In this document: positions 1 through 64,000 of the stretch, one piece after another
Layout of the letters: every line of letters begins with the position of its first letter
Numbering within the stretch: the first letter of the stretch is position 1
Source: an uncultured Spirochaetaceae bacterium
Lineage (GTDB): Bacteria; Spirochaetota; Spirochaetia; SZUA-6; RPPD01
Assembly: GCA_964634205.1 (NCBI GenBank)
Contig: CAZWKE010000004.1
Coordinates: 26,663 to 90,662 of the forward strand
Length of the DNA stretch: 64,000 nucleotides
Direction: 5' to 3'
Program-made: the position numbers and the translations under genes
Notes under the pieces: generated by a model
Seen by the model: only the letters and a program-made list of their open reading frames with translations
Told to the model about the DNA's origin: nothing
Databases searched by the model: none

Positions 1-410
1 CCACTTCATAATTGGCAAGGGACCGTCATCAACATGAAGGTTTGATTTCGTTCATCAAATGCCGCTATGCGATCATAAGCTATGCGTAGTGGCATTTTTT
101 TTAGTTAGTCCGGCCGGGAATCAACCTATTGTCTGACTTTCAGTAGTGGCAAGGAAGGTCAAGGATGTTATCGAGTTCATGGGAGACAAACCGTCCTGCA
201 TATGGTTCGTGAAGCCCGAGACCCTGAATATGTGATACAACTTTTTCCGAAAAATAAGCAGGCCGGTTCCCGCGATGACGGGTGTGCTGTAAGCCTAAAG
301 ACGCACATTATAGCGAGCCCATAGAGGGGAAAGCGATCTTGTTGTACGTGCAGCACTGTGGCACTTCTATCGACTGACGTGCGAACAGATTGTTTCAGCG
401 ACATGACATG

Positions 411-1529
411 TCAAAAATGCGCATTGAATTCGATGGCGATCGGGAGCCAGTATCCGCTTCCATCAGCAAGGGGTTGGGATAGAGGAAAAGCTGTATAAAG
501 CGTGAGGCTCGTCCAATTCCAGATATTGAGATAGACGCCGATCCCGGTTGAGAACAAAAAACCATCCTTGGGATAATAGCAAAAATTATAATACCCGGAA
601 TCGAAAAAGACAAAAACGCCCGGGGTGAAAGAGTAGATAATTTTAAACGCCGGTAGGTTCATCCGGTACTCGATATTCAAGACGCTCTTGAACTGTCCAT
701 CGAACCGCGTGTCTTCATAGCCGCGCACTGCGTATCCTAGACCGTAGCGGGGGTGTAATCCGCCGAAGATCTGCTGGATGTTGATTGGGAGATACCGACC
801 CGTACAATAATCGACCGAGAAGAAAAGGCCGATATAGCCGGAGAGGATGTTGAGTTTGGTCTTGGGGTCAATGTCAAAGAGGGGTAGAAAGGCCTTGGCC
901 GTAGCGTTTAACTGGACAAAATCGGCCATGCCGTAGAGATCGTTCCAGAGCCACTCGGGACCCCAATTGACCGTGGCCTCGACGTAAAAACCGCTAAAGA
1001 GCCGGTGGGGTGAGGTCTTGTCGAGATCGTTATAGTCGAGCCCAAAGAGAAAAGAGTTTTCAAAAATGCCGGGCGCATCCGGGAGGGCGCTCGCAATGAT
1101 GAGCTCATTCTTACTCGAGTCCGGGATGATGTAATCGACACGCGTTTTGTAAAACAAAAAGGCCTGCAGGAGATTGATTTGCAGTTTGTTGTTAAAGATA
1201 AACCCTTGGGCGATGCCGAGGTCTAACCGGGCGTTACAACGCCTGTAATAGGGATCCGTGGAAGGATTAAAGCCTTCGTCGCCCGAATAGAGCCGATTTG
1301 AGGGATCGCGGAAATAGTTCAGCCACTCATACCCGCCGCCGACATAGAGCCAGATCACCGTGTCGGGATTGGGGACTTGAGTCAGGCCGCGAAACCCGAG
1401 GCCGATATCGGCGCCGAACAAACGCAAGCCCAAATCAAAAAGGAGCGGGTCGCGTTCGGCAGAGTCATCGGTATAGCCCGATAATGCAATACATAGAAAT
1501 AGAACAGCGGATAAAATATTACGCAGCAT
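411..1529 (-). CDS. Outer-membrane beta-barrel protein (Omp85/surface-antigen-like barrel, no POTRA region evident)
   Basis: 372 aa. N-terminal hydrophobic signal-like segment (LSAVLFLCIALSG). Alternating aromatic/hydrophilic beta-strand pattern throughout. C-terminal residue is Phe (…EFNAHF), typical of OM barrels. Confidence 0.5.
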   Translation of the reverse strand: MLRNILSAVLFLCIALSGYTDDSAERDPLLFDLGLRLFGADIGLGFRGLTQVPNPDTVIWLYVGGGYEWLNYFRDPSNRLYSGDEGFNPSTDPYYRRCNARLDLGIAQGFIFNNKLQINLLQAFLFYKTRVDYIIPDSSKNELIIASALPDAPGIFENSFLFGLDYNDLDKTSPHRLFSGFYVEATVNWGPEWLWNDLYGMADFVQLNATAKAFLPLFDIDPKTKLNILSGYIGLFFSVDYCTGRYLPINIQQIFGGLHPRYGLGYAVRGYEDTRFDGQFKSVLNIEYRMNLPAFKIIYSFTPGVFVFFDSGYYNFCYYPKDGFLFSTGIGVYLNIWNWTSLTLYTAFPLSQPLADGSGYWLPIAIEFNAHF

Positions 1530-1604
1530 GGTGGTTTCCTTTCAAGATTAATAATGGTGAATTATTGTGATATGTCATGCTAAATCCCACTCTATAGTCC
1601 TTTG

Positions 1605-2465
1605 TCAGCCTTGGCGAAGTACAACAACCAGAACAATGAAAAGGGCTAAAGCCAAACGATAGATGGCAAAGCCGAGAAACGAGTGTCGACGTAAGAATCC
1701 TATCAGAAACTTGATACAAAGCAAGCCGCTTACGGCCGCCGCTAAAAAGCCAATGGGAAAGATTATGAGTTCCTTGCCGGAAAGGGTGGTCGTATGTAAT
1801 TGGGTGATAAAATCAAAAGCGCTCTTCAGGCCGGCACCGGCGATAATCGGTGCCGCCAAAAGAAATGAGAACCGGGCCGCTGTTTGACGTTTTAGCCCGC
1901 AGGCCAGCCCCGCCGTTATCGTCACCCCGGAACGCGAGACGCCCGGGAATATCGCTAAGGCCTGGGCCAATCCGATGATCAACGAGGCGCCTAGTCCGGG
2001 ATTGCCGGGTTTTTGATAGCGTTCAGTGAAACGATCGACAATGAGCAAGATTATCGCCGGTGCCCCTACAGCGCCGGCCATCAGAAGCATTGAAATACCC
2101 GGAATGGGGATGATGTGATAGGCTTCCGTGATTTTTCCCTCAAACAAAAGACCCGCGATACCGCCGGGGATACAGGCGAAAAGCAAAAACCAGGATAGTC
2201 TACGATTTTGATCCGAGCCGATCTTACGCTCGGCTATGCTTTTCACCCACGCGCAGAAGAGCGTTGCCACGTCGCGGCGGAAAAAAATGAGAATGGCCAG
2301 CAAAGTGCCCAGGTGGAGGGCCACGTCGAAGGACAAGCTCGCGATCGTGGGATCAGTCCAGCCAAAAAGCCAGGGAATGATGACGAGGTGGGCCGAGCTG
2401 GAGATCGGCAAGAATTCGGTGATGCCCTGGACGATGCCCAGGGTGATGGACTCAAGAATAACCAT
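1605..2465 (-). CDS. uppP: Undecaprenyl-diphosphatase
   Basis: 286 aa polytopic membrane protein with the UppP/BacA signature GITEFLPISSSAHL near the N-terminus and the second conserved PGVSRSG motif. Confidence 0.9.
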   Translation of the reverse strand: MVILESITLGIVQGITEFLPISSSAHLVIIPWLFGWTDPTIASLSFDVALHLGTLLAILIFFRRDVATLFCAWVKSIAERKIGSDQNRRLSWFLLFACIPGGIAGLLFEGKITEAYHIIPIPGISMLLMAGAVGAPAIILLIVDRFTERYQKPGNPGLGASLIIGLAQALAIFPGVSRSGVTITAGLACGLKRQTAARFSFLLAAPIIAGAGLKSAFDFITQLHTTTLSGKELIIFPIGFLAAAVSGLLCIKFLIGFLRRHSFLGFAIYRLALALFIVLVVVLRQG

Positions 2466-2521
2466 AGGATTTTCTCACGCTTTCTTGTTGCTTCAATTCC
2501 GAACACGATCTAGAACTGACT

Positions 2522-3304
2522 TTATCGCGTACGCGCCAGGTTTGCGGAAAACCAGGACCCCAGTGCGGTCATACGGTTGAAGAACGATTTTTGTTTCAAT
2601 TTCTCAATCCCCAGGAATCGCATTGTATCCGCCATCGTGATCGCGTACACGATTATTTTATCCCGCGTCGGCACGATGAAAAACGAAGTGTGCATCTTCT
2701 TCCTGCCCACTATGGTGAAAATGGCGAAATTAATGTTCGTCAGGTTGACGAGATCGACTTGGTACCAGCCTCCTTTCGTGCTGAAGGAGAAATCGTTGTA
2801 CATGTCGCCGGTCTGCTCCTCCTTCTCGTAGACAACGTAGTGTTTCTCCGTGGGCACAGTGGCCACTACCGGGTCGGGGAGCGGCCTCGTGTCGTGGAGC
2901 GAGGCGACACGATAGGAATCATAGATGAAGGTCTCCATCTTCCGGAGCGACTCAGAGAAGACCTGGAGCCCTTTCATGGCAGTGAAGGCGGTGAAACTCT
3001 TGAAGATCTTCAAGCCTATCTTCTTGTCGTCGGAGGCAGGCGGCCGGTCGATGAGAAAGAGGCTTTCGGCGGCGACGGACACGTCGAGACCCTGTGCCAG
3101 CGCGTTCACGTCGGCGGCAAAGGGGCTGTTCTTCCAAATCGGGAGGTCGGCCGGCTTGTCGCCGATATTGTGGAGTTCGCCCTGCCGGAAAAGCTTGGCG
3201 CAATCAGCCGCGGGCAGAAAGGAGAGGTAGTTCCTGGCGCTCTGTTGGGCGAAAGCGGAAACGGAAACTACGGCGAAAATGAGAATCACTACGGGAATTT
3301 TCAT
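2522..3304 (-). CDS. Hypothetical secreted protein
   Basis: 260 aa with a clear signal peptide (MKIPVVILIFAVVSVSAFAQQ). No family recognised. The overlapping plus-strand ORF 2591..3307 has high-GC antisense-type composition and was not chosen. Confidence 0.5.
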   Translation of the reverse strand: MKIPVVILIFAVVSVSAFAQQSARNYLSFLPAADCAKLFRQGELHNIGDKPADLPIWKNSPFAADVNALAQGLDVSVAAESLFLIDRPPASDDKKIGLKIFKSFTAFTAMKGLQVFSESLRKMETFIYDSYRVASLHDTRPLPDPVVATVPTEKHYVVYEKEEQTGDMYNDFSFSTKGGWYQVDLVNLTNINFAIFTIVGRKKMHTSFFIVPTRDKIIVYAITMADTMRFLGIEKLKQKSFFNRMTALGSWFSANLARTR

Positions 3305-4578
3305 TGATCTTTCCTTTCAGTCTTCGGTTTTGGGCCGCCGAGGGAATCGAGCGTTTCCATCAATGACTCCAAGGCCGACCGGCATTGAGACGACACCGGT
3401 CGCGCCGCGCGCATTTGTCGGAGTACATTGTCGATAAAGCCGTCCACAACCTTCCATTTGTCGGGGGCCATTTCCTGTAGCCGGGCCTGGGCGTCGTCCC
3501 ATGCCGATTCGAGGTCGGTAACCCTTGTTTTGGCATCGTTAAAGCGGCTGGCCTTGAGCAGCCGGAGCGTGTCGTCCGTTATGACGCGAAAGCCGGAGAT
3601 GTCTCCGAGCGGCGCCGTCGGAGACGAGGCGGCCGCGGCCTCGGCGTGGAGGTTATGCTGGCGCAAGGCATATCCCGTGCCGGCAACAATAACGAAAACC
3701 GCAGCCGTGGCCAAAACCTGCCGCAAGACTCTCCTCGGTTTCGGATCGTCGGCAACGCTGGCCTTCGGCTTGGGGATGATATCCTTCTTTGTGAAAGAGA
3801 GGAAAACCACGGTAGCAAGGATGGCGACGAGGAAAATTACGCTGGTAAGTGTCGGTCCCAAGCTCAAGCCGCCCTTAGAGACGGATTGCGAGAGAAAATC
3901 CCCAAGCGAGGCGCCGAGCGGTCGGGTCATGATGTACGCCACCCAGAACGAGAGCACGGCGTCCAGACCGATCCGCCAGGCGATGGCCATCGAGGCAATG
4001 GTACCGAGGACAATGAAACCCGTGACCATGTATCCCAGGCCGAGTCGCTCGGCCATAAGGTCTCCCGCGGCGGTGCCCAGGGCGAAGGTGAAGAGGATGG
4101 CCAGCCAATAAAAGGCCTCGCGTCGGCGGGTAAAAATTGAATGGATGGAAAGTGTTTTTTCAAAGGCGAACCAGATGATGAATGTAATCAGCAGGGCGAC
4201 AGTGAACACGAGCGTGCTCACCTCCAATGGGACGCCCAATTTATCCGTAAGGTTGTCCGTAACGAGCGTTCCGAAGACGCTGATCAAGACCACAGTGAGC
4301 CAATAGATCCCCGAGATGTACTTGTCCGCCCTGAATTGGAAGAATAGTATGGCGGCAAGCAGTATTCCCATCGCGACAGACGTGCCGGTGAGGCCCAAAC
4401 CGAGGTCGACGTTCAGGAAGTCGGAGAAGGTCTCGCCGATCGTCGTGCAGAGGACTTTAATGATCCAAAAGTAAATCGTCACCGCCGGGACTTTGCTGAG
4501 GATAATGCGCGATCGTTTCAGATGTTCTATTTCCATCAATTTCTCCTTGGTAGATAATAATAAAAAGTATGACTCCAT
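3301..4578 (-). CDS. Hypothetical polytopic membrane protein with C-terminal soluble domain
   Basis: 425 aa. Multiple hydrophobic helices in the first ~250 residues (two similar halves), then a charged C-terminal ~150 aa. True start may be an internal Met (MEIEHLK…). No family recognised. Confidence 0.5.
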   Translation of the reverse strand: MESYFLLLSTKEKLMEIEHLKRSRIILSKVPAVTIYFWIIKVLCTTIGETFSDFLNVDLGLGLTGTSVAMGILLAAILFFQFRADKYISGIYWLTVVLISVFGTLVTDNLTDKLGVPLEVSTLVFTVALLITFIIWFAFEKTLSIHSIFTRRREAFYWLAILFTFALGTAAGDLMAERLGLGYMVTGFIVLGTIASMAIAWRIGLDAVLSFWVAYIMTRPLGASLGDFLSQSVSKGGLSLGPTLTSVIFLVAILATVVFLSFTKKDIIPKPKASVADDPKPRRVLRQVLATAAVFVIVAGTGYALRQHNLHAEAAAASSPTAPLGDISGFRVITDDTLRLLKASRFNDAKTRVTDLESAWDDAQARLQEMAPDKWKVVDGFIDNVLRQMRAARPVSSQCRSALESLMETLDSLGGPKPKTERKDQ

Positions 4579-4672
4579 AAAATGAAAAAGACATGAAATT
4601 TTACCGGATTTTTTCTCACGGGCGGGGGTTTTTTTTCATGCCGATTTCATCTTTTAACGTTATCTTTAAAAT

Positions 4673-5362
4673 ATGCGCATTTTGATTGTTGAGGACGAAC
4701 GCAAGATTTCCTCATATGTAAAGCGCGGGTTGAAAGAACTGGGTTATGCTGTCGACGCAGCATTCACCGGGCAGGAAGCGTTGGATATGGCCGCCGTCGT
4801 ATCCTATGATCTCATCGTCCTGGATATCCTGCTGCCGGGAATCGACGGACTCAGCGTGTGCCGCCGGCTGCGAAGGCGGGGCTTGCGTGTTCCGATTCTC
4901 ATGCTCACCGCGCGGGACGCCGTCGACGACCGGGTGGCCGGCCTCGACGCCGGGGCGGACGACTATCTGGTAAAGCCGTTCGCCATGAAAGAGCTACAGG
5001 CCCGTTTGAGAGCCCTCTCTCGGCGAGGGTCCGAACGGCCGAAATCGCCGATGTTCCATATTGCCGATTTGAGCATAGATACCACGACGCGTCGCGTTCG
5101 CAGAGGAGACCGCGCCATCGAGCTGACCGCCAAAGAATACGCGGTATTGGAGTGCCTGATGCGCGAACCGGATCGCGTCTTCACGCGGGCCGTGATCGTC
5201 GAGCACGTCTGGGATTACGACATCTACAATGAATCCAATGTCGTTGATGTGTATATTCGCAACCTGAGGCGCAAGATAGACGACGGGTCAGACGTAAAGC
5301 TGATCCATACCGTCCGGGGGACAGGCTACCGCCTTTGCGCCGGGGACAAGGCCGACCAATGA
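4673..5362 (+). CDS. OmpR/PhoB-family two-component response regulator
   Basis: 229 aa. Receiver motifs (MRILIVEDE…, LDILLPGIDG, LMLTARD) plus a C-terminal winged-helix trans-regulatory domain (…YIRNLRRKID…VRGTGYRL). Confidence 0.9.
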   Translation: MRILIVEDERKISSYVKRGLKELGYAVDAAFTGQEALDMAAVVSYDLIVLDILLPGIDGLSVCRRLRRRGLRVPILMLTARDAVDDRVAGLDAGADDYLVKPFAMKELQARLRALSRRGSERPKSPMFHIADLSIDTTTRRVRRGDRAIELTAKEYAVLECLMREPDRVFTRAVIVEHVWDYDIYNESNVVDVYIRNLRRKIDDGSDVKLIHTVRGTGYRLCAGDKADQ

Positions 5363-6735
5363 CGCTGCGCGTCCGCGTGACCTTGTGGGTTTCAGGGCTG
5401 CTGATCGCGGTCATTGTGGGATTGGGAGCTTTCGTCTACGGCAGTCTCCGGCGGGGATTGGAGGCATCGATCGACGATTCTCTGCGCATCAGTGCCTCGC
5501 AGGTCGATGCCTCCCTCGATATTGAAAATGAAACGATCGATTTCAATGACGCGCCTCAGGAAAATGACGCCCGTACCAGCCTGCATGAGCGCGGGTTGAC
5601 GGTGCGGATCCTTAATCCGGCGGGTAGAGTTCTGGAAGCATTTGGTCCATACCGCGCTCTGCCCGTCGAGTCCGTCGACACGGCGGCTGTCCCGGCGGGC
5701 AAGCCTGTATTTTTGACTGTGCGTGATCCGAAAACCTCCGACAATGTACGGATGTATACGACGCCGATACGCAAAAACAACAGAATAATCGGCTTCATCC
5801 AGGTGGCGCAGAGTCGGAAAGGGATGGAAGACTCTCTGCACCGCCTCCTTTCGGCGCTGCTCTTGGGAGGCCCGCTTCTCGTGCTGCTCGCCGCTCTAGG
5901 CGGTTTCCTCCTCGCCGGCCGTACACTCGCCCCTATCGACCACATCACCCGCACCGTGCGGCGCATCTCCGCCGAAGACCTGGGCGCCAGGCTGAATCTG
6001 CCCGCGACCGATGACGAGGTCGGGCGGCTGGCCGCTACTTTCGACGAAATGCTGGAAAGGCTCGAGGGGGCGTTTCGCCGCGAACGCCGGTTCACCGCTG
6101 ACGCTTCCCACGAGCTGCGCACCCCACTTGCCGCCATGCAGATAATTCTCTCGGTGGTACGGGAGCGACCCCGTTCCGCGGCTGATTATGAACAGGCCCT
6201 GGGCGATATCTCCGACGAAGTCGGTCGGTTACGCGCGCTGTCGGAAGATCTATTGCGGCTGGCGCGCGGTGATACGCGCCGGATCGTCGAACGCGAAAAG
6301 GTCAACTTCTCCGAGTTGCTTAGCGACGTGAGCGATTCACTTCGGCCTTTGGCGGAAGCCAAGGGGGTGGCGCTTGCCTGCTCGGTCACCGAAGGCCTCG
6401 TCCTGCAGGGGGACCGGGATACTTTGATCCGGTTGTTCGTCAATCTCCTTGACAATGCGGTGAAGTTCACCGAACGCGGGTCCATCGAGATTTCCGCCCA
6501 AGCAGATAGGGAATGGATTCTGGCGACGGTCTCCGACACCGGAATCGGCATTCCGGCCGAGCACCTCCCGCATGTTTTAGAGCGATTCTACCGCGTGGAC
6601 AAATCGCGATCCGGGCGGGGAACCGGCCTCGGCCTCTCGATCGCACAGGAAATCGCGCTGTCTCATGGGGGAACGCTCAAGCTGACAAGTGCCCCCGGCA
6701 GGGGGACGACGGCCGTCGTACAGCTGCCGCTATAA
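5359..6735 (+). CDS. Sensor histidine kinase (periplasmic sensor, HAMP, HisKA, HATPase_c)
   Basis: The ATG overlaps the response-regulator stop (ATGA). It has two TM helices flanking a ~140 aa extracytoplasmic region. The H-box is ADASHELRTPL. The N, G1 and G2 boxes are NLLDNAVKF, DTGIGI and GTGLGLSIA. Confidence 0.85.
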   Translation: MTLRVRVTLWVSGLLIAVIVGLGAFVYGSLRRGLEASIDDSLRISASQVDASLDIENETIDFNDAPQENDARTSLHERGLTVRILNPAGRVLEAFGPYRALPVESVDTAAVPAGKPVFLTVRDPKTSDNVRMYTTPIRKNNRIIGFIQVAQSRKGMEDSLHRLLSALLLGGPLLVLLAALGGFLLAGRTLAPIDHITRTVRRISAEDLGARLNLPATDDEVGRLAATFDEMLERLEGAFRRERRFTADASHELRTPLAAMQIILSVVRERPRSAADYEQALGDISDEVGRLRALSEDLLRLARGDTRRIVEREKVNFSELLSDVSDSLRPLAEAKGVALACSVTEGLVLQGDRDTLIRLFVNLLDNAVKFTERGSIEISAQADREWILATVSDTGIGIPAEHLPHVLERFYRVDKSRSGRGTGLGLSIAQEIALSHGGTLKLTSAPGRGTTAVVQLPL

Positions 6736-6749
6736 AATAATCGCCGTTT

Positions 6750-6782
6750 TATTTCATCTGTATTTCATCTGTATTTCATCTC
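6750..6782 (+). promoter_or_regulatory. Three tandem 11-bp direct repeats (TATTTCATCTG x3, last copy ...CTC), directly downstream of the histidine-kinase stop and upstream of the lipoprotein/ABC operon
   Basis: Read directly in the sequence. The 11-bp period (one helical turn) is the classic architecture of OmpR/PhoB-family binding sites. Confidence 0.4.
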
Positions 6783-6849
6783 TGGTGGGGATCTTTTTTA
6801 TAGGGACGGCGTTTAGCCGTCCGTCATCCAAGTGCAAGGAGATGCTCAT

Positions 6850-7461
6850 ATGAAAATTTCCATTCTGCCTACAGCCTTTGTCCTGTGCGCGGCGTTTCTG
6901 TTGCCGGCCGGTTGCGGGAAAGCACCCGCGGCCGCCGGAGGGACGACGGCCTCTTCCGCCGCGACACAAGAGCAGCTTCCCGAGCCGAACAGCTTGGTTG
7001 GCGACATCCCGGACACCCAAGTATTCGTCAGGTATATGTCGAAGGTGGGAAAGTATTCGATCGAAGCGCCCGAAGGATGGGCCAGAACGGAAAACGGCGG
7101 CAATGTGAAGTTTACCGACCACTTCGACGGCGAGGAAGTAAGCCTCAGCGTGAGCGACGCTGCTCCGACGATCGACAGCGTGAAACGTGATCAGACGCCC
7201 GCCCTTCTCGCGAACGGCCGCGCGGTTAAGATTGAGTCCATAAAAAAAGCCGTCCTGGCCAACGGTACGGCTGTCGTTCAGATCATTTATAACTCCGATT
7301 CCGATCCGGATCCGGTGACGGACAAGCATGTACGCCTCTCCGACCTCACGATCCTTTTTTATCACCAAGGCCGACTGGCGGCGCTCACCCTCTGGTCCCC
7401 CAGTGGGGCGGACAATGCCGATCAATGGAAGCGCATTGCCGAGAGCTTCAGATGGCGCTGA
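6850..7461 (+). CDS. Lipoprotein (hypothetical), first gene of the ABC transporter operon
   Basis: Signal peptide plus lipobox (MKISILPTAFVLCAAFLLPAGC). AGGAG RBS-like sequence upstream. Stop overlaps the next gene. Confidence 0.6.
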   Translation: MKISILPTAFVLCAAFLLPAGCGKAPAAAGGTTASSAATQEQLPEPNSLVGDIPDTQVFVRYMSKVGKYSIEAPEGWARTENGGNVKFTDHFDGEEVSLSVSDAAPTIDSVKRDQTPALLANGRAVKIESIKKAVLANGTAVVQIIYNSDSDPDPVTDKHVRLSDLTILFYHQGRLAALTLWSPSGADNADQWKRIAESFRWR

Positions 7462-7462
7462 C

Positions 7463-8128
7463 ATGACGGTACTCAATGCCGAAGAACTGTATCGATTCTA
7501 CCACAGCGGAGAGGAAGAAACAATCGCCCTGCGCGGCGTGAGTCTGACCGTTGAAACCGGAGAGATGACGGCGGTTGTTGGCCCGTCGGGAAGCGGAAAA
7601 TCCACGCTGCTGTCCTGCCTGGCAGGGCTGGATGAACCCGACGGGGGCACTGTGCGTCTCCTGGACCGACGCCTGACACGACGTCCCGAATCCGAAAAGG
7701 CTTTGCTCCGGGCGCGCCATATCGGGATCATGATGCAAACGGGGAACCTCTTCGACCAGCTTACGGTGGGACAAAATATACTCGTCTCCATGCGATTGGC
7801 ACGCGCGGTGGACCGCCGACGGATCGAGACGCTGCTCGATCTGGTGGGCCTCTCCGGGCGGGAGCAGACCCTGCCGACGCGCTTGTCCGGCGGGGAGGCG
7901 GCGCGCGCGGCGCTGGCGGTGGCACTGGCGGCCGATCCGGTTCTTCTCCTTGCCGACGAACCCACCAGTCAGGTGGACGACGAGATGGAGCGGCGGCTCC
8001 TGCGGATGATCGCCCGCTATTGTGAATCAGGCGGAGCGGCGGTGCTCGTGACACATAGTGATGCTGTAGCGGGCGCGGCCCAGTTCATCGTGAAGTTGGT
8101 GGACGGAAAGGTGGTGAGCCATGAGTGA
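7463..8128 (+). CDS. ABC transporter ATP-binding protein (MacB/LolD/FtsE-like family)
   Basis: Walker A GPSGSGKST, signature LSGGEAARAA, Walker B LLLADEPT. Start chosen at the ATG immediately after the lipoprotein stop (the track ORF started earlier, inside the lipoprotein). Confidence 0.85.
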   Translation: MTVLNAEELYRFYHSGEEETIALRGVSLTVETGEMTAVVGPSGSGKSTLLSCLAGLDEPDGGTVRLLDRRLTRRPESEKALLRARHIGIMMQTGNLFDQLTVGQNILVSMRLARAVDRRRIETLLDLVGLSGREQTLPTRLSGGEAARAALAVALAADPVLLLADEPTSQVDDEMERRLLRMIARYCESGGAAVLVTHSDAVAGAAQFIVKLVDGKVVSHE

Positions 8129-8780
8129 CGTTTTGGTCGAGGGCCGGCGCTTGGGACGCAGCTATCGCCGCGGCAAAACGGAGGTCGCGGCGCTCGCAGA
8201 TGTCGATGTCACGGTTCACGCGGGAGACCGCATCGCGGTTGTCGGACCTTCGGGCGGGGGCAAGTCCACCCTCCTGCAATTGATGGGGGGCCTGGACGTT
8301 CCTACTTACGGACGTATCGTATGGCCCGCGCTCGGCGAACGTTCGTCTCTTCGTCCCGGAAAGATCGGTTACGTGTTCCAGACAGAAAGCCTCCTCGCTC
8401 CGCTCTCCGTTTTGGAAAACGTGGAGCTGCCCCTCCTCCTGGCGGGCGAATTGCGGACAGCAGCCCGCTTGCGCGCCCGGGAAGTCATGGAACGGCTTGG
8501 CTTGGAGGCGATCCTGGAAAAGCTACCGGAAGAATTGTCGGGGGGACAAGCGCAGCGCGTGGCCATGGCCCGCGCCCTCGCGGCGAGCCCGCGGTTGATC
8601 CTGGCGGACGAGCCCACCGGCCGGCTTGATCACCCGACGGCCCATCGCCTCTTCGACGTCATACTGGGGGCGCTCACCGCGGACGACACTGCGCTAGTAG
8701 TCGCCACCCACGATATGGCGATCGCGGAGCTTCTGCCGGTACAATGGCGCATTTCGCATGGTCGCCTGGAGGAAACATGA
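8121..8780 (+). CDS. ABC transporter ATP-binding protein (second ATPase of the same family)
   Basis: Walker [10 protein letters not shown], signature [10 protein letters not shown], Walker B ILADEPT. Overlaps the upstream ATPase stop by 8 nt. Confidence 0.85.
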
Positions 8781-11440
8781 TGGGACAGATCGCCGCATGG
8801 TTGAAGGGTACCCTACTACATCAATTCGGCCGCGTTATGGGTGCGGCATTGGGGGTAGCATTGACGGTCGCTTTCATCGCCTCCCTGGGCGCGTTTATGA
8901 CGACGAGCGCTGCCCAGCTGACGCGCAGAGCGGTTCACGACGTGCCGGTGGATTGGCAGGTCCAGATCGCCCCGGGCGCCGACGCGGCATCCGTCCGTTC
9001 CCGGATCGAATCGAGGACGACGGTGTGCCGGCTGGAGCGGGTCGACTACGCTTCGGTGGACGGATTTCGCGCCCGGACGGGCGGTACGGTACAGACTACG
9101 GGCGCGGGCAAGGCCGTCGGTATCGGTGATCATTATTTTCATAGTTTCCCGGCGGAATTGCGGCAGCTGGTGGGAGCTACGCACGGACTGCTGGTCGCCC
9201 AGCAATTGGCGGCCAATCTGCACGTGACGGTGGGGGATACGCTCGAAATCCTCCGTGTCGGGTTGCCCCCGGCAAAGGTGCGCGTGAACGGCGTCGTGGA
9301 CCTGCCGTATGCCGATTCCTTCTTCCAGGCCGTCGGTGTGACGGCGGGACTCGCGCCGCAGGCTCCACCGGACAACGTGGTCATTCTGCCCGAAGCCCTC
9401 TGGGATTCCCTGTTCCGGCAGCAGCAACGCATCAGTCCGGATTCAATACAAACCCAATTCCACCTGCGTCTCGGCCTTTCGCTCCCCGGCGATCCGACGG
9501 CCGCCTATGACAAGGTGAATCGGGAAGTGAAAAAAACGGAGGCGAGGATCGCCGGCGCCGCAATCGTCGCCGATAACTTGGGAACCCGGCTGCTCGCCGT
9601 CAGGGCCGACGCATTGTACGCGCAAGTGCTGTTTCTCTTTCTTGGATTGCCGGGCATGATTCTGGCCGTCCTCCTGACGTTGGCCGGCGCCGCCTCCGGC
9701 GGCCAGCGGCGTGCCGCCGAGCAAGCTCTCTTGCGCACGCGAGGCGCTTCGCCCGCCCGTGTACTGCGAATCCAAGCCTCCGAAGCCGTCATCGTGGGCA
9801 TCGGCGGGCTGGTCGTCGGGGCCGCGCTCACGCTGGCCGCCTCGCGCTGGCTGGGAACCGAAGTCTGGGACCTGTTGCGTTACGGGCCGGGTTGGATCGT
9901 CTTCGCTTCCATTGTCGGGCTGGTTCTCTCGCCGGCGGCCGTCGTCATCCCTGCCTGGCGGGAGTCGCGCCGTTCCACGGTGCTATCGGCTCGCCGGATG
10001 GTAAAGCCTTCCTCCGCTCCGCTGTGGCGGCGATTGTGGCTGGATGCGATCGTTCTGGCGATCGGCGCCGTAGAGTTTTGGCGGACGGCGAGTACGGGCT
10101 ACGCGGTAGTGCTGGCCCCGGAAGGAGTAGCCGCAAGCTCAGTGAATTACGAGGCGTTCATTGCCCCCGTCTGCCTGTGGCTCGGCGGCGTGCTGTTGAG
10201 CGCTCGCCTGTTGGGAGTCGGCCTGAGCCGCGGCCGGCGCGCATTGTCGCGCCTGCTGTCGCCCCTCGCCCGATCTTTGTCGGGAGCGGTCGCCGGGTCC
10301 CTCTCGCGCCGGAAAGGCCTGATGACGCGAGGGACCGTCATGGTCGCCCTGGCCGTCGCCTTTGCCGCGTCCACGGCGGTCTTCGACGCGACCTATAACG
10401 CCCAGTCGCGCGTGGACGCCGAGCTCACCAATGGATCCGACGTAACCGTGACCGGAACAACGGCCGCGCCGCCGAGCGCGAAACTGGCCGAGCTACGCTC
10501 GATTCCCGGCGTCGCGGCCGTCCAACCTATGCAGCACCGCTTCGCCTACGTGGGAAACGATTTGCAGGATTTGTTCGGCATTGATCCCCTCACTATCGGG
10601 GAAGCGACGAAAATTTCCAACGCCTTTTTCGCGGGAGGGAACTCGCGGGAGATGCTGGCCGCCCTGACGCGCATGGACGACGGGGTATTGGTATCTGAAG
10701 AGACGCGTGTCACCTACCAGCTCAACCCAGGCAACCCGCTGAACCTGCGCCTGCAGTCGGCGAAAGACCTTCAGTATCACACGGTGAAGTTCCACGTCGT
10801 GGGGGTCGTGCGCGAGTTCCCCACCGCGCCGAAAGACTCTTTTCTGGTCGTCAACTCGTCCTACCTGGCGCGTGAGACGGCCACCGCCGGCGCGGAGACG
10901 GTACTTATGCGCGTGATGGGCGATCGGAACGCCGTGGCCCGGCGGGCGCGCGCTGTCGTGACCGATCTTCCGGGAGTTAAGGTAACGGACCTGGGATCGG
11001 TGCAGCGGGCGATCAGTTCCAGTCTGACGGCGGTCAGCCTTCAGGGACTGACCCGGCTGGAATTGGCATTTGCCGTACTTCTGGCGGCGGGAGCTGCAGG
11101 ACTGATTCTGGGCTTGGGGCTGTTGGAGAGGCAAAAAATGTTCGCCATTCTCAAGGGGCTGGGCGCCAACGCCCGGCAACTCGGTGCATTTCTTTGGAGT
11201 GAAGCGCTGTTCATGCTCGTTCCGGGGATCATCATCGGCGGACTCCTCGGACTAGGCGTTGCGCAGGTGTTGGTAAAAATATTGACGGGTATTTTCGATC
11301 CTCCTCCTGAAACCCTTACAATTCCCTGGCTGTATCTCGCGATCCTCTGTATCGCAGCCTTCGCCTCGACGGTCGCCGCGGTCGTGACGCTGAGAATATA
11401 CTCGCGCTGTCGGGTGCTGGAAACTCTGCGGGGTCTGTAG
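8777..11440 (+). CDS. ABC transporter permease with two FtsX-like modules (fused MacB-type permease, about 888 aa)
   Basis: One TM helix, a large extracytoplasmic domain and three TM helices, repeated twice (residues ~20-410 and ~420-890). ATGATG start overlaps the ATPase stop. Confidence 0.8.
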   Translation: MMGQIAAWLKGTLLHQFGRVMGAALGVALTVAFIASLGAFMTTSAAQLTRRAVHDVPVDWQVQIAPGADAASVRSRIESRTTVCRLERVDYASVDGFRARTGGTVQTTGAGKAVGIGDHYFHSFPAELRQLVGATHGLLVAQQLAANLHVTVGDTLEILRVGLPPAKVRVNGVVDLPYADSFFQAVGVTAGLAPQAPPDNVVILPEALWDSLFRQQQRISPDSIQTQFHLRLGLSLPGDPTAAYDKVNREVKKTEARIAGAAIVADNLGTRLLAVRADALYAQVLFLFLGLPGMILAVLLTLAGAASGGQRRAAEQALLRTRGASPARVLRIQASEAVIVGIGGLVVGAALTLAASRWLGTEVWDLLRYGPGWIVFASIVGLVLSPAAVVIPAWRESRRSTVLSARRMVKPSSAPLWRRLWLDAIVLAIGAVEFWRTASTGYAVVLAPEGVAASSVNYEAFIAPVCLWLGGVLLSARLLGVGLSRGRRALSRLLSPLARSLSGAVAGSLSRRKGLMTRGTVMVALAVAFAASTAVFDATYNAQSRVDAELTNGSDVTVTGTTAAPPSAKLAELRSIPGVAAVQPMQHRFAYVGNDLQDLFGIDPLTIGEATKISNAFFAGGNSREMLAALTRMDDGVLVSEETRVTYQLNPGNPLNLRLQSAKDLQYHTVKFHVVGVVREFPTAPKDSFLVVNSSYLARETATAGAETVLMRVMGDRNAVARRARAVVTDLPGVKVTDLGSVQRAISSSLTAVSLQGLTRLELAFAVLLAAGAAGLILGLGLLERQKMFAILKGLGANARQLGAFLWSEALFMLVPGIIIGGLLGLGVAQVLVKILTGIFDPPPETLTIPWLYLAILCIAAFASTVAAVVTLRIYSRCRVLETLRGL

Positions 11441-11888
11441 TACGGTTCTCGACCGAACGCCGCATTTGCGACGCCGGAAATATCGCCGGAAGCGATAATG
11501 TGATTTTATTGAACTACAAGATTTCACTATTGGAATGCAAGTAGAGTTGGATGAGATGTATCTTCCGTTGGTGGAAAGTGATAATTACAAACGTTGTGCG
11601 CATCAGTGTGCACTCTATTAACACTCGCCTTGCAGTAATTCTAAATCCGGCAAAACGGTACTAATCTGAAAAAGCGAGCTGAGTGAACATTTTAGAATCT
11701 GAGATTGTGATATCAAGAGGCAACGTCGTTTCCATTATTATTTTCACTATTAATAACTCACATGAAATCTAAAAAAGATACGAATTAGGGTTGCCTTAGT
11801 AAAAATGGCTTTTACAGGGAACAAATTTAAAATTGCAGGTAATGCCCTTTGTCTTAGCCTCCGAAGATGTAGATAAGGAGCGTTTTAT

Positions 11889-12380
11889 ATGAAGGAACTG
11901 AAGCTATTTATCAAAGATATGCAGAATGAGGCGGCCCTGCTGAAAGAGTTTGCCGAGCTTGAAGATCAGATGCAGTTGTGTGCGGGTGAGAACAGGTGGG
12001 AGGATATTGAGCGGGTGATCGGTGAGCTGAAAGGAAAGGCGGGGACATTAAACAGTATTGAGGAATGCCGCTGCGCTTCTTTTGATGCCCTGAAGAAAAA
12101 ACTGGGGTTACCTTGCGAGACCGGATTTTTAAAACTGCTGCCCATTGTACCGGTAACCGAACGGGAACGACTGCTTAGCGCGTACAGAAAACTGAAGGTA
12201 GCGGTTTTTTCGGTCAAAGGGGCAACCACGCGTCTGACCTATTATTTCAGGTCCATGGAGGGCTCGTTCAAAAAGGTCCTGGGCGAGTTGTTCCCCCACA
12301 GGAAGGGCAAGATCTATTCCAAGGACGGCAGACCCAAGAAGGTTCCCGACGACGCCCTGTTATTAAATAAGCACTTATAG
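11889..12380 (+). CDS. Putative flagellar export chaperone (FlgN-like) upstream of flgK
   Basis: 163 aa helical, acidic protein immediately 5' of flgK-flgL, which is the conserved position of FlgN. Assignment is by position and size only. Confidence 0.35.
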   Translation: MKELKLFIKDMQNEAALLKEFAELEDQMQLCAGENRWEDIERVIGELKGKAGTLNSIEECRCASFDALKKKLGLPCETGFLKLLPIVPVTERERLLSAYRKLKVAVFSVKGATTRLTYYFRSMEGSFKKVLGELFPHRKGKIYSKDGRPKKVPDDALLLNKHL

Positions 12381-12390
12381 GAGAAATATT

Positions 12391-14271
12391 ATGCTCTCGA
12401 CATTTTCCGGAATTGAAATAGGAAAGAGGGGGGTGATTGCCCATACCCAAGGTCTCATTACGGTGGGTCACAACCTGAATAATGCCGGTGTTGATGGCTA
12501 TTCGCGGCAGCGGATTGAGTTTTCTGCCGCCGATCCCATCTACCTTCCCGGTTTAAACAGGGAGCAGACCCCGGGACAGATCGGCCAGGGCATGCAGGTG
12601 GAACGCATAGAGCGTATCCGCGATATGCTTTTGGAAGGAGAAATAGTCAAGGAAACCGGGAACCAGGGGTATTGGGAGTCCCAGGATAAATATCTGAAGA
12701 TGCTTGAGCAGGTGTATAATGAGCCGACCGAGCATTCCGTCAGGGCCCTGATGGACAAGTTCTGGGAGTCGTGGCAGGAGCTTTCGGTCAACCCGTCCCA
12801 GATGGCGGCCAGGCAGGCGGTACTGGAACGGGGCCGGACCCTGCTTGACGGTATCCACCATGCCTATCAGAAATTCAGGGGAATTCGCGACATGCTTGAA
12901 GGGGACGTGGTCGGTACGGTGGACAGGGTGAATTCATTGGTGCGTGAGATTGCCGCCTTAAACGAGCAGATCCAGAAGGCGCGTGCCCTGGGAGACAACC
13001 CGAACGATATGATGGACAAACGGGACAAGAATATTGAGGAGTTGTCCAAGCTGATCGATATTACGGTCAATTACAACCAGGACCCGGACGAGTTGATTAT
13101 TTATACGAACGGCCGGCACATTGTGCAGGGCAAGCAGTTCCTGCAGTTTGCCACGCAAAAGACCGAGGCCAACGAGGGATACTCCACCGTCATCTGGAAG
13201 GACACCGGGGAGGCGGAGCAGTTCCGCGGGGGCAAACTGGCGGGATTTCTCCACCTTCGTGATGTTGAGACCAGGGGGGAGATACAAAAACTGGACCTCA
13301 TGACCATGAACTTCATCGACGCGGTCAACGCGGTACACCGCAGGGGATACGGGCTGAATGAAAAAACCGGTCTGGAGTTTTTTAAGGAGTACCCGTATGT
13401 GTTAAACGCAAACGGGAACTATGACCGAAATGGTGACGGCGCTTTTGATTCTTCTTATATCTTTCGAATGGCGGGCAAGAATACCCTTGATCCGCAGGCC
13501 CTGATCGGTATCCGCGGAACAATTACCCTCTCCGGTCCGACCGGGAACGTGACGGTGGATTATTTCCCCACCGATACGGTAAAGGACGTGGTGGCGCGCA
13601 TAAACTTGAGCGGCGCGGAAGTATCCGCGCGCCTGGACGAGGAGGGGAAACTCTCGCTCAAGGGAATGCCCGCCCAGGATACCGACAATCCTGATTTTGT
13701 CATCCGGCATGTTGAGGATTCCGGTGAGTTTCTGGCAGGCTATGCCGGCCTGCTGCAGGCACCCGGCGCGGCCGGGGCCTATAACTGGGCACAGCAGGAC
13801 GCGGTGGCCGCCCTGCGGAACGACGGGGCCACCTTTGCCGTAGCGCCCCTGGCACACCCTTCGGCCTGGATCGAGGTGAACAAGGACCTCGTGAACGAAC
13901 CGGCCTCTATTGCGGCGGCATCCGGGGTAAACGGCAGGTCCCAGGGGCCTGAAGACGGTTCGATGGCGCTGACCATCTCCGACCTGCGCTATAAAAATGT
14001 GATGATCGGCGATACACTTACCTTTGACGGGTATTTTGCCGAACTGGTGGCGTCCATCGGGTTGCGCGGCGAGCAAGCGGGAAAGGTGCTTTCAACGGAG
14101 AATCTTATCCTGAAAAATCATAAAGACCTGCGTGAATCCATTTCAGGGGTAAATATAGATGAGGAACTGACGACAATGTTGAAGTTTCAACACGGATACG
14201 CGGCCTCGGCGCGTTTTATCACCGAGTTCGATAAAATGCTTGACATTATCATTAATAGAATGGGGGTCTAA
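12391..14271 (+). CDS. flgK: Flagellar hook-associated protein 1
   Basis: 626 aa. N-terminal flagellar rod/hook family motif (…GLITVGHNLNNAGVDGYSRQRIEF…) and a conserved C-terminal helical region (…QHGYAASARFITEFDKMLDIIINRM). Confidence 0.9.
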   Translation: MLSTFSGIEIGKRGVIAHTQGLITVGHNLNNAGVDGYSRQRIEFSAADPIYLPGLNREQTPGQIGQGMQVERIERIRDMLLEGEIVKETGNQGYWESQDKYLKMLEQVYNEPTEHSVRALMDKFWESWQELSVNPSQMAARQAVLERGRTLLDGIHHAYQKFRGIRDMLEGDVVGTVDRVNSLVREIAALNEQIQKARALGDNPNDMMDKRDKNIEELSKLIDITVNYNQDPDELIIYTNGRHIVQGKQFLQFATQKTEANEGYSTVIWKDTGEAEQFRGGKLAGFLHLRDVETRGEIQKLDLMTMNFIDAVNAVHRRGYGLNEKTGLEFFKEYPYVLNANGNYDRNGDGAFDSSYIFRMAGKNTLDPQALIGIRGTITLSGPTGNVTVDYFPTDTVKDVVARINLSGAEVSARLDEEGKLSLKGMPAQDTDNPDFVIRHVEDSGEFLAGYAGLLQAPGAAGAYNWAQQDAVAALRNDGATFAVAPLAHPSAWIEVNKDLVNEPASIAAASGVNGRSQGPEDGSMALTISDLRYKNVMIGDTLTFDGYFAELVASIGLRGEQAGKVLSTENLILKNHKDLRESISGVNIDEELTTMLKFQHGYAASARFITEFDKMLDIIINRMGV

Positions 14272-14278
14272 CTGAATT

Positions 14279-15523
14279 ATGAACAGGGTCAGCAGTAATA
14301 TGGCAAGTATGGACGCGCAGTATAATATGATGCTGCGTGAATGGAAGATGAACCAGATGCAGAATAAAATGGGCGCCCAGACAAGAATCAAGGATCTGCG
14401 TGATGATCCCCTGGCCGCGGCACGTTCAACACGCCTGCAGTCGCAGCTTTTTCGCATGGGTAGATATAAAAAGAACATCGAACTGACCCAGGGTAACCTT
14501 AACTATAGTGAGTCGCGCCTGACCAATGCCCTGGAGGTGCTGCAGCGGGTGCGTGAGCTTTCGGTACAGGGGGCCAACGGCGTATACAGCAAGGACCAGA
14601 TGCGAGACATGGCGGTAGAGGTCAACCAGCTGCTGGAACAGCTGGTCTCACTGGCCAACTCGCGGAACGGCATGGGGAACACGGTGTTTTCCGGGTTTGA
14701 GTCGCACCTGGAACCCTTTCTGGTGATGCGCGGCAGGGTGGAAGGCAGCGCGAGTGATTTTATTACCGCCCTGCATTACCGCGGGGACATCGGGAAAAAC
14801 ATGGCCGAGGTATCCGAGAACACCTATGTGCAGATGAACATCCCCGGCAACCAGGCGTTTTGGGCGGAGAACTCCCATGTCTATGCCAATATAGATGCCA
14901 CCACCTACCAGGTCCAGGCCGATTCCACTATTCGCATTGACGGCGTGGCCATAGACCTGGAAGCGGGAGACAATATTTCCGCGATCATCCATAAGATAAA
15001 CGAGGCCCCGCTGGCGGTGCGGGCGCGGCTTGACCCGGTAAAGGATTCTCTGGTGCTGGAAACCACCACCCCCCACGGACTCTGGATGGAGGATGTGGGA
15101 ACGGGTACGGTCCTGCAGGACCTGGGAATACTGCAGAGAGGACGGTCCACCCCTCCGTATAATATCGCCGATACGGCCAATGTATTCGGCGGTTCTATCT
15201 TTGATATGGTGATGGCGGTACGTGACAGCCTCTACAAAGGTGATTCCGAAGGGGTAAACAAGGCCCTGGGAGGGATGGACCTTTCCATCGAGAGTGTTAC
15301 CTCTTCCTTGGCCAAAATCGGTTCACTGGATTCGCGGCTCCGGGTTACGGCCAAACGGCTTGATTATGAAGAGCCTGAAGTGGTAAAATTGAATGCGGAA
15401 GATGTTGATCTGGATGTAACCCAGGCTATTACCGAATTAAAAATGCTGGAATATACGCACCAGGCGGCCCTGGCTACATCCGCACGGGTTTTACGACCCA
15501 CATTATTAGACTTTTTGAGGTAA
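14279..15523 (+). CDS. flgL: Flagellar hook-associated protein 3 (flagellin-like N/C termini)
   Basis: 414 aa immediately after flgK. Flagellin-like N-terminal helix (…MASMDAQYNMMLREWKMNQMQNKM…) and C-terminal helix. Confidence 0.85.
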   Translation: MNRVSSNMASMDAQYNMMLREWKMNQMQNKMGAQTRIKDLRDDPLAAARSTRLQSQLFRMGRYKKNIELTQGNLNYSESRLTNALEVLQRVRELSVQGANGVYSKDQMRDMAVEVNQLLEQLVSLANSRNGMGNTVFSGFESHLEPFLVMRGRVEGSASDFITALHYRGDIGKNMAEVSENTYVQMNIPGNQAFWAENSHVYANIDATTYQVQADSTIRIDGVAIDLEAGDNISAIIHKINEAPLAVRARLDPVKDSLVLETTTPHGLWMEDVGTGTVLQDLGILQRGRSTPPYNIADTANVFGGSIFDMVMAVRDSLYKGDSEGVNKALGGMDLSIESVTSSLAKIGSLDSRLRVTAKRLDYEEPEVVKLNAEDVDLDVTQAITELKMLEYTHQAALATSARVLRPTLLDFLR

Positions 15524-15528
15524 CATCT

Positions 15529-15978
15529 ATGAGAGTGAATACCAAGGCATACGGTCACATCGAAGTGGATGAAAGGCAAAAGATATATTTTCCTTTCGGG
15601 ATTTTGGGATTTGAAAACCTGAAATATTATGTGCTTCTGGATGCCAAGCAGCAGCCTTTTTACTGGCTGCAGTCCATGGACGTGGTTGAGATCGCGTTTG
15701 TGCTTATCGACCCTTCGGTGTTCAGACCCGACTATGTGTTGGATGTCAGTAAAGAAGAACTGGAGGAGATCGGGATAAAAAACAAGGAAGATATTTTGTG
15801 TTTTGCCATTGTGACCATCCCCGACAACCTTTCCTCCATGACTGCCAATCTGCAGGGGCCCATTATCATCGACCGAAGCACACGTGTCGGCAGGCAGTCC
15901 ATTAGTACCGATTCGAGATGGAAGGTTCGCCATCCCATTATGGAAGAACTTGCTTCATTAAGGCAGGAGACATGTTAG
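15529..15978 (+). CDS. fliW: Flagellar assembly factor FliW
   Basis: 149 aa. The FliW signature region (…[19 protein letters not shown]…FYWLQSMD…) precedes csrA. Confidence 0.9.
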
Positions 15979-16235
15979 TACTGGCCAGAAAATTAGATGA
16001 AAGTATTATGATCGGAGACCAGATCGAGGTATCGATTGTTGATATCAAAGGTGACCAGGTTAAAATCGGTATTGCGGCCCCCAAAAATGTCAAGGTATAC
16101 CGAAAAGAGGTGTATCTGGCAATCCAGAAAGAAAATATCGAAGCGGTGAAAGCCAAGCCTGATATTATCCCCGCCCTCAGTAATCTTTTCAAAGAATCCG
16201 CCCAAAAGGGTGAGAAAGATACGAAAAAAGACTGA
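15972..16235 (+). CDS. csrA: Carbon storage regulator CsrA
   Basis: 87 aa from an internal ATG ([48 protein letters not shown]), the canonical CsrA fold sequence. Overlaps the fliW stop. Confidence 0.9.
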
Positions 16236-16352
16236 AACAATAAAATCAGCCGCTACAAAATCTGCGTAATCCGTGTTTCCTGTGTTCCTGTCTTTTTTAT
16301 CCGTGGAGGCCGGACTTCCGGAGCGGCCGTACGCTTTCACTGACAGGTTTAC

Positions 16353-17036
16353 TTATTTTCCCTTATCTTCACCGGCGTTAAGCTCTGCCTCGCTTTTGCG
16401 AAGGTAAAGCGGGCCGATAGCGGGTGAAGCGGCCCCTTGTTGTTCGAATATAAGTTTTCCCAGCTCCAGCAGGGTCCCGCTTTCAACGGGTGTTGCAAAC
16501 AACTGCGGTTCGGTGGTAAGGGGCAGGCCTGCGTCACGGATTTTCTCCAGCGCCGTGCCCGCGTGCGGTCCGGTAAGCAGGACCCCCGGCCGCTCATTGA
16601 TAAGCGACGCCAGTTCCCCGGGGCGGGCGTCACAATAATCTCCCCGGCGTTCTCCGCCTTCGTAAAGAGCACAATAAAAACGGTTTTTTCTGGCATCGAT
16701 CACCGGCAGAACCGGCTGCCCCCACAGGCGGAACCGGTACCCCAGGGCATCCAGACCGGAAATCGCCACCAGCGGACAACCCGTTCCGCTACGGATACCC
16801 TTGGCGGTGGACAACCCGATACGCAGCCCGGTAAAAGAACCCGGTCCCCGGTTGCAGACCACAAGGTCCAATGCCTCCGGTGCAATACCCAACTGATTGA
16901 ACAGAAACTCTATATATGGTATCAAGTTCTCACCATGGCGATACCCCACCTGCGCGGAAACGTTGATGCTGTGCTCTCCGCTTTCCAGTGTTACCGCCAG
17001 ACTTTCCGTTGCCGTATCAATCGCCAGTGTGTTCAT
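16353..17036 (-). CDS. tsaB: tRNA threonylcarbamoyladenosine biosynthesis protein TsaB (YeaZ)
   Basis: 227 aa. N-terminal MNTLAIDTATE… (the inactive Kae1 paralogue signature) and GPGSFTGLRIG. Confidence 0.85.
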   Translation of the reverse strand: MNTLAIDTATESLAVTLESGEHSINVSAQVGYRHGENLIPYIEFLFNQLGIAPEALDLVVCNRGPGSFTGLRIGLSTAKGIRSGTGCPLVAISGLDALGYRFRLWGQPVLPVIDARKNRFYCALYEGGERRGDYCDARPGELASLINERPGVLLTGPHAGTALEKIRDAGLPLTTEPQLFATPVESGTLLELGKLIFEQQGAASPAIGPLYLRKSEAELNAGEDKGK

Positions 17037-17451
17037 GCTTCATTCCTTCTATTTGTATTATACGATCGCCGTTCTGTCGGATTCCGATCCGAATGTTTAT
17101 CGTATCAGCGGGCAGTAACGAACCCGCCTTTTCAGGCCATTCAATTACCGTTATCCCGTTACCATAGAAAAGCTCATCAAGCCCCAACTCATCAAGCTCG
17201 CTTTCGCGGTTGATGCGATAGAGGTCAACATGATGCAGCGGGGGGCTGCTTTCATACTCACTGATAAGGGTAAAGGTGGGACTGGTAACATCCTCAGCGA
17301 TACCCAGTCCCCGGGCAAGGCCTTTTACCAGGGTGGTTTTCCCGGCACCCAGCGGACCCTGCAGGGCAACCACCGCGCCCGGTGTCAGTTGTTGTACCAA
17401 CTGTCTGCCGATCTCGAGTGTTTCTGCTGTTGATGTGCTTGTCTTTGTCAT
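17017..17451 (-). CDS. tsaE: tRNA threonylcarbamoyladenosine biosynthesis ATPase TsaE (YjeE)
   Basis: 144 aa. P-loop GPLGAGKTTLVKGLARGLG plus the TsaE motif SPTFTLISEY. Overlaps tsaB by 20 nt. Confidence 0.85.
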   Translation of the reverse strand: MTKTSTSTAETLEIGRQLVQQLTPGAVVALQGPLGAGKTTLVKGLARGLGIAEDVTSPTFTLISEYESSPPLHHVDLYRINRESELDELGLDELFYGNGITVIEWPEKAGSLLPADTINIRIGIRQNGDRIIQIEGMKHEHTGD

Positions 17452-17566
17452 CAGGATAATTTTTAGAATTTATAGAAAAATGAAATCCGGGTCAATGTAT
17501 AATTGTATAATAGTAAAAATAAACTTGACAAGCAAAGTTTGGAAAAACTACAGTGTAAGAAGAAGT

Positions 17567-19243
17567 ATGAAAACAAACAATACCGCCGGCCTGGGAAAGC
17601 CGATCCCCGGTTTGGAAAGCCAATTGGCAAAGATTACCAATCGTTTAAAGACCGACCGCAAGCTGGGCGTGATTCTGATAGATATGACACCGCACTTCGA
17701 TCTTAACACGTATTATAATACCGGTATGTATCGGACCGTTACCACGGCAATAGAAAACTGTATCTGCGGCTTGCAAGGCAAAGAGATACGTCAGGATGAT
17801 GTGCTGGTTGTCAATTATACCGGGGGCAGTAAATATTATATTTTCCTAAGTAAAGCACGGGAGAAGCATTACGTTGAGATAGACGATTACGAACACCTCT
17901 GTCTGCGTATCTATTACACGATCTACAACATTCTGTTTCCGATAATGTATCCCCTAAAAGGTATGGAGCCCCAGGTCAAGATCGGATATGCATTTACTTT
18001 CTATAATCCGTTTGTGGAAGAGATGAAGTTCCTGCAGCAGTTGCTGGATGAGGCGGAAATTACGGCCGGGTACGTAGGCATGAAAATGGAAATGATGAAG
18101 AGAAAACTGCTGTACAACATCATCATGGATGAGGCGATAACAACCAGGTATCAGCCCGTCATCACCCTGGAGAAGAAAAGTATCATCGGTTATGAAGCTT
18201 TTGTCCGGGGCCCCAAAGATTCCTTTTTTGATAATGCCCACAGCCTCTTTAATTTTGCGCGTATCGCGGGGCTGGAATTTGAGCTGGACTGGGTTTGCAA
18301 GCGGTTGATCATTAAAAATGCGCGGGGGCTTGCCGCGGATAAAAAATTGTTTATCAAGATTGTACCGTGTGAGCTCTATAAACACGAAGCATTTGCCCAG
18401 CAGTTTAAATGGATTTTAGAGCAGAACCATATCTCACTCGCGAACATTGTATTTGAGGTCTGCGGACAGACTACGGCGGAGTGCCTCTCGTTTATCCGTA
18501 AACTGGGGGGAGTATATGGGGATATCCGTTACGCGCTTGTGCTGCAGGATATAATTGAAGCTGAAGAGTTGGCACTCTTACAGGAAGACGATGTAACCTA
18601 TCTCAAACTGGGGATGAATATCACCAGATGCATTGAGAGTAAACCCCTGGCAAAGGAATTTCTGGCAAAGGTGATAAAAGCAGCCGGAACCGCGAATTGT
18701 ATTGTTATTGCGGAAGGTATCCATACGCATACGGAGATGAAGGCCCTGCATGGTTTGGGTGTCGGATACGGCCAGGGATATTTCTTTGCCGGACCGGAGG
18801 CGGTATTCTTGGAAATGGTGAATATTGAAGACCATATCGGCAACAAAGAGCTTGAGCGAAATCTTCTTTCCCATATTTATTTTAAGCGCGGAAAAAGTTA
18901 TTTTAATGAAGGGGATTTTGATAAGGCGATTCTGGAGTTTACCAAGGTATTGGAAGTGGATAATAAGAATATTGACGCATTTTACCATCGCGCATTTGCC
19001 TTCTGTGAGGAAGGGGCAACCGTTGTGGCCTTACAGGATCTGCAGGCTATTCTCCGGATAAATCCCGCCTTTTCGGGAGAGCATTTTTTAAGGGGGGCAA
19101 TCCTTGAGAAAAAGGGTGATCTTGGGGCCGCACTTACCGCCTACGAACGCTATATGGAGACCATGCCCCAAGACCCGGATTTTGCGGCGGATATGGCATC
19201 GCAGCGCATCCAAAACATCCGCCGGAACATGAAAAAAACATAG
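17567..19243 (+). CDS. Degenerate GGDEF-EAL protein with C-terminal TPR repeats (likely non-catalytic c-di-GMP-related signalling protein)
   Basis: Start set at the first ATG downstream of divergent tsaE (a TTGACA/TACAGT promoter-like pair precedes it). N-terminal GGDEF-like fold with degenerate signature (…NYTGGSKYYIF…). EAL fold (YQPVITLEKKSIIGYEAFVRGP … IVIAEGIHTHTEMKALHGLGVGYGQGYFFAGP) lacks the DDFGTGYS metal-binding loop. TPR-like repeats in the last ~130 aa. Confidence 0.7.
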   Translation: MKTNNTAGLGKPIPGLESQLAKITNRLKTDRKLGVILIDMTPHFDLNTYYNTGMYRTVTTAIENCICGLQGKEIRQDDVLVVNYTGGSKYYIFLSKAREKHYVEIDDYEHLCLRIYYTIYNILFPIMYPLKGMEPQVKIGYAFTFYNPFVEEMKFLQQLLDEAEITAGYVGMKMEMMKRKLLYNIIMDEAITTRYQPVITLEKKSIIGYEAFVRGPKDSFFDNAHSLFNFARIAGLEFELDWVCKRLIIKNARGLAADKKLFIKIVPCELYKHEAFAQQFKWILEQNHISLANIVFEVCGQTTAECLSFIRKLGGVYGDIRYALVLQDIIEAEELALLQEDDVTYLKLGMNITRCIESKPLAKEFLAKVIKAAGTANCIVIAEGIHTHTEMKALHGLGVGYGQGYFFAGPEAVFLEMVNIEDHIGNKELERNLLSHIYFKRGKSYFNEGDFDKAILEFTKVLEVDNKNIDAFYHRAFAFCEEGATVVALQDLQAILRINPAFSGEHFLRGAILEKKGDLGAALTAYERYMETMPQDPDFAADMASQRIQNIRRNMKKT

Positions 19244-19246
19244 GAA

Positions 19247-20596
19247 TCACGTAACAATATTATATTCATTCAGCTTTCGGTGCAGGGTTTTTCTTCCGAT
19301 GCCCAGAATTTCGGCGGTCTTGCTTTTGTTTCCGCCGTAACGGTTCAAGGTAAGGGTGATGATCTGTTTTTCAGCGTCCGCCAGACTGATGCCGGTGTTT
19401 AGTTTTATGTAATCCTTCTCATTTGACTCTCGCAGGTACGGCGGCAGGTCGTCAACATTGATGATGGTACCCTTACACAATACCACGGCACTTTCAATAC
19501 AGTTACGCAGCTCCCGTACGTTCCCGGGCCAAGAATACTGGCTCAAGATCAGGCGGGCCTTGGGATCGATGCCTTCAATCTTCTTTTTATTCTCTTCGGT
19601 AAACTCTTTTAAAAATGTTGTCATAAGCAGGGGAATATCGTCCTTGCGTTCTCTTAGGGGAGGCACATGCAGGTTTACCACGTTTAATCGGTAATAGAGG
19701 TCTTCGCGGAAATTACCGTTCTTGATCTCCTGTTTCAGATCTTTGTTTGTAGCGGAGAGGATACGGACATCGACGTCGATGGTTTCTTCCCCGCCAACGC
19801 GCTCGAATTTTTTTTCATGGAGCACCCGTAATATCTTTATCTGTACGCTTTGATTGATTTCACCGATTTCATCCAGGAAGATGGTGCCGCCGTTTGCCAG
19901 CTCGAACCGTCCGCGGCGCCGAGCTATGGCACCGGTAAAGGCGCCTTTCTCATGACCGAACAGTTCGCTTTCCAACAGGGTTTCGGTGAGTGCCGCGCAG
20001 TGTACTTTGATGTAGGGTCTGTCCTTGCGCGGTGAGTTGAAATGAATGGCGTCGGCGATTATCTCCTTGCCCACCCCGCTTTCGCCGGTTATCAGTACGG
20101 ATGCCTTGGTGGGCGCCACCTGGCTGATCACGTCGAAGATCTTCTGCATGCGCTCACTTTTTCCGATTATTTGGGGGAACTTGGTCCTGCGGCCCAGTTC
20201 TTCCTGCAGGGCGCGGTGCTGCAGGAACAGTTCGCGGTTGGACAGCGCCCTTTTTACCAGGAGGGAAAGGCGTTCCAGGTTAAGCGGTTTGGTCAGGAAA
20301 TCGTACGCACCGTCCCGCATGGCCTTTACCGCGGACTCAATTGTACCGTGACCGGTAAGGATAATTACGGGAACGGTCGGGTAGGCTGAGACCACTTTTT
20401 TCAACAGCTCTTGACCGGACAGTCCGGGCATTTTCAAGTCCGCGATAATGAGATCGACCTCTTCTTTTTCGACCATCTCCATGGCCTGCTCACCGTCGGG
20501 GGCCAGTAACGTCCGGTATCCCTCCAGTTCCAGGGCCCTCCCCAGACCTTCCCGGATATTTTTCTCATCATCCACAATCAGAATATTAAATTTCAT
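19247..20596 (-). CDS. Sigma-54-dependent response regulator (NtrC family)
   Basis: Receiver (MKFNILIVDDE…), AAA+ sigma-54 activator domain (GESGVGKE, GAFTGA, ESELFGHEKGAFTG, arginine fingers) and a C-terminal Fis-type HTH. Start set at MKFNIL (the track ORF extended further). Confidence 0.9.
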   Translation of the reverse strand: MKFNILIVDDEKNIREGLGRALELEGYRTLLAPDGEQAMEMVEKEEVDLIIADLKMPGLSGQELLKKVVSAYPTVPVIILTGHGTIESAVKAMRDGAYDFLTKPLNLERLSLLVKRALSNRELFLQHRALQEELGRRTKFPQIIGKSERMQKIFDVISQVAPTKASVLITGESGVGKEIIADAIHFNSPRKDRPYIKVHCAALTETLLESELFGHEKGAFTGAIARRRGRFELANGGTIFLDEIGEINQSVQIKILRVLHEKKFERVGGEETIDVDVRILSATNKDLKQEIKNGNFREDLYYRLNVVNLHVPPLRERKDDIPLLMTTFLKEFTEENKKKIEGIDPKARLILSQYSWPGNVRELRNCIESAVVLCKGTIINVDDLPPYLRESNEKDYIKLNTGISLADAEKQIITLTLNRYGGNKSKTAEILGIGRKTLHRKLNEYNIVT

Positions 20597-21758
20597 CCTC
20601 TTCTCCCTCGTACTCAAGCAGTCTTTTTTCTTTCTGGGGAATGGAAAAGGTGAGGATGAAGGTGGTGCCCTCACCCTGTTTTGAGGTCAGCGACACCTCT
20701 CCCAAATGCTCTTTGATTATTTTATACACCAAAGTCAGTCCCAATCCTGAACCGAACTCTTTGGTGGTAAAGTAGGGCTCAAAGATCTTGTCCATGATGG
20801 CATCAGGGATCCCGCATCCATTGTCGATTAACCGCAAAACAACATCAGGGCCGCGCCGGACGGTTTCGATACGCAGAATCCCGCCTTTGGGCATGGCCGA
20901 CAGAGAGTTTTTTATCAGGTTAAGCAGTGCCTGTTTCATGTATTTATCGTCCATTAATATCTTGGGCAGGTTCCGGGCCAGTTCGGTTTCAATTTTTACA
21001 TGTGCCTGTTCCAGCTCGAATTTAAGGAAATCCAGCAGTTCCCGTACAAGCTGGTTCAGATCTCCCTCCTCCAGTTTCATATCCATTGGTCGAACCGCGA
21101 ACAGAAAATCCACGACAATCCGGTTAAGCCGGTCCACCTCCTCGTTTATCACATCAAGGTAGTGTCTGATGCTTTTTGTTTTGATAGTTTGTTTCTTGTT
21201 CATCTCCTTCTGGGCAAGCTGAAGATGGATCCCAATGGAACCGAGGGGATTTTTGATCTCGTGAGCCACGCCGGCCGCCAGGGTGGTCAGTGCCGCCAGA
21301 CTCTCCGCTCTGCGCAGCCGGGCCTGGTTGAGTTTTTTTTCCGTAATATCCTCGATATGGATAAGGTTGCCCTGAATCTTCCCCTCTTTTACCAGCGGCA
21401 TTATGCTTATCGATATGGTCCTGGCGATTCCCCCGCCGAGGACAAAATTTTTATCTCTTATTGTTTCCTGGTTGGTAAGTTTTTCCCTGAAAAATCCGGC
21501 GAGCTCATCGTCATCCAATGCTTCCCAGATTTTTTTTTCCATGATATCGGCGGCCACAAGCGGAATCAAACGCTCGGAGGCCTTGTTGAACAGGAGGATA
21601 TTATTGTCCCTGTCCGTTACCATAACGCCGTCGGTCATGGAATGCAGTACCATCTCCAAAAGCTCATTGTCCGCGCCGATATGCGCAAACAGTCTGCGGA
21701 TGCTTTCCCGGTCAAGTTTTTCCCATTTTTGTAAAGCTTTTTCCAGGAATTTTCTCAT
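20586..21758 (-). CDS. PAS-domain sensor histidine kinase (cytoplasmic)
   Basis: 390 aa. PAS-like N-terminal half, H-box AHEIKNPLGSI, N box NLIKNSLSAM, G box GSGLGLTLVYKII. Its stop overlaps the NtrC-type regulator start, so the two form a cognate pair. Confidence 0.85.
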   Translation of the reverse strand: MRKFLEKALQKWEKLDRESIRRLFAHIGADNELLEMVLHSMTDGVMVTDRDNNILLFNKASERLIPLVAADIMEKKIWEALDDDELAGFFREKLTNQETIRDKNFVLGGGIARTISISIMPLVKEGKIQGNLIHIEDITEKKLNQARLRRAESLAALTTLAAGVAHEIKNPLGSIGIHLQLAQKEMNKKQTIKTKSIRHYLDVINEEVDRLNRIVVDFLFAVRPMDMKLEEGDLNQLVRELLDFLKFELEQAHVKIETELARNLPKILMDDKYMKQALLNLIKNSLSAMPKGGILRIETVRRGPDVVLRLIDNGCGIPDAIMDKIFEPYFTTKEFGSGLGLTLVYKIIKEHLGEVSLTSKQGEGTTFILTFSIPQKEKRLLEYEGEEDEI

Positions 21759-22975
21759 AGAACGGCTTTCATCTGGTAAAAGAGGTTTTGAATAAAAAGT
21801 TTGGACTGCAGGTTCAGGGTTTTTTGTTCCCGGTAACGCCTGCCGATTATTTTTATCCAGTTTTCCAGGTGGGTAATACTGGGGACCTGTTGTTGTGTCT
21901 GCAGCGAATCCATATGGTTCCGGAAATATTCATTCAACACCCGCAGCAGTTCCTGAATAAAAAGGGTGATAAGGTTTTTCTGGGATTCATATGAAAATAG
22001 TTCCTGCATCTCATTCAAAATATCAACACTCGGATCATTTCTGTCCAGTACCTTTTGAAAGAAGGTATTCGCCATGTTGGCAAGCGAAGCGGCATTAATA
22101 TCCTGCCAAGCTAAAAAATAACTCTTTAAGGAGGAAAAGTCTAATGATTCCTCGTGGAATATTCGGGTCAATATCTCTTTTACCTGCTCCGCGTTTCTTT
22201 CTATAAACCTGTAGTGCCGCAACCGTGAACGAATCGTCGGGATGATTTGCGTGAGCCGCGTGGCGGTCAGCATAATATATACTCCCGGCGGCGGTTCTTC
22301 GAGGAGTTTAAGCAGGGAATTACGGGAGGATTCCAGCATGTTATCGGCGTTTTCTATGATAATGATTTTGGGTGAATTGGGGGTGGAAAGATGCGTCCAT
22401 TGAATGAGTTTGCGAACCTGCCCTATGGGGATATTGTCCGCACTGACATAGGATGACAGTTTTGCGGTCAGATCGATTATCGAAGAGATAATGCCGGCCA
22501 GCTCTTTTTCCGCGGGCAGCGCATTCTGTGGTGCCAGATTGCCGAGCAGCTCTTCAACCTCAAAAACAAGGTCGCTGACCTTCTTTTTTGTGCTCTCGTC
22601 CGCTTCCCAGATTGAGGGATCAAACCTTCTGGTAAGTTTCCTTGCCGCCCGTAAAAGCAGATAGCGGGATGCCTGCTTGCGGGTACGGTACAGTACGTCC
22701 GCCGAAGCGGCGATCTCGATGGTAAAATACCTTGAGCCCAGCAGGGTGACATAGGGATGCAACAACTCCCTGTTCAGATTACACTGGTAGCAGCCGCAGT
22801 TCCAGGCTGCTTTTTTATGTTCGCATACCAGTACCCGTGCCATTTCCAGGGCCGTGCTCAGTTTACCCGTATACGGAGACCCGTAAAAAAGTGAGGCCCT
22901 GGGGAAGATCCCCCGTTTCAGTTCCTGTTTGAGAATGGAGATGGTTGTTTTATTTCCGATTATATTTTCAAACAT
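21755..22975 (-). CDS. holB: DNA polymerase III delta-prime subunit
   Basis: 406 aa. Degenerate AAA+ clamp-loader fold: P-loop-like GSPYTGK, zinc-module cysteines (CEHKKAAWNCGCYQC) and SRC-like TIRSRLRHYRF. Confidence 0.8.
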   Translation of the reverse strand: MFENIIGNKTTISILKQELKRGIFPRASLFYGSPYTGKLSTALEMARVLVCEHKKAAWNCGCYQCNLNRELLHPYVTLLGSRYFTIEIAASADVLYRTRKQASRYLLLRAARKLTRRFDPSIWEADESTKKKVSDLVFEVEELLGNLAPQNALPAEKELAGIISSIIDLTAKLSSYVSADNIPIGQVRKLIQWTHLSTPNSPKIIIIENADNMLESSRNSLLKLLEEPPPGVYIMLTATRLTQIIPTIRSRLRHYRFIERNAEQVKEILTRIFHEESLDFSSLKSYFLAWQDINAASLANMANTFFQKVLDRNDPSVDILNEMQELFSYESQKNLITLFIQELLRVLNEYFRNHMDSLQTQQQVPSITHLENWIKIIGRRYREQKTLNLQSKLFIQNLFYQMKAVL

Positions 22976-23475
22976 GCTTCTCTTAATGGTATCAGGTTGA
23001 ATATATCCGGCATGGACGGTAAAAAAGGCGTAAAGATACTGTTAAAGATACTGCGCTGTAATAATTGTTGCAGTCCCTCCCAGGGCAGCCAGTGGGCAAT
23101 GATCAGGAGAATGGCAACCACCAAGACTCCCTCCACCAATCCCAGGATCACTCCCAGCGCCCGGTCCAGGTTTTCCAGGTTCAGCCTGCCTATGAGGTTC
23201 AGAAAGAACCCCTGGATCAGGTAGACCAGCAGGTACACCAGTAAAAATATGATGAGAAAAGAGATGATGTGATTCCAGATTGAATCTTTCGCACCAGTGA
23301 GCATAGCCGTTACATCGGACAACATGTTGGAAAAAAGCACGGCGCAAAGGATTCCCAAAATGGGTGCGGCCATCAGGGAAATTTCGGTGACAAATCCGCG
23401 AAACCCGCCCCTGATAATGAGAATAAGAAGAATTAATAAAAAGACAATATCCAGTATCGATATGCCGTCAGGCAT
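22960..23475 (-). CDS. cvpA: CvpA-family membrane protein (colicin V production protein family)
   Basis: 171 aa with four hydrophobic helices. N-terminal DIVFLLILLILIIRGGFRGFV matches the CvpA family start. Confidence 0.75.
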   Translation of the reverse strand: MPDGISILDIVFLLILLILIIRGGFRGFVTEISLMAAPILGILCAVLFSNMLSDVTAMLTGAKDSIWNHIISFLIIFLLVYLLVYLIQGFFLNLIGRLNLENLDRALGVILGLVEGVLVVAILLIIAHWLPWEGLQQLLQRSIFNSIFTPFLPSMPDIFNLIPLREACLKI

Positions 23476-24565
23476 TGTGATTCTCCCCGATCATCTCTAT
23501 AAGTATCCGGGCAATCCTTTCCGTAGCGTGGGGTACACCAAGGTTCGCGGCCGCCCGTGCCATATTTTTAAGATCCGTACCATTATCTAACAGATTTTTG
23601 ATGGTTTCAAGGAGTTTTCGGCCGGTTATGGTTTCCTGCCGCAGCACCACCGCCGCACCGGCCTTCTTGAATATTTCCGCGTTGCGCAACTGGTCTCCGC
23701 GGCTGCCCGACGTTCCCAAAGGGACAAGAACAGCCGGGGTACCGGTGACCGCCAGTTCCCAGAGAGTGTTGGCCCCGGCACGGCTTATTACCAGATCCGC
23801 CGCGGCCAGAAAATGGGGAAGCTCAGGCCCGATAAAGGGAAACGCCCGGTAGTGCGGATACGAATGCCGCGGCAGGGGATGCCTGCGGCCCACCTGGTGA
23901 ACCACAAACCAGTCTTTTTCAAGCTCCCCGATTATCTGTTTAATGAGCGTGTTGATTTCGGCGGCCCCCAGGCTGCCGCCCAGGACCAGGATGATTTTTT
24001 TTTCGGCCGGACAGCCCAACAGCGATCTCCCCGTTTGGGCGTCACCCTGTTCGATCTCAGGACGCACGGGATTGCCGCTGTATATCAGTTTTTTTTGGGC
24101 CGATCCGGAGAAATAACGCCCGGAATCCCTGAAAGAGGTCAGTACGCGATTGCAAAACTTTGCGTTGATTTTTGTAGCCAGACCCGGATCATAATCGGAC
24201 TCATGGGTAACACTCGGGATCCCGAGTATGCGCGCGGCAAGCACCGGCGGCACACTGACAAACCCACCCTTGGAAAAAAGCAGTTTGGGCCGCAGCAAAA
24301 ATAGATAAACCAATGAATAGATGATTCCGCCCACGAATGTAAAAAGGTCTACTATGTTCCAAAGGGAAAAATATCTGCGCAGCTTTCCCGCGGGAATGCA
24401 GAGAAACCGGATGCCCTCTGAGCGTATAATCGAACGTTCCAAACCGTAGCGGGTACCGAGCCAATATATGGTACAGGGAACGGATTGCTGCAGCCGGCGT
24501 GCCACGGCCAGTCCGGGAAATACATGCCCGGCCGTGCCGCCGCCGGTAAAAATTATATTTCTCAT
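23468..24565 (-). CDS. murG: UDP-N-acetylglucosamine--N-acetylmuramyl-(pentapeptide) pyrophosphoryl-undecaprenol N-acetylglucosamine transferase
   Basis: 365 aa. N-terminal GGGTAGHVFPGLAV and C-terminal glycosyltransferase-B motifs (…LVLGGSLGA…, …AGANTLWELA…). Confidence 0.9.
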   Translation of the reverse strand: MRNIIFTGGGTAGHVFPGLAVARRLQQSVPCTIYWLGTRYGLERSIIRSEGIRFLCIPAGKLRRYFSLWNIVDLFTFVGGIIYSLVYLFLLRPKLLFSKGGFVSVPPVLAARILGIPSVTHESDYDPGLATKINAKFCNRVLTSFRDSGRYFSGSAQKKLIYSGNPVRPEIEQGDAQTGRSLLGCPAEKKIILVLGGSLGAAEINTLIKQIIGELEKDWFVVHQVGRRHPLPRHSYPHYRAFPFIGPELPHFLAAADLVISRAGANTLWELAVTGTPAVLVPLGTSGSRGDQLRNAEIFKKAGAAVVLRQETITGRKLLETIKNLLDNGTDLKNMARAAANLGVPHATERIARILIEMIGENHNA

Positions 24566-24631
24566 ACACTCCTTACTTTAAACATCATCAGTTTTGCGTT
24601 ATATTTATCTATCGAAGGAGTTTAGCATAAC

Positions 24632-25405
24632 ATGAAAAAGAAAACTGTTGCAATTATCATGCTGATTTTATCGGGTTATTTTTTGTACGCGGACGGTCTT
24701 AAAAATTTTGAAGATGTGTTGAGTGCCCAGATTCTGCAAAACCTTTCCCAATATGGGGAGTTAAAGAATACATTTGATGATAAGGTACACCTGCGCTATT
24801 TTCCGGATGTGAAGCTGCGGGAAGTGATTAAGAAGCAGATCAGGCAACTTAAGCCCATCTTTGGGATCGAGGTCCTGCTGACCTATAAAATGAAAGGAAA
24901 GGATTTTTCCGCTGAAAAGCAGCGCCTGGCCCTGTATAATATTCTGCGTTCCATCAGTACCTTGAAGGGAATTCAATACTATTCCCAAAGTCGCGGTCGT
25001 ATGCGCATAATGTTCCACGACGCCTACATCGTTGATTCCCCGGACACAAAGAAAAAACTGCCGGACCGCCTGGTGGATATAATCCCGGCCTACAGTACGC
25101 TGTATATCTACCAGGACGATTCCTCGTTCGGACAGAATATCTTTGAGACCGTCTATTACGCAGAGGACGGGTATTTCTTAATGAAAATGGAAAATCTCAC
25201 CAAGATCTGGTACGGGATCATCCCCCTGATAGATCCCCATCACCTGAATTATATCATTTTTATCTATCCCAAAGGAGATACCATTCTGTTTTACTCGGTG
25301 GTGTGTGTGAATGCCTTTAATCTTTTCGGCATCGCGGAAAGCAGAACGGCTTCTTTTTACAACAGGATAAAGGCCCTCTATGCCTGGTTTCTTTCCCAAC
25401 TGTAA
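24632..25405 (+). CDS. Hypothetical secreted protein
   Basis: 257 aa, signal peptide MKKKTVAIIMLILSGYFLYADG. No family recognised. Confidence 0.5.
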   Translation: MKKKTVAIIMLILSGYFLYADGLKNFEDVLSAQILQNLSQYGELKNTFDDKVHLRYFPDVKLREVIKKQIRQLKPIFGIEVLLTYKMKGKDFSAEKQRLALYNILRSISTLKGIQYYSQSRGRMRIMFHDAYIVDSPDTKKKLPDRLVDIIPAYSTLYIYQDDSSFGQNIFETVYYAEDGYFLMKMENLTKIWYGIIPLIDPHHLNYIIFIYPKGDTILFYSVVCVNAFNLFGIAESRTASFYNRIKALYAWFLSQL

Positions 25406-25485
25406 GAGAAGCATATGTCTGTATGAAAAAGTCGCCCGGCGGCGCGGTACACGCGGACCCTTTGGCGGCGGTTGAGGGAGGTTGT

Positions 25486-26517
25486 CTACTCCAGGCAGAC
25501 CCTGTTTCTGCCCTGTTGCTTGGCCAGGTACATGGCCTTGTCCGCGCGTTCTATCCATTTCTCACGGGACTCGTTTGAGCGGTACTGGGATATGCCCAGC
25601 GAGATGGTGATCTTGATCTCTTCGTCGGCGCATTCCATGATTGAGTTTTCAATTTCTTTGCGAAACCGCTCCCCGATGGTGTATGCCTGCATCAGGTTGG
25701 TGTTGGGCAGGATGATAAAAAACTCCTCCCCGCCGTAGCGACCGGCATAATCATATTTTCGCAGCTGGTTTCGGAGTCTTTTGCCGATTTCACGGATTAC
25801 CCCGTCTCCGCATTGGTGCCCGAAATTGTCGTTTATCTCTTTAAAATGATCGATATCAAGCATTATACCGGTCAGTGGGATAAGCGCCCTGATGGCCCGT
25901 TCAATCTCTATATCGATGCGGTTGAACAAACTCATTCTGTTTAACAAGCCGGAGAGGGTATCGTACATGGCGATTTTCTCCAACTCTTTTTTCTTGCGTT
26001 TCAGTTCCTTGTTCTGCCGGGTGATGTTTTTAAAGGCTTTTTTCAAATACAGGTTCTGGTCAAGAATTTTAGACGAAAGCTGCTCTTCCTGAAAAACCGC
26101 GTTTTTCAGGAAATCGCGTTCCTCATAGACACTGATCTGCTTGTTCAACCGGATAATGGCGGCCTTGACGCGGGCCTTTATCTCCAGACTGTTTACGGGA
26201 CGTTTGATAAAATCATCCCCGCCCCATTCCATGAGATGCTGCATCACCTTTTTGTTTTTAGAGTCTGAAATAAACAGAAGCTGTAACGGTTTGTTGTAGT
26301 ACCGTTTATGGATATCCTTGCAAAGCTGTTCCACCTGTTTGGGTTCAACATTGATATTAATGAGAATAATCTGGATATCCTTTTTATCGATAATTGTCAG
26401 CGCGTCTTTCGTGGAATCGCTTAAAAACAACTCATACCCGTTTTGTGAGAGATGCTTTGATAATAACTCACCGTCTGCTTGCTCGTGTTCCACAAGCAAT
26501 ATGTTTACCTTTTGCAT
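25486..26517 (-). CDS. Diguanylate cyclase (GGDEF) with N-terminal pseudo-receiver domain
   Basis: 343 aa. Intact GGEEF active site with an RxxD I-site just upstream (RKYD…GRYGGEEF). The CheY-like N-terminal domain has Asn (LININVEP) where the phospho-Asp is expected and EHE in place of the acidic pair. Confidence 0.85.
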   Translation of the reverse strand: MQKVNILLVEHEQADGELLSKHLSQNGYELFLSDSTKDALTIIDKKDIQIILININVEPKQVEQLCKDIHKRYYNKPLQLLFISDSKNKKVMQHLMEWGGDDFIKRPVNSLEIKARVKAAIIRLNKQISVYEERDFLKNAVFQEEQLSSKILDQNLYLKKAFKNITRQNKELKRKKKELEKIAMYDTLSGLLNRMSLFNRIDIEIERAIRALIPLTGIMLDIDHFKEINDNFGHQCGDGVIREIGKRLRNQLRKYDYAGRYGGEEFFIILPNTNLMQAYTIGERFRKEIENSIMECADEEIKITISLGISQYRSNESREKWIERADKAMYLAKQQGRNRVCLE

Positions 26518-26643
26518 TTCCTTCCCAAAACCTTATCAATAATTCGCCGGGTCAACGTTTGAGGATTGTATTTTATAATAGTCGTTTTTTATCTACCTAT
26601 AGTATACTATGTTTCTTATAATTAATCTCATTTTTTTTAAAAC

Positions 26644-26680
26644 TTGACAAGTAGGTAGGCATATATTATGTTCATTTTAT
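26644..26680 (+). promoter_or_regulatory. Sigma-70-like promoter candidate for the M48 peptidase gene (TTGACA, 17 nt, TATGTT / overlapping TATATT)
   Basis: TTGACA at 26644 with an AT-rich -10 region 17 nt downstream. Sits ~35-65 nt upstream of the ATG at 26714. Confidence 0.35.
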
Positions 26681-26713
26681 TAATGCGTTTTTTTCGGCAA
26701 AAAAGGACATAAA

Positions 26714-27748
26714 ATGGGAAAAGATCTTACACCTGCCATAAAATATCTGACGGATATCAGTCCCAAGGCCTGGGAGCACCCTGCAGACCGGGCGGCGCTG
26801 CTGGCCCTGAAACAGATACCGGTTATCGACGAGATAATAAAGAAGCTGTTCGGAACAACATTCGAACGCGCCATACGAATGCTGTTTCTGGCCTCTTCCG
26901 TGCGGGTAACCCCCCGGCAGTTTTCCAAAATACACACCCTCTATGTGGAGGCCTGTGCCCGGCTGGATGTAAAGCAGGTCCCGGAACTCTATATAACCCA
27001 GAATCCGGACTGGAATGCCATGGCCGTGGGAGTGGATACCCCGATAATTGTGTTTCATTCGGCGTTTTTAAAGGACCTTTCGGATAATGAGATAATAGCG
27101 GTATTGGGACACGAGCTGAGCCACTGTTTAAGCGGGCATGTGCTGTATAAAACACTGCTCTGGCTGCTGCTGTCGATTCCGCTGCAGCTCATGGGGATGT
27201 TCGGCCTGGATGCCGCCATCCGGCTGGTGATCATGGCCCTGATGGAATGGGACCGTAAAAGTGAACTGAGTGCGGACAGGGCCGGACTGTTGGCCGCCCA
27301 GAACGCGGACGCATGTTTTACCCTGGAGATGAAACTGGCGGGCGGCCCGGATACGGACAAAATGAATATTAATGAGTTTTTTCTGCAGGCCGAGGAGTAC
27401 GATAAAGGCGGTGATGTCCTGGACAGCCTCTATAAAATGTTCAACATTCTGAACAGAACCCATCCATTTCCGGTGATGCGCCTGGCCGAGTTGAAAACAT
27501 GGATCGACAGGGGAGAGTACAGCAAGATCATGGACGGGCAGTACCCGCGGCGCGGTGCCGAGGGGCCGGAGGATCTGTTCAAGCAGGCTCAAGAGGCGGC
27601 CGATCAGTACAAGGAAGACCTTAAACATTCAAAAGATCCTCTTGCCGGTATCGTTTCCGAACTGGTAAAGGACGCCGAACCGATTGCCAACCAGGTGAAG
27701 GATTTTTTTGATAATCTCTTGGGTGGTAAAAGCGGGGAGAAACAATAA
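26714..27748 (+). CDS. M48-family zinc metallopeptidase (HtpX-like)
   Basis: 344 aa. HEXXH (HELSHCLSGH) followed by hydrophobic helices. M48 fold order. Confidence 0.8.
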   Translation: MGKDLTPAIKYLTDISPKAWEHPADRAALLALKQIPVIDEIIKKLFGTTFERAIRMLFLASSVRVTPRQFSKIHTLYVEACARLDVKQVPELYITQNPDWNAMAVGVDTPIIVFHSAFLKDLSDNEIIAVLGHELSHCLSGHVLYKTLLWLLLSIPLQLMGMFGLDAAIRLVIMALMEWDRKSELSADRAGLLAAQNADACFTLEMKLAGGPDTDKMNINEFFLQAEEYDKGGDVLDSLYKMFNILNRTHPFPVMRLAELKTWIDRGEYSKIMDGQYPRRGAEGPEDLFKQAQEAADQYKEDLKHSKDPLAGIVSELVKDAEPIANQVKDFFDNLLGGKSGEKQ

Positions 27749-27771
27749 ACGCTTCGGGGAGACGCCTCCGC

Positions 27772-28776
27772 TTAAAGCATATCCCCCAGAACGGCATGCG
27801 CCTCTTTAAGATGTGCCTTGGCCGCCTGGTGCCATTTATACCAGTGCGATTCGCTAAATCCGGGCCGCGGCCGCAGCACGGGTTTTTCCATGACCTTGGT
27901 TTTATACAGTAATTGATCGCGCAGCCAGGAGAACTTGTCGTAATTCTTGAATGAGTCTTCCAGCATGGACTCATTCTCGTTATAGAAGGTAGCCTGCCTG
28001 ATCCATTCGTATTTGTTGTATTCCAGCAGGTATTCGTCAACGATATAATTAAGAATCCGTTCCTTCATCCGCTCATTGCGTTCATCAAAAGGCCCGATCA
28101 GCTGCTTTAAGCGTGCGCGCAGCCACTCCCAGCCGTCGGCGGACTTCCCGCTTAAGGCGCACAGGTGAGTATAAATATGCTGTGCCGCCTTTAAAAAGCG
28201 CTGCTCATTATCGATGTACCGGTATTCACCGTCGATCCGGGGATCGATCCATTTTCCCGTGATAATATCCGGTTGACTGATGGCCTCGGCGTGCCCCACC
28301 TTGGGGATCAGGGCCTCGGCACCCGTGCCGTCAACACTCAGGCTGTTCCATTCCTCGTTCATTCCGCTGAAGTTCTGGTGGGCCCATGAGTCCGCGTAGG
28401 TATGCAGGGCAATCCCGATGCGATACAGGTTTTTGCTGGCCATGGCCCGCTGCAGTAGCCGGGTTACCGGCGCGGAACCCGGTGTACAATTATAGGGATT
28501 GGTTTTCTTGTCTTTTCTTTTACAGCCCGGGTAGGTGGTGTCTCCGGGGAAGAAATGGAAGGGAATATAAACGTGTTTGGGGAACCAGTCACCCCACCAG
28601 CCGTAGTTCTGGGTGGCGATGGTTTCGTATACCAGGCCGTCATCCTTTACCACATGGGCTACCAGGTTGTTGTCCACGTACTGGGAGGAGTAGGAGATGG
28701 TGATGCAGTCCTGCTCATCCAACCCCGCGTCCTTACAGAGCACATACAGGATGTAATAATGGAACTCAATATTCAT
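27772..28776 (-). CDS. Hypothetical protein with an H-x3-D-x3-H motif (possible zinc-dependent phospholipase C / P1-nuclease-like fold)
   Basis: 334 aa, no signal peptide. Motif ALHTYADSWAHQNFSG and a Trp-rich N-terminus. Family assignment is tentative. Confidence 0.45.
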   Translation of the reverse strand: MNIEFHYYILYVLCKDAGLDEQDCITISYSSQYVDNNLVAHVVKDDGLVYETIATQNYGWWGDWFPKHVYIPFHFFPGDTTYPGCKRKDKKTNPYNCTPGSAPVTRLLQRAMASKNLYRIGIALHTYADSWAHQNFSGMNEEWNSLSVDGTGAEALIPKVGHAEAISQPDIITGKWIDPRIDGEYRYIDNEQRFLKAAQHIYTHLCALSGKSADGWEWLRARLKQLIGPFDERNERMKERILNYIVDEYLLEYNKYEWIRQATFYNENESMLEDSFKNYDKFSWLRDQLLYKTKVMEKPVLRPRPGFSESHWYKWHQAAKAHLKEAHAVLGDML

Positions 28777-28816
28777 ATTAATAATGTATTCAGTCCCGCT
28801 ACGATAATCAATCCAA

Positions 28817-30379
28817 TTATCCCACCAGCCTGGTGATCATCTGGCTGAAGCCGATGATGGCGCCGAGCAGCGCGCCGAAGACGTTTATCCACTTCAACTG
28901 GCGGGCAATGACCATTAAAAGCAGCCCTTCCACATCGGCAACGTCGAGCTCATTGATTTTATTTTCCACCAACTCCCGGATATTGAGACCTTGAATCATC
29001 TCCGGCACTTTTGCCTGCAGCATGGAATTAATGGTATTGACCAGGTATTCGTCTATTTCCTTCCGGCGTGTATTGTCTATGCCCACAAACTCTCCCAGGG
29101 TGACATCGGGCTTGTCATCCGCAAAACCGAACAGCAGGGAACCGATTTTTTCCGCCGTATTCCCGGCAAACTCGCGTCTTTCTATTATGCGCAGAAAAAA
29201 ATCCACGATTTTCTCCGGAGTAAGCCCCAGATAATCACCGGTAAGCTCACCCAGGGTAAGGGAACCGTTTTTTTCCAGAAAATCTTTGATCCTGCCGTAC
29301 AGTTTTTTTTCCGCGTCCTGTTTACGCAGGTATTCCCAGATTTTTTTTACCAGGGACCCGGCCTTGGCGGATAGTTCCTCCGGACTCTGTTTAAACAATG
29401 ATCCTATCTCTTTTTTCCTCCAGTTTAAAATGGCCTTTTTCACCACGGTTACCACCTGGGCCTGCTGTTGTTCATCATTCAGCAGTTCTTCAAAATATTT
29501 CAGTACCTCTTCAACAATCTCGGGCATTTTTTCCTGGATGGTCACATCATACTGGGCCACGGAAACAATAAAGCGCTGGAATATATTGAGTTTTTCCAGG
29601 ATGTTGCTGACCAGACGTTTACCCCTGGTTTCAAGCTCCCTTCTGATATGGGCCCGGCGCAGCCAGGCGATCAGTGAGCCGCTTAAGGAGGGCAGGGCCG
29701 ATTGGAAAAGCCGGGTGATGATCTCAACGAGCTCTTCGGGAATCACCGCGGCAAGGGTTTTCTTTTGCCCGGTCAAAGTGCCGAGCCAGGTCTGAACTCT
29801 TTTTATCAGCCGGTCCCTGGCGTCATCCCCGGCGAGAAACGAGTGCAGTTTCTCGGACAGGTACCGCTCCAGGTTCAATTCATTCACAAGCGCAGTAAGT
29901 TGTTTTTCCGCCAGTCCGGAAAAAAGGTGTGTCAGCAATTTATTTGCAATCGTATAAAAGCTGTCGGAGCTTAAGAATGTCCTCAGGGTCCCTACAATGA
30001 ACTCCTCAAAACGGCCTCCGATCACCGGAACGGTACTTTGTTTCAGGGCGGACAGCGGGGTGTCAAGCAGGGTGCCGGTGGCGTCCGCCACGGTCTTCTC
30101 CAGGGTCTGCTGGAACTGAAGCGAACCGAGCTGCTTCTTTACCGCGTCTTTGGTAATCAGCTGTTCGGAAACCATACGGCCGATACTTTCCGCGAGTTTG
30201 TAGCGTTGGCGGGGAATGATACCGGGGGTAAAGGGGATCCGTATGCCCAGAATCCGTTTTTCGGTCAGGGGCCGAAAGAGCATTTTTATGGCGATGGCAT
30301 TGGTAATATAGCCGATAGCAGCCCCGACAATCGGGGGGAGCAGCCAGGGGATGAGAGAAAGCAGGGTCTGGGTCGTCAT
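28817..30379 (-). CDS. DUF445-family membrane protein
   Basis: Start set at MTTQTLLSLIPWLLPPIVGAAIGYITNAIAIKMLFRP (DUF445 N-terminal signature). C-terminal TM helix. Confidence 0.65.
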   Translation of the reverse strand: MTTQTLLSLIPWLLPPIVGAAIGYITNAIAIKMLFRPLTEKRILGIRIPFTPGIIPRQRYKLAESIGRMVSEQLITKDAVKKQLGSLQFQQTLEKTVADATGTLLDTPLSALKQSTVPVIGGRFEEFIVGTLRTFLSSDSFYTIANKLLTHLFSGLAEKQLTALVNELNLERYLSEKLHSFLAGDDARDRLIKRVQTWLGTLTGQKKTLAAVIPEELVEIITRLFQSALPSLSGSLIAWLRRAHIRRELETRGKRLVSNILEKLNIFQRFIVSVAQYDVTIQEKMPEIVEEVLKYFEELLNDEQQQAQVVTVVKKAILNWRKKEIGSLFKQSPEELSAKAGSLVKKIWEYLRKQDAEKKLYGRIKDFLEKNGSLTLGELTGDYLGLTPEKIVDFFLRIIERREFAGNTAEKIGSLLFGFADDKPDVTLGEFVGIDNTRRKEIDEYLVNTINSMLQAKVPEMIQGLNIRELVENKINELDVADVEGLLLMVIARQLKWINVFGALLGAIIGFSQMITRLVG

Positions 30380-30762
30380 CGCAGCTCTTCGGCGTAGTCG
30401 AGGGCCTCGGATTCGGAGTTGAAAAATACCAGGTCCCGGCCTACCACCCAACCCCTTATTCCCTTTACTTCAATCTCGTACCAGGTGTTGTTCTGTTCGG
30501 TTGATTCATCTTTGGGTTCGGTCTGTGACAGAATCCTCACCACCGCGCCCATGCCGGTTGAACCGAGCATCTCCGCATCCTTTATGGGTCTGGCCCTGAT
30601 CCGCAGGTAATCGATCTTGATTACCGCCCATTTGGAATATGAGGAGATGATGGGAGTGGTGGGGAGGGCAATCCGTCCGGCCTTTTTATCCTGGCCACAG
30701 CAAAAAAACAGTGTCGTAAGCAGCATGAGTGTCGATAACATAAATAATAAGCGTCCGGGCAT
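30376..30762 (-). CDS. Small exported protein with SH3b-like domain
   Basis: Start at MPGRLLFMLSTLMLLTTLFFCCGQ (signal/lipobox-like). C-terminal WAVIKIDYLRIRARP…WYEIEVKGIRGWVVGRDL resembles a bacterial SH3 domain. Confidence 0.5.
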   Translation of the reverse strand: MPGRLLFMLSTLMLLTTLFFCCGQDKKAGRIALPTTPIISSYSKWAVIKIDYLRIRARPIKDAEMLGSTGMGAVVRILSQTEPKDESTEQNNTWYEIEVKGIRGWVVGRDLVFFNSESEALDYAEELR

Positions 30763-30834
30763 TGTAACCTTTCCGATTCCGGTAATACTCTCCGTTATAG
30801 TATTAAAAAATAGCACATTTGTCCATTATTGATA

Positions 30835-32823
30835 TTATTGAAACATTTCCTTGACCCGCGTAATTTCATCACGAATCACGGCCGCCCTTTCGAACTCAAG
30901 GTCCTTGGCCAGCTGCAGCATCTCGTTTTCCAAAATCTTTAAGTACGCGTTTCTCTGTTTGGGAACGAGCACATTATAGTTGTTTTTAATCAGATCCAAA
31001 GTAAACTTTTCGGACTCCTGTTTTTCCTGCTGCTTGCGCACAAGGATGTCCTGGATGGCCTTGCTGATGGTTTTCGGGGTAATGCCGTGGATCTTGTTGT
31101 ACTCGGCCTGAATCTGCCGGCGGCGGTTGGTTTCATCCAGTGCCTCGCGCATGGCCGTACTGACGCGGTCGGCGTACATAATCACCTTGCCGTTTACATT
31201 CCGCGCGGCCCTCCCGATGATCTGGATCAGGGAGGTGGTGGAACGCAGGAACCCGATTTTGTCCGCGTCCAGAATGGCGATAAACGATACCTCGGGCAGG
31301 TCAAGCCCCTCGCGCAGCAGGTTGATACCGACCAGCACGTCACACTCACCCGTGCGCAGAGATTTGAGGATCTCCACCCGCTCGATCGTCTCTATCTCCG
31401 AATGCAGGTAGCGTACTTTCAGGCCGAGCTCCAGCAGATAATCGGTGAGGTCCTCCGCCATTTTTTTGGTGAGGGTGGTGATCAGACTTCTTTCACCATT
31501 GGTTATCCGCCGGGTCACCTCACTGAAGATGTCCTCGAGCTGCCCTTTGGAGGGACGGATTTCAACCTCGGGGTCCAACAGCCCGGTCGGCCGGATAAGC
31601 TGTTCCACCACTTGTGAGGATTTTTCCAGTTCATATTTCTGGGGGGTGGCGGTAACAAAGATACTCCGGCACATCAGGTCCTCAAACTCCTTATAATACA
31701 GGGGCCGGTTGTCCAGGGCCGAGGGCAGCCTGAACCCGTAATCCACCAGCGACTGCTTGCGCGAACGATCGCCCTCATACATCCCCCCGATCTGGGGAAC
31801 GGTCACATGCGCTTCATCAATGAAGGTCAGGAACGGGTCGGGAAAGAAATCGATCAGTACGGCCGGGCGTTCCCCCGCTTCTCTCCCGCTTAAATGACGG
31901 GAGTAGTTTTCTATGCCCGCGCAGTAGCCCATCTCCTGCAGCATCTCCAAATCGTATTCGGTCCGTGTTTTCAGGCGTTCGGCTTCCAGCAGCTTGCCCG
32001 CGTCATGAAGCTCCCGGTAGCGCTGCTTCAGCTCCTCGGTTATTTGTGCAATAGCCCGTTTTACCCGCTCTTCCGGCATAACAAAGTATTTGGCCGGGTA
32101 GATGATACAGGAATCGAGTTCTTCCAGGGTCTCGCCTGACAGCGGATTAATTGAACGGATGCGTTCCACCTCATTCCCGAAAAACTCGAGACGCAGGGCG
32201 TTTTTGGAATAAGAAAGAAATACCTCTATGACATCGCCGCGGACCCTGAAGTTCCCCCGCTCCAGCACGGCGTCGTTCCGCTCATACTGCAGGGAGATGA
32301 GTTTTTTCAAAATTTCGCGGTAGTTGTAATGTGAACCGCGGGAGAGCTCGATGCGCATGTTGCGATAGTCACTGGGATTGCCGATCCCGTAAATACAGGA
32401 AACCGAGGCCACAACAATGACGTCTTTACGGCTTAAAAGCGAGGTGGTGGCCGCCAGCCGCATGCGGTCGATCTCCTGGTTTATGGAAGAGTCCTTTTCG
32501 ATATACAGGTCCTGTTTGGCCACGTATGCTTCGGGTTGATAATAATCATAGTACGAGACAAAGTATTCCACGGCGTTGTTGGGAAAAAATCCGCTGAACT
32601 CCCGGTACAGCTGCGCCGCCAGGGTTTTGTTATGCGATATTATCAGCGTGGGCAGCTGCACCTGTTCGATGATCTTGGCCATGGTGTAGGTTTTGCCCGA
32701 GCCGGTTACGCCTTTCAGGGTTTGAAAAGTCAACTTGTCCGTCACCCCCCTGCTTAAGGCGCGGATCGCCTGCTCCTGGTCTCCGGCCGGTGAAAATGAC
32801 GATACTACTTGGAAACGAATCAT
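30835..32823 (-). CDS. uvrB: Excinuclease ABC subunit B
   Basis: 662 aa. Walker A GVTGSGKT, UvrB beta-hairpin region (YYDYYQPEAY), helicase motifs and a C-terminal UVR domain (…EFERAAVIRDEI…). Confidence 0.95.
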   Translation of the reverse strand: MIRFQVVSSFSPAGDQEQAIRALSRGVTDKLTFQTLKGVTGSGKTYTMAKIIEQVQLPTLIISHNKTLAAQLYREFSGFFPNNAVEYFVSYYDYYQPEAYVAKQDLYIEKDSSINQEIDRMRLAATTSLLSRKDVIVVASVSCIYGIGNPSDYRNMRIELSRGSHYNYREILKKLISLQYERNDAVLERGNFRVRGDVIEVFLSYSKNALRLEFFGNEVERIRSINPLSGETLEELDSCIIYPAKYFVMPEERVKRAIAQITEELKQRYRELHDAGKLLEAERLKTRTEYDLEMLQEMGYCAGIENYSRHLSGREAGERPAVLIDFFPDPFLTFIDEAHVTVPQIGGMYEGDRSRKQSLVDYGFRLPSALDNRPLYYKEFEDLMCRSIFVTATPQKYELEKSSQVVEQLIRPTGLLDPEVEIRPSKGQLEDIFSEVTRRITNGERSLITTLTKKMAEDLTDYLLELGLKVRYLHSEIETIERVEILKSLRTGECDVLVGINLLREGLDLPEVSFIAILDADKIGFLRSTTSLIQIIGRAARNVNGKVIMYADRVSTAMREALDETNRRRQIQAEYNKIHGITPKTISKAIQDILVRKQQEKQESEKFTLDLIKNNYNVLVPKQRNAYLKILENEMLQLAKDLEFERAAVIRDEITRVKEMFQ

Positions 32824-32854
32824 TTTACTCCTTAAGGGTATTCTAAATTATTTA

Positions 32855-34066
32855 TCAGGATTGGGAAACCAGTTGTACCGAAAAGACCATGAGACCGCCG
32901 TTCCTGTTGACCTTCACGTTGACAATCTCCCCGGGCTTGTTGTCTTCCAACGCCGCGTACAGGTCCGCCAGTGAGGTAACCCTGTCGTTATCAACCTCGA
33001 TAATAATATCACCACCGAGGTAGATGACGTTTCTGCGGTAACGCACGGCTTTGTTCTTGTCTCCCCCCCTTAGTCCGGCGCGTTCGGCCATTCCCCCCGG
33101 TGTGACCTCGGAAATAAGAATCCCTTCCTTTACAGGAAGTTTGGCATAGTCCACCAGGGCGGGGAACAGCTGCACCGGTACGATATCAAGGACACCCCGA
33201 CTCACCTTTCCGTGTTGGATGAGCTCAGGGATGACCCGCCTGGCAATATCGATGGGGACCGCAAAGCCGATTCCTACCGATCCCCCGGACGGGGTATAAA
33301 TGATCGTGTTGATACCGATCATCTGTCCTTTGGAATTAAGCAGGGGACCGCCCGAGTTGCCCGGGTTTATGGAGGCATCCGTCTGAATCATCTCCCGTAC
33401 CACATAACTGGAGCTGAGTTTGATCGGCCTGCCCAGGCCGGAGACAATACCGGTGGTCAGCGTACGTTCCAGACCGAAGGGGTTCCCGATGGCCAGGACC
33501 TTCTGGCCCACCAGAAGATCGGCCGAGGTGCCCAAGGGAATGGGGGTAAGATGTTTACCTCGCGGATCGAATTTGATGATCGCCAGATCGTTCTCCGGAT
33601 CAATCCCGACAACGGTGCCTTTGTGTTCCGTGCCGTCGGCCAGGGTGATATACAGTTTTTCCGCGTCCTTTACCACATGGTAATTGGTTAGGATATGGCC
33701 CTGTTGATCGAGGATGGACCCCGAACCCGTGCCTTCCTGGGGCACCGGCTCAAGAAAATAGTTGTATCCGTATGTCACGGAGGTGATGTTTACCACGCCT
33801 TGGTTTAACAGCTTATAAATCTGGATGTTTTCTTTTTCATCCTGGGAAACGTCCGCAATGTCGAGAAGGGTGTTCCCCGTGGATTGGGCAAGCGGATTGG
33901 CGTCCGTCCGGTCATTTATCAGTCCGTTTGCCTCCTGACCCGCGGCCCGGTTGTCCGTGCCGGCAAAGGGCAGGCGGATGAAACCGAAGAGGATCCCCAG
34001 TAAAATAAATCCCGCCAGACTTATACCCGCGGTAATGGCCAGGTGTTTTCTGCTGTAGAGTTTCAT
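32855..34066 (-). CDS. htrA: HtrA/DegP-family serine protease with PDZ domain
   Basis: 403 aa. N-terminal TM/signal. Catalytic triad contexts (TNYHVV, DLAIIK, GNSGGPL). C-terminal PDZ. Confidence 0.85.
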   Translation of the reverse strand: MKLYSRKHLAITAGISLAGFILLGILFGFIRLPFAGTDNRAAGQEANGLINDRTDANPLAQSTGNTLLDIADVSQDEKENIQIYKLLNQGVVNITSVTYGYNYFLEPVPQEGTGSGSILDQQGHILTNYHVVKDAEKLYITLADGTEHKGTVVGIDPENDLAIIKFDPRGKHLTPIPLGTSADLLVGQKVLAIGNPFGLERTLTTGIVSGLGRPIKLSSSYVVREMIQTDASINPGNSGGPLLNSKGQMIGINTIIYTPSGGSVGIGFAVPIDIARRVIPELIQHGKVSRGVLDIVPVQLFPALVDYAKLPVKEGILISEVTPGGMAERAGLRGGDKNKAVRYRRNVIYLGGDIIIEVDNDRVTSLADLYAALEDNKPGEIVNVKVNRNGGLMVFSVQLVSQS

Positions 34067-34140
34067 GTGTATACTCCCGCTGTTTGTATAGAATGAATAT
34101 ACTAAGAAGCGGTTTTTATTTCCACTAGTAATCGGTTTTC

Positions 34141-34167
34141 GACGGTGATTTTATAAAAATCACCGTC
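34141..34167 (+). promoter_or_regulatory. Perfect 12-bp inverted repeat with 3-nt spacer (GACGGTGATTTT-ATA-AAAATCACCGTC) in the divergent htrA / secreted-protein intergenic region
   Basis: Read directly. Candidate dimeric-regulator operator. Not a terminator context, because both flanking genes diverge from it. Confidence 0.4.
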
Positions 34168-34368
34168 CATACCATTCCGATCAGACCGATTATGCCGCCG
34201 ATCGGAAACGCCGGTGGGATAGCATATATTTTTAAAATCCGTGATTACGCACATGGCCGGCATCTCCCCGGATTAAAGACAGTAATAAAAAACGGCTTGA
34301 TTCACGGGTACGCTTGACAGTGCGTTCGGGCACGGCATATGATGAAAAAAAGTATTGAGGAGGAAAAA

Positions 34369-34878
34369 ATGAAAGTAATAATTGGACTGCTTCAGCTTGT
34401 ACTCTTTGCGGCCGTTTTTATCGCCCTCGGGGGAAGCGCGCTGCCCGCCGGGGGTTCGCCCGCGAACGTGGGAGTCAATGCGGCCGGGATTTCCGCACAG
34501 AGTACACTGCCCTGTGAATGGCAGGGCGACGTGTCAAAGCTTCCGGTCATCGGCACATGGATAAACAAGGATTATAATAACGACGGACGGTCGGGAATGG
34601 TGGAATATATCGCCGACTCCGACGGCACGATCAGTTATCGCGCGTGTGATAACGCCGATGGTTCGGGCAATGTCTATAAGGGGAAGGTGAGTTACCGTAA
34701 GCGTTGGACCGATGAGCAGGGCAGGCAGTGCGGTAGATGCACGGTGACCCTTGATTTCGGTATGTCATGGGAAACCCTGGACCGGGTGAGCAAAGACGGA
34801 AAAACACTTGAGGTGCAGTCCGGCGTAAAAACCATCGATCCGAAAGGCCCCCGGTATTCGATTTATTATCGAAAATAA
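34369..34878 (+). CDS. Hypothetical secreted protein
   Basis: Start at MKVIIGLLQLVLFAAVFIALG (signal peptide). ~170 aa, Cys-containing. No family recognised. Confidence 0.5.
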   Translation: MKVIIGLLQLVLFAAVFIALGGSALPAGGSPANVGVNAAGISAQSTLPCEWQGDVSKLPVIGTWINKDYNNDGRSGMVEYIADSDGTISYRACDNADGSGNVYKGKVSYRKRWTDEQGRQCGRCTVTLDFGMSWETLDRVSKDGKTLEVQSGVKTIDPKGPRYSIYYRK

Positions 34879-34918
34879 ACCGGGCGGTCGCGCCGATCAT
34901 GACGGCCGGACGCGTTCA

Positions 34919-36475
34919 TTATCCGCATTCCCAGAAGAAGTTATCATCACCGTAACGCCGGTGCTGGACCGCCTCCAGGACATGTTCCTTGCCGATGGTA
35001 TCCTTTTCTTCAAAATCCGCGATGGTGCGGGCTATCTTTACAATCGAGTGATAGGCCCGTGAAGACAGGCCGAGTTTGTCTACGGCTTTGCTTAACAGGG
35101 CGGCACTGTTGTCGTTCAAGGAACAAAACCGGTCTATAAGCCCCGGCGGAATTTGCGAGTTCCGGGAAAACCCGCAGCCGGCAAAACGTTCGCGCTGCAG
35201 GACGATAACGCGTTCCACCCGTGATTTTATCTGCTTACTGGTTTCCTTCTCCCTGCCCGCGATTTGCATGCCGGTTACCGGTTTTACCGGGATGCGGATA
35301 TCGATCCTGTCCAGGAGCGCGCCCCCGATTTTTTTCCAGTAACGGGACACCTCGCGCATCCCGCAGAGGCATACCTTGTCCTGCCTGCCGAGGTTGCCGC
35401 ACGCACAGGGATTGCAGGCCAATACAAGCTGAAAGGATGACGGGAACCAGACACTGAAACCGGCCCTGGCGATTATGACCTTTTCCTGTTCAATCGGTTC
35501 GCGCAGGCCCTGCAGAATATTCTTTTTAAACTCCGGGGCCTCATCCAGAAACAGTATACCGTGATGCGCCAGTGATACCTCTCCGGGTTTTAATAATTTT
35601 CCACCGCCCAGTATCCCTTCATTGGAGGCGCTGTGGTGGGGCATGCGCAGGGGCGTGTAGCTGATGAGGTCTGACTGGGGGGGAAGAAGCCCCGCTACCG
35701 AATGAATACGTGTAACCTCAACGGACTCTTGCCTGGAGAGCGCGGGAATAATGGTGGAAAGCCTCCTGGCACTCATGGTTTTTCCGCTTCCGGGCGGACC
35801 GAACATCAACAGGTGATGCCTGCCCGCCGCGGCGATTTCCAGGGCGCGTTTGAGCACCCACTGCCCCTTGATATCACAAAAGTCGCCGAGTTCGGCGGGG
35901 TCATAGAGCCGGGGAAGAGCCGGGGGGGAGTGGGGCGCCGCGGGTATGCCGGGTTCCGCTGTACGGGGATTCGCAAGAATGGCTGCGGCCGCACGCAAAT
36001 CCTGGATTGCGTAAACCGTTCCCTTTCCCAGTACTTTGGCTTCACGAAGATTGTGATGCGGTACAAAAAAACAGCGGAAGCCCTCTTTAAGACCGGTCAC
36101 CACTGCGGAAAGCACTCCACGGACCGGTTTTACCTTGCCCGCCAGGTTCAATTCACCGATGATGAGGATTTTCCCTTTGAATTGAAACCTTATCTGTGAC
36201 GAAGCCGCAAGAATACCCAGGGCGATGGGGAGATCGAAACTTGCGCCTTCCTTTTTTATATCCGCCGGGGCAAGATTCACCAGAATTCTGTCCGCCGGAA
36301 AGCGAAAACCGCTGTTTCTGATGGCCACCCTGACCCGTTCTTTGGCCTCTCTGACCGCACTGTCCGGCAGGCCGACAATATCGATACCGGGAAGGCCCCG
36401 CCGGATATCTATTTCAACCGAAACAATTCTGCCCTCAATTCCAAGGGGGGTAAAGCTGGAAACTTCAGCGAACAT
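34919..36475 (-). CDS. comM: YifB/ComM-family Mg-chelatase-like AAA+ ATPase
   Basis: 518 aa. N-terminal Lon-protease-like domain (…GLPGIDIVGLPD…). Walker A GPPGSGKT, Walker B ILFLDE. C-terminal Mg-chelatase subunit ChlI region. Confidence 0.9.
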   Translation of the reverse strand: MFAEVSSFTPLGIEGRIVSVEIDIRRGLPGIDIVGLPDSAVREAKERVRVAIRNSGFRFPADRILVNLAPADIKKEGASFDLPIALGILAASSQIRFQFKGKILIIGELNLAGKVKPVRGVLSAVVTGLKEGFRCFFVPHHNLREAKVLGKGTVYAIQDLRAAAAILANPRTAEPGIPAAPHSPPALPRLYDPAELGDFCDIKGQWVLKRALEIAAAGRHHLLMFGPPGSGKTMSARRLSTIIPALSRQESVEVTRIHSVAGLLPPQSDLISYTPLRMPHHSASNEGILGGGKLLKPGEVSLAHHGILFLDEAPEFKKNILQGLREPIEQEKVIIARAGFSVWFPSSFQLVLACNPCACGNLGRQDKVCLCGMREVSRYWKKIGGALLDRIDIRIPVKPVTGMQIAGREKETSKQIKSRVERVIVLQRERFAGCGFSRNSQIPPGLIDRFCSLNDNSAALLSKAVDKLGLSSRAYHSIVKIARTIADFEEKDTIGKEHVLEAVQHRRYGDDNFFWECG

Positions 36476-36559
36476 ATTCTCTCCTTATCTAATAGTACGC
36501 GGAAATTGTGCGGATTGATTTTTGGGGGAGGCAAAAAAGTAGGGATTTTATCGGCTTCG

Positions 36560-36589
36560 GCGATTCTAAATGTTTACATTTAGAATCGC
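36560..36589 (+). promoter_or_regulatory. Perfect 14-bp inverted repeat with 2-nt loop (GCGATTCTAAATGT-TT-ACATTTAGAATCGC) in the divergent comM / TM2-protein intergenic region
   Basis: Read directly. Followed ~10 nt later by GCGGTTTTTTGATTTTTT. Candidate operator or RNA hairpin. Confidence 0.4.
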
Positions 36590-36653
36590 TGTATCGGCTT
36601 GCGGTTTTTTGATTTTTTACATACAATAGTGCTGATGATTAAGGGGGCGGTGG

Positions 36654-37139
36654 TTGTATACCTTGGATAAAACCTATTTAATGTGGGCCCTTTCTTTTTT
36701 CTTTCCCGGCCTGCACCGTTTCTATCTTGGGAAAATAGGCAGCGGACTGCTGTACCTGTTTACCGGGGGGATGTTTTTTTTCGGTACTATTGTGGATTTT
36801 TTCAAACTGCCGCAGATGGTACGGGAAGCAAACCTGAAATATGAATACCGTAAGGCGCTTAATTCGGGGGCGGTGAACTTTTCCCCGCGCCGCGGCGTAA
36901 AGCCGAAGGAAACCATTGAAAAAGTGATTTTGAAGACCGCCAAAAAAAATATGGGGCTGGCCACCCCCAGTCAGGTGGCCCTGGAAGGCGATATTCCTAT
37001 TCAGGAAGCCAAGGATTATCTGGAGAAACTGGTAACCAAAGGTTTTGCTGAAATGAAGGTCAGAAAATCGGGCACGATCGTCTATTACTTCCCCGATCTT
37101 GCCGAACCGGCCGCAGACCATGATTTTGAGGATTTTTAA
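36654..37139 (+). CDS. TM2-domain membrane protein with C-terminal soluble domain
   Basis: 161 aa. N-terminal KTYLMWALSFFFPGLHRFYLGKIGSGLLYLFTGG is typical of the TM2 domain. Confidence 0.65.
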   Translation: MYTLDKTYLMWALSFFFPGLHRFYLGKIGSGLLYLFTGGMFFFGTIVDFFKLPQMVREANLKYEYRKALNSGAVNFSPRRGVKPKETIEKVILKTAKKNMGLATPSQVALEGDIPIQEAKDYLEKLVTKGFAEMKVRKSGTIVYYFPDLAEPAADHDFEDF

Positions 37140-37214
37140 GGAATGAGCGGTCCCGGTTTTTTCCATCATTCATATACGGCTTCTCCGAAGGGGCAGCCTG
37201 TCCGCTTGCGGCAG

Positions 37215-37484
37215 TCAACTGAAACGGTAATGCTTGCGCACAGCCTTCTTTATATCCCAAACGCAATCCAGTCCCTGCCGAAAAGTGACAAAATCCCCGG
37301 GCTTAATGGAATAGGTTTTCCCTTCGGCCAGAACCTCAATCTCTCCTTCAAGGATATAACACTCTTCCGTTGAGTCATAATGCCAATCAAACCGTGAGAC
37401 CTCCTTGGTCCAGACGGGCCAGCTTTTTATACCGCGAGATTCAACCTCTTCCGTCCCCGGTTTTTCAATAGTAACAGCTGCCAT
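37215..37484 (-). CDS. Small cupin-fold protein (cupin_3/DUF861-like)
   Basis: 89 aa. …WHYDSTEECYILEGEIEV…GDFVTFRQGLDCVWDI… is the cupin beta-barrel signature. Confidence 0.6.
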   Translation of the reverse strand: MAAVTIEKPGTEEVESRGIKSWPVWTKEVSRFDWHYDSTEECYILEGEIEVLAEGKTYSIKPGDFVTFRQGLDCVWDIKKAVRKHYRFS

Positions 37485-37615
37485 ATGTTCCTCCTTTTAT
37501 ATAAAACCACAGGTTGTCCGGTATGGTCAAGCATCCCTGTGAGAATGAACGCTTCTTGCAAATAATAGGATATGAATATATAATAATCAAAAAGACTTTA
37601 GAAAAAGGCAGGAAG

Positions 37616-37885
37616 ATGTCGGCAAATGTAGATCTGATTCAAATACTTTTGAACTGGAAGCTGGTGCTGATCGTCATCGTCGTTATCGTGGTGCTGCCCA
37701 TTATTTTTTATTTTGCGTCACTTGACAAAAAGGCGGTAAAAGTCAAAAAAATAAGATACAAATCACATAAAGGGGAAACACCCACAGAACCGGGACAACA
37801 GCCAACGCCTGAAGAGACAAAGGAAGGGAAAAGGAGATCCTCATCTGATGAGGAACGTTCTGTTCGGTTTAAGGAGGAGAGATGA
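37616..37885 (+). CDS. Small membrane protein (hypothetical)
   Basis: Internal start MSANVDLIQ…. One TM helix (LVLIVIVVIVVLPIIFYF) then a Lys/Glu/Pro-rich tail. Weak support. Confidence 0.35.
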   Translation: MSANVDLIQILLNWKLVLIVIVVIVVLPIIFYFASLDKKAVKVKKIRYKSHKGETPTEPGQQPTPEETKEGKRRSSSDEERSVRFKEER

Positions 37886-38496
37886 GAAAAATAGTTCTTA
37901 TTGGTATTGTATGTATTATATTTCTGTTTAGCGGTTGTATCGGAGTAGAGAGTACACTGAGGATTAATGGAAACGGATCAGGGACCCTGCAATTACAATA
38001 TAGAGTTTCGCAGTTGTTGGTCAGTATGGGGCAGACGGAAGAAGGGGGAACACAGCAGCCTCCATTGCCGCTGACCGAAGATGATTTCCGCCGGGCCATA
38101 AGGAGATCGCCGGGATTGACCCTGCGTTCCGTAAGCAGAGAGGAAACGGAAACCGATATCATTATCAAGGCCGAGATTTCCTTTAACAGTATGGCGAACC
38201 TGGCCGGAAGCAACCTGTTTACGGATATGCCGATCAGTGTGCGGCGCAGCGGAGATACCATCATTTTCACCCAGGTGCTTACCCAGGGCGGGGAAGAGAT
38301 GAGTGAAGAACAACTGCAGGCCATGGAAAGCTTTTTCCAGGGATACGATCTTGCGTTTGTTATCACCGCACCGCGTAAGGTTGTCAGTCATAACCGTGGT
38401 AAACTTTCTTCCGACGGGCGTACCGTAAGCTTCCATATTACGATGATGGATCTGCTTAAGCTGAAACAAAAAACAGAGCTTACCGTATCATGGTAA
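37882..38496 (+). CDS. Hypothetical lipoprotein
   Basis: Signal plus lipobox (MRKIVLIGIVCIIFLFSGC). ATGA overlap with the upstream ORF. Confidence 0.55.
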   Translation: MRKIVLIGIVCIIFLFSGCIGVESTLRINGNGSGTLQLQYRVSQLLVSMGQTEEGGTQQPPLPLTEDDFRRAIRRSPGLTLRSVSREETETDIIIKAEISFNSMANLAGSNLFTDMPISVRRSGDTIIFTQVLTQGGEEMSEEQLQAMESFFQGYDLAFVITAPRKVVSHNRGKLSSDGRTVSFHITMMDLLKLKQKTELTVSW

Positions 38497-38507
38497 AGAG
38501 AGGTGAT

Positions 38508-39668
38508 ATGAAAAAAATTATTCTGTATGTATTTTTAGGTCTGGTTTTAATTACCGGCTGCAAAAGTACGGGTAACGGAACAGCGGCCGACGGTTCGGAT
38601 AATACGAACGTCTCTCCCCAAAACGAAAAGGCTTCCGATGTTGCCGAGATGCAGACTTATCTTGACAATGCCCGTAAAAAAATCGATCAACTTGCCGTTT
38701 CCGAAGGAATCAGCCAGTATGTTGCCGTGCTTGCCATTGAGAACAAGCTGAAAAATCCCTCCGCCAAGGCCCGTGAGCTGGCCAAGGCCGCCGAAACCGA
38801 GTTGACCAAAATCGCTTCCGCCCTGCGTCTTACCCCCGGTCCCGACTGGCTGGATGAGAATGACAACCAGATTACCGGCAGCACGATGAGTTTGGGTAAG
38901 GACAAAGCGTTGAACCCGGAGGTGTTGTTAACATACAACATGGGCGGGAGTATTGTTGTCAGCGGGGCACCGGTGGAGTTCGAGTTTACCAAGGGAACCG
39001 GGTTGATCGATAAAACCATAAAAACCAATGAGTACGGCCAGGCACTCAGCCCCATCGCCAGGGTCGGCAATGTGAAACAGGAAGTAGTGGTACGGGCAAC
39101 CTTGGTATTTTACGTTAAGGGTTTTCGCTACCGGTTTGAGTCGGTCAGCTGCAGTTTCATTTATGTGCCGCCGTCCAAACGCGCCACCATTATTGTTTAT
39201 GAAAGCGCACCCGATTATGTTTCCGACCATCCATTTGTTTTTGACGCGGCCTATAATTCTTTAAAGAAGATCGACTTCGATTTTACGCAGTATAACGGTG
39301 TACTGCTCGGTAAAAAATTCTTAAAGGTGTTCGGCGGCGATATCAATGCCATTAAGAAACTGGCCCTGGAACAGTCTGTGCCTTATCTGGTGATGGTATA
39401 CAACGATTGTTACCGGGTCAATAAAGCGCATCCTGATTTTGAAATCTATATTTCCGAGGTAAAGGCGACACTGCGCATCATACGAGTGGCGGACGGAAAG
39501 ATATTGTATGAAGCCGTAGCCTACGCGGACAAGGCCCACAATACCAACGGCCAGGGAGGTTCTCTGGAAAAGGCCAGGAACAACGGTTTCAGAAAGGCCG
39601 CGGCATTGCTTGAGAAGGAGTTGAAGGGACAGTTTCAGCAGATCAATACGGCGCTCCTGGGGGAGTAG
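38508..39668 (+). CDS. Hypothetical lipoprotein
   Basis: Start MKKIILYVFLGLVLITGC (lipobox). ~386 aa. No family recognised. Confidence 0.55.
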   Translation: MKKIILYVFLGLVLITGCKSTGNGTAADGSDNTNVSPQNEKASDVAEMQTYLDNARKKIDQLAVSEGISQYVAVLAIENKLKNPSAKARELAKAAETELTKIASALRLTPGPDWLDENDNQITGSTMSLGKDKALNPEVLLTYNMGGSIVVSGAPVEFEFTKGTGLIDKTIKTNEYGQALSPIARVGNVKQEVVVRATLVFYVKGFRYRFESVSCSFIYVPPSKRATIIVYESAPDYVSDHPFVFDAAYNSLKKIDFDFTQYNGVLLGKKFLKVFGGDINAIKKLALEQSVPYLVMVYNDCYRVNKAHPDFEIYISEVKATLRIIRVADGKILYEAVAYADKAHNTNGQGGSLEKARNNGFRKAAALLEKELKGQFQQINTALLGE

Positions 39669-39766
39669 CAGTTCAAAATCTCCAGTTTTTCTACTAAATT
39701 TGTAACTCTGAAAAAAAACATTTTCCCTCTTGCTATTAATGTAAATTTGTATTATCTATATTTTAT

Positions 39767-39786
39767 AATGTGAATTAAATCACATT
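39767..39786 (+). promoter_or_regulatory. Rex-box-like operator (aaTGTGAAttaaaTCACAtt), with a second TGTGAA half-site at 39828-39837 overlapping the rex start
   Basis: Close match to the Rex operator consensus TTGTGAA-N4-6-TTCACAA, immediately upstream of the rex gene. TATAAT at 39764-39769 overlaps the site. Confidence 0.6.
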
Positions 39787-39831
39787 AAATCTAAGAAAGG
39801 TTTTAAACAAAAAAATTATTCTTAATTTAAT

Positions 39832-40464
39832 GTGAAATGGGGGGATATTATTAACAAAAACAGTGTGGCCCGGCTGTCACAGTATAAAAACGCCCTGATA
39901 CGCCTGAAAAATCTGGGTTTTGTGAAGGTGTTTTCGGACAACCTTGCCGATGCGCTTGACATCCGTCCAACCCAGGTACGGAAGGATTTTTCGCTGTTTC
40001 AAATATCGGGAAACAAGCGCGGCGGGTACAACATTAATGAACTGCTCGCGAGTATCCTGAAATTGTTGGGGAAAACCGAGCTGCAGAATGTCGTTTTGAT
40101 CGGTTTGGGGCATATGGGAACGGCCCTGGCGAATTACACGGGGTTTAAAAAAGAGGGCATCCGGGTATATGCCTGTTTTGATATTGATCCGGCCAAGCAC
40201 AATGAAGCGGCCGCCCCCCCGGTATACCCGATGGAGCGGCTGCGGGAGATTGTGAAAAAGGGAGATATTAAAATCGCGATTATCGCTGTCCCGGATATCG
40301 CCGCACAGCATGTGGCGGATTTGCTGGTTGCTGCTGACATTAAAGGGGTGCTGAATTTCACCTCCATTCAGCTGCGAACGCCCGCGGACGTCCCGGTGCG
40401 TACGGTAAATCTCGTGCATGAGCTTGAGAATTTGTTTTATTTTGTGCATACGGAGGAGGAGTAG
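39832..40464 (+). CDS. rex: Redox-sensing transcriptional repressor Rex
   Basis: GTG start. N-terminal winged helix (…ARLSQYKNALIRLKNLGF…), Rossmann NADH-binding GLGHMGTAL, C-terminal …IKGVLNFT…. Confidence 0.85.
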   Translation: MKWGDIINKNSVARLSQYKNALIRLKNLGFVKVFSDNLADALDIRPTQVRKDFSLFQISGNKRGGYNINELLASILKLLGKTELQNVVLIGLGHMGTALANYTGFKKEGIRVYACFDIDPAKHNEAAAPPVYPMERLREIVKKGDIKIAIIAVPDIAAQHVADLLVAADIKGVLNFTSIQLRTPADVPVRTVNLVHELENLFYFVHTEEE

Positions 40465-40472
40465 AGAGAACA

Positions 40473-42332
40473 TTGAAAATACTGAAGATTCGCAGCTTGC
40501 GTGCAAGGCTTTTTATTTCATTTGTAATAATAATCATTATTATCAGCGGGGCCAGCTGCGGTCTGATATTTTATCTTGTGCAACACGATATAATCCTCCG
40601 GTCACAGGAACAGGCCAGGACCTATCTTGAAACGGTGGATCAGTTTTTCAGGGATGAGATCAATAAACTGCGCACGGTTTTTTTGATGTTGAAACTTCCT
40701 GTTGATACCCCGGAATTGAAACAAAATCTGGGTCTGGACTATTTTTTTGTCAAAACGGATGAGACATACAGCCCGAGTCCTTTTGTCAGGCTGGCAATGG
40801 CCGGTACCCCGGCCGGTGGATTCCGGATTATGAAAAGGGACGAGTTGTTGAGTTACGGAGAGGGGCTTTTACGTAAATCAGCCATTGAAATAAAGGATCC
40901 GCCGGGCGGGGATACGGCGGCACAAACAAAACTGGAATCCGCTATGGTGCTGGAATACGCGGTTCCGCTTCCCGGTGGTAAACCGCACCAAAGGAAGGTT
41001 CTGTACGGCGGGTATATCATCAACAGGGATTTTTCACTTATCGACCAATTGCATAAACTGGTCTTTGAAAACAAACTTTATGATGGAAAGCCGATCGGTA
41101 CCATAACGGTGTTTCTTCATGATATCCGGATTGCCACCAATGTGCTGACCGACAGCGGCCGGCGGGCAATCGGTACAAGGGTCTCCGGGGTGGTAAACGA
41201 CACCGTCCTGGTGAAAGGACAGACATGGATAGACAGGGCGTTTGTGGTGACCGACTGGTATCGTACGGCATACAAGCCCATAAAGGACTATAACGGCAAT
41301 ACTATCGGAATCCTTTATGTGGGCATTCTGGAAAGACCGTTCGTGGATATGATCATCCGGGTGTACGCGTTCGCGCTTGTAATTTTTGCCGGGGTAATCG
41401 GGATCGGTATGGTCCTTACCATTGTATTGTCCAGAATGATTTTTAAACCGCTTAAGGCAATGCTCGACGCCACAAGCGGAATCGCCAGGGGTGATTATAC
41501 CGAGACGGTCAGGCTCCATTCACCTATGAAGGAGTTTGATGTTTTTAATTCAGCGTTCAAGCGTATGGCCCGTGAACTGAACAAGCGGGAGCAGCGTCTG
41601 AAGTTTTCCGGAGAGAAACTGGTTTCATTAAACAAGAGTTACCTTGACCTGATTGGGTTTGTTTCCCATGAGCTTAAGGGGATTCTTGCTTCAACCATCT
41701 TGAATGCCTATACGGTACGGGACGGATTTTTGGGGATGGTAAATTTCAAACAACGCCGGGCCCTGGATTCCATCACCAGGAACCTGGACTACCTGGCGGA
41801 GACGGTAAAGAATTTTCTCAGCCTGAGTAGAATTGAAAAAGGCGAGCTTATTTTTCAGAAAACCGAGTGCCGTCTGAAAGAGGATGTTTTTGATCCGGTG
41901 GTTGAAACATATGAGAAGGCGGCTGCGGAAAAAGGCATTCATTTTGTCAACGGGATCACCCCCGAAACAGCGCTGTGCTCGGACCGCGACCTGCTGTTTA
42001 TTGTGGTCAATAACCTCATCGGGAACGCGGTTAAATACGGTCGTGACAACGGGACGATTATGCTTTCCTCGTATGAAACAAACGGGAAGATTACCGCTGA
42101 AATATTCAACGAAGGTGACCCGCTGTCGCCGGATGATATCGGGCGCTTGTTCGGCAAGTTCATCCGCCTGGAATCGGCCCGGAAGCGTCATATTAAAGGC
42201 ACGGGTCTGGGGCTTTTTATCACCAAGGAGATCGTGGAAAAACATGGTGGAAAAATCTGGTGTGAAAGCAGGGAAAACGGAAATTCATTTATTTTTACAT
42301 TGGAAAGGGGGGAGTATGCTCACTCCGCTTGA
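40473..42332 (+). CDS. Sensor histidine kinase with large extracytoplasmic (Cache-like) domain, HAMP, HisKA, HATPase_c
   Basis: 619 aa. TM1 at residues ~13-35, a ~250 aa periplasmic region, TM2 ~292-318, HAMP, H-box FVSHELKGILAS, N box NLIGNAVKYG, G box GTGLGLFITKEIVEKHGG. Confidence 0.85.
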   Translation: MKILKIRSLRARLFISFVIIIIIISGASCGLIFYLVQHDIILRSQEQARTYLETVDQFFRDEINKLRTVFLMLKLPVDTPELKQNLGLDYFFVKTDETYSPSPFVRLAMAGTPAGGFRIMKRDELLSYGEGLLRKSAIEIKDPPGGDTAAQTKLESAMVLEYAVPLPGGKPHQRKVLYGGYIINRDFSLIDQLHKLVFENKLYDGKPIGTITVFLHDIRIATNVLTDSGRRAIGTRVSGVVNDTVLVKGQTWIDRAFVVTDWYRTAYKPIKDYNGNTIGILYVGILERPFVDMIIRVYAFALVIFAGVIGIGMVLTIVLSRMIFKPLKAMLDATSGIARGDYTETVRLHSPMKEFDVFNSAFKRMARELNKREQRLKFSGEKLVSLNKSYLDLIGFVSHELKGILASTILNAYTVRDGFLGMVNFKQRRALDSITRNLDYLAETVKNFLSLSRIEKGELIFQKTECRLKEDVFDPVVETYEKAAAEKGIHFVNGITPETALCSDRDLLFIVVNNLIGNAVKYGRDNGTIMLSSYETNGKITAEIFNEGDPLSPDDIGRLFGKFIRLESARKRHIKGTGLGLFITKEIVEKHGGKIWCESRENGNSFIFTLERGEYAHSA

Positions 42333-42672
42333 ACAAATCAAAAAAATGCGGGCTTTGGCCATCAACCGCATCATCGGCAGCGGGTACCTGTCTACGAAGC
42401 GCGTTTATGTGGGTATGGCAACCTGTGAAATCGCCGCCGGTTCCAAGGAGGTGATGCAGGTGTTTCAAGAGGCAAAAAAGCAGGGGCTGGCTGATGTGTA
42501 CGTCAGTCAAAAAGGCTGCGCGGGCAGGTGCAACCTGGAGCCGACCGTGGAAATTGTGGAAGAAGGCAAGATCCCGGTCAAGTATGGTCTGATCGACAAA
42601 GAAAAGGCGCAGCAGATTATTGAGCGTCATCTTAAAAAAGGAGAAGTGATTACAGAATGGCTGATCAAGTAG
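42316..42672 (+). CDS. Small thioredoxin-like ferredoxin-fold protein (HndB-like hydrogenase subunit)
   Basis: 118 aa from an internal ATG overlapping the histidine-kinase stop. Cys residues at MATC…KGCAGRC. Position and size match HndB of Hnd-type [FeFe] hydrogenases. Confidence 0.6.
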   Translation: MLTPLEQIKKMRALAINRIIGSGYLSTKRVYVGMATCEIAAGSKEVMQVFQEAKKQGLADVYVSQKGCAGRCNLEPTVEIVEEGKIPVKYGLIDKEKAQQIIERHLKKGEVITEWLIK

Positions 42673-44483
42673 AAACTCGGACAATTAAAAACAGTACCGC
42701 GCAATACAATGTTATCCTCTGTTCCGGTCCCAGCTGCCTGCACCGGAAATCCAAAGAACTGCTGCAGGCGGTCAGGCGTGAGCTGGTACGTCACGGGTTG
42801 GAGCGGAAAACCGAGGTAATCCTTTCGGGCTGCCTGGGAATGTGTAAAAAGGGCCCGATAATGATTATCAATCCCGGGTATACGATTTACGGGGGAATCC
42901 ATGAGGAGCATATCGCGGAGATCATCGAGGCGCACCTGGTAAAGAACAACCCGGTGAGTGAAAAAATAATTAATGAGGACCATCTGTTTAATCGGTTCTA
43001 TCGCATTTTCGGTGATGTGGCGTTCTTCGGCAAGCAGATGCGCATCGCACTACGGAACTGCGGTATTCTCGATCCTGAAAAGATCGACGATTATCTTTCG
43101 GTAAGGGGGTATGAGGCGCTGGCCAAGGTGCTGACCTCTTATACACCGGGTCAGGTAATAGAGGAAATCGGAATCTCCGGTCTTAGGGGCCGGGGCGGCG
43201 CCGGATTCCCCACGGGATTAAAGTGGAAGCTGACCGCCGAAACCGACTCCGCTGAAAAATATGTAATCTGCAACGCCGACGAGGGGGACCCCGGCGCGTT
43301 TATGGACCGGAGTGCCATTGAAGGCGATCCGCATACGGTACTGGAAGGGATGCTTATCGGCGGATACGCGGTGGGGGCCGTAAAGGGCTTTATCTATATC
43401 CGGGCGGAGTATCCGCTTGCCATTCGCCGGCTGGAAAAGGCGATCGCCGAGGCGCGCAAGCATAATCTGCTGGGCAAAAACATCCTGGGAAGTGACTTCA
43501 GTTTTGATATTGAAATCCGTCTGGGTGCCGGTGCCTTTGTGTGCGGTGAGGAAACCGCGCTCATCCAATCGATTGAGGGCGGACGCGGAATGCCGCGACC
43601 ACGGCCCCCGTACCCGTCGGTAAGCGGGGTGTTCGGCAAGCCCACTTTAATCAATAATGTCGAGACCTGGGCCAATATTCCGGTGATCGTGCTCGACGGC
43701 GCGGACTGGTTTGCTTCCATCGGTACCGAAAAAAGTAAAGGTACCAAGGTGTTTGCCCTGGCCGGGAACGTGGTCAACACCGGGCTGATAGAGGTTCCCA
43801 TGGGGACAACCCTGCGGGAGATAATATTCGATATCGGCGGCGGTATCCCCGACGGAAAGAAGTTTAAAGCCGTACAGACCGGCGGGCCTTCAGGGGGGTG
43901 TCTGACCGAGGATTACCTGGATACACAAATCGATTATGATTCTTTGGCCAAGGCCGGTTCGATCATGGGCTCTGGTGGAATGATTGTCATGGATGAAGGC
44001 ACCTGCATGGTGAATGTCGCCAAGTTTTTCCTTGAGTTCACCCAAAACGAGTCCTGCGGAAAATGTACGCCGTGCCGTGAAGGAACCAAACGCATGCTGG
44101 AGATACTGACCCGTATCACCGCGGGAAAGGGCAGGCAGGGGGATATCGAACAACTGGAGCGCCTGGGAAATATGATACGCAAGGCCTCACTGTGCGGTTT
44201 GGGGCAGTCTGCGCCCAATCCGGTCTTAAGCACCATAAAAAACTTCAGGCATGAATATGAAGAGCATATCAACCGGAAGCACTGCCGGGCCACGGTTTGT
44301 CCGGCCATGGTGGTCTACGGTATTACCGATGACTGTATCGGCTGCGGCGCTTGTGTGCGCGTCTGTCCGGTCGGCGCTGTTTCCGGAATAAAAAAGAACA
44401 AACATACCATCGATCAGGAAGCATGCATTAAATGCGGAGAATGCTACTCGACCTGCCGCTTTAAGGCAATTACCCGTACTTAG
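42657..44483 (+). CDS. NADH-binding flavoprotein subunit of multimeric [FeFe] hydrogenase (NuoF-like; HndC/HydB type)
   Basis: 608 aa. N-terminal Trx-like 2Fe-2S (CSGPSC…GCLGMC). NuoF core (GRGGAGFPTGLKW; FMN and NAD(H) glycine-rich loops). Two C-terminal 4Fe-4S ferredoxin motifs (CIGCGACVRVCP, CIKCGECYSTC). Confidence 0.9.
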   Translation: MADQVETRTIKNSTAQYNVILCSGPSCLHRKSKELLQAVRRELVRHGLERKTEVILSGCLGMCKKGPIMIINPGYTIYGGIHEEHIAEIIEAHLVKNNPVSEKIINEDHLFNRFYRIFGDVAFFGKQMRIALRNCGILDPEKIDDYLSVRGYEALAKVLTSYTPGQVIEEIGISGLRGRGGAGFPTGLKWKLTAETDSAEKYVICNADEGDPGAFMDRSAIEGDPHTVLEGMLIGGYAVGAVKGFIYIRAEYPLAIRRLEKAIAEARKHNLLGKNILGSDFSFDIEIRLGAGAFVCGEETALIQSIEGGRGMPRPRPPYPSVSGVFGKPTLINNVETWANIPVIVLDGADWFASIGTEKSKGTKVFALAGNVVNTGLIEVPMGTTLREIIFDIGGGIPDGKKFKAVQTGGPSGGCLTEDYLDTQIDYDSLAKAGSIMGSGGMIVMDEGTCMVNVAKFFLEFTQNESCGKCTPCREGTKRMLEILTRITAGKGRQGDIEQLERLGNMIRKASLCGLGQSAPNPVLSTIKNFRHEYEEHINRKHCRATVCPAMVVYGITDDCIGCGACVRVCPVGAVSGIKKNKHTIDQEACIKCGECYSTCRFKAITRT

Positions 44484-44491
44484 GAGAGAAT

Positions 44492-46279
44492 ATGAAAGCA
44501 AAAAAAATGATTTCCATCTATATTAACGATGTCCAATACAAGGTGGCAGACGGCCAGACCATAATGCAGGCCGCGGACGCGCTTGGTTTTAAAATCCCAC
44601 GGCTCTGCTATCACCCCAAACTTTCGATCGAAGGCGCGTGTCGTGTATGTATCGTACAGGTGGAGGGCCAAAAAAATTATACGGCCTCCTGCTCCTTCCC
44701 GGTCTTTGAAAATATGCGGGTGCATACCAATACCAAGGAGCTTCGCCGTGCCCGCCGGGACATCGTTGAGCTGATCCTGGACAATCATCCCCGGGACTGT
44801 CATACCTGTGAGCGGGACGGTGTCTGTGAATTGCAGCGCCTGGCCTACGCCATGGGCATAAGAAACCGCCATTTCGAAGGAGAGCGCAAACACTATGAAA
44901 AGGACCTGTCCTCTCCGTCGGTTATCCGCGACCCGGATAAATGCATTCTGTGCGGAAGATGCGTGCGCCTCTGCTCGGAAATACAGAAGGTAAATGCGTT
45001 GGGGTATGCGCACCGCGGTTTTAAAACAGTGGTTATGCCCGCGTTTAACAAGCCCTTTTCCGAGAGTGTCTGTACCACCTGCGGTCAATGCATTAATGTC
45101 TGTCCCACGGCCTCTTTTGTGGAAAAGAATAATACGCAGGAACTCTTTGAAAAACTTGACGACCCGTCTTTGACAAAGATCGTACAGGTAGCGCCGTCCG
45201 TACGGGCCGCCATTGGTGAGGCCTTCGGCCTTGAGGCGGGAAAGGCGATGCACAAAGAGCTGGTGTCCGCCTTGAAAAAATTGGGATTCGATTATATCTT
45301 CGATACGCAGTTTGCCGCGGACCTGACCATTATGGAGGAGGCCAGTGAGCTGCTTGATCGTATACAGGGAAACGGCCGCCTGCCCATGATTACCTCATGT
45401 TCGAGCGCCTGGATAAAGTACCTGGAGCACTTCTATCCGCAGTTCCTCCCCAACCTGTCAACCTGTAAGTCGCCCATGTCCATGCTCGGGGCCCTGATAA
45501 AAAGCTATTTTGCCAAGAAGTTGGGATGTGATCCTTCTAGGCTGCTGAGTGTGGCGGTTATGTGCTGTACGGCAAAAAAGCATGAGGCAAACCGGCCGGA
45601 ACTGGCCGTGGAAGGGCTGCCCGCGGTTGATATGGTGGTCACCACCAGGGAGATCGCCTGGATGATCAAGTCTGCCGGCATCGATATGATAAGTGCCAAA
45701 GGCAGTGATTTTGACGCCCCATTAGGGCTCTCCTCGGGCGCGGGGGCGATCTTCGGGGCTACCGGAGGAGTAATGGAAGCGGCCATCAGGACCGCATATG
45801 AGCTTTATACCGGTGAGACGCTGCTTGACATCGAGCTGCAGTCCCTGCGCGGTTTTTCCGGGATAAAGGAAGCGTGTTTTACCATGGAAGACAAGGAGAT
45901 CCGTGTGGCGGTGGCCCACGGCCTGGGAAACGCGGGGAAACTGATGGAGATCATAAAAAAAGAACCCGACCGTTACCATTTTGTGGAGGTAATGGGCTGC
46001 CCGGGCGGTTGTATCGGCGGCGGCGGTCAACCCTATGCCACGGCCAATTCCATTCCATTGGATGAAGATTTCTTAAAAAAACGTGCCGAAGCCTTGTACG
46101 GCATCGACAGGGATAAAACCATCCGCAGAAGCCATGAGAACCCCGACGTGCAGCGGTTGTACAAGGAGTTTTTGGGAAGGCCCTTAAGTACGGTGTCGCA
46201 CGGCTTACTGCATACGTCATACAGTAAAAAACAGCCACAAGGTATTATTGCCGGGGGAGGAAATAATGAACAGCAATGA
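44492..46279 (+). CDS. hydA: [FeFe]-hydrogenase large subunit (HydA/HndD type, M3 architecture) with atypical H-cluster motifs
   Basis: 595 aa. Plant-type 2Fe-2S, a His-ligated 4Fe-4S (HPRDCHTCERDGVC), two 4Fe-4S ferredoxin motifs, then the H-domain. L3 is canonical (EVMGCPGGCIGGGGQP). L1 reads TSCSSAW (expected TSCCPxW) and L2 reads MCCTAKKHE (expected MPCxxKxxE). Confidence 0.85.
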   Translation: MKAKKMISIYINDVQYKVADGQTIMQAADALGFKIPRLCYHPKLSIEGACRVCIVQVEGQKNYTASCSFPVFENMRVHTNTKELRRARRDIVELILDNHPRDCHTCERDGVCELQRLAYAMGIRNRHFEGERKHYEKDLSSPSVIRDPDKCILCGRCVRLCSEIQKVNALGYAHRGFKTVVMPAFNKPFSESVCTTCGQCINVCPTASFVEKNNTQELFEKLDDPSLTKIVQVAPSVRAAIGEAFGLEAGKAMHKELVSALKKLGFDYIFDTQFAADLTIMEEASELLDRIQGNGRLPMITSCSSAWIKYLEHFYPQFLPNLSTCKSPMSMLGALIKSYFAKKLGCDPSRLLSVAVMCCTAKKHEANRPELAVEGLPAVDMVVTTREIAWMIKSAGIDMISAKGSDFDAPLGLSSGAGAIFGATGGVMEAAIRTAYELYTGETLLDIELQSLRGFSGIKEACFTMEDKEIRVAVAHGLGNAGKLMEIIKKEPDRYHFVEVMGCPGGCIGGGGQPYATANSIPLDEDFLKKRAEALYGIDRDKTIRRSHENPDVQRLYKEFLGRPLSTVSHGLLHTSYSKKQPQGIIAGGGNNEQQ

Positions 46280-46790
46280 TGATATCAAATTACAGCAGTT
46301 GAAAGAGTACATGCAGGGTTTTACCAAAGACCCACATGCGCAGTCAAATCTGATTACCGTATTGCACCGGGCCCAGGAACTTTACGGCTATCTGAAACAG
46401 GAGGTCATGGAAGAGATCGCGTATAGTCTTGCGGTCCCGACCGCCAAGATCTGGGGGGTGGCCAGTTTTTACCATTACTTTAACCTGTCACCGGTGGGTC
46501 GTCATGTTATTTCCGTCTGCATGGGCACCGCGTGTTATGTCAAAGGAGCGGGGCTTTTATTGGAACGGGTACGGCAGAAACTCAACATCGATGTCGGCGC
46601 GACCTCCGCAGACGGGCTTTTTACCCTGCAGGAAGCGCGTTGCCTGGGTGCCTGTGGACTGGCACCGGTGGTGATGATTGACGATCGTATTTACGGCAAA
46701 CTTTCAGCCGAAGGGGTTGCCGCGGTTCTGGATTCGTATGCAAACCGGTATAAAAATAATAAACAACAATCAGTAGTAAGGAGTAAATAG
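46266..46790 (+). CDS. NuoE-like 2Fe-2S subunit of [FeFe] hydrogenase (HndA/HydC type)
   Basis: Start at MNSNDD with a GGAGG RBS. Trx-like 2Fe-2S motifs CMGTACYVKG and CLGACGLAPV. Confidence 0.85.
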   Translation: MNSNDDIKLQQLKEYMQGFTKDPHAQSNLITVLHRAQELYGYLKQEVMEEIAYSLAVPTAKIWGVASFYHYFNLSPVGRHVISVCMGTACYVKGAGLLLERVRQKLNIDVGATSADGLFTLQEARCLGACGLAPVVMIDDRIYGKLSAEGVAAVLDSYANRYKNNKQQSVVRSK

Positions 46791-46796
46791 CTTAGT

Positions 46797-47192
46797 ATGG
46801 AAAAGAAAATACTAATAATCGACGATGATCCTGATTTTGCCGAGGCAATCATTACATTACTGGAAGCAAACGGTTATTCGGTGGTATACGCGGATAACGG
46901 AAGATCGGGCTTTGAACAGGCAAAAAGCAATCAGCCGGGGCTGATTCTGCTTGATGTCATGATGAGTGAGAAGACCGAAGGGTTTGACATCTCGCGAAAA
47001 CTGGCGGAGGAAAAGATTACTGCCGTAATCCCGGTAGTGCTGGTTACCGGAATCAGGAAGGAAATGAACCTTCCGTATACCCTTGAACCGGATAACGAAT
47101 GGCTGCCGGTAAAGGCGGTAATTGAAAAACCTGTAAAACCTACTGAGCTTTTGCGGGTGGTACAGGAACATATCGTGGTGGGAGAAAAGTAG
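46797..47192 (+). CDS. Stand-alone CheY-like response-regulator receiver protein
   Basis: 131 aa. ILIIDDD, phospho-Asp context LILLDVMM, conserved T (VVLVTG) and K (EKPVKP). No output domain. Confidence 0.85.
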   Translation: MEKKILIIDDDPDFAEAIITLLEANGYSVVYADNGRSGFEQAKSNQPGLILLDVMMSEKTEGFDISRKLAEEKITAVIPVVLVTGIRKEMNLPYTLEPDNEWLPVKAVIEKPVKPTELLRVVQEHIVVGEK

Positions 47193-47223
47193 TGGTGCGA
47201 ACCGTGGACCCGGAAAAGCAGTA

Positions 47224-48852
47224 TTATCCCGATCTTGCGGGATTCTCTTCATCAAGGAGTTCGCGCAGTTGTTCTTTCTCTATGTGGGGGCGGATAATCG
47301 TAAAGTTTTTCATAATGCCGGTAAATGTCTGCATATTCTTAAAGGAATCAAGCAGGTTGCCGCTAAACTCCTGATTTCTGTCCCCACCGATCACTTTAAT
47401 ATTACTGATAAGAAGCGGAGAATGCTGTTTGGCATCGTTTATAATCTCTGCAATGACCCCCTGAAATGAATAAAAGATATTGGTATAATCCTCTATTATT
47501 TTCATTGCCATGTTGTTGATGGTTTCGATTAGTTTATTCAGTGAATAGCCTACGGATTTTCCGCTTTTATAATCAACCAGGTATTTTCTAATTTTACTGA
47601 TACTTACCTCGCCGGGGGTGGTGAGGGTGTGTTCGAATTGAGAAATAGCTTCACGCGTTCCCTGGCATGAATGGAACAGGCGTATAAAACGCTCTTTAAA
47701 CTCCTTCTGCTCAAAAAAACCGTTTATCACTATTTTTTTTATAGTCTCCTGTATCTTTTTTTCAAAATGAAGCACGGTAAAACTCTTTACGATACTGAGG
47801 GGTTTAATATGATTAAAGGAATTGAACGACTCAGTCTGCAGCATTTTTGCCAGTTCATCTTCATATCCGTCGATTTCCAGTAGTTCCTTGCCGCTGAAAA
47901 GCTGATTTAAATCAGACAGGATTTCACGCTCGCTGCATTCACGTGTTACCTTCTCCACATCCATCTGGTAGCGTGATGAGAGCTTGCTTTTATAGACATC
48001 AAGAAATGTTTTATCGGCTTTATCGGTTTTGATGGTAAGGGCGGGATCCGCATTAATGGCCCGCAGTAACGCAAGCACAATATCGGGAGAGAGATAGGTT
48101 TTAAAAATGTTGTCCATAGAGGTTACAAGTTTGTTTATTTTTACCGCATCATTGGAGCTGATTTTCTTTTTCAGTCTTTTCAGCAGGAAGACCAGGTTTT
48201 TTTCTATACCGAGACTGAGGTTCAGATCGGCAAATACAAAATATAAATCCATGAGTTCCTGGTTTGCATGGTGTCCGATGCAGGCTGAAAAATTCGGTTT
48301 GTAACTGTTAGAGATTGTGACGTCCGGGTCAAAAAACATCAGCAGGCGGATAAAGTCATGCCGGCAAAGTGCGACAAACCGTTCCAGGGAACCGAATTCC
48401 GCATCGAAGTTGGCGAACTCGCTGCCGGAAAAGAGTTTCTGAAATTCGATAAACTCTTCATTCAGGATTTCGGTCTCGGTTTTCAGGGAAGCCGAATTAT
48501 ACAGGCGTTCCCTGATTTTATCATAACTGAAGTTTTGTTTTTGTAATTGTGTTTCTTCTTCCAGCCGTACTTCAATCAGGTAATCCTTGTACATTTCGGA
48601 AAGCCTGTCGTTCTCATTTAAGATTGTTTTATAGATCAGTTCCTTAAGGGGACGCAGATACTGTAAAAAGCTGAATAATGTGCGGGCGAACTGGGGCAAC
48701 AACTGCCCGGTAGATTGTTTGTAGAATATAAGTTTGTGCTGTTTGATAAGCTTATAAATTTGTTTTAAATCCCTTTTTCTATTATATTCCCGGCTGTTTC
48801 CCGCCAATAGTAATGAAAAGAACTCTTTAATGCGTTTAAGGATTTTAATCAT
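47224..48852 (-). CDS. Large hypothetical protein (542 aa), no recognisable domains, low GC
   Basis: Long uninterrupted ORF with protein-like composition and no antisense competitor. GC ~38-40% versus ~50-60% in neighbours. Confidence 0.5.
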   Translation of the reverse strand: MIKILKRIKEFFSLLLAGNSREYNRKRDLKQIYKLIKQHKLIFYKQSTGQLLPQFARTLFSFLQYLRPLKELIYKTILNENDRLSEMYKDYLIEVRLEEETQLQKQNFSYDKIRERLYNSASLKTETEILNEEFIEFQKLFSGSEFANFDAEFGSLERFVALCRHDFIRLLMFFDPDVTISNSYKPNFSACIGHHANQELMDLYFVFADLNLSLGIEKNLVFLLKRLKKKISSNDAVKINKLVTSMDNIFKTYLSPDIVLALLRAINADPALTIKTDKADKTFLDVYKSKLSSRYQMDVEKVTRECSEREILSDLNQLFSGKELLEIDGYEDELAKMLQTESFNSFNHIKPLSIVKSFTVLHFEKKIQETIKKIVINGFFEQKEFKERFIRLFHSCQGTREAISQFEHTLTTPGEVSISKIRKYLVDYKSGKSVGYSLNKLIETINNMAMKIIEDYTNIFYSFQGVIAEIINDAKQHSPLLISNIKVIGGDRNQEFSGNLLDSFKNMQTFTGIMKNFTIIRPHIEKEQLRELLDEENPARSG

Positions 48853-48889
48853 GCTGCTGCTTTCATTTTAACTCTCGCCCGATGATAAT

Positions 48890-49942
48890 TCAAATGTTTC
48901 TTACCGGCCCGGACTGTTCGCCAAGGCTCTCCAGGTATGCCGTGATATATCTCCGGTAGCGGGTCATGGTTTCCGCTTTGTTGCAGGCTTCGCGCAGGGG
49001 CTTCGCGTTTTTCATTCCCTTGGTGTAAGCCGCGAGCTGTTTTCTCATTTCCCGACAGGCCGTCTGTTCCCCCTTGATGCGGGCAAGGTGTTCCAGCTGC
49101 ATCAGGAAGACCTCAAGCTTTTGTGCGGGAGAAATCGTAAACTCTTCTCCCGGATGGGTGATGCAGTGTTTGGTGCGGGCAAAAATAAAGGGATTGCCGA
49201 TTGCCCCGCGCGCGAACATCACTCCATCGCAGCTTGTCTCACTCAGCATGCGCAGGGCATCATCCGCGGAGAAAAGATCTCCCGAACCGATGACCGGGAG
49301 CGGACATTCAGCCTTCAATTTTTTTATCTGTTCCCAGTCGGCATTGCCGAAAAACCGCCCCGCCCGCGTGCGTGGATGCAGGGTAATCAGAGAGGCGCCA
49401 GCGTCCCCGGCCACAGCGGCGATTTCCAAAAAGTTGATTGAGGATTCGTCCCAACCCGATCGAATTTTCAGGGTGACGGGGATCGGTGCCGCCTGAACCA
49501 GGGCCTTGATGATATCATGGATTTTTTGCGGATGTTGCAGCAGCATGGCCCCCGAACCGGTTTTTAACACTTTAGGCACGGAGCAGCCGCAGTTGATGTC
49601 AATCAGGGTCGGACCGAAGGTGAGGATGCGGGGGAGTGCCCGCAGGAACGTCTTGTATTCGGGCCCGAAGACCTGAACACCCAACAGAGCTTCGTTTTCC
49701 GCCGGTCTTAAAAGCTCTATGGTTTTTTTGTTGTTCCTGGCCAGCGCTTCCGCTGAAACCATCTCCGTGTAGGTAAAATCCGCCCCGTTCTCAAGGCACA
49801 CGGATCTGAATGCGGCTTCCGAATACCCTGCCAGGGGTGCCAGAAACAGGTTCCCCGGCAGGAGTGTATTGCCGATCGCTATGGGTTTTAATAAGCCCGG
49901 TGAATCCGTTTTCGAGTTTAGATGATCATATTTGATTTTCAT
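48890..49942 (-). CDS. dusB: tRNA-dihydrouridine synthase (DusB-like)
   Basis: 350 aa. TIM-barrel Dus signatures (LAPLAGYSE, INCGCSVPKV with the catalytic Cys, and a flavin-binding lysine context). Confidence 0.85.
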   Translation of the reverse strand: MKIKYDHLNSKTDSPGLLKPIAIGNTLLPGNLFLAPLAGYSEAAFRSVCLENGADFTYTEMVSAEALARNNKKTIELLRPAENEALLGVQVFGPEYKTFLRALPRILTFGPTLIDINCGCSVPKVLKTGSGAMLLQHPQKIHDIIKALVQAAPIPVTLKIRSGWDESSINFLEIAAVAGDAGASLITLHPRTRAGRFFGNADWEQIKKLKAECPLPVIGSGDLFSADDALRMLSETSCDGVMFARGAIGNPFIFARTKHCITHPGEEFTISPAQKLEVFLMQLEHLARIKGEQTACREMRKQLAAYTKGMKNAKPLREACNKAETMTRYRRYITAYLESLGEQSGPVRNI

Positions 49943-50708
49943 CTAAGTTAAAGATGCTGAGACTGTTCGCGAGCAGGTTTTGGGTAAGCTCCTCCAATGG
50001 AATATCCCGGATTTCGGCAATGAACTTGGCTGTTTCGATGAGATAAGACGGTTTGTTTCGTTTGCCCCGATACAGTGCGGGTACCATGAAGGGTGCCTCG
50101 GATTCAATCAGAATTCTATCAATAGGAATACGTTTGGCGGTGTCGTGCAGATTTTTGGCGTTGCGGTACGTTACATTTCCCGCAAAGGAAACATAGAGGT
50201 TGAGTTCCAAAGCCTTTTCCGCATATTCGTAATCTTCCGAATAACAATGGAGGATGCCGCCTTTGGACGGCAGTTTCTCTCGTAATATATTCAGCACATC
50301 TTCGCCGGCTTCCCTGTTATGAATAACTACCGGGAGATCAAGCCTGTCGGCAAGTTCCAACTGCCTGATAAACAGCTCAATCTGTGAGTCTTTATCTCCG
50401 AATTTTCTGTAATAGTCCAGACCTATTTCACCAATGGCCAACACCCGCTTCAGTTTTGCTCCCTGCCTGATTTGTTCCTCCCAATCATAACCGGGGTTGG
50501 CAACCTCCGAAGGTGAGACACCGATGCTGTGGAAAATGTGCGTCTCTGTTTTCAGATTTTCATAGATCTGAAAAAAATCTCTCAGGTTATTCGAGATACT
50601 CACAATACCGACGACATTTTCCTGTTTTGCCTCCTGGACAATAATGAGTTGCTCTATAGGATCTTCATTTATAAGCCCAATATGGGCATGAGTGTCAAAT
50701 AGTTGCAT
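49926..50708 (-). CDS. tatD: TatD-family metal-dependent DNase/hydrolase
   Basis: 260 aa. N-terminal FDTHAHI, internal GEIGLDY, C-terminal ILIESEAP. Overlaps dusB by 17 nt. Confidence 0.9.
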   Translation of the reverse strand: MQLFDTHAHIGLINEDPIEQLIIVQEAKQENVVGIVSISNNLRDFFQIYENLKTETHIFHSIGVSPSEVANPGYDWEEQIRQGAKLKRVLAIGEIGLDYYRKFGDKDSQIELFIRQLELADRLDLPVVIHNREAGEDVLNILREKLPSKGGILHCYSEDYEYAEKALELNLYVSFAGNVTYRNAKNLHDTAKRIPIDRILIESEAPFMVPALYRGKRNKPSYLIETAKFIAEIRDIPLEELTQNLLANSLSIFNLDENQI

Positions 50709-50889
50709 ATTTCTCCATCATTTATTATTGGAAAGTATTTAGTGAATACTTTATTATTGTATACAATACCATGAAAAATGGAAAAGAGTCAACACGGCAG
50801 TTTTAAAATTGTATTACTATTTGACAAATTATATGTTTAATGTTAGTGTTATGAAAAGTTTTAGTTTCCTTTAGAACGAGGTCGGAATA

Positions 50890-51942
50890 GTGTCACCTGT
50901 CAATAATTATAAGAAATTCGAACATGAAGTTGTCGATGCGGTTGAAAAAAAAATGAGGGGAGTCAGCGGCTCGCTTGTCGGACTGGTAAAGCGTATCCAT
51001 CATATGGGGAAACAGCGTTTTACCGTCATGTTTATTCCACATTCCGAAAAGAAGATTTTCAATTTTCAAATCTCCGTGTACTCACTTACCTTTTTTCTGT
51101 TTTTAATCGGTTTGTTGCTTGTTGTTTTCTTTGTGCTTTCCACCCATGTCACCAGTTCCGATAAGCTGATGGCGGAGATGAATAAAAATCTCTCGGGAAA
51201 AGAAAAGGGGTATAACGAGCTTCGTGAGGAAATAAGGACATTTTCCCGGGCCACCCAGAAGTTCTTTCCCTCATTGCAAAAACTGGTGGCGGCAATCAAT
51301 CCTGAAATGGCAAAAATGCTTACCAGTTCCAATGCAGGCGGCGCACGCTCACCATTGTTTCTTTCGGAGGATTATGGTGAACAGGAAGGCGCCAAAGAAA
51401 TACATGAACTAAAACAACTCTCTCTTTTCCTTGAAAATTCGATCGAACCGCTGGAGTCGATCTATTCAAGGATCGCTGAGCAGAACAAGATCTTTGTGGA
51501 TATTCCCACCTTATGGCCGTTAAAAAACTATAGGGGATTCATTACCTTCGGATTCGGACCGCAGATCCATCCGTTCACGTATACGTGGTATATTCACCGC
51601 GGCATTGATATTACCTTTCGGCGGGGATCCGAGATTCAGGCCACCGCATCAGGCAAGGTCATTCGTGCCGATTTTGACCCGGCAGGTTACGGAAAATACG
51701 TGGAGATAAGTCATAAATTCGGATTCAGTACGCTTTATGCGCATATGGACACTGTCTACGTTGAAAAGGGCCAGTGGGTTGAGCGTGGTGATGTCATCGG
51801 AACCCTGGGCGGTACCGGCAGGGTAACGGGTCCGCACGTGCATTACGAGGTAAAGCTGGGAAACCAGAATATCGATCCGAAACTGTTTTTGGATTTGGAG
51901 AATACAACGAAATTTATTTCACAATCAAATAGTTTAAGGTGA
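50890..51942 (+). CDS. M23-family (LytM-type) peptidase with N-terminal membrane anchor and coiled coil
   Basis: GTG start. TM helix, coiled-coil region, M23 catalytic motifs HRGIDI and GPHVHYEV. Confidence 0.85.
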   Translation: MSPVNNYKKFEHEVVDAVEKKMRGVSGSLVGLVKRIHHMGKQRFTVMFIPHSEKKIFNFQISVYSLTFFLFLIGLLLVVFFVLSTHVTSSDKLMAEMNKNLSGKEKGYNELREEIRTFSRATQKFFPSLQKLVAAINPEMAKMLTSSNAGGARSPLFLSEDYGEQEGAKEIHELKQLSLFLENSIEPLESIYSRIAEQNKIFVDIPTLWPLKNYRGFITFGFGPQIHPFTYTWYIHRGIDITFRRGSEIQATASGKVIRADFDPAGYGKYVEISHKFGFSTLYAHMDTVYVEKGQWVERGDVIGTLGGTGRVTGPHVHYEVKLGNQNIDPKLFLDLENTTKFISQSNSLR

Positions 51943-51945
51943 TTG

Positions 51946-52401
51946 ATGAGTGAACAACTAATCCCAAATGAAGTAACCGTCCATTCCATTATCGGGGAGG
52001 GTACCCGCTTTCGCGGGGAATTCGATCTGAAGGGGCTGCTGCGTATTGACGGGGATTTTTCAGGAGTCATCCGTACCCAGGATAAAGTTTTGATCAGCAG
52101 AAACGGCAGGGCGGAATGCAGCATTTACGCCCGTGTGGTGGTTATCGGAGGTTTGGTAAAGGGCGATATCTTTGCGGAAGAGAGGGTGGAAATACTTTCT
52201 ACCGGCGTGGTTATGGGGAATATTGAAACACCGCGCTTGATTGTACAGGATGATGTTATTTTTCATGGGAAATGCAGGGTAATCAAAGTAATAGGAAAAA
52301 AACAGAGTCAACATAACGAACATGAGGATGATGTTACAGCTTCGCCTGTCGCGGAACAGGAACCCCTTTCTGTCGCGGCATCGCATGCCCAGACACATTA
52401 G
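51946..52401 (+). CDS. Bactofilin-family cytoskeletal protein
   Basis: Beta-helical repeat pattern (…FRGEFDLKGLLRIDGDFSGVIRTQDKVLISRNGRAECSIYARVVVIGGLVKGDIFAEERVEILSTGVVMGNIE…) typical of DUF583/bactofilin. Immediately follows the M23 peptidase. Confidence 0.8.
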   Translation: MSEQLIPNEVTVHSIIGEGTRFRGEFDLKGLLRIDGDFSGVIRTQDKVLISRNGRAECSIYARVVVIGGLVKGDIFAEERVEILSTGVVMGNIETPRLIVQDDVIFHGKCRVIKVIGKKQSQHNEHEDDVTASPVAEQEPLSVAASHAQTH

Positions 52402-52418
52402 ATATATGGATCAGGTTT

Positions 52419-52904
52419 ATGGACAAGATTGATTCCCTCGGTGAAACCTTTCCAAGAAAATCACGGAAAAAAAGCAAGACGAAAAGTAAGCAACCGCTGA
52501 AATACCGTAGAATTTTCGAAAGAGTGGAAGCCGGAAACGAATCCTCCTTTTTAGCAGGCGATGAAGGGTATAACGGTCCACACTATGAAAAACTGGAAGA
52601 ACTTTTGGAAGAAATCTACGGTCTGGGCGACCGGTTGAAGGGGCTTCCTACCATGGAAAATATCAAAAACTACAAAAACGCGGTAAAAGAATTTTTAAAG
52701 GTGGTGTCACAGAAAATGGTCGGGGTGGAATCCAGGACCTCCGGCACCCACGTTCTGAAACGAAAACACTTTACATTACTCAAGATAATTGATACAAAGC
52801 TTGAACAACTTACCCTGCATTTTTTAAAGGATCAGGAATCTCAGCTTGATATTTTAAGCAGGGTTGACGAGATAAACGGTCTGTTGATAAATATTTTAAA
52901 ATGA
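52419..52904 (+). CDS. DUF327/YaaR-like protein
   Basis: 161 aa, helical. C-terminal …KRKHFTLLKIIDTKLEQLTLHFLKDQ… resembles the YaaR/DUF327 family. Confidence 0.5.
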   Translation: MDKIDSLGETFPRKSRKKSKTKSKQPLKYRRIFERVEAGNESSFLAGDEGYNGPHYEKLEELLEEIYGLGDRLKGLPTMENIKNYKNAVKEFLKVVSQKMVGVESRTSGTHVLKRKHFTLLKIIDTKLEQLTLHFLKDQESQLDILSRVDEINGLLINILK

Positions 52905-52918
52905 GGAGAGAGGGGACA

Positions 52919-53860
52919 ATGGAAACAACGGGCAAAGAAAACGCGGAAATACAGGAAGAAGATCTGCAAAGCCGCGATACAGCGACCATAACAGAAGAAA
53001 AAAATAAGAACCCGGTGTTTCGGGTTAAGGTAGCCCATTCCAATGAGACCATGCTTTGTGTGAGCGACGGACAGGAATCTTTCCATTGTGGTGATTATGT
53101 GGTTATTCCGACAAAATACGGTAAGGATTTGGGGAGGGTCCAGGGCTGTATGAAGCAAACGGTACAGGAAACAACCGAGGAGATATTTACCATCAGCCGC
53201 CCGGCAAATGACGAGGATTTGACCAGGTATGAAAATCACCAAAAAAACAGTGAAAAAGCCTTCGCGATATGCAAAGAAAAAATTGAACAGCACAATTTAG
53301 AGATGAAACTGGTGTCCGCGCATTATCTGCTGGAAGAGCCGAAGATTCTATTCTTTTTTACCGCGGAAAACCGGGTCGATTTTCGAGAGTTGGTAAAGGA
53401 TCTGGTATCCGTATTCAAGATGCGTATAGAACTCAGGCAGATTGGGGTCCGGGACGAGTCGCGGGTGATCGGGGGAATCGGAATCTGCGGCAGGTATCTT
53501 TGCTGTCATTCAGTCTCCGATAAATTAAATCCGGTTTCCATAAAAATGGCAAAAGAACAAAACATGTCCCTCAACTCATTGAAAATATCCGGGCCGTGCG
53601 GCCGGCTTTTGTGTTGCCTCGGTTATGAGTATGATTTTTATCAGAGTGAAAAGGAGAAACTACCGCACCCCGGTACAAGGTTCACAATTCATAATGAGGA
53701 ATATGTGGTTACCGAGGTGAATATCCTGGCCGGGCAAATCAGGGTATCGAACAGTTCCGGACGGACTCTGCTGTTGGGATTGGATGATTTTTCACTACAC
53801 AAACAGACAAAACGCTGGATTATCAATCAAAACAAACTTGATGTCTTAAACGGTTCATAA
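52919..53860 (+). CDS. PSP1-domain protein (RicT/YaaT-like)
   Basis: Start ATG with a strong RBS (AGGAGAGAGGGG). PSP1 C-terminal signature with paired cysteines (GICGRYLCCHS…GPCGRLLCCLGYEYDFY). Confidence 0.75.
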   Translation: METTGKENAEIQEEDLQSRDTATITEEKNKNPVFRVKVAHSNETMLCVSDGQESFHCGDYVVIPTKYGKDLGRVQGCMKQTVQETTEEIFTISRPANDEDLTRYENHQKNSEKAFAICKEKIEQHNLEMKLVSAHYLLEEPKILFFFTAENRVDFRELVKDLVSVFKMRIELRQIGVRDESRVIGGIGICGRYLCCHSVSDKLNPVSIKMAKEQNMSLNSLKISGPCGRLLCCLGYEYDFYQSEKEKLPHPGTRFTIHNEEYVVTEVNILAGQIRVSNSSGRTLLLGLDDFSLHKQTKRWIINQNKLDVLNGS

Positions 53861-53900
53861 TTATATTGCCATAATCAACCAAAATAATTATTATCTATCT

Positions 53901-54968
53901 ATGATTGTTAAAGGAAAACACTATAAGACGGTATGGCTTGAGGGAACTACCGTCTATATTATTAATCAGCCCCTCCTGCCGCATAAATTTGAAATAATGG
54001 AATGTCCCGATCACCAGCGGACCGCCCGGGCGATTTCAAATATGGTTATCCGCGGGGCGGGGGCCATCGGCTCGGCGGCCGGGTACGGGCTGGCCCAGGC
54101 GGTATTGGAAGCTCCTGAAAATGATTTTGATGCCTACATCGAAACTGCTTTCGCGAACATAAAAAATACCCGCCCCACCGCCCAGAATTTATTTTACAGT
54201 ATCGAAAGAGTGTATCGGAAAGTAAAGGAAGCGGCCGATCCGCAACAGGCCAGAATTGCGGCGGTAAAAGAGGCTGAAGCCATTGCCCTGGAAGATATAA
54301 ATGCCTGTAAGCGAATCGGGGAGATAGGCGCGGAGCTTATTCGCGACGATGCAAAAATACTTACCCACTGCAATGCGGGGTGGCTGGCGTTTACCGATTG
54401 GGGAACCGCCCTCTCACCGATATATGTGGCGAAAAGGGCGAACAAAAAACTGTTTGTCTGGGTGGATGAAACACGTCCCCGTTTCCAGGGTGCCCGGCTG
54501 ACCGCGTGGGAGTTGAAAGAAGAAGGCGTCCCGTTTGCCGTTATTGCCGATAATGCGGCGGGTTTTTACATGCAAAGGGGTGAGGTGGACATGGTAATTG
54601 TGGGAAGCGATCGGATTGCCAAAAACGGTGATGTGGCCAATAAGATCGGCACTTATGAAAAGGCGGTTATGGCCCGGGAGAACAACATCCCCTTTTATGT
54701 GGCCGCACCAACCGCCACCATCGATTGGCACTGCGGTCATGGAGATGATATTCCCATCGAAGAAAGGAGCCAGGACGAGGTAACCTCCATTACCGGGCGG
54801 GATGAGGTAAACAGTCTGCATAGTGTTACCATCATTCCGGAAGGCGCCATCGCCAGAAATCCTGCTTTTGATGTAACTCCGGCAAAATATATTACGGGTA
54901 TCATAACCGAAAGAGGTATTGTAAAACCGCAGGAGCTTGAGAAATTAAAGACGTATGCCGAGGTGTGA
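53901..54968 (+). CDS. mtnA: S-methyl-5-thioribose-1-phosphate isomerase (eIF-2B alpha/beta/delta family)
   Basis: 355 aa. …RGAGAIGSAAGYG…, …HCNAGWLA…, …ARLTAWEL… and …VIVGSDRIAKNGDVANKIGTY… match the MtnA/eIF2B family. Confidence 0.75.
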   Translation: MIVKGKHYKTVWLEGTTVYIINQPLLPHKFEIMECPDHQRTARAISNMVIRGAGAIGSAAGYGLAQAVLEAPENDFDAYIETAFANIKNTRPTAQNLFYSIERVYRKVKEAADPQQARIAAVKEAEAIALEDINACKRIGEIGAELIRDDAKILTHCNAGWLAFTDWGTALSPIYVAKRANKKLFVWVDETRPRFQGARLTAWELKEEGVPFAVIADNAAGFYMQRGEVDMVIVGSDRIAKNGDVANKIGTYEKAVMARENNIPFYVAAPTATIDWHCGHGDDIPIEERSQDEVTSITGRDEVNSLHSVTIIPEGAIARNPAFDVTPAKYITGIITERGIVKPQELEKLKTYAEV

Positions 54969-55048
54969 TTTTCTTCACGGATAGACAACCTCCGAACCGC
55001 CATCGGGAAGTGAGTGCGGCGTTTAAATTTTTTGTTTGATTTGGATAT

Positions 55049-55450
55049 ATGAGACTGTCGTCAAAATGTGAATATGCATGTCTTGCGTTATTATATCTCT
55101 CCGAAAACTTCGGAAGCGGTGTGTCAAAAATAAGCGACATCGCCGAGAGTAAATCAATTCCCAGGAAATTTTTAGAGCAAATCCTGATTATCCTTAAACA
55201 AAGCGGTTACGTAAAAAGTAAAAAGGGTGCGTTGGGCGGGTACAAGCTTGCCAAAACCCCGGAAGAGATAAACCTTGCCGAGATTATCCGGCTGATGGAC
55301 GGTGCCCTGGCGCCTGTTGATTCGGTAAGTACGTATTTTTATGAACCTACTCCTATTGAACAGGAAAAAAAATTATTAAGCGTGTTTAAAAAAATCCGGG
55401 ATTATGTGTCGGATACATTGGAACATATACATTTTTCCGATCTGATTTAA
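55049..55450 (+). CDS. Rrf2-family transcriptional regulator
   Basis: 133 aa. N-terminal MRLSSKCEYACLALLYL plus a winged HTH. Lacks the 3-Cys Fe-S cluster ligands of IscR/NsrR. Confidence 0.8.
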   Translation: MRLSSKCEYACLALLYLSENFGSGVSKISDIAESKSIPRKFLEQILIILKQSGYVKSKKGALGGYKLAKTPEEINLAEIIRLMDGALAPVDSVSTYFYEPTPIEQEKKLLSVFKKIRDYVSDTLEHIHFSDLI

Positions 55451-55524
55451 AAGGTATATTTTTTCTTGTAATATCTACTAAATTGATATATATTATCGAA
55501 AAAATAGGCATAAGGAGAAGAATA

Positions 55525-56481
55525 ATGAAAATCCTTTACAGAGTATATGTGATTATATGCCTTGCGATTATTATCGCCGGCTGCAGCGGGAACCGGGATA
55601 CCGCGGAATCAGGACAGACCGGTACCATTACGATTTCCGGCGCCTGGGCCTTGTACCCCCTGGCGGTAAAATGGGCGGAAGAGTATATGAAGATTAATCC
55701 CGGTATTCGGCTGGAGGTAAGTGCCGGCGGGGCGGGGAAGGGCATGTCGGACGTGCTGGCAAATATGGTTGATATCGGAATGATTTCCCGGGAAATTAAC
55801 CAGGCTGAAATAGCCAAAGGTGTATGGTGGATACCGGTTGCCAAGGACGCGGTGGTGGTCACAATCAATGCGGAAAATCCGTATCTCGCTGAGCTCCTAA
55901 GCGGGGGGATGACCCGCGAATTATTGCGGGAGATCTGGATTAAAAACAGCATGCCGACATGGGAGTTTCTCTTGCACAAACAAGGCAATTCACCCCTGCA
56001 TGTGTATACCCGTTCCGACGCCTGCGGAGCGGCCCAGACCTGGGCCGCATATATGGGAGGAAAGCAGGAGGACCTGGCCGGTGTCGGTGTCTACGGTGAT
56101 CCCGGATTGGCCGAGGCCGTAAAGCAGGACAGGTTCGGTATCGGGTTCAATAATATTAATTATGCCTATGATCCGGCCGGCGGAACCGTTATCCGGGGGC
56201 TGGCTGTTTTGCCTTTGGATCTTGATAATAACGGTCGCATAGAACAAGCCGAGGATTTTTATTCATTAAAAACCACGCTGCTTGGGGCGATACGTCGCGG
56301 TGATTATCCGTCACCGCCCGCCCGTGAGTTATATTTCTCCAGTAACGGTAAACCGGCAAAACCGCCGGTTATCGCCTTTATTCGCTGGATATTAACCGAA
56401 GGGCAACGGTATATCCCTGAAGCAGGGTATATTCCTGTGTCCCCGTCCGGACTCAAACAGGCGCTTTCAACATTGGAATGA
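55525..56481 (+). CDS. pstS: Phosphate ABC transporter substrate-binding lipoprotein
   Basis: Start MKILYRVYVIICLAIIIAGC (lipobox) with an AGGAGAAG RBS. PBP superfamily PstS signature ISGAWALYPL…EVSAGGAGKG. Confidence 0.85.
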   Translation: MKILYRVYVIICLAIIIAGCSGNRDTAESGQTGTITISGAWALYPLAVKWAEEYMKINPGIRLEVSAGGAGKGMSDVLANMVDIGMISREINQAEIAKGVWWIPVAKDAVVVTINAENPYLAELLSGGMTRELLREIWIKNSMPTWEFLLHKQGNSPLHVYTRSDACGAAQTWAAYMGGKQEDLAGVGVYGDPGLAEAVKQDRFGIGFNNINYAYDPAGGTVIRGLAVLPLDLDNNGRIEQAEDFYSLKTTLLGAIRRGDYPSPPARELYFSSNGKPAKPPVIAFIRWILTEGQRYIPEAGYIPVSPSGLKQALSTLE

Positions 56482-57368
56482 GAAATATACGACTGATAAA
56501 AAACGAAATCGGTGTTCTTATAATGAAAACATTGGCGGGAGGTATTGTGCTGCTGCTGGTGGTGATGGGCATCGGGCTGTTCCTTCGTTCCCGGGGACTG
56601 GTTTCCTCACGATCGATCGGGGAGCTGCTTTTTGCCACCCAATGGCGTCCTTCACGGGGTGAGTTTGCGTATTTCGCGTTTATTGTCGGCACCCTTGAGG
56701 TGACTGTTTATGCCCTGATACCGGCCGTCCCCTTTGCGCTGTGTACGGCAATATATCTCTCGGAATACGCAAACAAAAGGACATTGGCGTTTTTTAAATC
56801 AATTATTGATATTCTTGCCTCAATCCCTTCGGTTATTTTTGGTTTGTGGGGGGTACTGGTGATTGTGCCGTTGGTAAAACAGAGTGAGGCTTTTTTTACC
56901 GGCGGCATGGGTACCGGATATTCACTGCTTTCCGCGGCGCTTGTACTGGCTGTTATGATTCTCCCTTTTATTATTCATATTATACTTGCGGTACTGCAGT
57001 CAATTTCACTTTCGTTGAGGGAGGCCGCCCTGTCTTTGGGGGCCACCCAATGGCAGACAATCAAAAAAGTTGTCCTGCGCCGGGCCCTGCCCGGTATAAT
57101 CGCCGCCTGTGGGCTGGGGTTGGCCAGGGCGTTCGGTGAAACCATGGCCGTAATGATGGTGGCGGGGAATATCGCGCAGCTGCCGCTTTCACCGTTCGAA
57201 CCGGTATATACGCTTCCGGCCTTGATCGCCAACAATTATGGCGAGATGTTTTCGATCCCCCTGTATGATTCCGCGCTGATGTTTGCCGCGTTCATTCTTT
57301 TTGTGGTGGTCCTGTTTTTCAACGTCATATCATGGCTTGTGTTAAACAGGGTGAAGAGGAGAGTCTGA
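56478..57368 (+). CDS. pstC: Phosphate ABC transporter permease PstC
   Basis: Six TM helices and the EAA-like loop (…LREAALSLGATQWQT…). True start may be the internal Met at ~56523. Confidence 0.85.
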   Translation: MRNIRLIKNEIGVLIMKTLAGGIVLLLVVMGIGLFLRSRGLVSSRSIGELLFATQWRPSRGEFAYFAFIVGTLEVTVYALIPAVPFALCTAIYLSEYANKRTLAFFKSIIDILASIPSVIFGLWGVLVIVPLVKQSEAFFTGGMGTGYSLLSAALVLAVMILPFIIHIILAVLQSISLSLREAALSLGATQWQTIKKVVLRRALPGIIAACGLGLARAFGETMAVMMVAGNIAQLPLSPFEPVYTLPALIANNYGEMFSIPLYDSALMFAAFILFVVVLFFNVISWLVLNRVKRRV

Positions 57369-57369
57369 G

Positions 57370-58239
57370 ATGGATTCGCGTAAAAAAACTATGCTTCTGA
57401 AAGAAAAGATAATCAAAAACTGTATGTGTTTTTGTGCGTTTTTTTTGGCCGGACTGCTTGTTTTTATTATTGTTGTCATTTTGGCAAAGGGTTTGCCTGC
57501 CCTGCAGCTTTCCATGCTTGTCCAGACACCCAAAGGCGGTTTTTATACCGGCGGTGAAGGAGGCATCCTGAACGCGATTGCCGGCTCGCTGTGTATTGCT
57601 GTCGGGGCCACGGTTATTGCGTTTTTTATTGGAATACCGATTGTTCTTTTTATTAATGTGCATGCAAAAAAACATTCCATACTAGCCGGCGGCATTCGCT
57701 TTACCTTCAATGTACTTTGGGGTATTCCTTCGATTGTGTATGGGGCGTTCGGGTTCACCTGTATGGTATTCCTGGGATTGAAGGCCTCGCTGCTGGCCGG
57801 AATAATGGTGATCGCTTTGATAGAAATTCCCATTTTAGCCAGGGCGGTGGATGAGGTATTACAGCATGTACCCGCGGAACTGAGCTCCGCTGCCGCCGGC
57901 CTGGGGGCGACCAATGGTGAGGTTGCCTGGAAAGTTATCATCCGGCAGGTGACGCCGGGGATTATTACGGCGGTGCTGCTGGCCTTCTCCCGGGGAATTG
58001 GGGACGCGGCCGCGGTACTGTTTACCGCAGGTTTTTCGGATTATCTGCCGGAATCGCTTCTGCAGCCGGTGGCTACCCTGCCGCTGGCGATTTTCTTTCA
58101 ATTAGGTTCACCGTTTCCAAGGGTGCAAAACAGGGCGTATGCCTCGGCGTTGGTCCTGACAATAATGGTCCTGTTGATTTCCGTTGCGGCGCGTTATTTT
58201 TCCAAAAAGCTGTCGCGTCATCGTATTGAGAATATTTAG
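57370..58239 (+). CDS. pstA: Phosphate ABC transporter permease PstA
   Basis: 289 aa polytopic protein with the EAA motif region (…ELSSAAAGLGATNGEV…). Follows pstC with a 1-nt gap. Confidence 0.85.
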   Translation: MDSRKKTMLLKEKIIKNCMCFCAFFLAGLLVFIIVVILAKGLPALQLSMLVQTPKGGFYTGGEGGILNAIAGSLCIAVGATVIAFFIGIPIVLFINVHAKKHSILAGGIRFTFNVLWGIPSIVYGAFGFTCMVFLGLKASLLAGIMVIALIEIPILARAVDEVLQHVPAELSSAAAGLGATNGEVAWKVIIRQVTPGIITAVLLAFSRGIGDAAAVLFTAGFSDYLPESLLQPVATLPLAIFFQLGSPFPRVQNRAYASALVLTIMVLLISVAARYFSKKLSRHRIENI

Positions 58240-58247
58240 GGGGAAAA

Positions 58248-59009
58248 ATGACGAATTCATCACATATCAACGTACGAAATTTAAGTGTATTTTATAACAA
58301 CACACCCGCATTGGAAAATATCTCGGTTACCGTTCCGGATAAAAAAATTACGGTTATTATCGGTCCGTCCGGCTGCGGGAAGTCCACATTGTTGAGATCA
58401 TTCAACCGCCTGCTGGAAACGGACGCGGGCGTGCGTCTGACCGGTGAGGTTTTTGTCGATACGGAAGATATCTATCGGCCGGGAGTTGAACCGACCCATA
58501 TTCGGAAAAAAATGGGGTTGTTGGCGCAAAAACCGTGCCCGCTTCCCATGTCCATTTTCGACAATGTCGCGTTCGGCCCCAGGATACACGGGAAGCGAAA
58601 CAGAACACATCTGCAGGCGATTGTTCGCTATTATCTCAAACAGGCCAGCCTCTGGGAGGAGGTCAAAAACCGGCTGCATGAACCCGCATCATCACTTTCC
58701 ATCGGGCAACAACAACGTCTTTGCCTTGCCAGGGGATTGGCCGTTCGGCCTGAAATAATACTGGGTGATGAACCCACCTCCGCGCTGGACCCGCATTCGA
58801 GCCGGCGTATTGAGGAGAAATTTCTTCAGCTGAAAAACAAGTATACAATTATCCTTGTAACCCACATTCTGCGCCAGGCACGGCGTCTTGCCGATTATGT
58901 GGTGTTCCTCTACTGCGGCAAACTTATTGAGCACGGCCCGGTGGATGAAGTATTCAATCATCCGCGGCAGAAACTTACCAAGGAATATATAAGCGGGACG
59001 GTAAGTTAG
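58248..59009 (+). CDS. pstB: Phosphate ABC transporter ATP-binding protein PstB
   Basis: Walker A GPSGCGKST. Signature LSIGQQQRLCLAR (the PstB-type LSGGQQQRL variant). Walker B ILGDEPTSALD. Confidence 0.9.
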   Translation: MTNSSHINVRNLSVFYNNTPALENISVTVPDKKITVIIGPSGCGKSTLLRSFNRLLETDAGVRLTGEVFVDTEDIYRPGVEPTHIRKKMGLLAQKPCPLPMSIFDNVAFGPRIHGKRNRTHLQAIVRYYLKQASLWEEVKNRLHEPASSLSIGQQQRLCLARGLAVRPEIILGDEPTSALDPHSSRRIEEKFLQLKNKYTIILVTHILRQARRLADYVVFLYCGKLIEHGPVDEVFNHPRQKLTKEYISGTVS

Positions 59010-59205
59010 GACTGTCTCGGGCTTGAATACCACCGGTCATGAAAGCAATAGATGCTGTGGGAATGTTTGAAATGAGAATTGCCGTGATCATGAAAAAAAG
59101 CTTGACAAATAGCCCGTAATTCTATATGTTTTTTCTAATTCAATAAACTTGGTTCATTAAAAAATAATCAGCAATATATGATATTCCATTATACAGGAGG
59201 GAAAC

Positions 59206-59379
59206 ATGGCTGAAATTAGTAAAAACGCACGTACCGGTATCGGAACCCAGAAATTTTTTTGCGGCTGCGGTGGCGAGGTAAAAATGAAATCCGTATTCAA
59301 CAACGGCAGACTTAGGAACCTGGCTGAATGTGAAAAATGCAACCGCAGAGAAAGACGTCCAAGCGATTTTAATGCGTAA
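59206..59379 (+). CDS. Small zinc-ribbon protein (57 aa), not in the supplied ORF track
   Basis: ATG preceded by an AGGAGGGA RBS. MAEISKNARTGIGTQKFFCGCGGEVKMKSVFNNGRLRNLAECEKCNRRERRPSDFNA has CGCGG…CEKC (4 Cys). A strong intrinsic terminator follows. Confidence 0.45.
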   Translation: MAEISKNARTGIGTQKFFCGCGGEVKMKSVFNNGRLRNLAECEKCNRRERRPSDFNA

Positions 59380-59387
59380 AAAAAAGG

Positions 59388-59418
59388 GAGCCAACTGTAT
59401 AAGGCTCCTTTTTTTTAT
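59388..59418 (+). terminator. Rho-independent terminator (GGGAGCC-loop-GGCTCCC stem followed by a T8 run)
   Basis: Hairpin with T-run read directly. The A-run on the 5' side makes it potentially bidirectional for convergent plsC. Confidence 0.6.
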
Positions 59419-59464
59419 ATATATAGTGGTGCGAATCCAGCACCTAAAATCATCACTATTTTGA

Positions 59465-60316
59465 CTATTGTTCTTCTTCTGTCCGCCATTTTTTAAGTTG
59501 AAGTTCAATATCGTTGTGAATTGAATCCAAAACACCCTGGATCTCATTTTTCCCGTTTACGTGAGGATAAAGCTTAAGTGCTTTTACCCTGTAGACAAGT
59601 CCCTTTAATTTAGAAAACAGGTCTTTTGCGGTGGCAATTTTATATCCCCCATCCACTGCCACCCCCAGGACCGGAAGGTTACTGTGTTCCAGGAGCATTC
59701 GCAGTCCGGCACTATGAAATTTCTTCAGTTCGCCGGTGCGTGAGCGGGATCCTTCGGCAAAAATCACAGGGCAGTCATATTTCCCCTTATTTGCGGCAAG
59801 TCGTTTCAATTGGTTATAGGTCCTTTGAAAACCGCCGCTTCTTTCCAAAAAAGCATGCTGTCCACGACGCAGACCCACGGATACGGCCGGAATCCCGTAT
59901 TTTAATTCTTTTTTTGCGGTATATTTAAGATCATGATCGGGAAAAGCCTCCACTATAGTGACAATGTCCGCCAGGCTTTGATGATTGCTGATGATGATAA
60001 ACCTGTCCGGTAAGGGGGTATGAAGATCCGATGTTATCTCCAGCTTCAATCCGGCATATACATGGGCAAAGAAAACCGATTTATGACTCATCATTTTAAA
60101 GAAATTATTCCAGAACTCCACATGATGCTTACGGCTGAAGAGAAAATAAATTTTTAAGGTTATATCCCAGGCAATAGTTGAAAAGAAAAAACAGAGTATG
60201 GCAAGTAGTGCTCCCATGATAAATCTCCCGGTGGACAGTGTAGTCTGAATCTGTTTTTTTGAAAAGCATTTTTCAAAAATAAAATTTAGTGGCTCTAATC
60301 TTGTACCTAAAATCAA
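59465..60316 (-). CDS. plsC: 1-acyl-sn-glycerol-3-phosphate acyltransferase family protein (PlsC/LPLAT)
   Basis: HX4D motif (ISNHQSLADIV) and FAEGSRSRTG (block III). N-terminal TM helix. TTG start in the track frame; the real start may be the internal MGALLAIL. Confidence 0.8.
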   Translation of the reverse strand: MILGTRLEPLNFIFEKCFSKKQIQTTLSTGRFIMGALLAILCFFFSTIAWDITLKIYFLFSRKHHVEFWNNFFKMMSHKSVFFAHVYAGLKLEITSDLHTPLPDRFIIISNHQSLADIVTIVEAFPDHDLKYTAKKELKYGIPAVSVGLRRGQHAFLERSGGFQRTYNQLKRLAANKGKYDCPVIFAEGSRSRTGELKKFHSAGLRMLLEHSNLPVLGVAVDGGYKIATAKDLFSKLKGLVYRVKALKLYPHVNGKNEIQGVLDSIHNDIELQLKKWRTEEEQ

Positions 60317-60459
60317 TATACCGATAGCTATACGGGAAATCCTTTACCGAGTGCAGGATTTGTTCTACTATATAATATAATTAGAGCTTGACATAGAAAT
60401 TTATTTTTGTTATTTTTATTCTTCTTAACAAATAAATAAGCTTATAAGGAGTTATAGCT

Positions 60460-60723
60460 TTGGGAGCAAAAGGTTCTGCAGCAAAACGGCAAAGACAAAA
60501 TGAAACACAGAGGCTAAGAAATAAAGCCATTAAAACCAGAATCAAACATACTACGAGAACTCTGTTGGAGATTATCAAAGAAAATAAAAAGCAGGAGGCT
60601 GCGGGGCTTTATAAAGAATTCGCAACCGATGTGGATAAGGCAACAACAAAGGGTGTGTATCATAAAAGAAATGCCGCGCGTAAAAAATCAAGAATGATGA
60701 AAAAATTGAACGCAATTAAGTAA
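60460..60723 (+). CDS. rpsT: 30S ribosomal protein S20
   Basis: TTG start with an AAGGA RBS. Basic helical protein (…AAKRQRQNETQRLRNKAIKTRIK…ARKKSRMMKKLNAIK). Confidence 0.85.
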   Translation: MGAKGSAAKRQRQNETQRLRNKAIKTRIKHTTRTLLEIIKENKKQEAAGLYKEFATDVDKATTKGVYHKRNAARKKSRMMKKLNAIK

Positions 60724-60744
60724 CCTTAATACGAGGGTTATACA

Positions 60745-61047
60745 TTGCAGCAAAAATTAACAAAAGCAGATATTGTCGAAAATATTTTCCAGAAACTAAA
60801 TATTAATAAACGGGATATTTATAAATTAATCGATTTCATTTTTGAAGAACTTAAAGGTGCTTTGGCGGAAGATAAGATAATTGAATTGCGGGGGTTTGGT
60901 ACCTTCGAGGTAAGAATCCGAAAGGGCAAGAAAGCGCGTAATCCAAAAACCGGGGAAACCGTTATTACGGAACAACATGGAGTAGTCTTTTTTAAACCCG
61001 GTAAAGAGTTGAAGCAACTGACCCAGCAAATTAAAAAACGAGTTTAG
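60745..61047 (+). CDS. hup: HU/IHF-family DNA-binding protein
   Basis: TTG start. …IELRGFGTFEVRIRKGKKARNPKTGETVITEQHGVVFFKPGKELK… is the DNA-binding arm signature (RNPxTGE). Confidence 0.85.
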   Translation: MQQKLTKADIVENIFQKLNINKRDIYKLIDFIFEELKGALAEDKIIELRGFGTFEVRIRKGKKARNPKTGETVITEQHGVVFFKPGKELKQLTQQIKKRV

Positions 61048-61263
61048 CGGCTCCAATGCTGCACCTGCCAATATACGGTGGCTGCTCCATATACTCCCTC
61101 CTTTCTTTCCACCTTTTATCCTACTATATAAACCTAAAATCGTCTTTTTGCTTTACCCAGGTCCACGGTTTGGACCACTAATAAAGTTTTTCAAACTAAA
61201 GGTAAAAACCAATTGACAAAAACCGCTTTATCCACAACAATATAACCAAAATTCAAGGAGCAA

Positions 61264-62013
61264 GTGATGAAAACTAAGGCCAAAATACTTATAGTAGATG
61301 ATGAACCGATAAATCTTGAATTTTTTGACGTTATGTTAAGTCGGCTTGGTTTTATCGTTGAGAAGGCTGAGAATGGGGAAGAAGCGCTTGACAAAGTTCA
61401 GGATGTAGATCCGGATTTAATCATCCTTGATAATATTATGCCGAAATTGAGTGGGTGGGAATTCACCAAACTCATAAAAAACGACGAGCGTTATAAAAAA
61501 TTTAAGAACATACCCATAATCATGTTTTCGGCCATGGACGAGGTAAAAGACAAAATTGAAGGTTTGGAGTTGGGAGTTGACGACTATATCACCAAACCCT
61601 TTAATTTTTCAGAAGTACTGGCAAGGATCCGCGCGGTATTGCGGAACCGAGAACTGGCACAGCAGCTGTCACGGCGTGAAATGCGAATAGGGGTTATTGA
61701 GTCGTTAAATAAATCACTGCTGTATTTTACCAAGCATATTAAAACGCCGATTCAAAAACTTATAGACAAATCCATGAATATCGATAAATCGAATCAAAAA
61801 GCGGTAAATGAACTGATCGCGCTTGTTAAAGAGGAAAGTGAAGAGATACTGGCCACAATCAGCGGTTTGGAAGATGAAGTGAAGGAACTGCAGAGTAAAG
61901 GTGATAAATTAAAGAAAGGCGATCTTACGCTGGAAGATTTGGAAGTGAAATTTCAGAAGAATCTCAAGAATTGGAAGGCGCGTGAGTTGAACTACGAAGG
62001 GGTCACTACTTGA
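61264..62013 (+). CDS. Response regulator: receiver domain plus C-terminal coiled-coil region, no recognisable DNA-binding output
   Basis: ILIVDDEP, phospho-Asp context LIILDNIMP, conserved K (YITKPF), then a ~120 aa helical/coiled-coil tail. Confidence 0.75.
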   Translation: MMKTKAKILIVDDEPINLEFFDVMLSRLGFIVEKAENGEEALDKVQDVDPDLIILDNIMPKLSGWEFTKLIKNDERYKKFKNIPIIMFSAMDEVKDKIEGLELGVDDYITKPFNFSEVLARIRAVLRNRELAQQLSRREMRIGVIESLNKSLLYFTKHIKTPIQKLIDKSMNIDKSNQKAVNELIALVKEESEEILATISGLEDEVKELQSKGDKLKKGDLTLEDLEVKFQKNLKNWKARELNYEGVTT

Positions 62014-62231
62014 TTTCGCAAGAAATGAAGCAGGTGCTGCAGCTTTTCGATGAGGGGCGAAAGCTTTATAAATTAATGAAGTTTGCGGAAGCAAAAGAAT
62101 ATTTTCAAAAAGCATTACAGATAAATCAAAATGACGGTCCCTCCAAGGTATATCTGGAGCGATGTGAGCATTATATCGACAATCCTCCTCCCGAAGACTG
62201 GGACGGAGTATTTGTAATGAAAACAAAGTAA
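62010..62231 (+). CDS. Small hypothetical protein (73 aa)
   Basis: TTG-start ORF between the response regulator and the bactofilin, overlapping the response-regulator stop by 4 nt. No family recognised. Confidence 0.3.
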   Translation: MISQEMKQVLQLFDEGRKLYKLMKFAEAKEYFQKALQINQNDGPSKVYLERCEHYIDNPPPEDWDGVFVMKTK

Positions 62232-62259
62232 ATTGCACTACTAGAGAACGGGATACAAT

Positions 62260-62685
62260 ATGGCAAAGGTGAATGATCATAAGGGGAACGAAAGAATTCG
62301 TACTACATTGGGAAAAGAAACTGATTTCAACGGAACGATGAAATTCAAGGATTCACTGAAAATTATCGGAAAATTTAAGGGTGAAATTGTTTCCCCCGGG
62401 TTTCTGTATATCGAAAACGGTGCGGAAGTGAAAGCAAATATCAAAGTCGGTTCGGTGATCATCGGCGGTGTAGTAAAGGGCAATGTTATTGCAAAAGAAA
62501 AACTCGAGATGCTGGAAACCGGCAAGGTTTTTGGTAATATAAAAACCGCGAAACTGAAAATCGCCGACGGTGTAGTGTTTGAGGGTAAGTGTGAGATGAT
62601 TAAAAACCCGGAAAAAATTGATATTTTTTCGGAAAATGTCGATGAAATTAAAAAGAACATTGAGTATGTCTCGAGTACCGAATAA
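62260..62685 (+). CDS. Bactofilin-family cytoskeletal protein (second copy)
   Basis: 141 aa. Repeating beta-helix pattern (…FKGEIVSPGFLYIENGAEVKANIKVGSVIIGGVVKGNVIAKEKLEMLETGKVFGNIK…). Confidence 0.8.
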   Translation: MAKVNDHKGNERIRTTLGKETDFNGTMKFKDSLKIIGKFKGEIVSPGFLYIENGAEVKANIKVGSVIIGGVVKGNVIAKEKLEMLETGKVFGNIKTAKLKIADGVVFEGKCEMIKNPEKIDIFSENVDEIKKNIEYVSSTE

Positions 62686-62723
62686 AATAAGAAAAATATA
62701 AGAAAAACTCACTGATTAAAATC

Positions 62724-63464
62724 GTGAAAGCACAAAAAATGACTAGGACAGGTGCCTTAACAGGAACTGCATTTTGTATTTCAGCAGAGGATTTACAAGC
62801 TGTTTTTAAGAAATATCAAAAACCGGGTATCGAATTACATGTTACAAACGATCATGAAAGACTTTTATTCAGGTTGGAAGGTCAGGATACCATCACGAGA
62901 CAGGCTGCCTTCCAATATCTGGTCGATGCGGTGGGCCCTGCGCTCATCCGGGAAGGTATTGCCGTACCTGCCCGGATGGCTTTTGAGTCATTACGGCAGG
63001 TAGGGGCTACCGTGACGATAGCCGAGTCATGTACCGGGGGGCTTTTGGCAAAGCAACTCACTGATATCCCCGGCAGTTCACAGGTTTTTTGGGGTGGATT
63101 TATCGTTTATTCGGATGATGCAAAACACAAGCTTCTGGGTATCGGGGAGGACGTATTGGCAACCGAGGGTGCGGTATCTGAACCCGTGGTTAAAGGACTT
63201 GCCTCTTCCGCGTTGCACAAAACCGGCACTGATTTCAGTATGGCGGTTTCGGGGATCGCCGGTCCCGGAGGAGGAAGTGCTGAAAAACCGGTCGGTACGG
63301 TGTGGCTGAGTATTATAAGCAGAAAAGGCAAAATCGTTTGTTTGCGCTACCGCTTTACCGGTTCACGACAAGAGATACGTTATAAAACCACCGTGTGCGC
63401 GTTTTTAATTCTACAAGCACTGATATTAGGAGGAGATTATCTTGACTATTACCGGAATTGGTAA
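62724..63464 (+). CDS. cinA: CinA-family protein (C-terminal PncC-like nicotinamide-nucleotide amidohydrolase domain)
   Basis: CinA_C signatures …TVTIAESCTGGLLAKQLTDIPGSS…FVTYS…, …VSGIAGPGG. The N-terminal ~85 aa of the track ORF may not be translated. Confidence 0.75.
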   Translation: MKAQKMTRTGALTGTAFCISAEDLQAVFKKYQKPGIELHVTNDHERLLFRLEGQDTITRQAAFQYLVDAVGPALIREGIAVPARMAFESLRQVGATVTIAESCTGGLLAKQLTDIPGSSQVFWGGFIVYSDDAKHKLLGIGEDVLATEGAVSEPVVKGLASSALHKTGTDFSMAVSGIAGPGGGSAEKPVGTVWLSIISRKGKIVCLRYRFTGSRQEIRYKTTVCAFLILQALILGGDYLDYYRNW

Positions 63465-63551
63465 TATAATTAAGGAAAGCATCAACAATTCGTATAGTCT
63501 CCTGAACTATATATTTACTTAAATTAATGGAAAATCAGCAGAATAAAAAAT

Positions 63552-64000
63552 AATGGAGCAAAACATGGAGATATTTCACCGAAAACCTTCCGTGGCTGAA
63601 AGTGATATTGATTCAAAACCTGAAAATAATGTGAAGCAAAATCAAGAGAATGTTAAAAAGGAGAATCAAATGAGAACTGCCAAAGATGAGAGTTCTAAAC
63701 ACGGGAAACCGAAAAGAGTGGTAAGAAAGAAAAGATTAAAAGTCGAACTGATAAAAGATTCGGAAAATGGTGTAATGGATGAGGAATCCGTGAGCCAGGA
63801 AGAGTCGAATAATAACGGCAAAAATAATCATGTCGAAACAGCTGCAAACAATACTCCCCCCAAAGAGCCGATTCCCGCAAACGGTGTCCCGAATGGAATA
63901 AATCACCAGCAGCGCGATAGAGTGGGAGATGCCGGTATGTTATTTAATGATAATGATAGTGATAGTGAAAGATTCAATATCAATGATCTCTCCAAGAAGG
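63552..64000 (+). CDS. Hypothetical low-complexity (Lys/Glu/Asn/Ser-rich) protein, 5' partial view (runs off the window end)
   Basis: Open frame from the ATG at 63552 (or 63564) to the window end with no stop. Not in the track because it is unterminated. Contains an NDNDSDS repeat. Confidence 0.4.

Follow-up and report, generated by a model that had tools for sequence, protein, structure and literature searches.

A conserved predicted Rex operator upstream of a rex-headed [FeFe] hydrogenase gene cluster in an uncultured Spirochaetia bacterium

In Caldithrix abyssi the rex gene is followed by the genes of a bifurcating [FeFe] hydrogenase (Cabys_3675-3679), and a Rex site is predicted upstream of rex (PMC5317091). 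The locus that we analysed lies in a 64-kb stretch of DNA, called the window below and used for all coordinates. It resembles the C. abyssi locus in that a HydABC-type [FeFe] hydrogenase cluster, dependent on NAD and ferredoxin, opens with rex, and a single near-consensus Rex palindrome (cTGTGAATCAATTCACAt in C. abyssi) lies some tens of bp before that gene, an arrangement from which the authors inferred operon repression at low NADH/NAD+ (PMC5317091). It differs from C. abyssi in that the cluster of the window also holds a Cache-type sensor kinase, a small ferredoxin-like gene and a receiver, the leader is longer and carries a second half-site, the start codon is apparently ATT, and the host is an uncultured Spirochaetia bacterium. 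In Caldicellulosiruptor bescii and C. saccharolyticus Rex sites likewise lie upstream of FeFe hydrogenase genes and of rex, with the consensus TTGTGAANNNNTTCACAA, and EMSA showed binding of C. bescii Rex to the hyd and rex promoters (PMC6391272). There, rex (Athe_0654) and the hyd operon (from Athe_1295 onward) are separate units with separate operators, whereas in the window one operator would serve both. The Rex proteins of Streptomyces coelicolor, S. aureus and B. subtilis are also NADH-responsive winged-helix/Rossmann repressors that recognize an 18-bp palindrome, TTGTGAAW4TTCACAA; their targets are respiratory and fermentation genes and not a rex-headed hydrogenase operon. The S. coelicolor rex operon and its ROP operator were reportedly described by Brekasis and Paget in 2003, with rex autoregulated. 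No Rex box is present in the regulatory region of S. aureus rex itself (PMC2883068). Rex control of hydrogenase has been predicted for C. thermocellum, R. albus and Solidesulfovibrio, and rex has been noted beside hydrogenase genes in Elusimicrobia. Rex autoregulation, Rex control of FeFe hydrogenases and the rex-first gene order are thus already published, and the window represents a new lineage, the Spirochaetia, leaving the understanding of Rex itself unchanged. Only three features may be new: a phased two-site architecture kept throughout the clade, a kinase/receiver pair embedded in the cluster, and a start codon other than AUG. For this uncultured Spirochaetia bacterium the locus suggests a regulatory link by which the NADH/NAD+ ratio would directly set the level of the hydrogenase and also that of its own sensor; moreover, rex-first hydrogenase cassettes are found widely in metagenomes, which is of help in annotating H2 metabolism in anaerobic communities.

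Our comparison set comprised 80 metagenomic loci and one genome locus, with encoded Rex proteins 53-79% identical to that of the window. The closest species-level genome match was a Spirochaetaceae MAG (L001, 79% Rex identity); L082 is a Spirochaetaceae MAG as well (GCA_003818675.1), L085 is near-identical to the window, and the 90%-identity Rex cluster includes NCBI MEJ2662878.1, from a Spirochaetia MAG. We identify the product of the first gene of the cluster as Rex on the basis of its domain and structure matches. It contains a winged-helix domain (PF06971, 5e-10, 39.8 bits, cut-off 27) and a Rossmann NAD(H)-binding domain (PF02629, 1.4e-16), and it scored 228.7 bits on the Rex equivalog NF003996 of NCBIfam, for which the cut-off is 138. 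The recognition-helix segment QVRKDFS was invariant among 15 relatives, as were G91, G93 and G96 of the GxGxxG loop (G-L-G-H-M-G, residues 91-96 of the 210-aa ORF). Homology to solved Rex structures (2vt2, 5zz5, 3keo and 3ikt) was near full length, with B. subtilis Rex (2vt2) matching at E = 4.7e-35 over residues 7-200; the structures matched come from Bacillus, Thermotoga, Streptococcus, Thermoanaerobacter and Thermus. Relatives of the window Rex in the protein databases carried the labels Omnitrophota, Margulisbacteria, Endomicrobiales and Spirochaetia.

The preliminary description had a Rex half-site lie on the GTG start of rex. This GTG, at 39832, is only the earliest in-frame codon of start type, at which the mechanical ORF (39832-40464) opens; no Shine-Dalgarno sequence precedes it, its counterpart in the two closest relatives (L001 and L085) runs into an in-frame TAG, and homologues begin M-(x)-NKN, on which grounds we rejected it as the start of rex. 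A Shine-Dalgarno-like sequence, GGGGGGA, lies at 39839-39845 on the + strand, where it takes the place of the right half of what would be a second Rex box (box 2). At the same position the relatives have AGGAGA (L001), AGGAG (L083), GGGG (L082) and GGGGGGA (L084). From 39847 the window reads ATT ATT AAC AAA AAC, and the aligned start codons, each 4-9 nt past the Shine-Dalgarno sequence, are ATG in L083 and L084, GTG in L082, ATA in L001, and ATT in the window and L085. The NCBI annotation of the near-identical MEJ2662878.1 (204 aa, MNKNS...) begins at the ATT aligned with 39850. With the GTG at 39832 ruled out, the aligned starts and this annotation make it most likely that the rex coding sequence extends from an ATT start at 39850 to 40464 on the + strand (204 aa), and the half-site would then lie upstream of the start codon.

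Downstream of rex, and on the same strand, a sensor histidine kinase (sCache_3, HisKA and HATPase_c domains; 40473-42332) starts 8 nt past the rex stop; a kinase occupies this position after rex in 19 related loci. It is followed by a small thioredoxin-like [2Fe-2S] ferredoxin-like protein (42316-42672), assigned by a weak match to an NCBIfam 2Fe-2S ferredoxin model, which starts at 42316 or 42340, the gene call in L085 corresponding to 42316; its identity is 74-89% in most of the related loci where it occurs, and lower in L032, L049 and L074. Next come HydB, a NuoF-like FMN/NADH-binding subunit with Complex1_51K, NADH_4Fe-4S and Fer4 domains (42657-44483), HydA, the [FeFe] hydrogenase catalytic subunit with Fe_hyd_lg_C and Fe_hyd_SSU domains (44492-46279), and HydC, a NuoE-like [2Fe-2S] subunit (46266-46790, its start taken from the L085 gene call; Pfam 2Fe-2S_thioredx, 3e-49). 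A stand-alone response-regulator receiver (Response_reg; 46797-47192) is the last gene of the cluster, and the gene after it (47224-48852) lies on the minus strand and is convergent. HydA scored 831.9 bits, against a cut-off of 765, on the NCBIfam model for NADH-dependent [FeFe] hydrogenases (NF040763), and an H-cluster HydA, a NuoF-like HydB and a NuoE-like HydC occur together, the gene set of electron-bifurcating HydABC-type enzymes; the hydrogenase is predicted to be NADH-linked and is probably electron-confurcating.

From rex to the receiver the genes are co-directional and separated by at most 8 nt or overlapping, in keeping with the rex-headed hydrogenase operon of the earlier description, and we infer that they form one co-transcribed unit. 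The identical order of seven genes was found in ten related loci (L001, L004, L023, L024, L029, L031, L045, L054, L062 and L085). In 47 of the 55 loci long enough to tell, rex stands directly 5' of kinase, ferredoxin-like or hydrogenase genes on the same strand, and three more of the 55 have a divergent hyd operon; this synteny supports a functional unit of rex and hydrogenase. A rex-first hydrogenase operon, which had been presented as out of the ordinary, is accordingly the rule in this Rex clade and has a published precedent in Caldithrix abyssi (PMC5317091).

A near-consensus Rex box had been described at 39767-39786, and we found it there. This predicted operator, box 1 (aaTGTGAAttaaaTCACAtt / AATGTGAATTAAATCACATT; no strand assigned), is located some 65 bp ahead of rex and contains a core palindrome, TGTGAATTAAATCACA (39769-39784), that is the sole exact match to TGTGA-N6-TCACA within the 64-kb window. 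In dinucleotide shuffles of the window 0.04 exact matches were expected, and any match at all occurred in 4 of 100 shuffles. When one mismatch was allowed, two matches were found against 1.29 expected, which by itself is not above chance; the other match, at 54964-54979, was rejected as a Rex site at this chance level. The significance of box 1 hence derives from the exact match, the matrix score and conservation, and not from the one-mismatch criterion. The Rex operator consensus is given as TTGTGAAW4TTCACAA (PMC2883068) and, as quoted in PMC6391272 and PMC5317091, as TTGTGAANNNNTTCACAA. Compared with TTGTGAA-N4-TTCACAA, box 1 agrees at 11 of 14 specified positions and at all 10 core positions, and its centre is W4. 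For scoring we built a symmetric Rex matrix from orthologous upstream sites, leaving out the window and its two closest relatives. A matrix scan had been called for in the preliminary description, and box 1 passed it with 21.4 bits, a score reached in none of 200 simulated first-order Markov windows, and in the whole 64-kb window, the interior of the operon included, nothing besides box 1 exceeded the 10.6 bits of the runner-up. The score falls within the range of the training sites (7.6-29.6 bits) and below their median of 24.5. With no other site of at least 11 bits in the window and no room for intergenic promoters in the cluster, Rex control of the hydrogenase, if it occurs, would have to be exerted from box 1 only; promoters inside the coding sequences of the cluster may exist.

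The same motif accompanies rex throughout the comparison set. In the 300 bp before rex, a core match of at least 8/10 was present in 75 of 79 loci; in 38 it was at least 9/10, for which the background is 1.1e-4 per position, and in 18 it was perfect. We also counted all 5-mer dyads, with no motif supplied, in 60 non-redundant rex upstream regions and 86 controls. ATTGT-N10-ACAAT occurred in 42 of the 60 and 1 of the 86, TTGTG-N8-CACAA in 41 and 1, TTGTT-N8-AACAA in 31 and none, and TGTGA-N6-TCACA in 25 and none. These top enriched dyads are shifted registers of one palindrome, ATTGTGAA-N4-TTCACAAT, which is the Rex motif. Among the nearest relatives (L001/L002, L082, L083, L084 and L085) box 1 was kept at 16.7-23 bits, and the flanking leader had diverged. 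Autoregulation of rex, proposed beforehand from the window, is strongly backed by these comparative data, that is, by the boxes upstream of orthologous rex genes, the dyad enrichment and the matrix score, and redox-controlled autoregulation of the rex-hydrogenase operon is well supported computationally.

Box 1 lies in a gap of 180 bp that separates an upstream lipoprotein-like gene, ending at 39668, from the next ORF. The probable rex promoter has a -35-like hexamer, TTGCTA (39730-39735, + strand), in a conserved block cTCTTGCTATT, and 17 bp past it a -10-like hexamer, TATCTA (39753-39758, + strand), which is a weak match to consensus (3/6). In the relatives the -35 position reads TTGATA (L001) or TTGACA (L082, L083 and L084), and the -10-like hexamers, 17-18 bp further on, are TATTAA in L001, TATTAT in L083, TAATAT in L082 and TACATT in L084. 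Both hexamers of the window are weak and a consensus promoter scan did not pick them up, so that the position of box 1 relative to +1 is approximate. In five lineages box 1 begins 4-10 bp past the -10-like hexamer (8-10 bp past it in the window, with its weak hexamers). The window shares with four further lineages (L001/L002, L082, L083 and L084) and with L085 a Spirochaete-type layout that runs -35, 17-18 bp, -10-like hexamer, 4-10 bp, box 1, diverged leader, TGTGAA half-site fused to the Shine-Dalgarno sequence, start codon. This layout, in which box 1 follows the -10-like hexamer, would put box 1 roughly where transcription from the rex promoter begins, the classical place for the operator of a repressor. 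Box 1 had also been said to overlap a TATAAT, and the hexamer at 39764-39769 (+ strand) does meet its left flank. The overlap stood, and the part of TATAAT as the relevant -10 did not, because it occurs only in the window and the near-identical L085, is absent from L001, L082, L083 and L084, and has no acceptable -35 at 17-18 bp; we rejected it as a conserved -10, and it may at most be an alternative one. The promoter spacer also holds a third, degenerate half-site (TAATGTAAAT, 39737-39746), which is not conserved in L001 and was dropped.

We consider it probable, with good confidence, that box 1 is a genuine conserved Rex operator, and NADH-responsive, autoregulated control of the rex-kinase-hydrogenase operon very probable. 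Extrapolating from the family, we propose that at low NADH/NAD+ a Rex dimer on box 1 would block RNA polymerase, and that with rising NADH Rex would close and leave the DNA. Its release would permit transcription of all seven genes (rex, sensor kinase, ferredoxin-like gene, hydB, hydA, hydC and receiver), upon which the NADH-dependent [FeFe] hydrogenase could discharge reducing equivalents in the form of H2. With rex at the head of the operon, such a circuit would be negatively autoregulated.

Operators in the plural had been proposed, the second of them a TGTGAA half-site on the GTG start. TGTGAA is indeed present, at 39831-39836 within the left half-site AATGTGAAAT (39829-39838, no strand assigned), which we designate a vestigial or auxiliary box 2 from its matrix score and conserved position; the GTG on which it lies is not the real start codon. 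When scored over its whole length on the Rex matrix, the second element (39829-39848) had -6.4 bits, the sum of a left half at +12.1 and a right half at -18.5, and the equivalents in relatives scored -10.8 to -0.2 bits, and we rejected it as a full Rex box on this score, with a one-base register shift included. A spacer of 46 nt, AT-rich, separates box 1 from AATGTGAAAT. In most non-Spirochaete relatives, a full second box is found at the position of the half-site, for example TATTGTGAAAAATAGAACAATATG, and it ends 2-3 nt before the ATG. The half-site is best read, from this comparison, as what is left of a box 2 in which the Shine-Dalgarno sequence has taken over the right half, and on that account it would be at best a weak auxiliary site, helped by box 1 from a distance of 62 bp, or about six helical turns.

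The most serious competing explanation of the second TGTGAAAT element, which we rate only just short of an even chance, is that it has been kept as part of the translation-initiation region or 5' UTR and not for Rex binding, Rex acting through box 1 alone. The full-site score of -6.4 bits agrees with this, as do the direct junction of the element with the ribosome-binding site and the presence of a Shine-Dalgarno sequence as its right half in all five Spirochaete-type loci. Three observations argue against it. The left half is a near-perfect Rex half-site (12.1 bits) in four of the five Spirochaete-type lineages, with 5.6 bits in L082; its distance to box 1 is held at 61-62 bp in all five loci, the sequence between them having diverged; and in 16 of the 22 other loci where two sites reach 10 bits, these lie at a distance of 62-64 bp from each other. 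A spacing of 62-64 bp is about six helical turns, which suggests cooperative binding of Rex on the same face of the DNA. Where non-Spirochaete loci have an additional upstream box, the promoter lies between both boxes; the two sites bracket the promoter in most lineages and both lie downstream of it in the Spirochaete lineage. A clade-wide arrangement may thus be envisaged in which two Rex sites 61-64 bp apart (about six helical turns) are bound cooperatively by two Rex dimers on one DNA face, by looping or as a tetramer. In the window the half-site at 39829-39838 would then be occupied and the degenerate site would sharpen the NADH switch; together with the weak ATT start, this would keep the level of Rex low and tightly buffered. 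We regard this two-site reading as rather unlikely.

An extended inverted repeat had likewise been noticed in the leader, and it proved exact: TCACATTAAAT (39780-39790) and ATTTAATGTGA (39825-39835) are complementary at 11 of 11 positions, and the repeat continues inward with arms at 39792-39804 and 39812-39824. Repeat search and RNA folding thus delimit an imperfect 56-nt palindrome, a potential hairpin of the leader RNA (39780-39835, + strand), that reaches from box 1 to the half-site. Such a hairpin, stabilizing the mRNA or controlling translation by the Shine-Dalgarno sequence, could have kept the TGTGA/TCACA ends of the repeat as the base of its stem, and it would be compatible with Rex at box 1; we think it improbable as the reason for their conservation. 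In the window the leader (39776-39840) formed an imperfect hairpin of 23 bp with -17.2 kcal/mol (z = -5.7), a fold equalled by none of 200 shuffles; its stem stops 3 nt short of the Shine-Dalgarno sequence, and relatives preserve the inter-arm distance. Against it, the equivalent leaders of L001, L082, L083 and L084 folded no better than their shuffles (z = -0.6, -0.8, -0.2 and -0.5, respectively), there were no compensatory changes, and the sole arm change in L001, A to T, breaks a pair and shifts the site toward the Rex consensus TTGTGAA. The hairpin also matched no family in an Rfam search. What is conserved of the repeat is its two ends, that is, the Rex half-sites; we therefore rejected a conserved leader-RNA hairpin and regard the hairpin, on the folding comparison, as a lineage-specific feature.

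The classical CRP consensus is AAATGTGA-N6-TCACATTT, and the operator of E. coli CRP resembles box 1 in its TGTGA-N6-TCACA core and A/T-rich flanks. Box 1 could accordingly be taken for a CRP/FNR-family (cAMP-receptor-type) site through which a regulator other than Rex controls the operon, as AATGTGA-N6-TCACATT equals both arms of that consensus, and the bases flanking the core, A on the 5' side of TGTGA and T on the 3' side of TCACA, depart from the textbook Rex consensus (3 of 14 positions) and are nearer that of CRP. We judged a CRP-type site very unlikely. In dozens of unrelated lineages the occurrence of the motif follows that of rex itself, with the consensus ATTGTGAA-N4-TTCACAAT, and the flank variant itself (TAATGTGA...TCACATTA) occurs upstream of rex in other loci too, for example L049. 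CRP belongs to a different protein family, and nothing ties a CRP homologue to loci of the window type, the conserved neighbourhood of the related loci containing no CRP-like gene. That box 1 is a chance palindrome can be dismissed as effectively refuted by conservation: AT-rich intergenic DNA and the unremarkable one-mismatch count would allow for it, but the expectation of an exact match was 0.04, the matrix score lay beyond all 200 of 200 simulations, and six related sequences retained the site although the leader beside it had changed.

In many of the related loci that combine rex with hydrogenase genes (within L004-L081), two Rex boxes lying 62-64 bp apart, near positions −90 and −25 as counted from the rex start, flanked the promoter on both sides. 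The order in these loci was box 1, 3-6 nt, TTGACA, 17 nt, the −10 element, about 10 nt, box 2, and ATG. In the Spirochaete lineage the promoter was located upstream of both Rex sites, yet the spacing between the sites was still 61-62 bp. The rex leader of the window also contained a near-perfect 56-nt palindrome (39780-39835; −17.2 kcal/mol, z = −5.7), which was largely retained in the near-identical locus L085 and absent from more distant relatives; it possibly originated by an inverted duplication.

The rex gene appears to use a non-canonical start codon, ATT in the window (start region 39847-39867) and in L085 (101-123), and ATA in the Spirochaetaceae MAG locus L001 (7995-8018). The aligned position was ATG or GTG in related lineages. 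The NCBI annotation of the near-identical Rex protein MEJ2662878.1 likewise has an ATT start; that annotation aside, gene callers placed the N-terminus of the same rex gene differently, giving proteins of 210, 204, and 199 aa.

Within the rex-hydrogenase cassette of the window were a Cache-domain sensor histidine kinase (40473-42332) and a receiver-only response regulator lacking a DNA-binding output (46797-47192). Both genes were kept inside the cassette across distant lineages and occupied the same positions in L001, L004, L023, L024, L029, L031, L045, L054, L062, L082, L083, and L085; no description of this pairing in a rex-hydrogenase cassette was found in the literature searched. The gene at 42316-42672 encodes a small protein of about 110-118 aa, which had no match in Pfam and gave only a weak match to 2Fe-2S ferredoxins. 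It was nonetheless 74-89% identical in most of the related loci carrying it, a conservation exceeding that of Rex, and hydB always lay directly downstream of its gene. In one subgroup (L014, L016, L021, L027, L061, L067, L068, and L073) two hydC-hydB-type gene sets came one after the other downstream of rex, separated by hydA, an arrangement which suggests that two hydrogenase or NADH-oxidoreductase modules share one rex promoter.

Elsewhere in the window, TGTGATTTTCTTCACG (54964-54979) matched the core pattern TGTGA-N6-TCACA with one mismatch. It lies where a gene resembling methylthioribose-1-phosphate isomerase (53901-54968) ends, ahead of a gene for an Rrf2-like regulator (55049-55450); it had a low Rex matrix score, is compatible with a chance match, and was rejected as a Rex site. 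The end of the operon is separated by 31 bp, in which no intrinsic terminator was obvious, from the convergent, minus-strand gene for a DUF5312 protein (47224-48852), a neighbor also kept in the near-identical MAG (L085, 7481-7925).

Follow-up and report, generated by a model that had tools for sequence, protein, structure and literature searches.

The canonical four-cysteine motif set of [FeFe]-hydrogenases reads TSCCPxW in L1, MPCxxKxxE in L2 and ExMxCxxGCxxGGGQP in L3. Among HydABC-type enzymes, HydA1 of Thermoanaerobacter kivui (8A6T) carries a canonical set, with TSCCPSW, MPC and MAC and with Cys299 ligating the cubane. In the case of A. woodii HydA1, also from a HydABC complex (PDB 7Q4V, 7Q4W, 8A5E), L1 reads TSCSPGW; Ser301 was modeled by cryo-EM as a cubane ligand, the FTIR signatures are normal and the enzyme is active (Katsyv et al. 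2023, PMC10021017). The L1 cysteine-to-serine change is already known, then, from an active enzyme, and Kertess et al. 2017 (PMC5855289) put the share of sequences with serine at this ligand position at about 20%. When the same change was engineered into CrHydA1 (C115S, equivalent to CpI C300S), the protein became wholly inactive and lost most of its [4Fe-4S] cluster (PMC5855289), which implies that ligation by serine needs a permissive scaffold.

Two further groups are relevant in this regard. The Group B 'TSCCCP' hydrogenases (CpIII, ToHydA) also have an extra conserved cysteine beside a cluster-binding motif, whose role is debated; there it lies in L1, all four canonical ligands are kept, and the group and architecture are different. 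In the sensory enzymes of Groups C and D the proton-relay cysteine has been lost, and the proteins possess a PAS domain as well as a cluster domain at the C-terminus.

Here we analyse a hydrogenase gene whose L1 and L2 motifs both deviate from the canonical set, within a 64-kb stretch of DNA (hereafter, the window). Residues quoted in CpI numbering are given as, for example, S300 or C354; those of the window protein as Ser304 or C358.

The HydA gene and its motifs

The open reading frame is stop-free in translation and its product contains the Pfam domains Fer2_4, NADH-G_4Fe-4S_3, Fer4_Nqo3, Fe_hyd_lg_C and Fe_hyd_SSU (Table 1). The cysteine and histidine motifs agree with this layout: a [2Fe-2S] motif (C39/C50/C53/C67) is followed by a His-ligated [4Fe-4S] motif (H99/C103/C106/C112), two further [4Fe-4S] sites (C151-C161 and C194-C204), the H-domain and a C-terminus resembling the small subunit, an architecture of the M3 type. 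The protein matches the NCBIfam model NF040763, 'NADH-dependent [FeFe] hydrogenase, group A6', with 831.9 bits (cut-off 765) and over the whole profile (1-571 of 571); this class is Group A3 in HydDB. The solved structures closest to it are 8a6t_A (E 3e-179) and 7q4v_A (E 9e-166). An AF2 model, whose pLDDT averages no more than 70 but is mostly 80-95 in the H-domain, gave 8a6t_A and 7q4w_A as top Foldseek matches, which confirms the fold only.

Table 1. Hydrogenase cassette and HydA motifs, in window positions
Feature	Position	Strand	Remarks
Rex-type redox-sensing (NADH/NAD+) transcriptional repressor	39832..40464	+	First cassette gene; NCBIfam NF003996, 228.7 bits (cut-off 138); Pfam Put_DNA-bind_N and CoA_binding
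Sensor histidine kinase	40473..42332	+	Pfam sCache_3_3, HisKA, HATPase_c; conserved in most clade loci
Small thioredoxin-like [2Fe-2S]-ferredoxin-like protein	42316..42672	+	118 aa; gene call from identical contigs
HydB, NuoF-like flavoprotein subunit	42657..44483	+	Pfam 2Fe-2S_thioredx, Complex1_51K, SLBB, NADH_4Fe-4S, two Fer4
HydA, catalytic [FeFe]-hydrogenase subunit	44492..46279	+	595 aa; assigned by Pfam, NCBIfam and solved relatives
L1, TSCSSAW	45392..45412	+	C303, proton-relay Cys (CpI C299); S304, cubane-ligand position (CpI C300)
C325 (CpI A321)	45464..45466	+	Cys or Ala at this position within the clade
L2, MCCTAKKHE	45560..45586	+	C358, extra Cys for CpI P354; C359, canonical cubane ligand (CpI C355)
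L3, EVMGCPGGCIGGGGQP	45986..46033	+	Intact; C503 and C507 correspond to CpI C499 and C503
HydC, NuoE-like [2Fe-2S] subunit	46266..46790	+	174 aa as gene-called; Pfam 2Fe-2S_thioredx, E 3e-49; T. kivui HydC 8a6t_C, E 4e-38
Single-domain response regulator	46797..47192	+	Pfam Response_reg; closes the cassette; kept downstream in clade loci

The residue equivalences were established with MAFFT and with HMMER alignments, the latter free of gaps, to T. kivui HydA1, A. woodii HydA1, T. maritima HydA and CpI. Within the wider L1 stretch PMITSCSSAWIKY (nt 45383-45421), the motif is encoded by acc tca tgt tcg agc gcc tgg, and S305 and A306 stand for CpI P301 and G302. In L2, whose codons begin atg tgc tgt acg, K362 and E365 are conserved. 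L3 conforms to the canonical pattern and includes the bridging cysteine (C507); it has Gly502 where Ala498 is usual, MGC as against MAC. The proton pathway is complete in the alignment, with C303, E283, S323, E286 and R290 as the equivalents of C299, E279, S319, E282 and R286, and the counterparts of M353, K358, E361, M497, C499 and C503 are also kept. An earlier note on this DNA had read a serine in place of the L1 ligand cysteine with the relay cysteine retained, an extra cysteine in place of the L2 proline, and an intact L3, and had named a shifted motif register as a possible refutation. The gap-free alignments exclude such a shift and bear out all of these residues; only the nucleotide ranges given for them had to be corrected, by 1-5 nt.

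Compared with the solved enzymes, the highest-scoring homologue is T. kivui HydA1 (46% identity), which has the same F-cluster motifs and proton pathway as the window protein but not its L1 and L2. A. woodii HydA1 (45% identity over the Foldseek structural alignment) has the same architecture and the same partner subunits, and both proteins combine a TSCS L1 with the retained proton-relay cysteine and a cysteine at position 321. They differ in reading TSCSPGW, MPC and MAC as against TSCSSAW, MCC and MGC, and in a Gln as against a Met at position 325. The window protein shares the L1 serine of the A. woodii-type subgroup (TSCSPGW with MPC) without its P301, G302 and L2 proline, which are replaced by S305, A306 and C358.

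The gene cassette

The HydA gene lies between those of HydB and HydC, in a cassette whose order (Rex, kinase, small ferredoxin-like protein, HydB, HydA, HydC, response regulator) is conserved across phyla, with Rex kept upstream in the clade loci. [quoted passage not shown] The small ferredoxin-like protein, 66-90% conserved across the clade, matches an NCBIfam 2Fe-2S ferredoxin model weakly, below the cut-off. HydC resembles its namesakes in the solved Bfu complexes; an alternative start, a TTG at 46248, would give it a length of 180 aa. A search for the Rex operator (TTGTGAANNNNNNTTCACAA, up to three mismatches) returned 5 matches where 3.07 were expected, a non-significant excess, and none in the promoter region.

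No gene for HydE or HydG was found within the 64-kb window. In one clade relative (L010) the operon contains both HydG (TIGR03955, 434 bits against 312) and HydE (TIGR03956, 332 against 254.6); about 36 clade loci have HydG, HydE or both beside hydA, and most of the clade relatives whose flanking sequence is long enough carry one or both, either within the operon or adjoining hydA.

Serine in L1 and the cysteines around the cluster

Among 149 diverse HydA representatives, clustered at 50% identity, 25 have serine at position 300. The earlier note had remarked that the pattern looks different from that of the known sensory Groups C and D; at L1 it is not new, as the A. woodii precedent and the published frequency of the serine show. 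An extra cysteine is an obvious candidate for compensating such a serine. At position 321, cysteine is present in 20 of the 27 Ser-300 sequences of the representative alignment, and in the genome loci S300 is nearly always paired with C321 or C354. We nevertheless reject C321 as a general compensating residue, as it is also common in canonical TSCC enzymes (55 of 105 in the set of 149) and absent from six S300 representatives, which, like the S300 locus L060, carry neither C321 nor C354. Within the clade defined by the MCC form of L2, all S300 sequences have C354, C321 or both, while one sub-lineage (P0317) is devoid of both and has regained C300.

A single clade with an extra L2 cysteine

The combination of TSCS[SA]AW, MCC and an intact L3 is found in all 120 of the closest cluster representatives (73-100% identity) and in 79 of 83 further relatives, so that the motif pair is shared by about 200 clusters of homologues, which come from Spirochaetes, Omnitrophota, Planctomycetota and other groups. 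Ser304 is invariant in a 42-sequence alignment. In a tree built by neighbour-joining only, with the motif columns masked, the MCC sequences form one clade with 100% bootstrap support, and the A. woodii-type sequences fall outside it. On this phylogeny, the L2 proline-to-cysteine change arose once and defines a single clade. The clade contains both C300 and S300 members. MCC occurs together with the canonical TSCCPTW in the basal members L040, L042, L043, P0271 and P0272, and forms of this kind are found in MAGs of Dependentiae and Armatimonadota. In L032 and L034, C354 has been lost while S300 is kept and C321 retained; a check for recombination revealed that their identity to the crown sequences falls across CpI 283-400, with no clear rise toward A. 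woodii-type sequences.

We found no description of the MCC variant in the literature, and the review PMC8924675 does not discuss the motifs. Of the two deviations, only the extra L2 cysteine seems to be undescribed.

Discussion

In this study, we have described an [FeFe]-hydrogenase subunit in which a serine occupies the L1 ligand position and a cysteine replaces the L2 proline. That these letters arise from a sequencing or assembly error, or from a decaying pseudogene, can be dismissed with near certainty, and nothing was found in its favour. The reading frame is intact, the canonical codon is two substitutions away both from Ser304 (TCG; Cys expected) and from Cys358 (TGC; Pro expected), the identical 595-aa protein occurs in four independent metagenome assemblies, and the motifs are invariant across about 200 clusters in several phyla.

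We consider it likely that the gene encodes the catalytic HydA of a HydABC-type, NAD(H)/ferredoxin-dependent [FeFe]-hydrogenase, in which Ser304 would hold the cubane and Cys358 would not be needed as a ligand. HydABC-type complexes are flavin-based electron-bifurcating or confurcating enzymes, and the same is predicted for the window complex. The earlier note had suggested, besides a relocated cluster ligand, a non-catalytic or sensory variant that would fit the regulatory gene context. In such a protein the L1 and L2 changes would block assembly or turnover of the H-cluster, and signals would pass from it to the kinase and response regulator encoded nearby. Genes for these two proteins and for Rex do flank HydA and are conserved with it, and regulatory genes also lie near the sensory TmHydS (Group C) and TamHydS (Group D). 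These genes, however, belong to a conserved cassette that contains the catalytic complex, with HydB and HydC co-encoded and with HydG and HydE in the operon of relatives. Unlike TmHydS and TamHydS, the window protein keeps the proton-relay cysteine and the whole pathway, and a Pfam search found in it neither a PAS domain nor an additional C-terminal cluster domain, the C-terminus being Fe_hyd_SSU. As it moreover passes the curated cut-off of a catalytic group, and A. woodii HydA1 is active with the same L1 serine, a sensory function is very improbable.

As for the extra cysteine, the cubane might have C503, C507 and the tandem pair C358 and C359 as its ligands, with the new L2 cysteine filling the iron site vacated in L1 and Ser304 only forming a hydrogen bond. 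Tandem-cysteine ligation is known from cluster N2, in the complex I subunit NuoB/Nqo6, and the consecutive cysteines that it would require are present in L2. The invariance of C358 in about 200 clade homologues is consistent with such a relocation, as are the inactivity and poor cluster loading of CrHydA1 C115S, which indicate that serine alone can be insufficient, and the position of the L2 cysteine in a flexible loop (PMC5855289). The tree suggests that C354 was gained on a TSCC background and C300 lost afterwards, a classic route for a ligand swap, and within the clade the loss of C354 goes with a retained C321 (L032, L034) or a regained C300 (P0317). In the basal members, however, C354 stands alongside the canonical ligand cysteine, so that C358 need not replace a lost ligand and the residue must have had another role at its origin. 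Activity with serine and MPC is known from A. woodii-type enzymes, some S300 enzymes (the six representatives and L060) have neither C321 nor C354, and the serine at 300 is strictly conserved and has not drifted to Ala, Gly or Thr. Finally, CpI P354 has been described among the residues forming the H-cluster cavity, with A230, P231 and S232 (PMC10147833), and not as facing the fourth cubane iron. The evidence leans against a relocated ligand, which we regard as unlikely, and Cys358 is more likely a second-sphere residue.

With Ser304 as the ligand, a working model can be proposed. By homology, H2 would be produced or cleaved at a normal H-cluster matured by HydEFG. The [4Fe-4S] part of this cluster would be held by C359, C503, C507 and the hydroxyl of Ser304, in line with Ser301 of A. 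woodii and with the invariance of the serine across the clade. Protons would travel along the conserved relay C303-E283-S323-E286-R290, and electrons, by homology, from the F-clusters of HydA to the FMN of HydB and on to NAD(H) and ferredoxin. Cys358, whose position in CpI belongs to the lining of the [2Fe] pocket, would be one element of a co-varying cluster shell (S232, S301, A302, C354 and G498) rather than a necessary ligand, and most likely tunes packing, hydrogen bonding or redox properties. Gene order suggests that expression is probably coupled to the redox state through the conserved Rex, kinase and response-regulator genes. The window L1 contains the same serine-for-cysteine change as CrHydA1 C115S (Kertess et al. 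2017, PMC5855289); that engineered protein stands in contrast to the natural clade, which evolves under strong purifying selection, has co-encoded maturases and carries the added changes S301, A302, C354 and G498. The window protein also differs from the Group B enzymes in having its extra cysteine in L2 and a serine at the L1 ligand position.

From the point of view of annotation, the gene is to be treated as that of a normal catalytic HydABC hydrogenase. Motif identity does not truly define the family, since A. woodii HydA1, an active member, shares the L1 deviation. Strict L1/L2 motif filters, such as those used in PMC6085437, would wrongly discard this HydA, and with it a clade of considerable size whose members belong to Spirochaetota, Omnitrophota, Planctomycetota and related phyla. 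Were the ligand relocated after all, it would have moved from L1 to L2 through a two-cysteine intermediate of the TSCCPTW-with-MCC kind that survives in the Dependentiae and Armatimonadota MAGs. This would be the first case of an H-cluster ligand relocated in nature, and it would explain a working L1 serine here although C115S kills CrHydA1. The clade, which has a cultured carrier in Anaerobaca lacustris (P0326), supplies a natural series of near-isogenic cubane-shell variants: S300 with C354, S300 with C321 and without C354, C300 with C354, and fully canonical. These variants could explain why ligation by serine is tolerated in nature and not in the engineered CrHydA1, and could show how a thiol at position 354 affects redox tuning, catalytic bias and O2 sensitivity.

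Results

HydA proteins of solved structure align to the window protein without gaps in HMMER, and these alignments, together with one by MAFFT, fix the register of the H-cluster motifs L1, L2 and L3 in HydA: C303 corresponds to C299 of the [FeFe]-hydrogenase CpI, the proton relay, S304 to the cubane ligand position C300, C358 and C359 to P354 and C355, and C503 and C507 to C499 and C503, respectively. The motif residues read in the earlier note are correct on translation, its nucleotide ranges being a few bases off, and, since the register is fixed, the shifted alignment that it had left as an escape route does not apply. Sequencing error at the ligand codon, which it had also allowed for, is ruled out: the codons of S304 (TCG) and C358 (TGC) are both two substitutions off the canonical codon, four independent metagenome assemblies encode an identical HydA protein, and TSCS[SA]AW, MCC and an intact L3 occur together in 120 of the 120 nearest cluster representatives (73-100% identity).

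Coordinates of the features discussed, in the window unless a locus is named
Feature	Position	Strand	Remarks
392-aa ORF	38490-39668	+	upstream of Rex, flanks cassette
Complete cassette	39832-47192		Rex to single-domain response regulator
HydA ORF	44492-46279	+	595 aa
L1 region of HydA	45383-45421	+	reads PMITSCSSAWIKY; TSCSSAW at 45392-45412
M329	45476-45478		CpI 325
L2 motif of HydA	45560-45586	+	MCCTAKKHE
L3 motif of HydA	45986-46033	+	reads EVMGCPGGCIGGGGQP
G502	45995-45997		CpI 498
DUF5312 protein gene	47224-48852	-	downstream, opposite strand, flanks cassette
HydG, locus L010	11778-13301		inside hydrogenase operon
HydE, locus L010	13849-14949		inside hydrogenase operon
HydA, locus L032	about 10001-11743		A232 / TSCSPGW / C321 / MPC / MGC
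HydA, locus L034	about 9857-11617		A232 / TSCSPGW / C321 / MPC / MGC
Protein P0317			closest relative of L032/L034; fully canonical: A232 / TSCCPGW / A321 / MPC / MAC

With 831.9 bits against a curated cut-off of 765, HydA falls within NCBIfam NF040763, 'NADH-dependent [FeFe] hydrogenase, group A6', and shows the standard M3 architecture, a domain search of the protein finding no PAS or other sensory domain. Its top solved relatives are HydA1 of T. kivui (E 3e-179) and of A. woodii (E 9e-166), whose HydABC complexes are electron-bifurcating, and these two structures are also the first matches of the AF2 model (mean pLDDT 70, H-domain mostly 80-95). It is flanked by HydB (best PDB match A. woodii HydB, full length, E 4.5e-243) and by a NuoE-like HydC. 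The MAFFT alignment shows every residue of the proton pathway of CpI (C299, E279, S319, E282, R286) conserved in HydA, along with M353, K358, E361, M497 and F417. The sensory or non-catalytic enzyme considered in the earlier note was rejected, since it fits neither this proton pathway and the domains found nor the partner subunits and the linked maturases described below; from its sequence, HydA is predicted to be an otherwise ordinary HydABC catalytic subunit with a genuine, strongly conserved motif variant.

The serine of L1 is not new, as it is already known at the ligand position and characterised in an active enzyme. The cubane ligand Cys299 of T. kivui 'is replaced by a serine residue (Ser301Aw)' in A. 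woodii (Katsyv et al. 2023, PMC10021017), whose HydA1 reads TSCSPGW in the PDB sequence where the window protein has TSCSSAW, and TSCSPGW was reported in trimeric hydrogenases in a 2013 genome paper (PMC3787301). According to Kertess et al. 2017 (PMC5855289), about 20% of putative hydrogenase sequences have serine here; in our broad sample (exhaustive HMMER search, best 150 representatives clustered at 50% identity, 149 aligned) it occupies CpI 300 in 25 of 149. The L1 pattern does look different, as had been thought, from that of the sensory groups, but not from that of catalytic Group A enzymes.

The Cys-Cys of L2 is apparently an undescribed signature of one clade: no mention of it was found in the searchable literature, and among the 149 aligned representatives of the best 150 only the window protein and protein P0122 carry it. 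Four L1/L2 combinations exist across 79 genome loci, namely TSCSSAW + MCC (window type), TSCSPGW + MPC (A. woodii type), TSCCPTW + MCC (L040 and L042, Dependentiae, and L043, Armatimonadota) and the canonical TSCCP + MPC. When all motif columns are masked, a neighbour-joining tree places all MCC sequences in a single clade (100% bootstrap), with a TSCCPTW + MCC subclade beside a TSCSSAW + MCC crown (98%). In proteins P0271 and P0272, TSCCPTW + MCC was confirmed by a second search, started from L040, which also returned many TSCSAAW + MCC forms. Pro354-to-Cys thus appears to have a single origin, and it occurs on Cys-300 and Ser-300 backgrounds alike.

P0271, P0272 (TSCCPTW + MCC), P0297 and P0122 (TSCSAAW + MCC) are 762-776 aa, about 180 aa longer; the first three bear a C-terminal thioredoxin-like [2Fe-2S] domain (PF01257) and look like HydA-HydC-like fusions reminiscent of T. 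maritima HydA. The exhaustive representative search has as its top match P0121, a protein of 4122 aa in which seven stretches resemble HydA (46% identity); it may be one giant polypeptide with several hydrogenase units, or an artefact of gene calling or assembly.

HydA belongs to a seven-gene cassette (Rex, Cache-histidine kinase, small ferredoxin-like protein, HydB, HydA, HydC, response regulator), kept with a TSCSSAW/MCC HydA in Spirochaetes, Omnitrophota and many Planctomycetota (Sedimentisphaerales, Phycisphaerae). Its proteins are 45-90% identical across these phyla (window and loci L001-L048), which suggests that the cassette may have spread horizontally as one unit. Planctomycete operons hold two more genes, which in L010 are HydG (TIGR03955, 434 bits against 312) and HydE (TIGR03956, 332 against 254.6), giving the order hydB-hydA-hydG-hydC-hydE-RR; this layout recurs in about 30 other Planctomycete loci. 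HydG and/or HydE homologues adjoin hydA in about 36 MCC-clade loci, and the placing of [2Fe]-subcluster maturases inside the operon is a strong argument for a real H-cluster in this HydA variant. The Spirochaete cassettes (window, L001, L002) are without local HydG/HydE, neither lying within the 64 kb of the window, where the remaining neighbours are housekeeping genes. The flanking 392-aa ORF has no Pfam match, and the DUF5312 gene has no counterpart among the matches in the 80 genome loci (L001-L080). No significant match to the Firmicute Rex operator consensus was found in the window.

A small reverted lineage (L032, L034, P0317) is nested inside the TSCSSAW/MCC crown, and its motifs are best read as a stepwise reversion toward the canonical state. 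In view of these joint changes, CpI 232, 300-302, 321, 354 and 498 act as a shell of co-varying positions around the cluster. Identity of this lineage to the crown drops across CpI 283-400; recombination or a concerted change of the shell could be behind it. A compensating cysteine at CpI 321, attractive in the loci, does not hold up in the broad sample: 55 of 105 canonical enzymes have C321 too. Throughout the MCC clade Met replaces Gln at CpI 325, which adjoins the distal CN ligand, and, except in L045 and P0317, Gly for Ala at CpI 498, beside a cubane Cys; both residues are seen sporadically outside the clade.

Discussion

Taken together, our analysis makes it probable that Ser304 is the fourth cubane ligand, as in A. 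woodii, and that Cys358 is a second-sphere residue. Alternatively, the ligand may have been relocated from L1 to C358 in L2, which we consider unlikely. The invariance of C358 speaks for such a relocation, as do the loss of cluster and activity in the engineered CrHydA1 C115S, equivalent to CpI C300S (Kertess et al. 2017, PMC5855289), and the inferred order of events, with C354 gained first and C300 lost later; yet basal members hold C354 alongside the canonical ligand cysteine, and A. woodii-type enzymes function with Ser and MPC. It is also in favour of a relocation that S300, inside the clade, is always accompanied by C354 and/or C321; against it, six Ser-300 representatives and locus L060 have neither extra cysteine, and L032 and L034 kept the serine after losing C354. 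Moreover, Ser-300 is itself invariant in about 200 homologues, as it should be if it binds the cluster or forms a hydrogen bond to it, and CpI P354 is among the residues (with A230, P231 and S232) that line the cavity around the H-cluster (PMC10147833). Tandem L2 cysteines acting as ligands, if true, would make the MCC variant more noteworthy.
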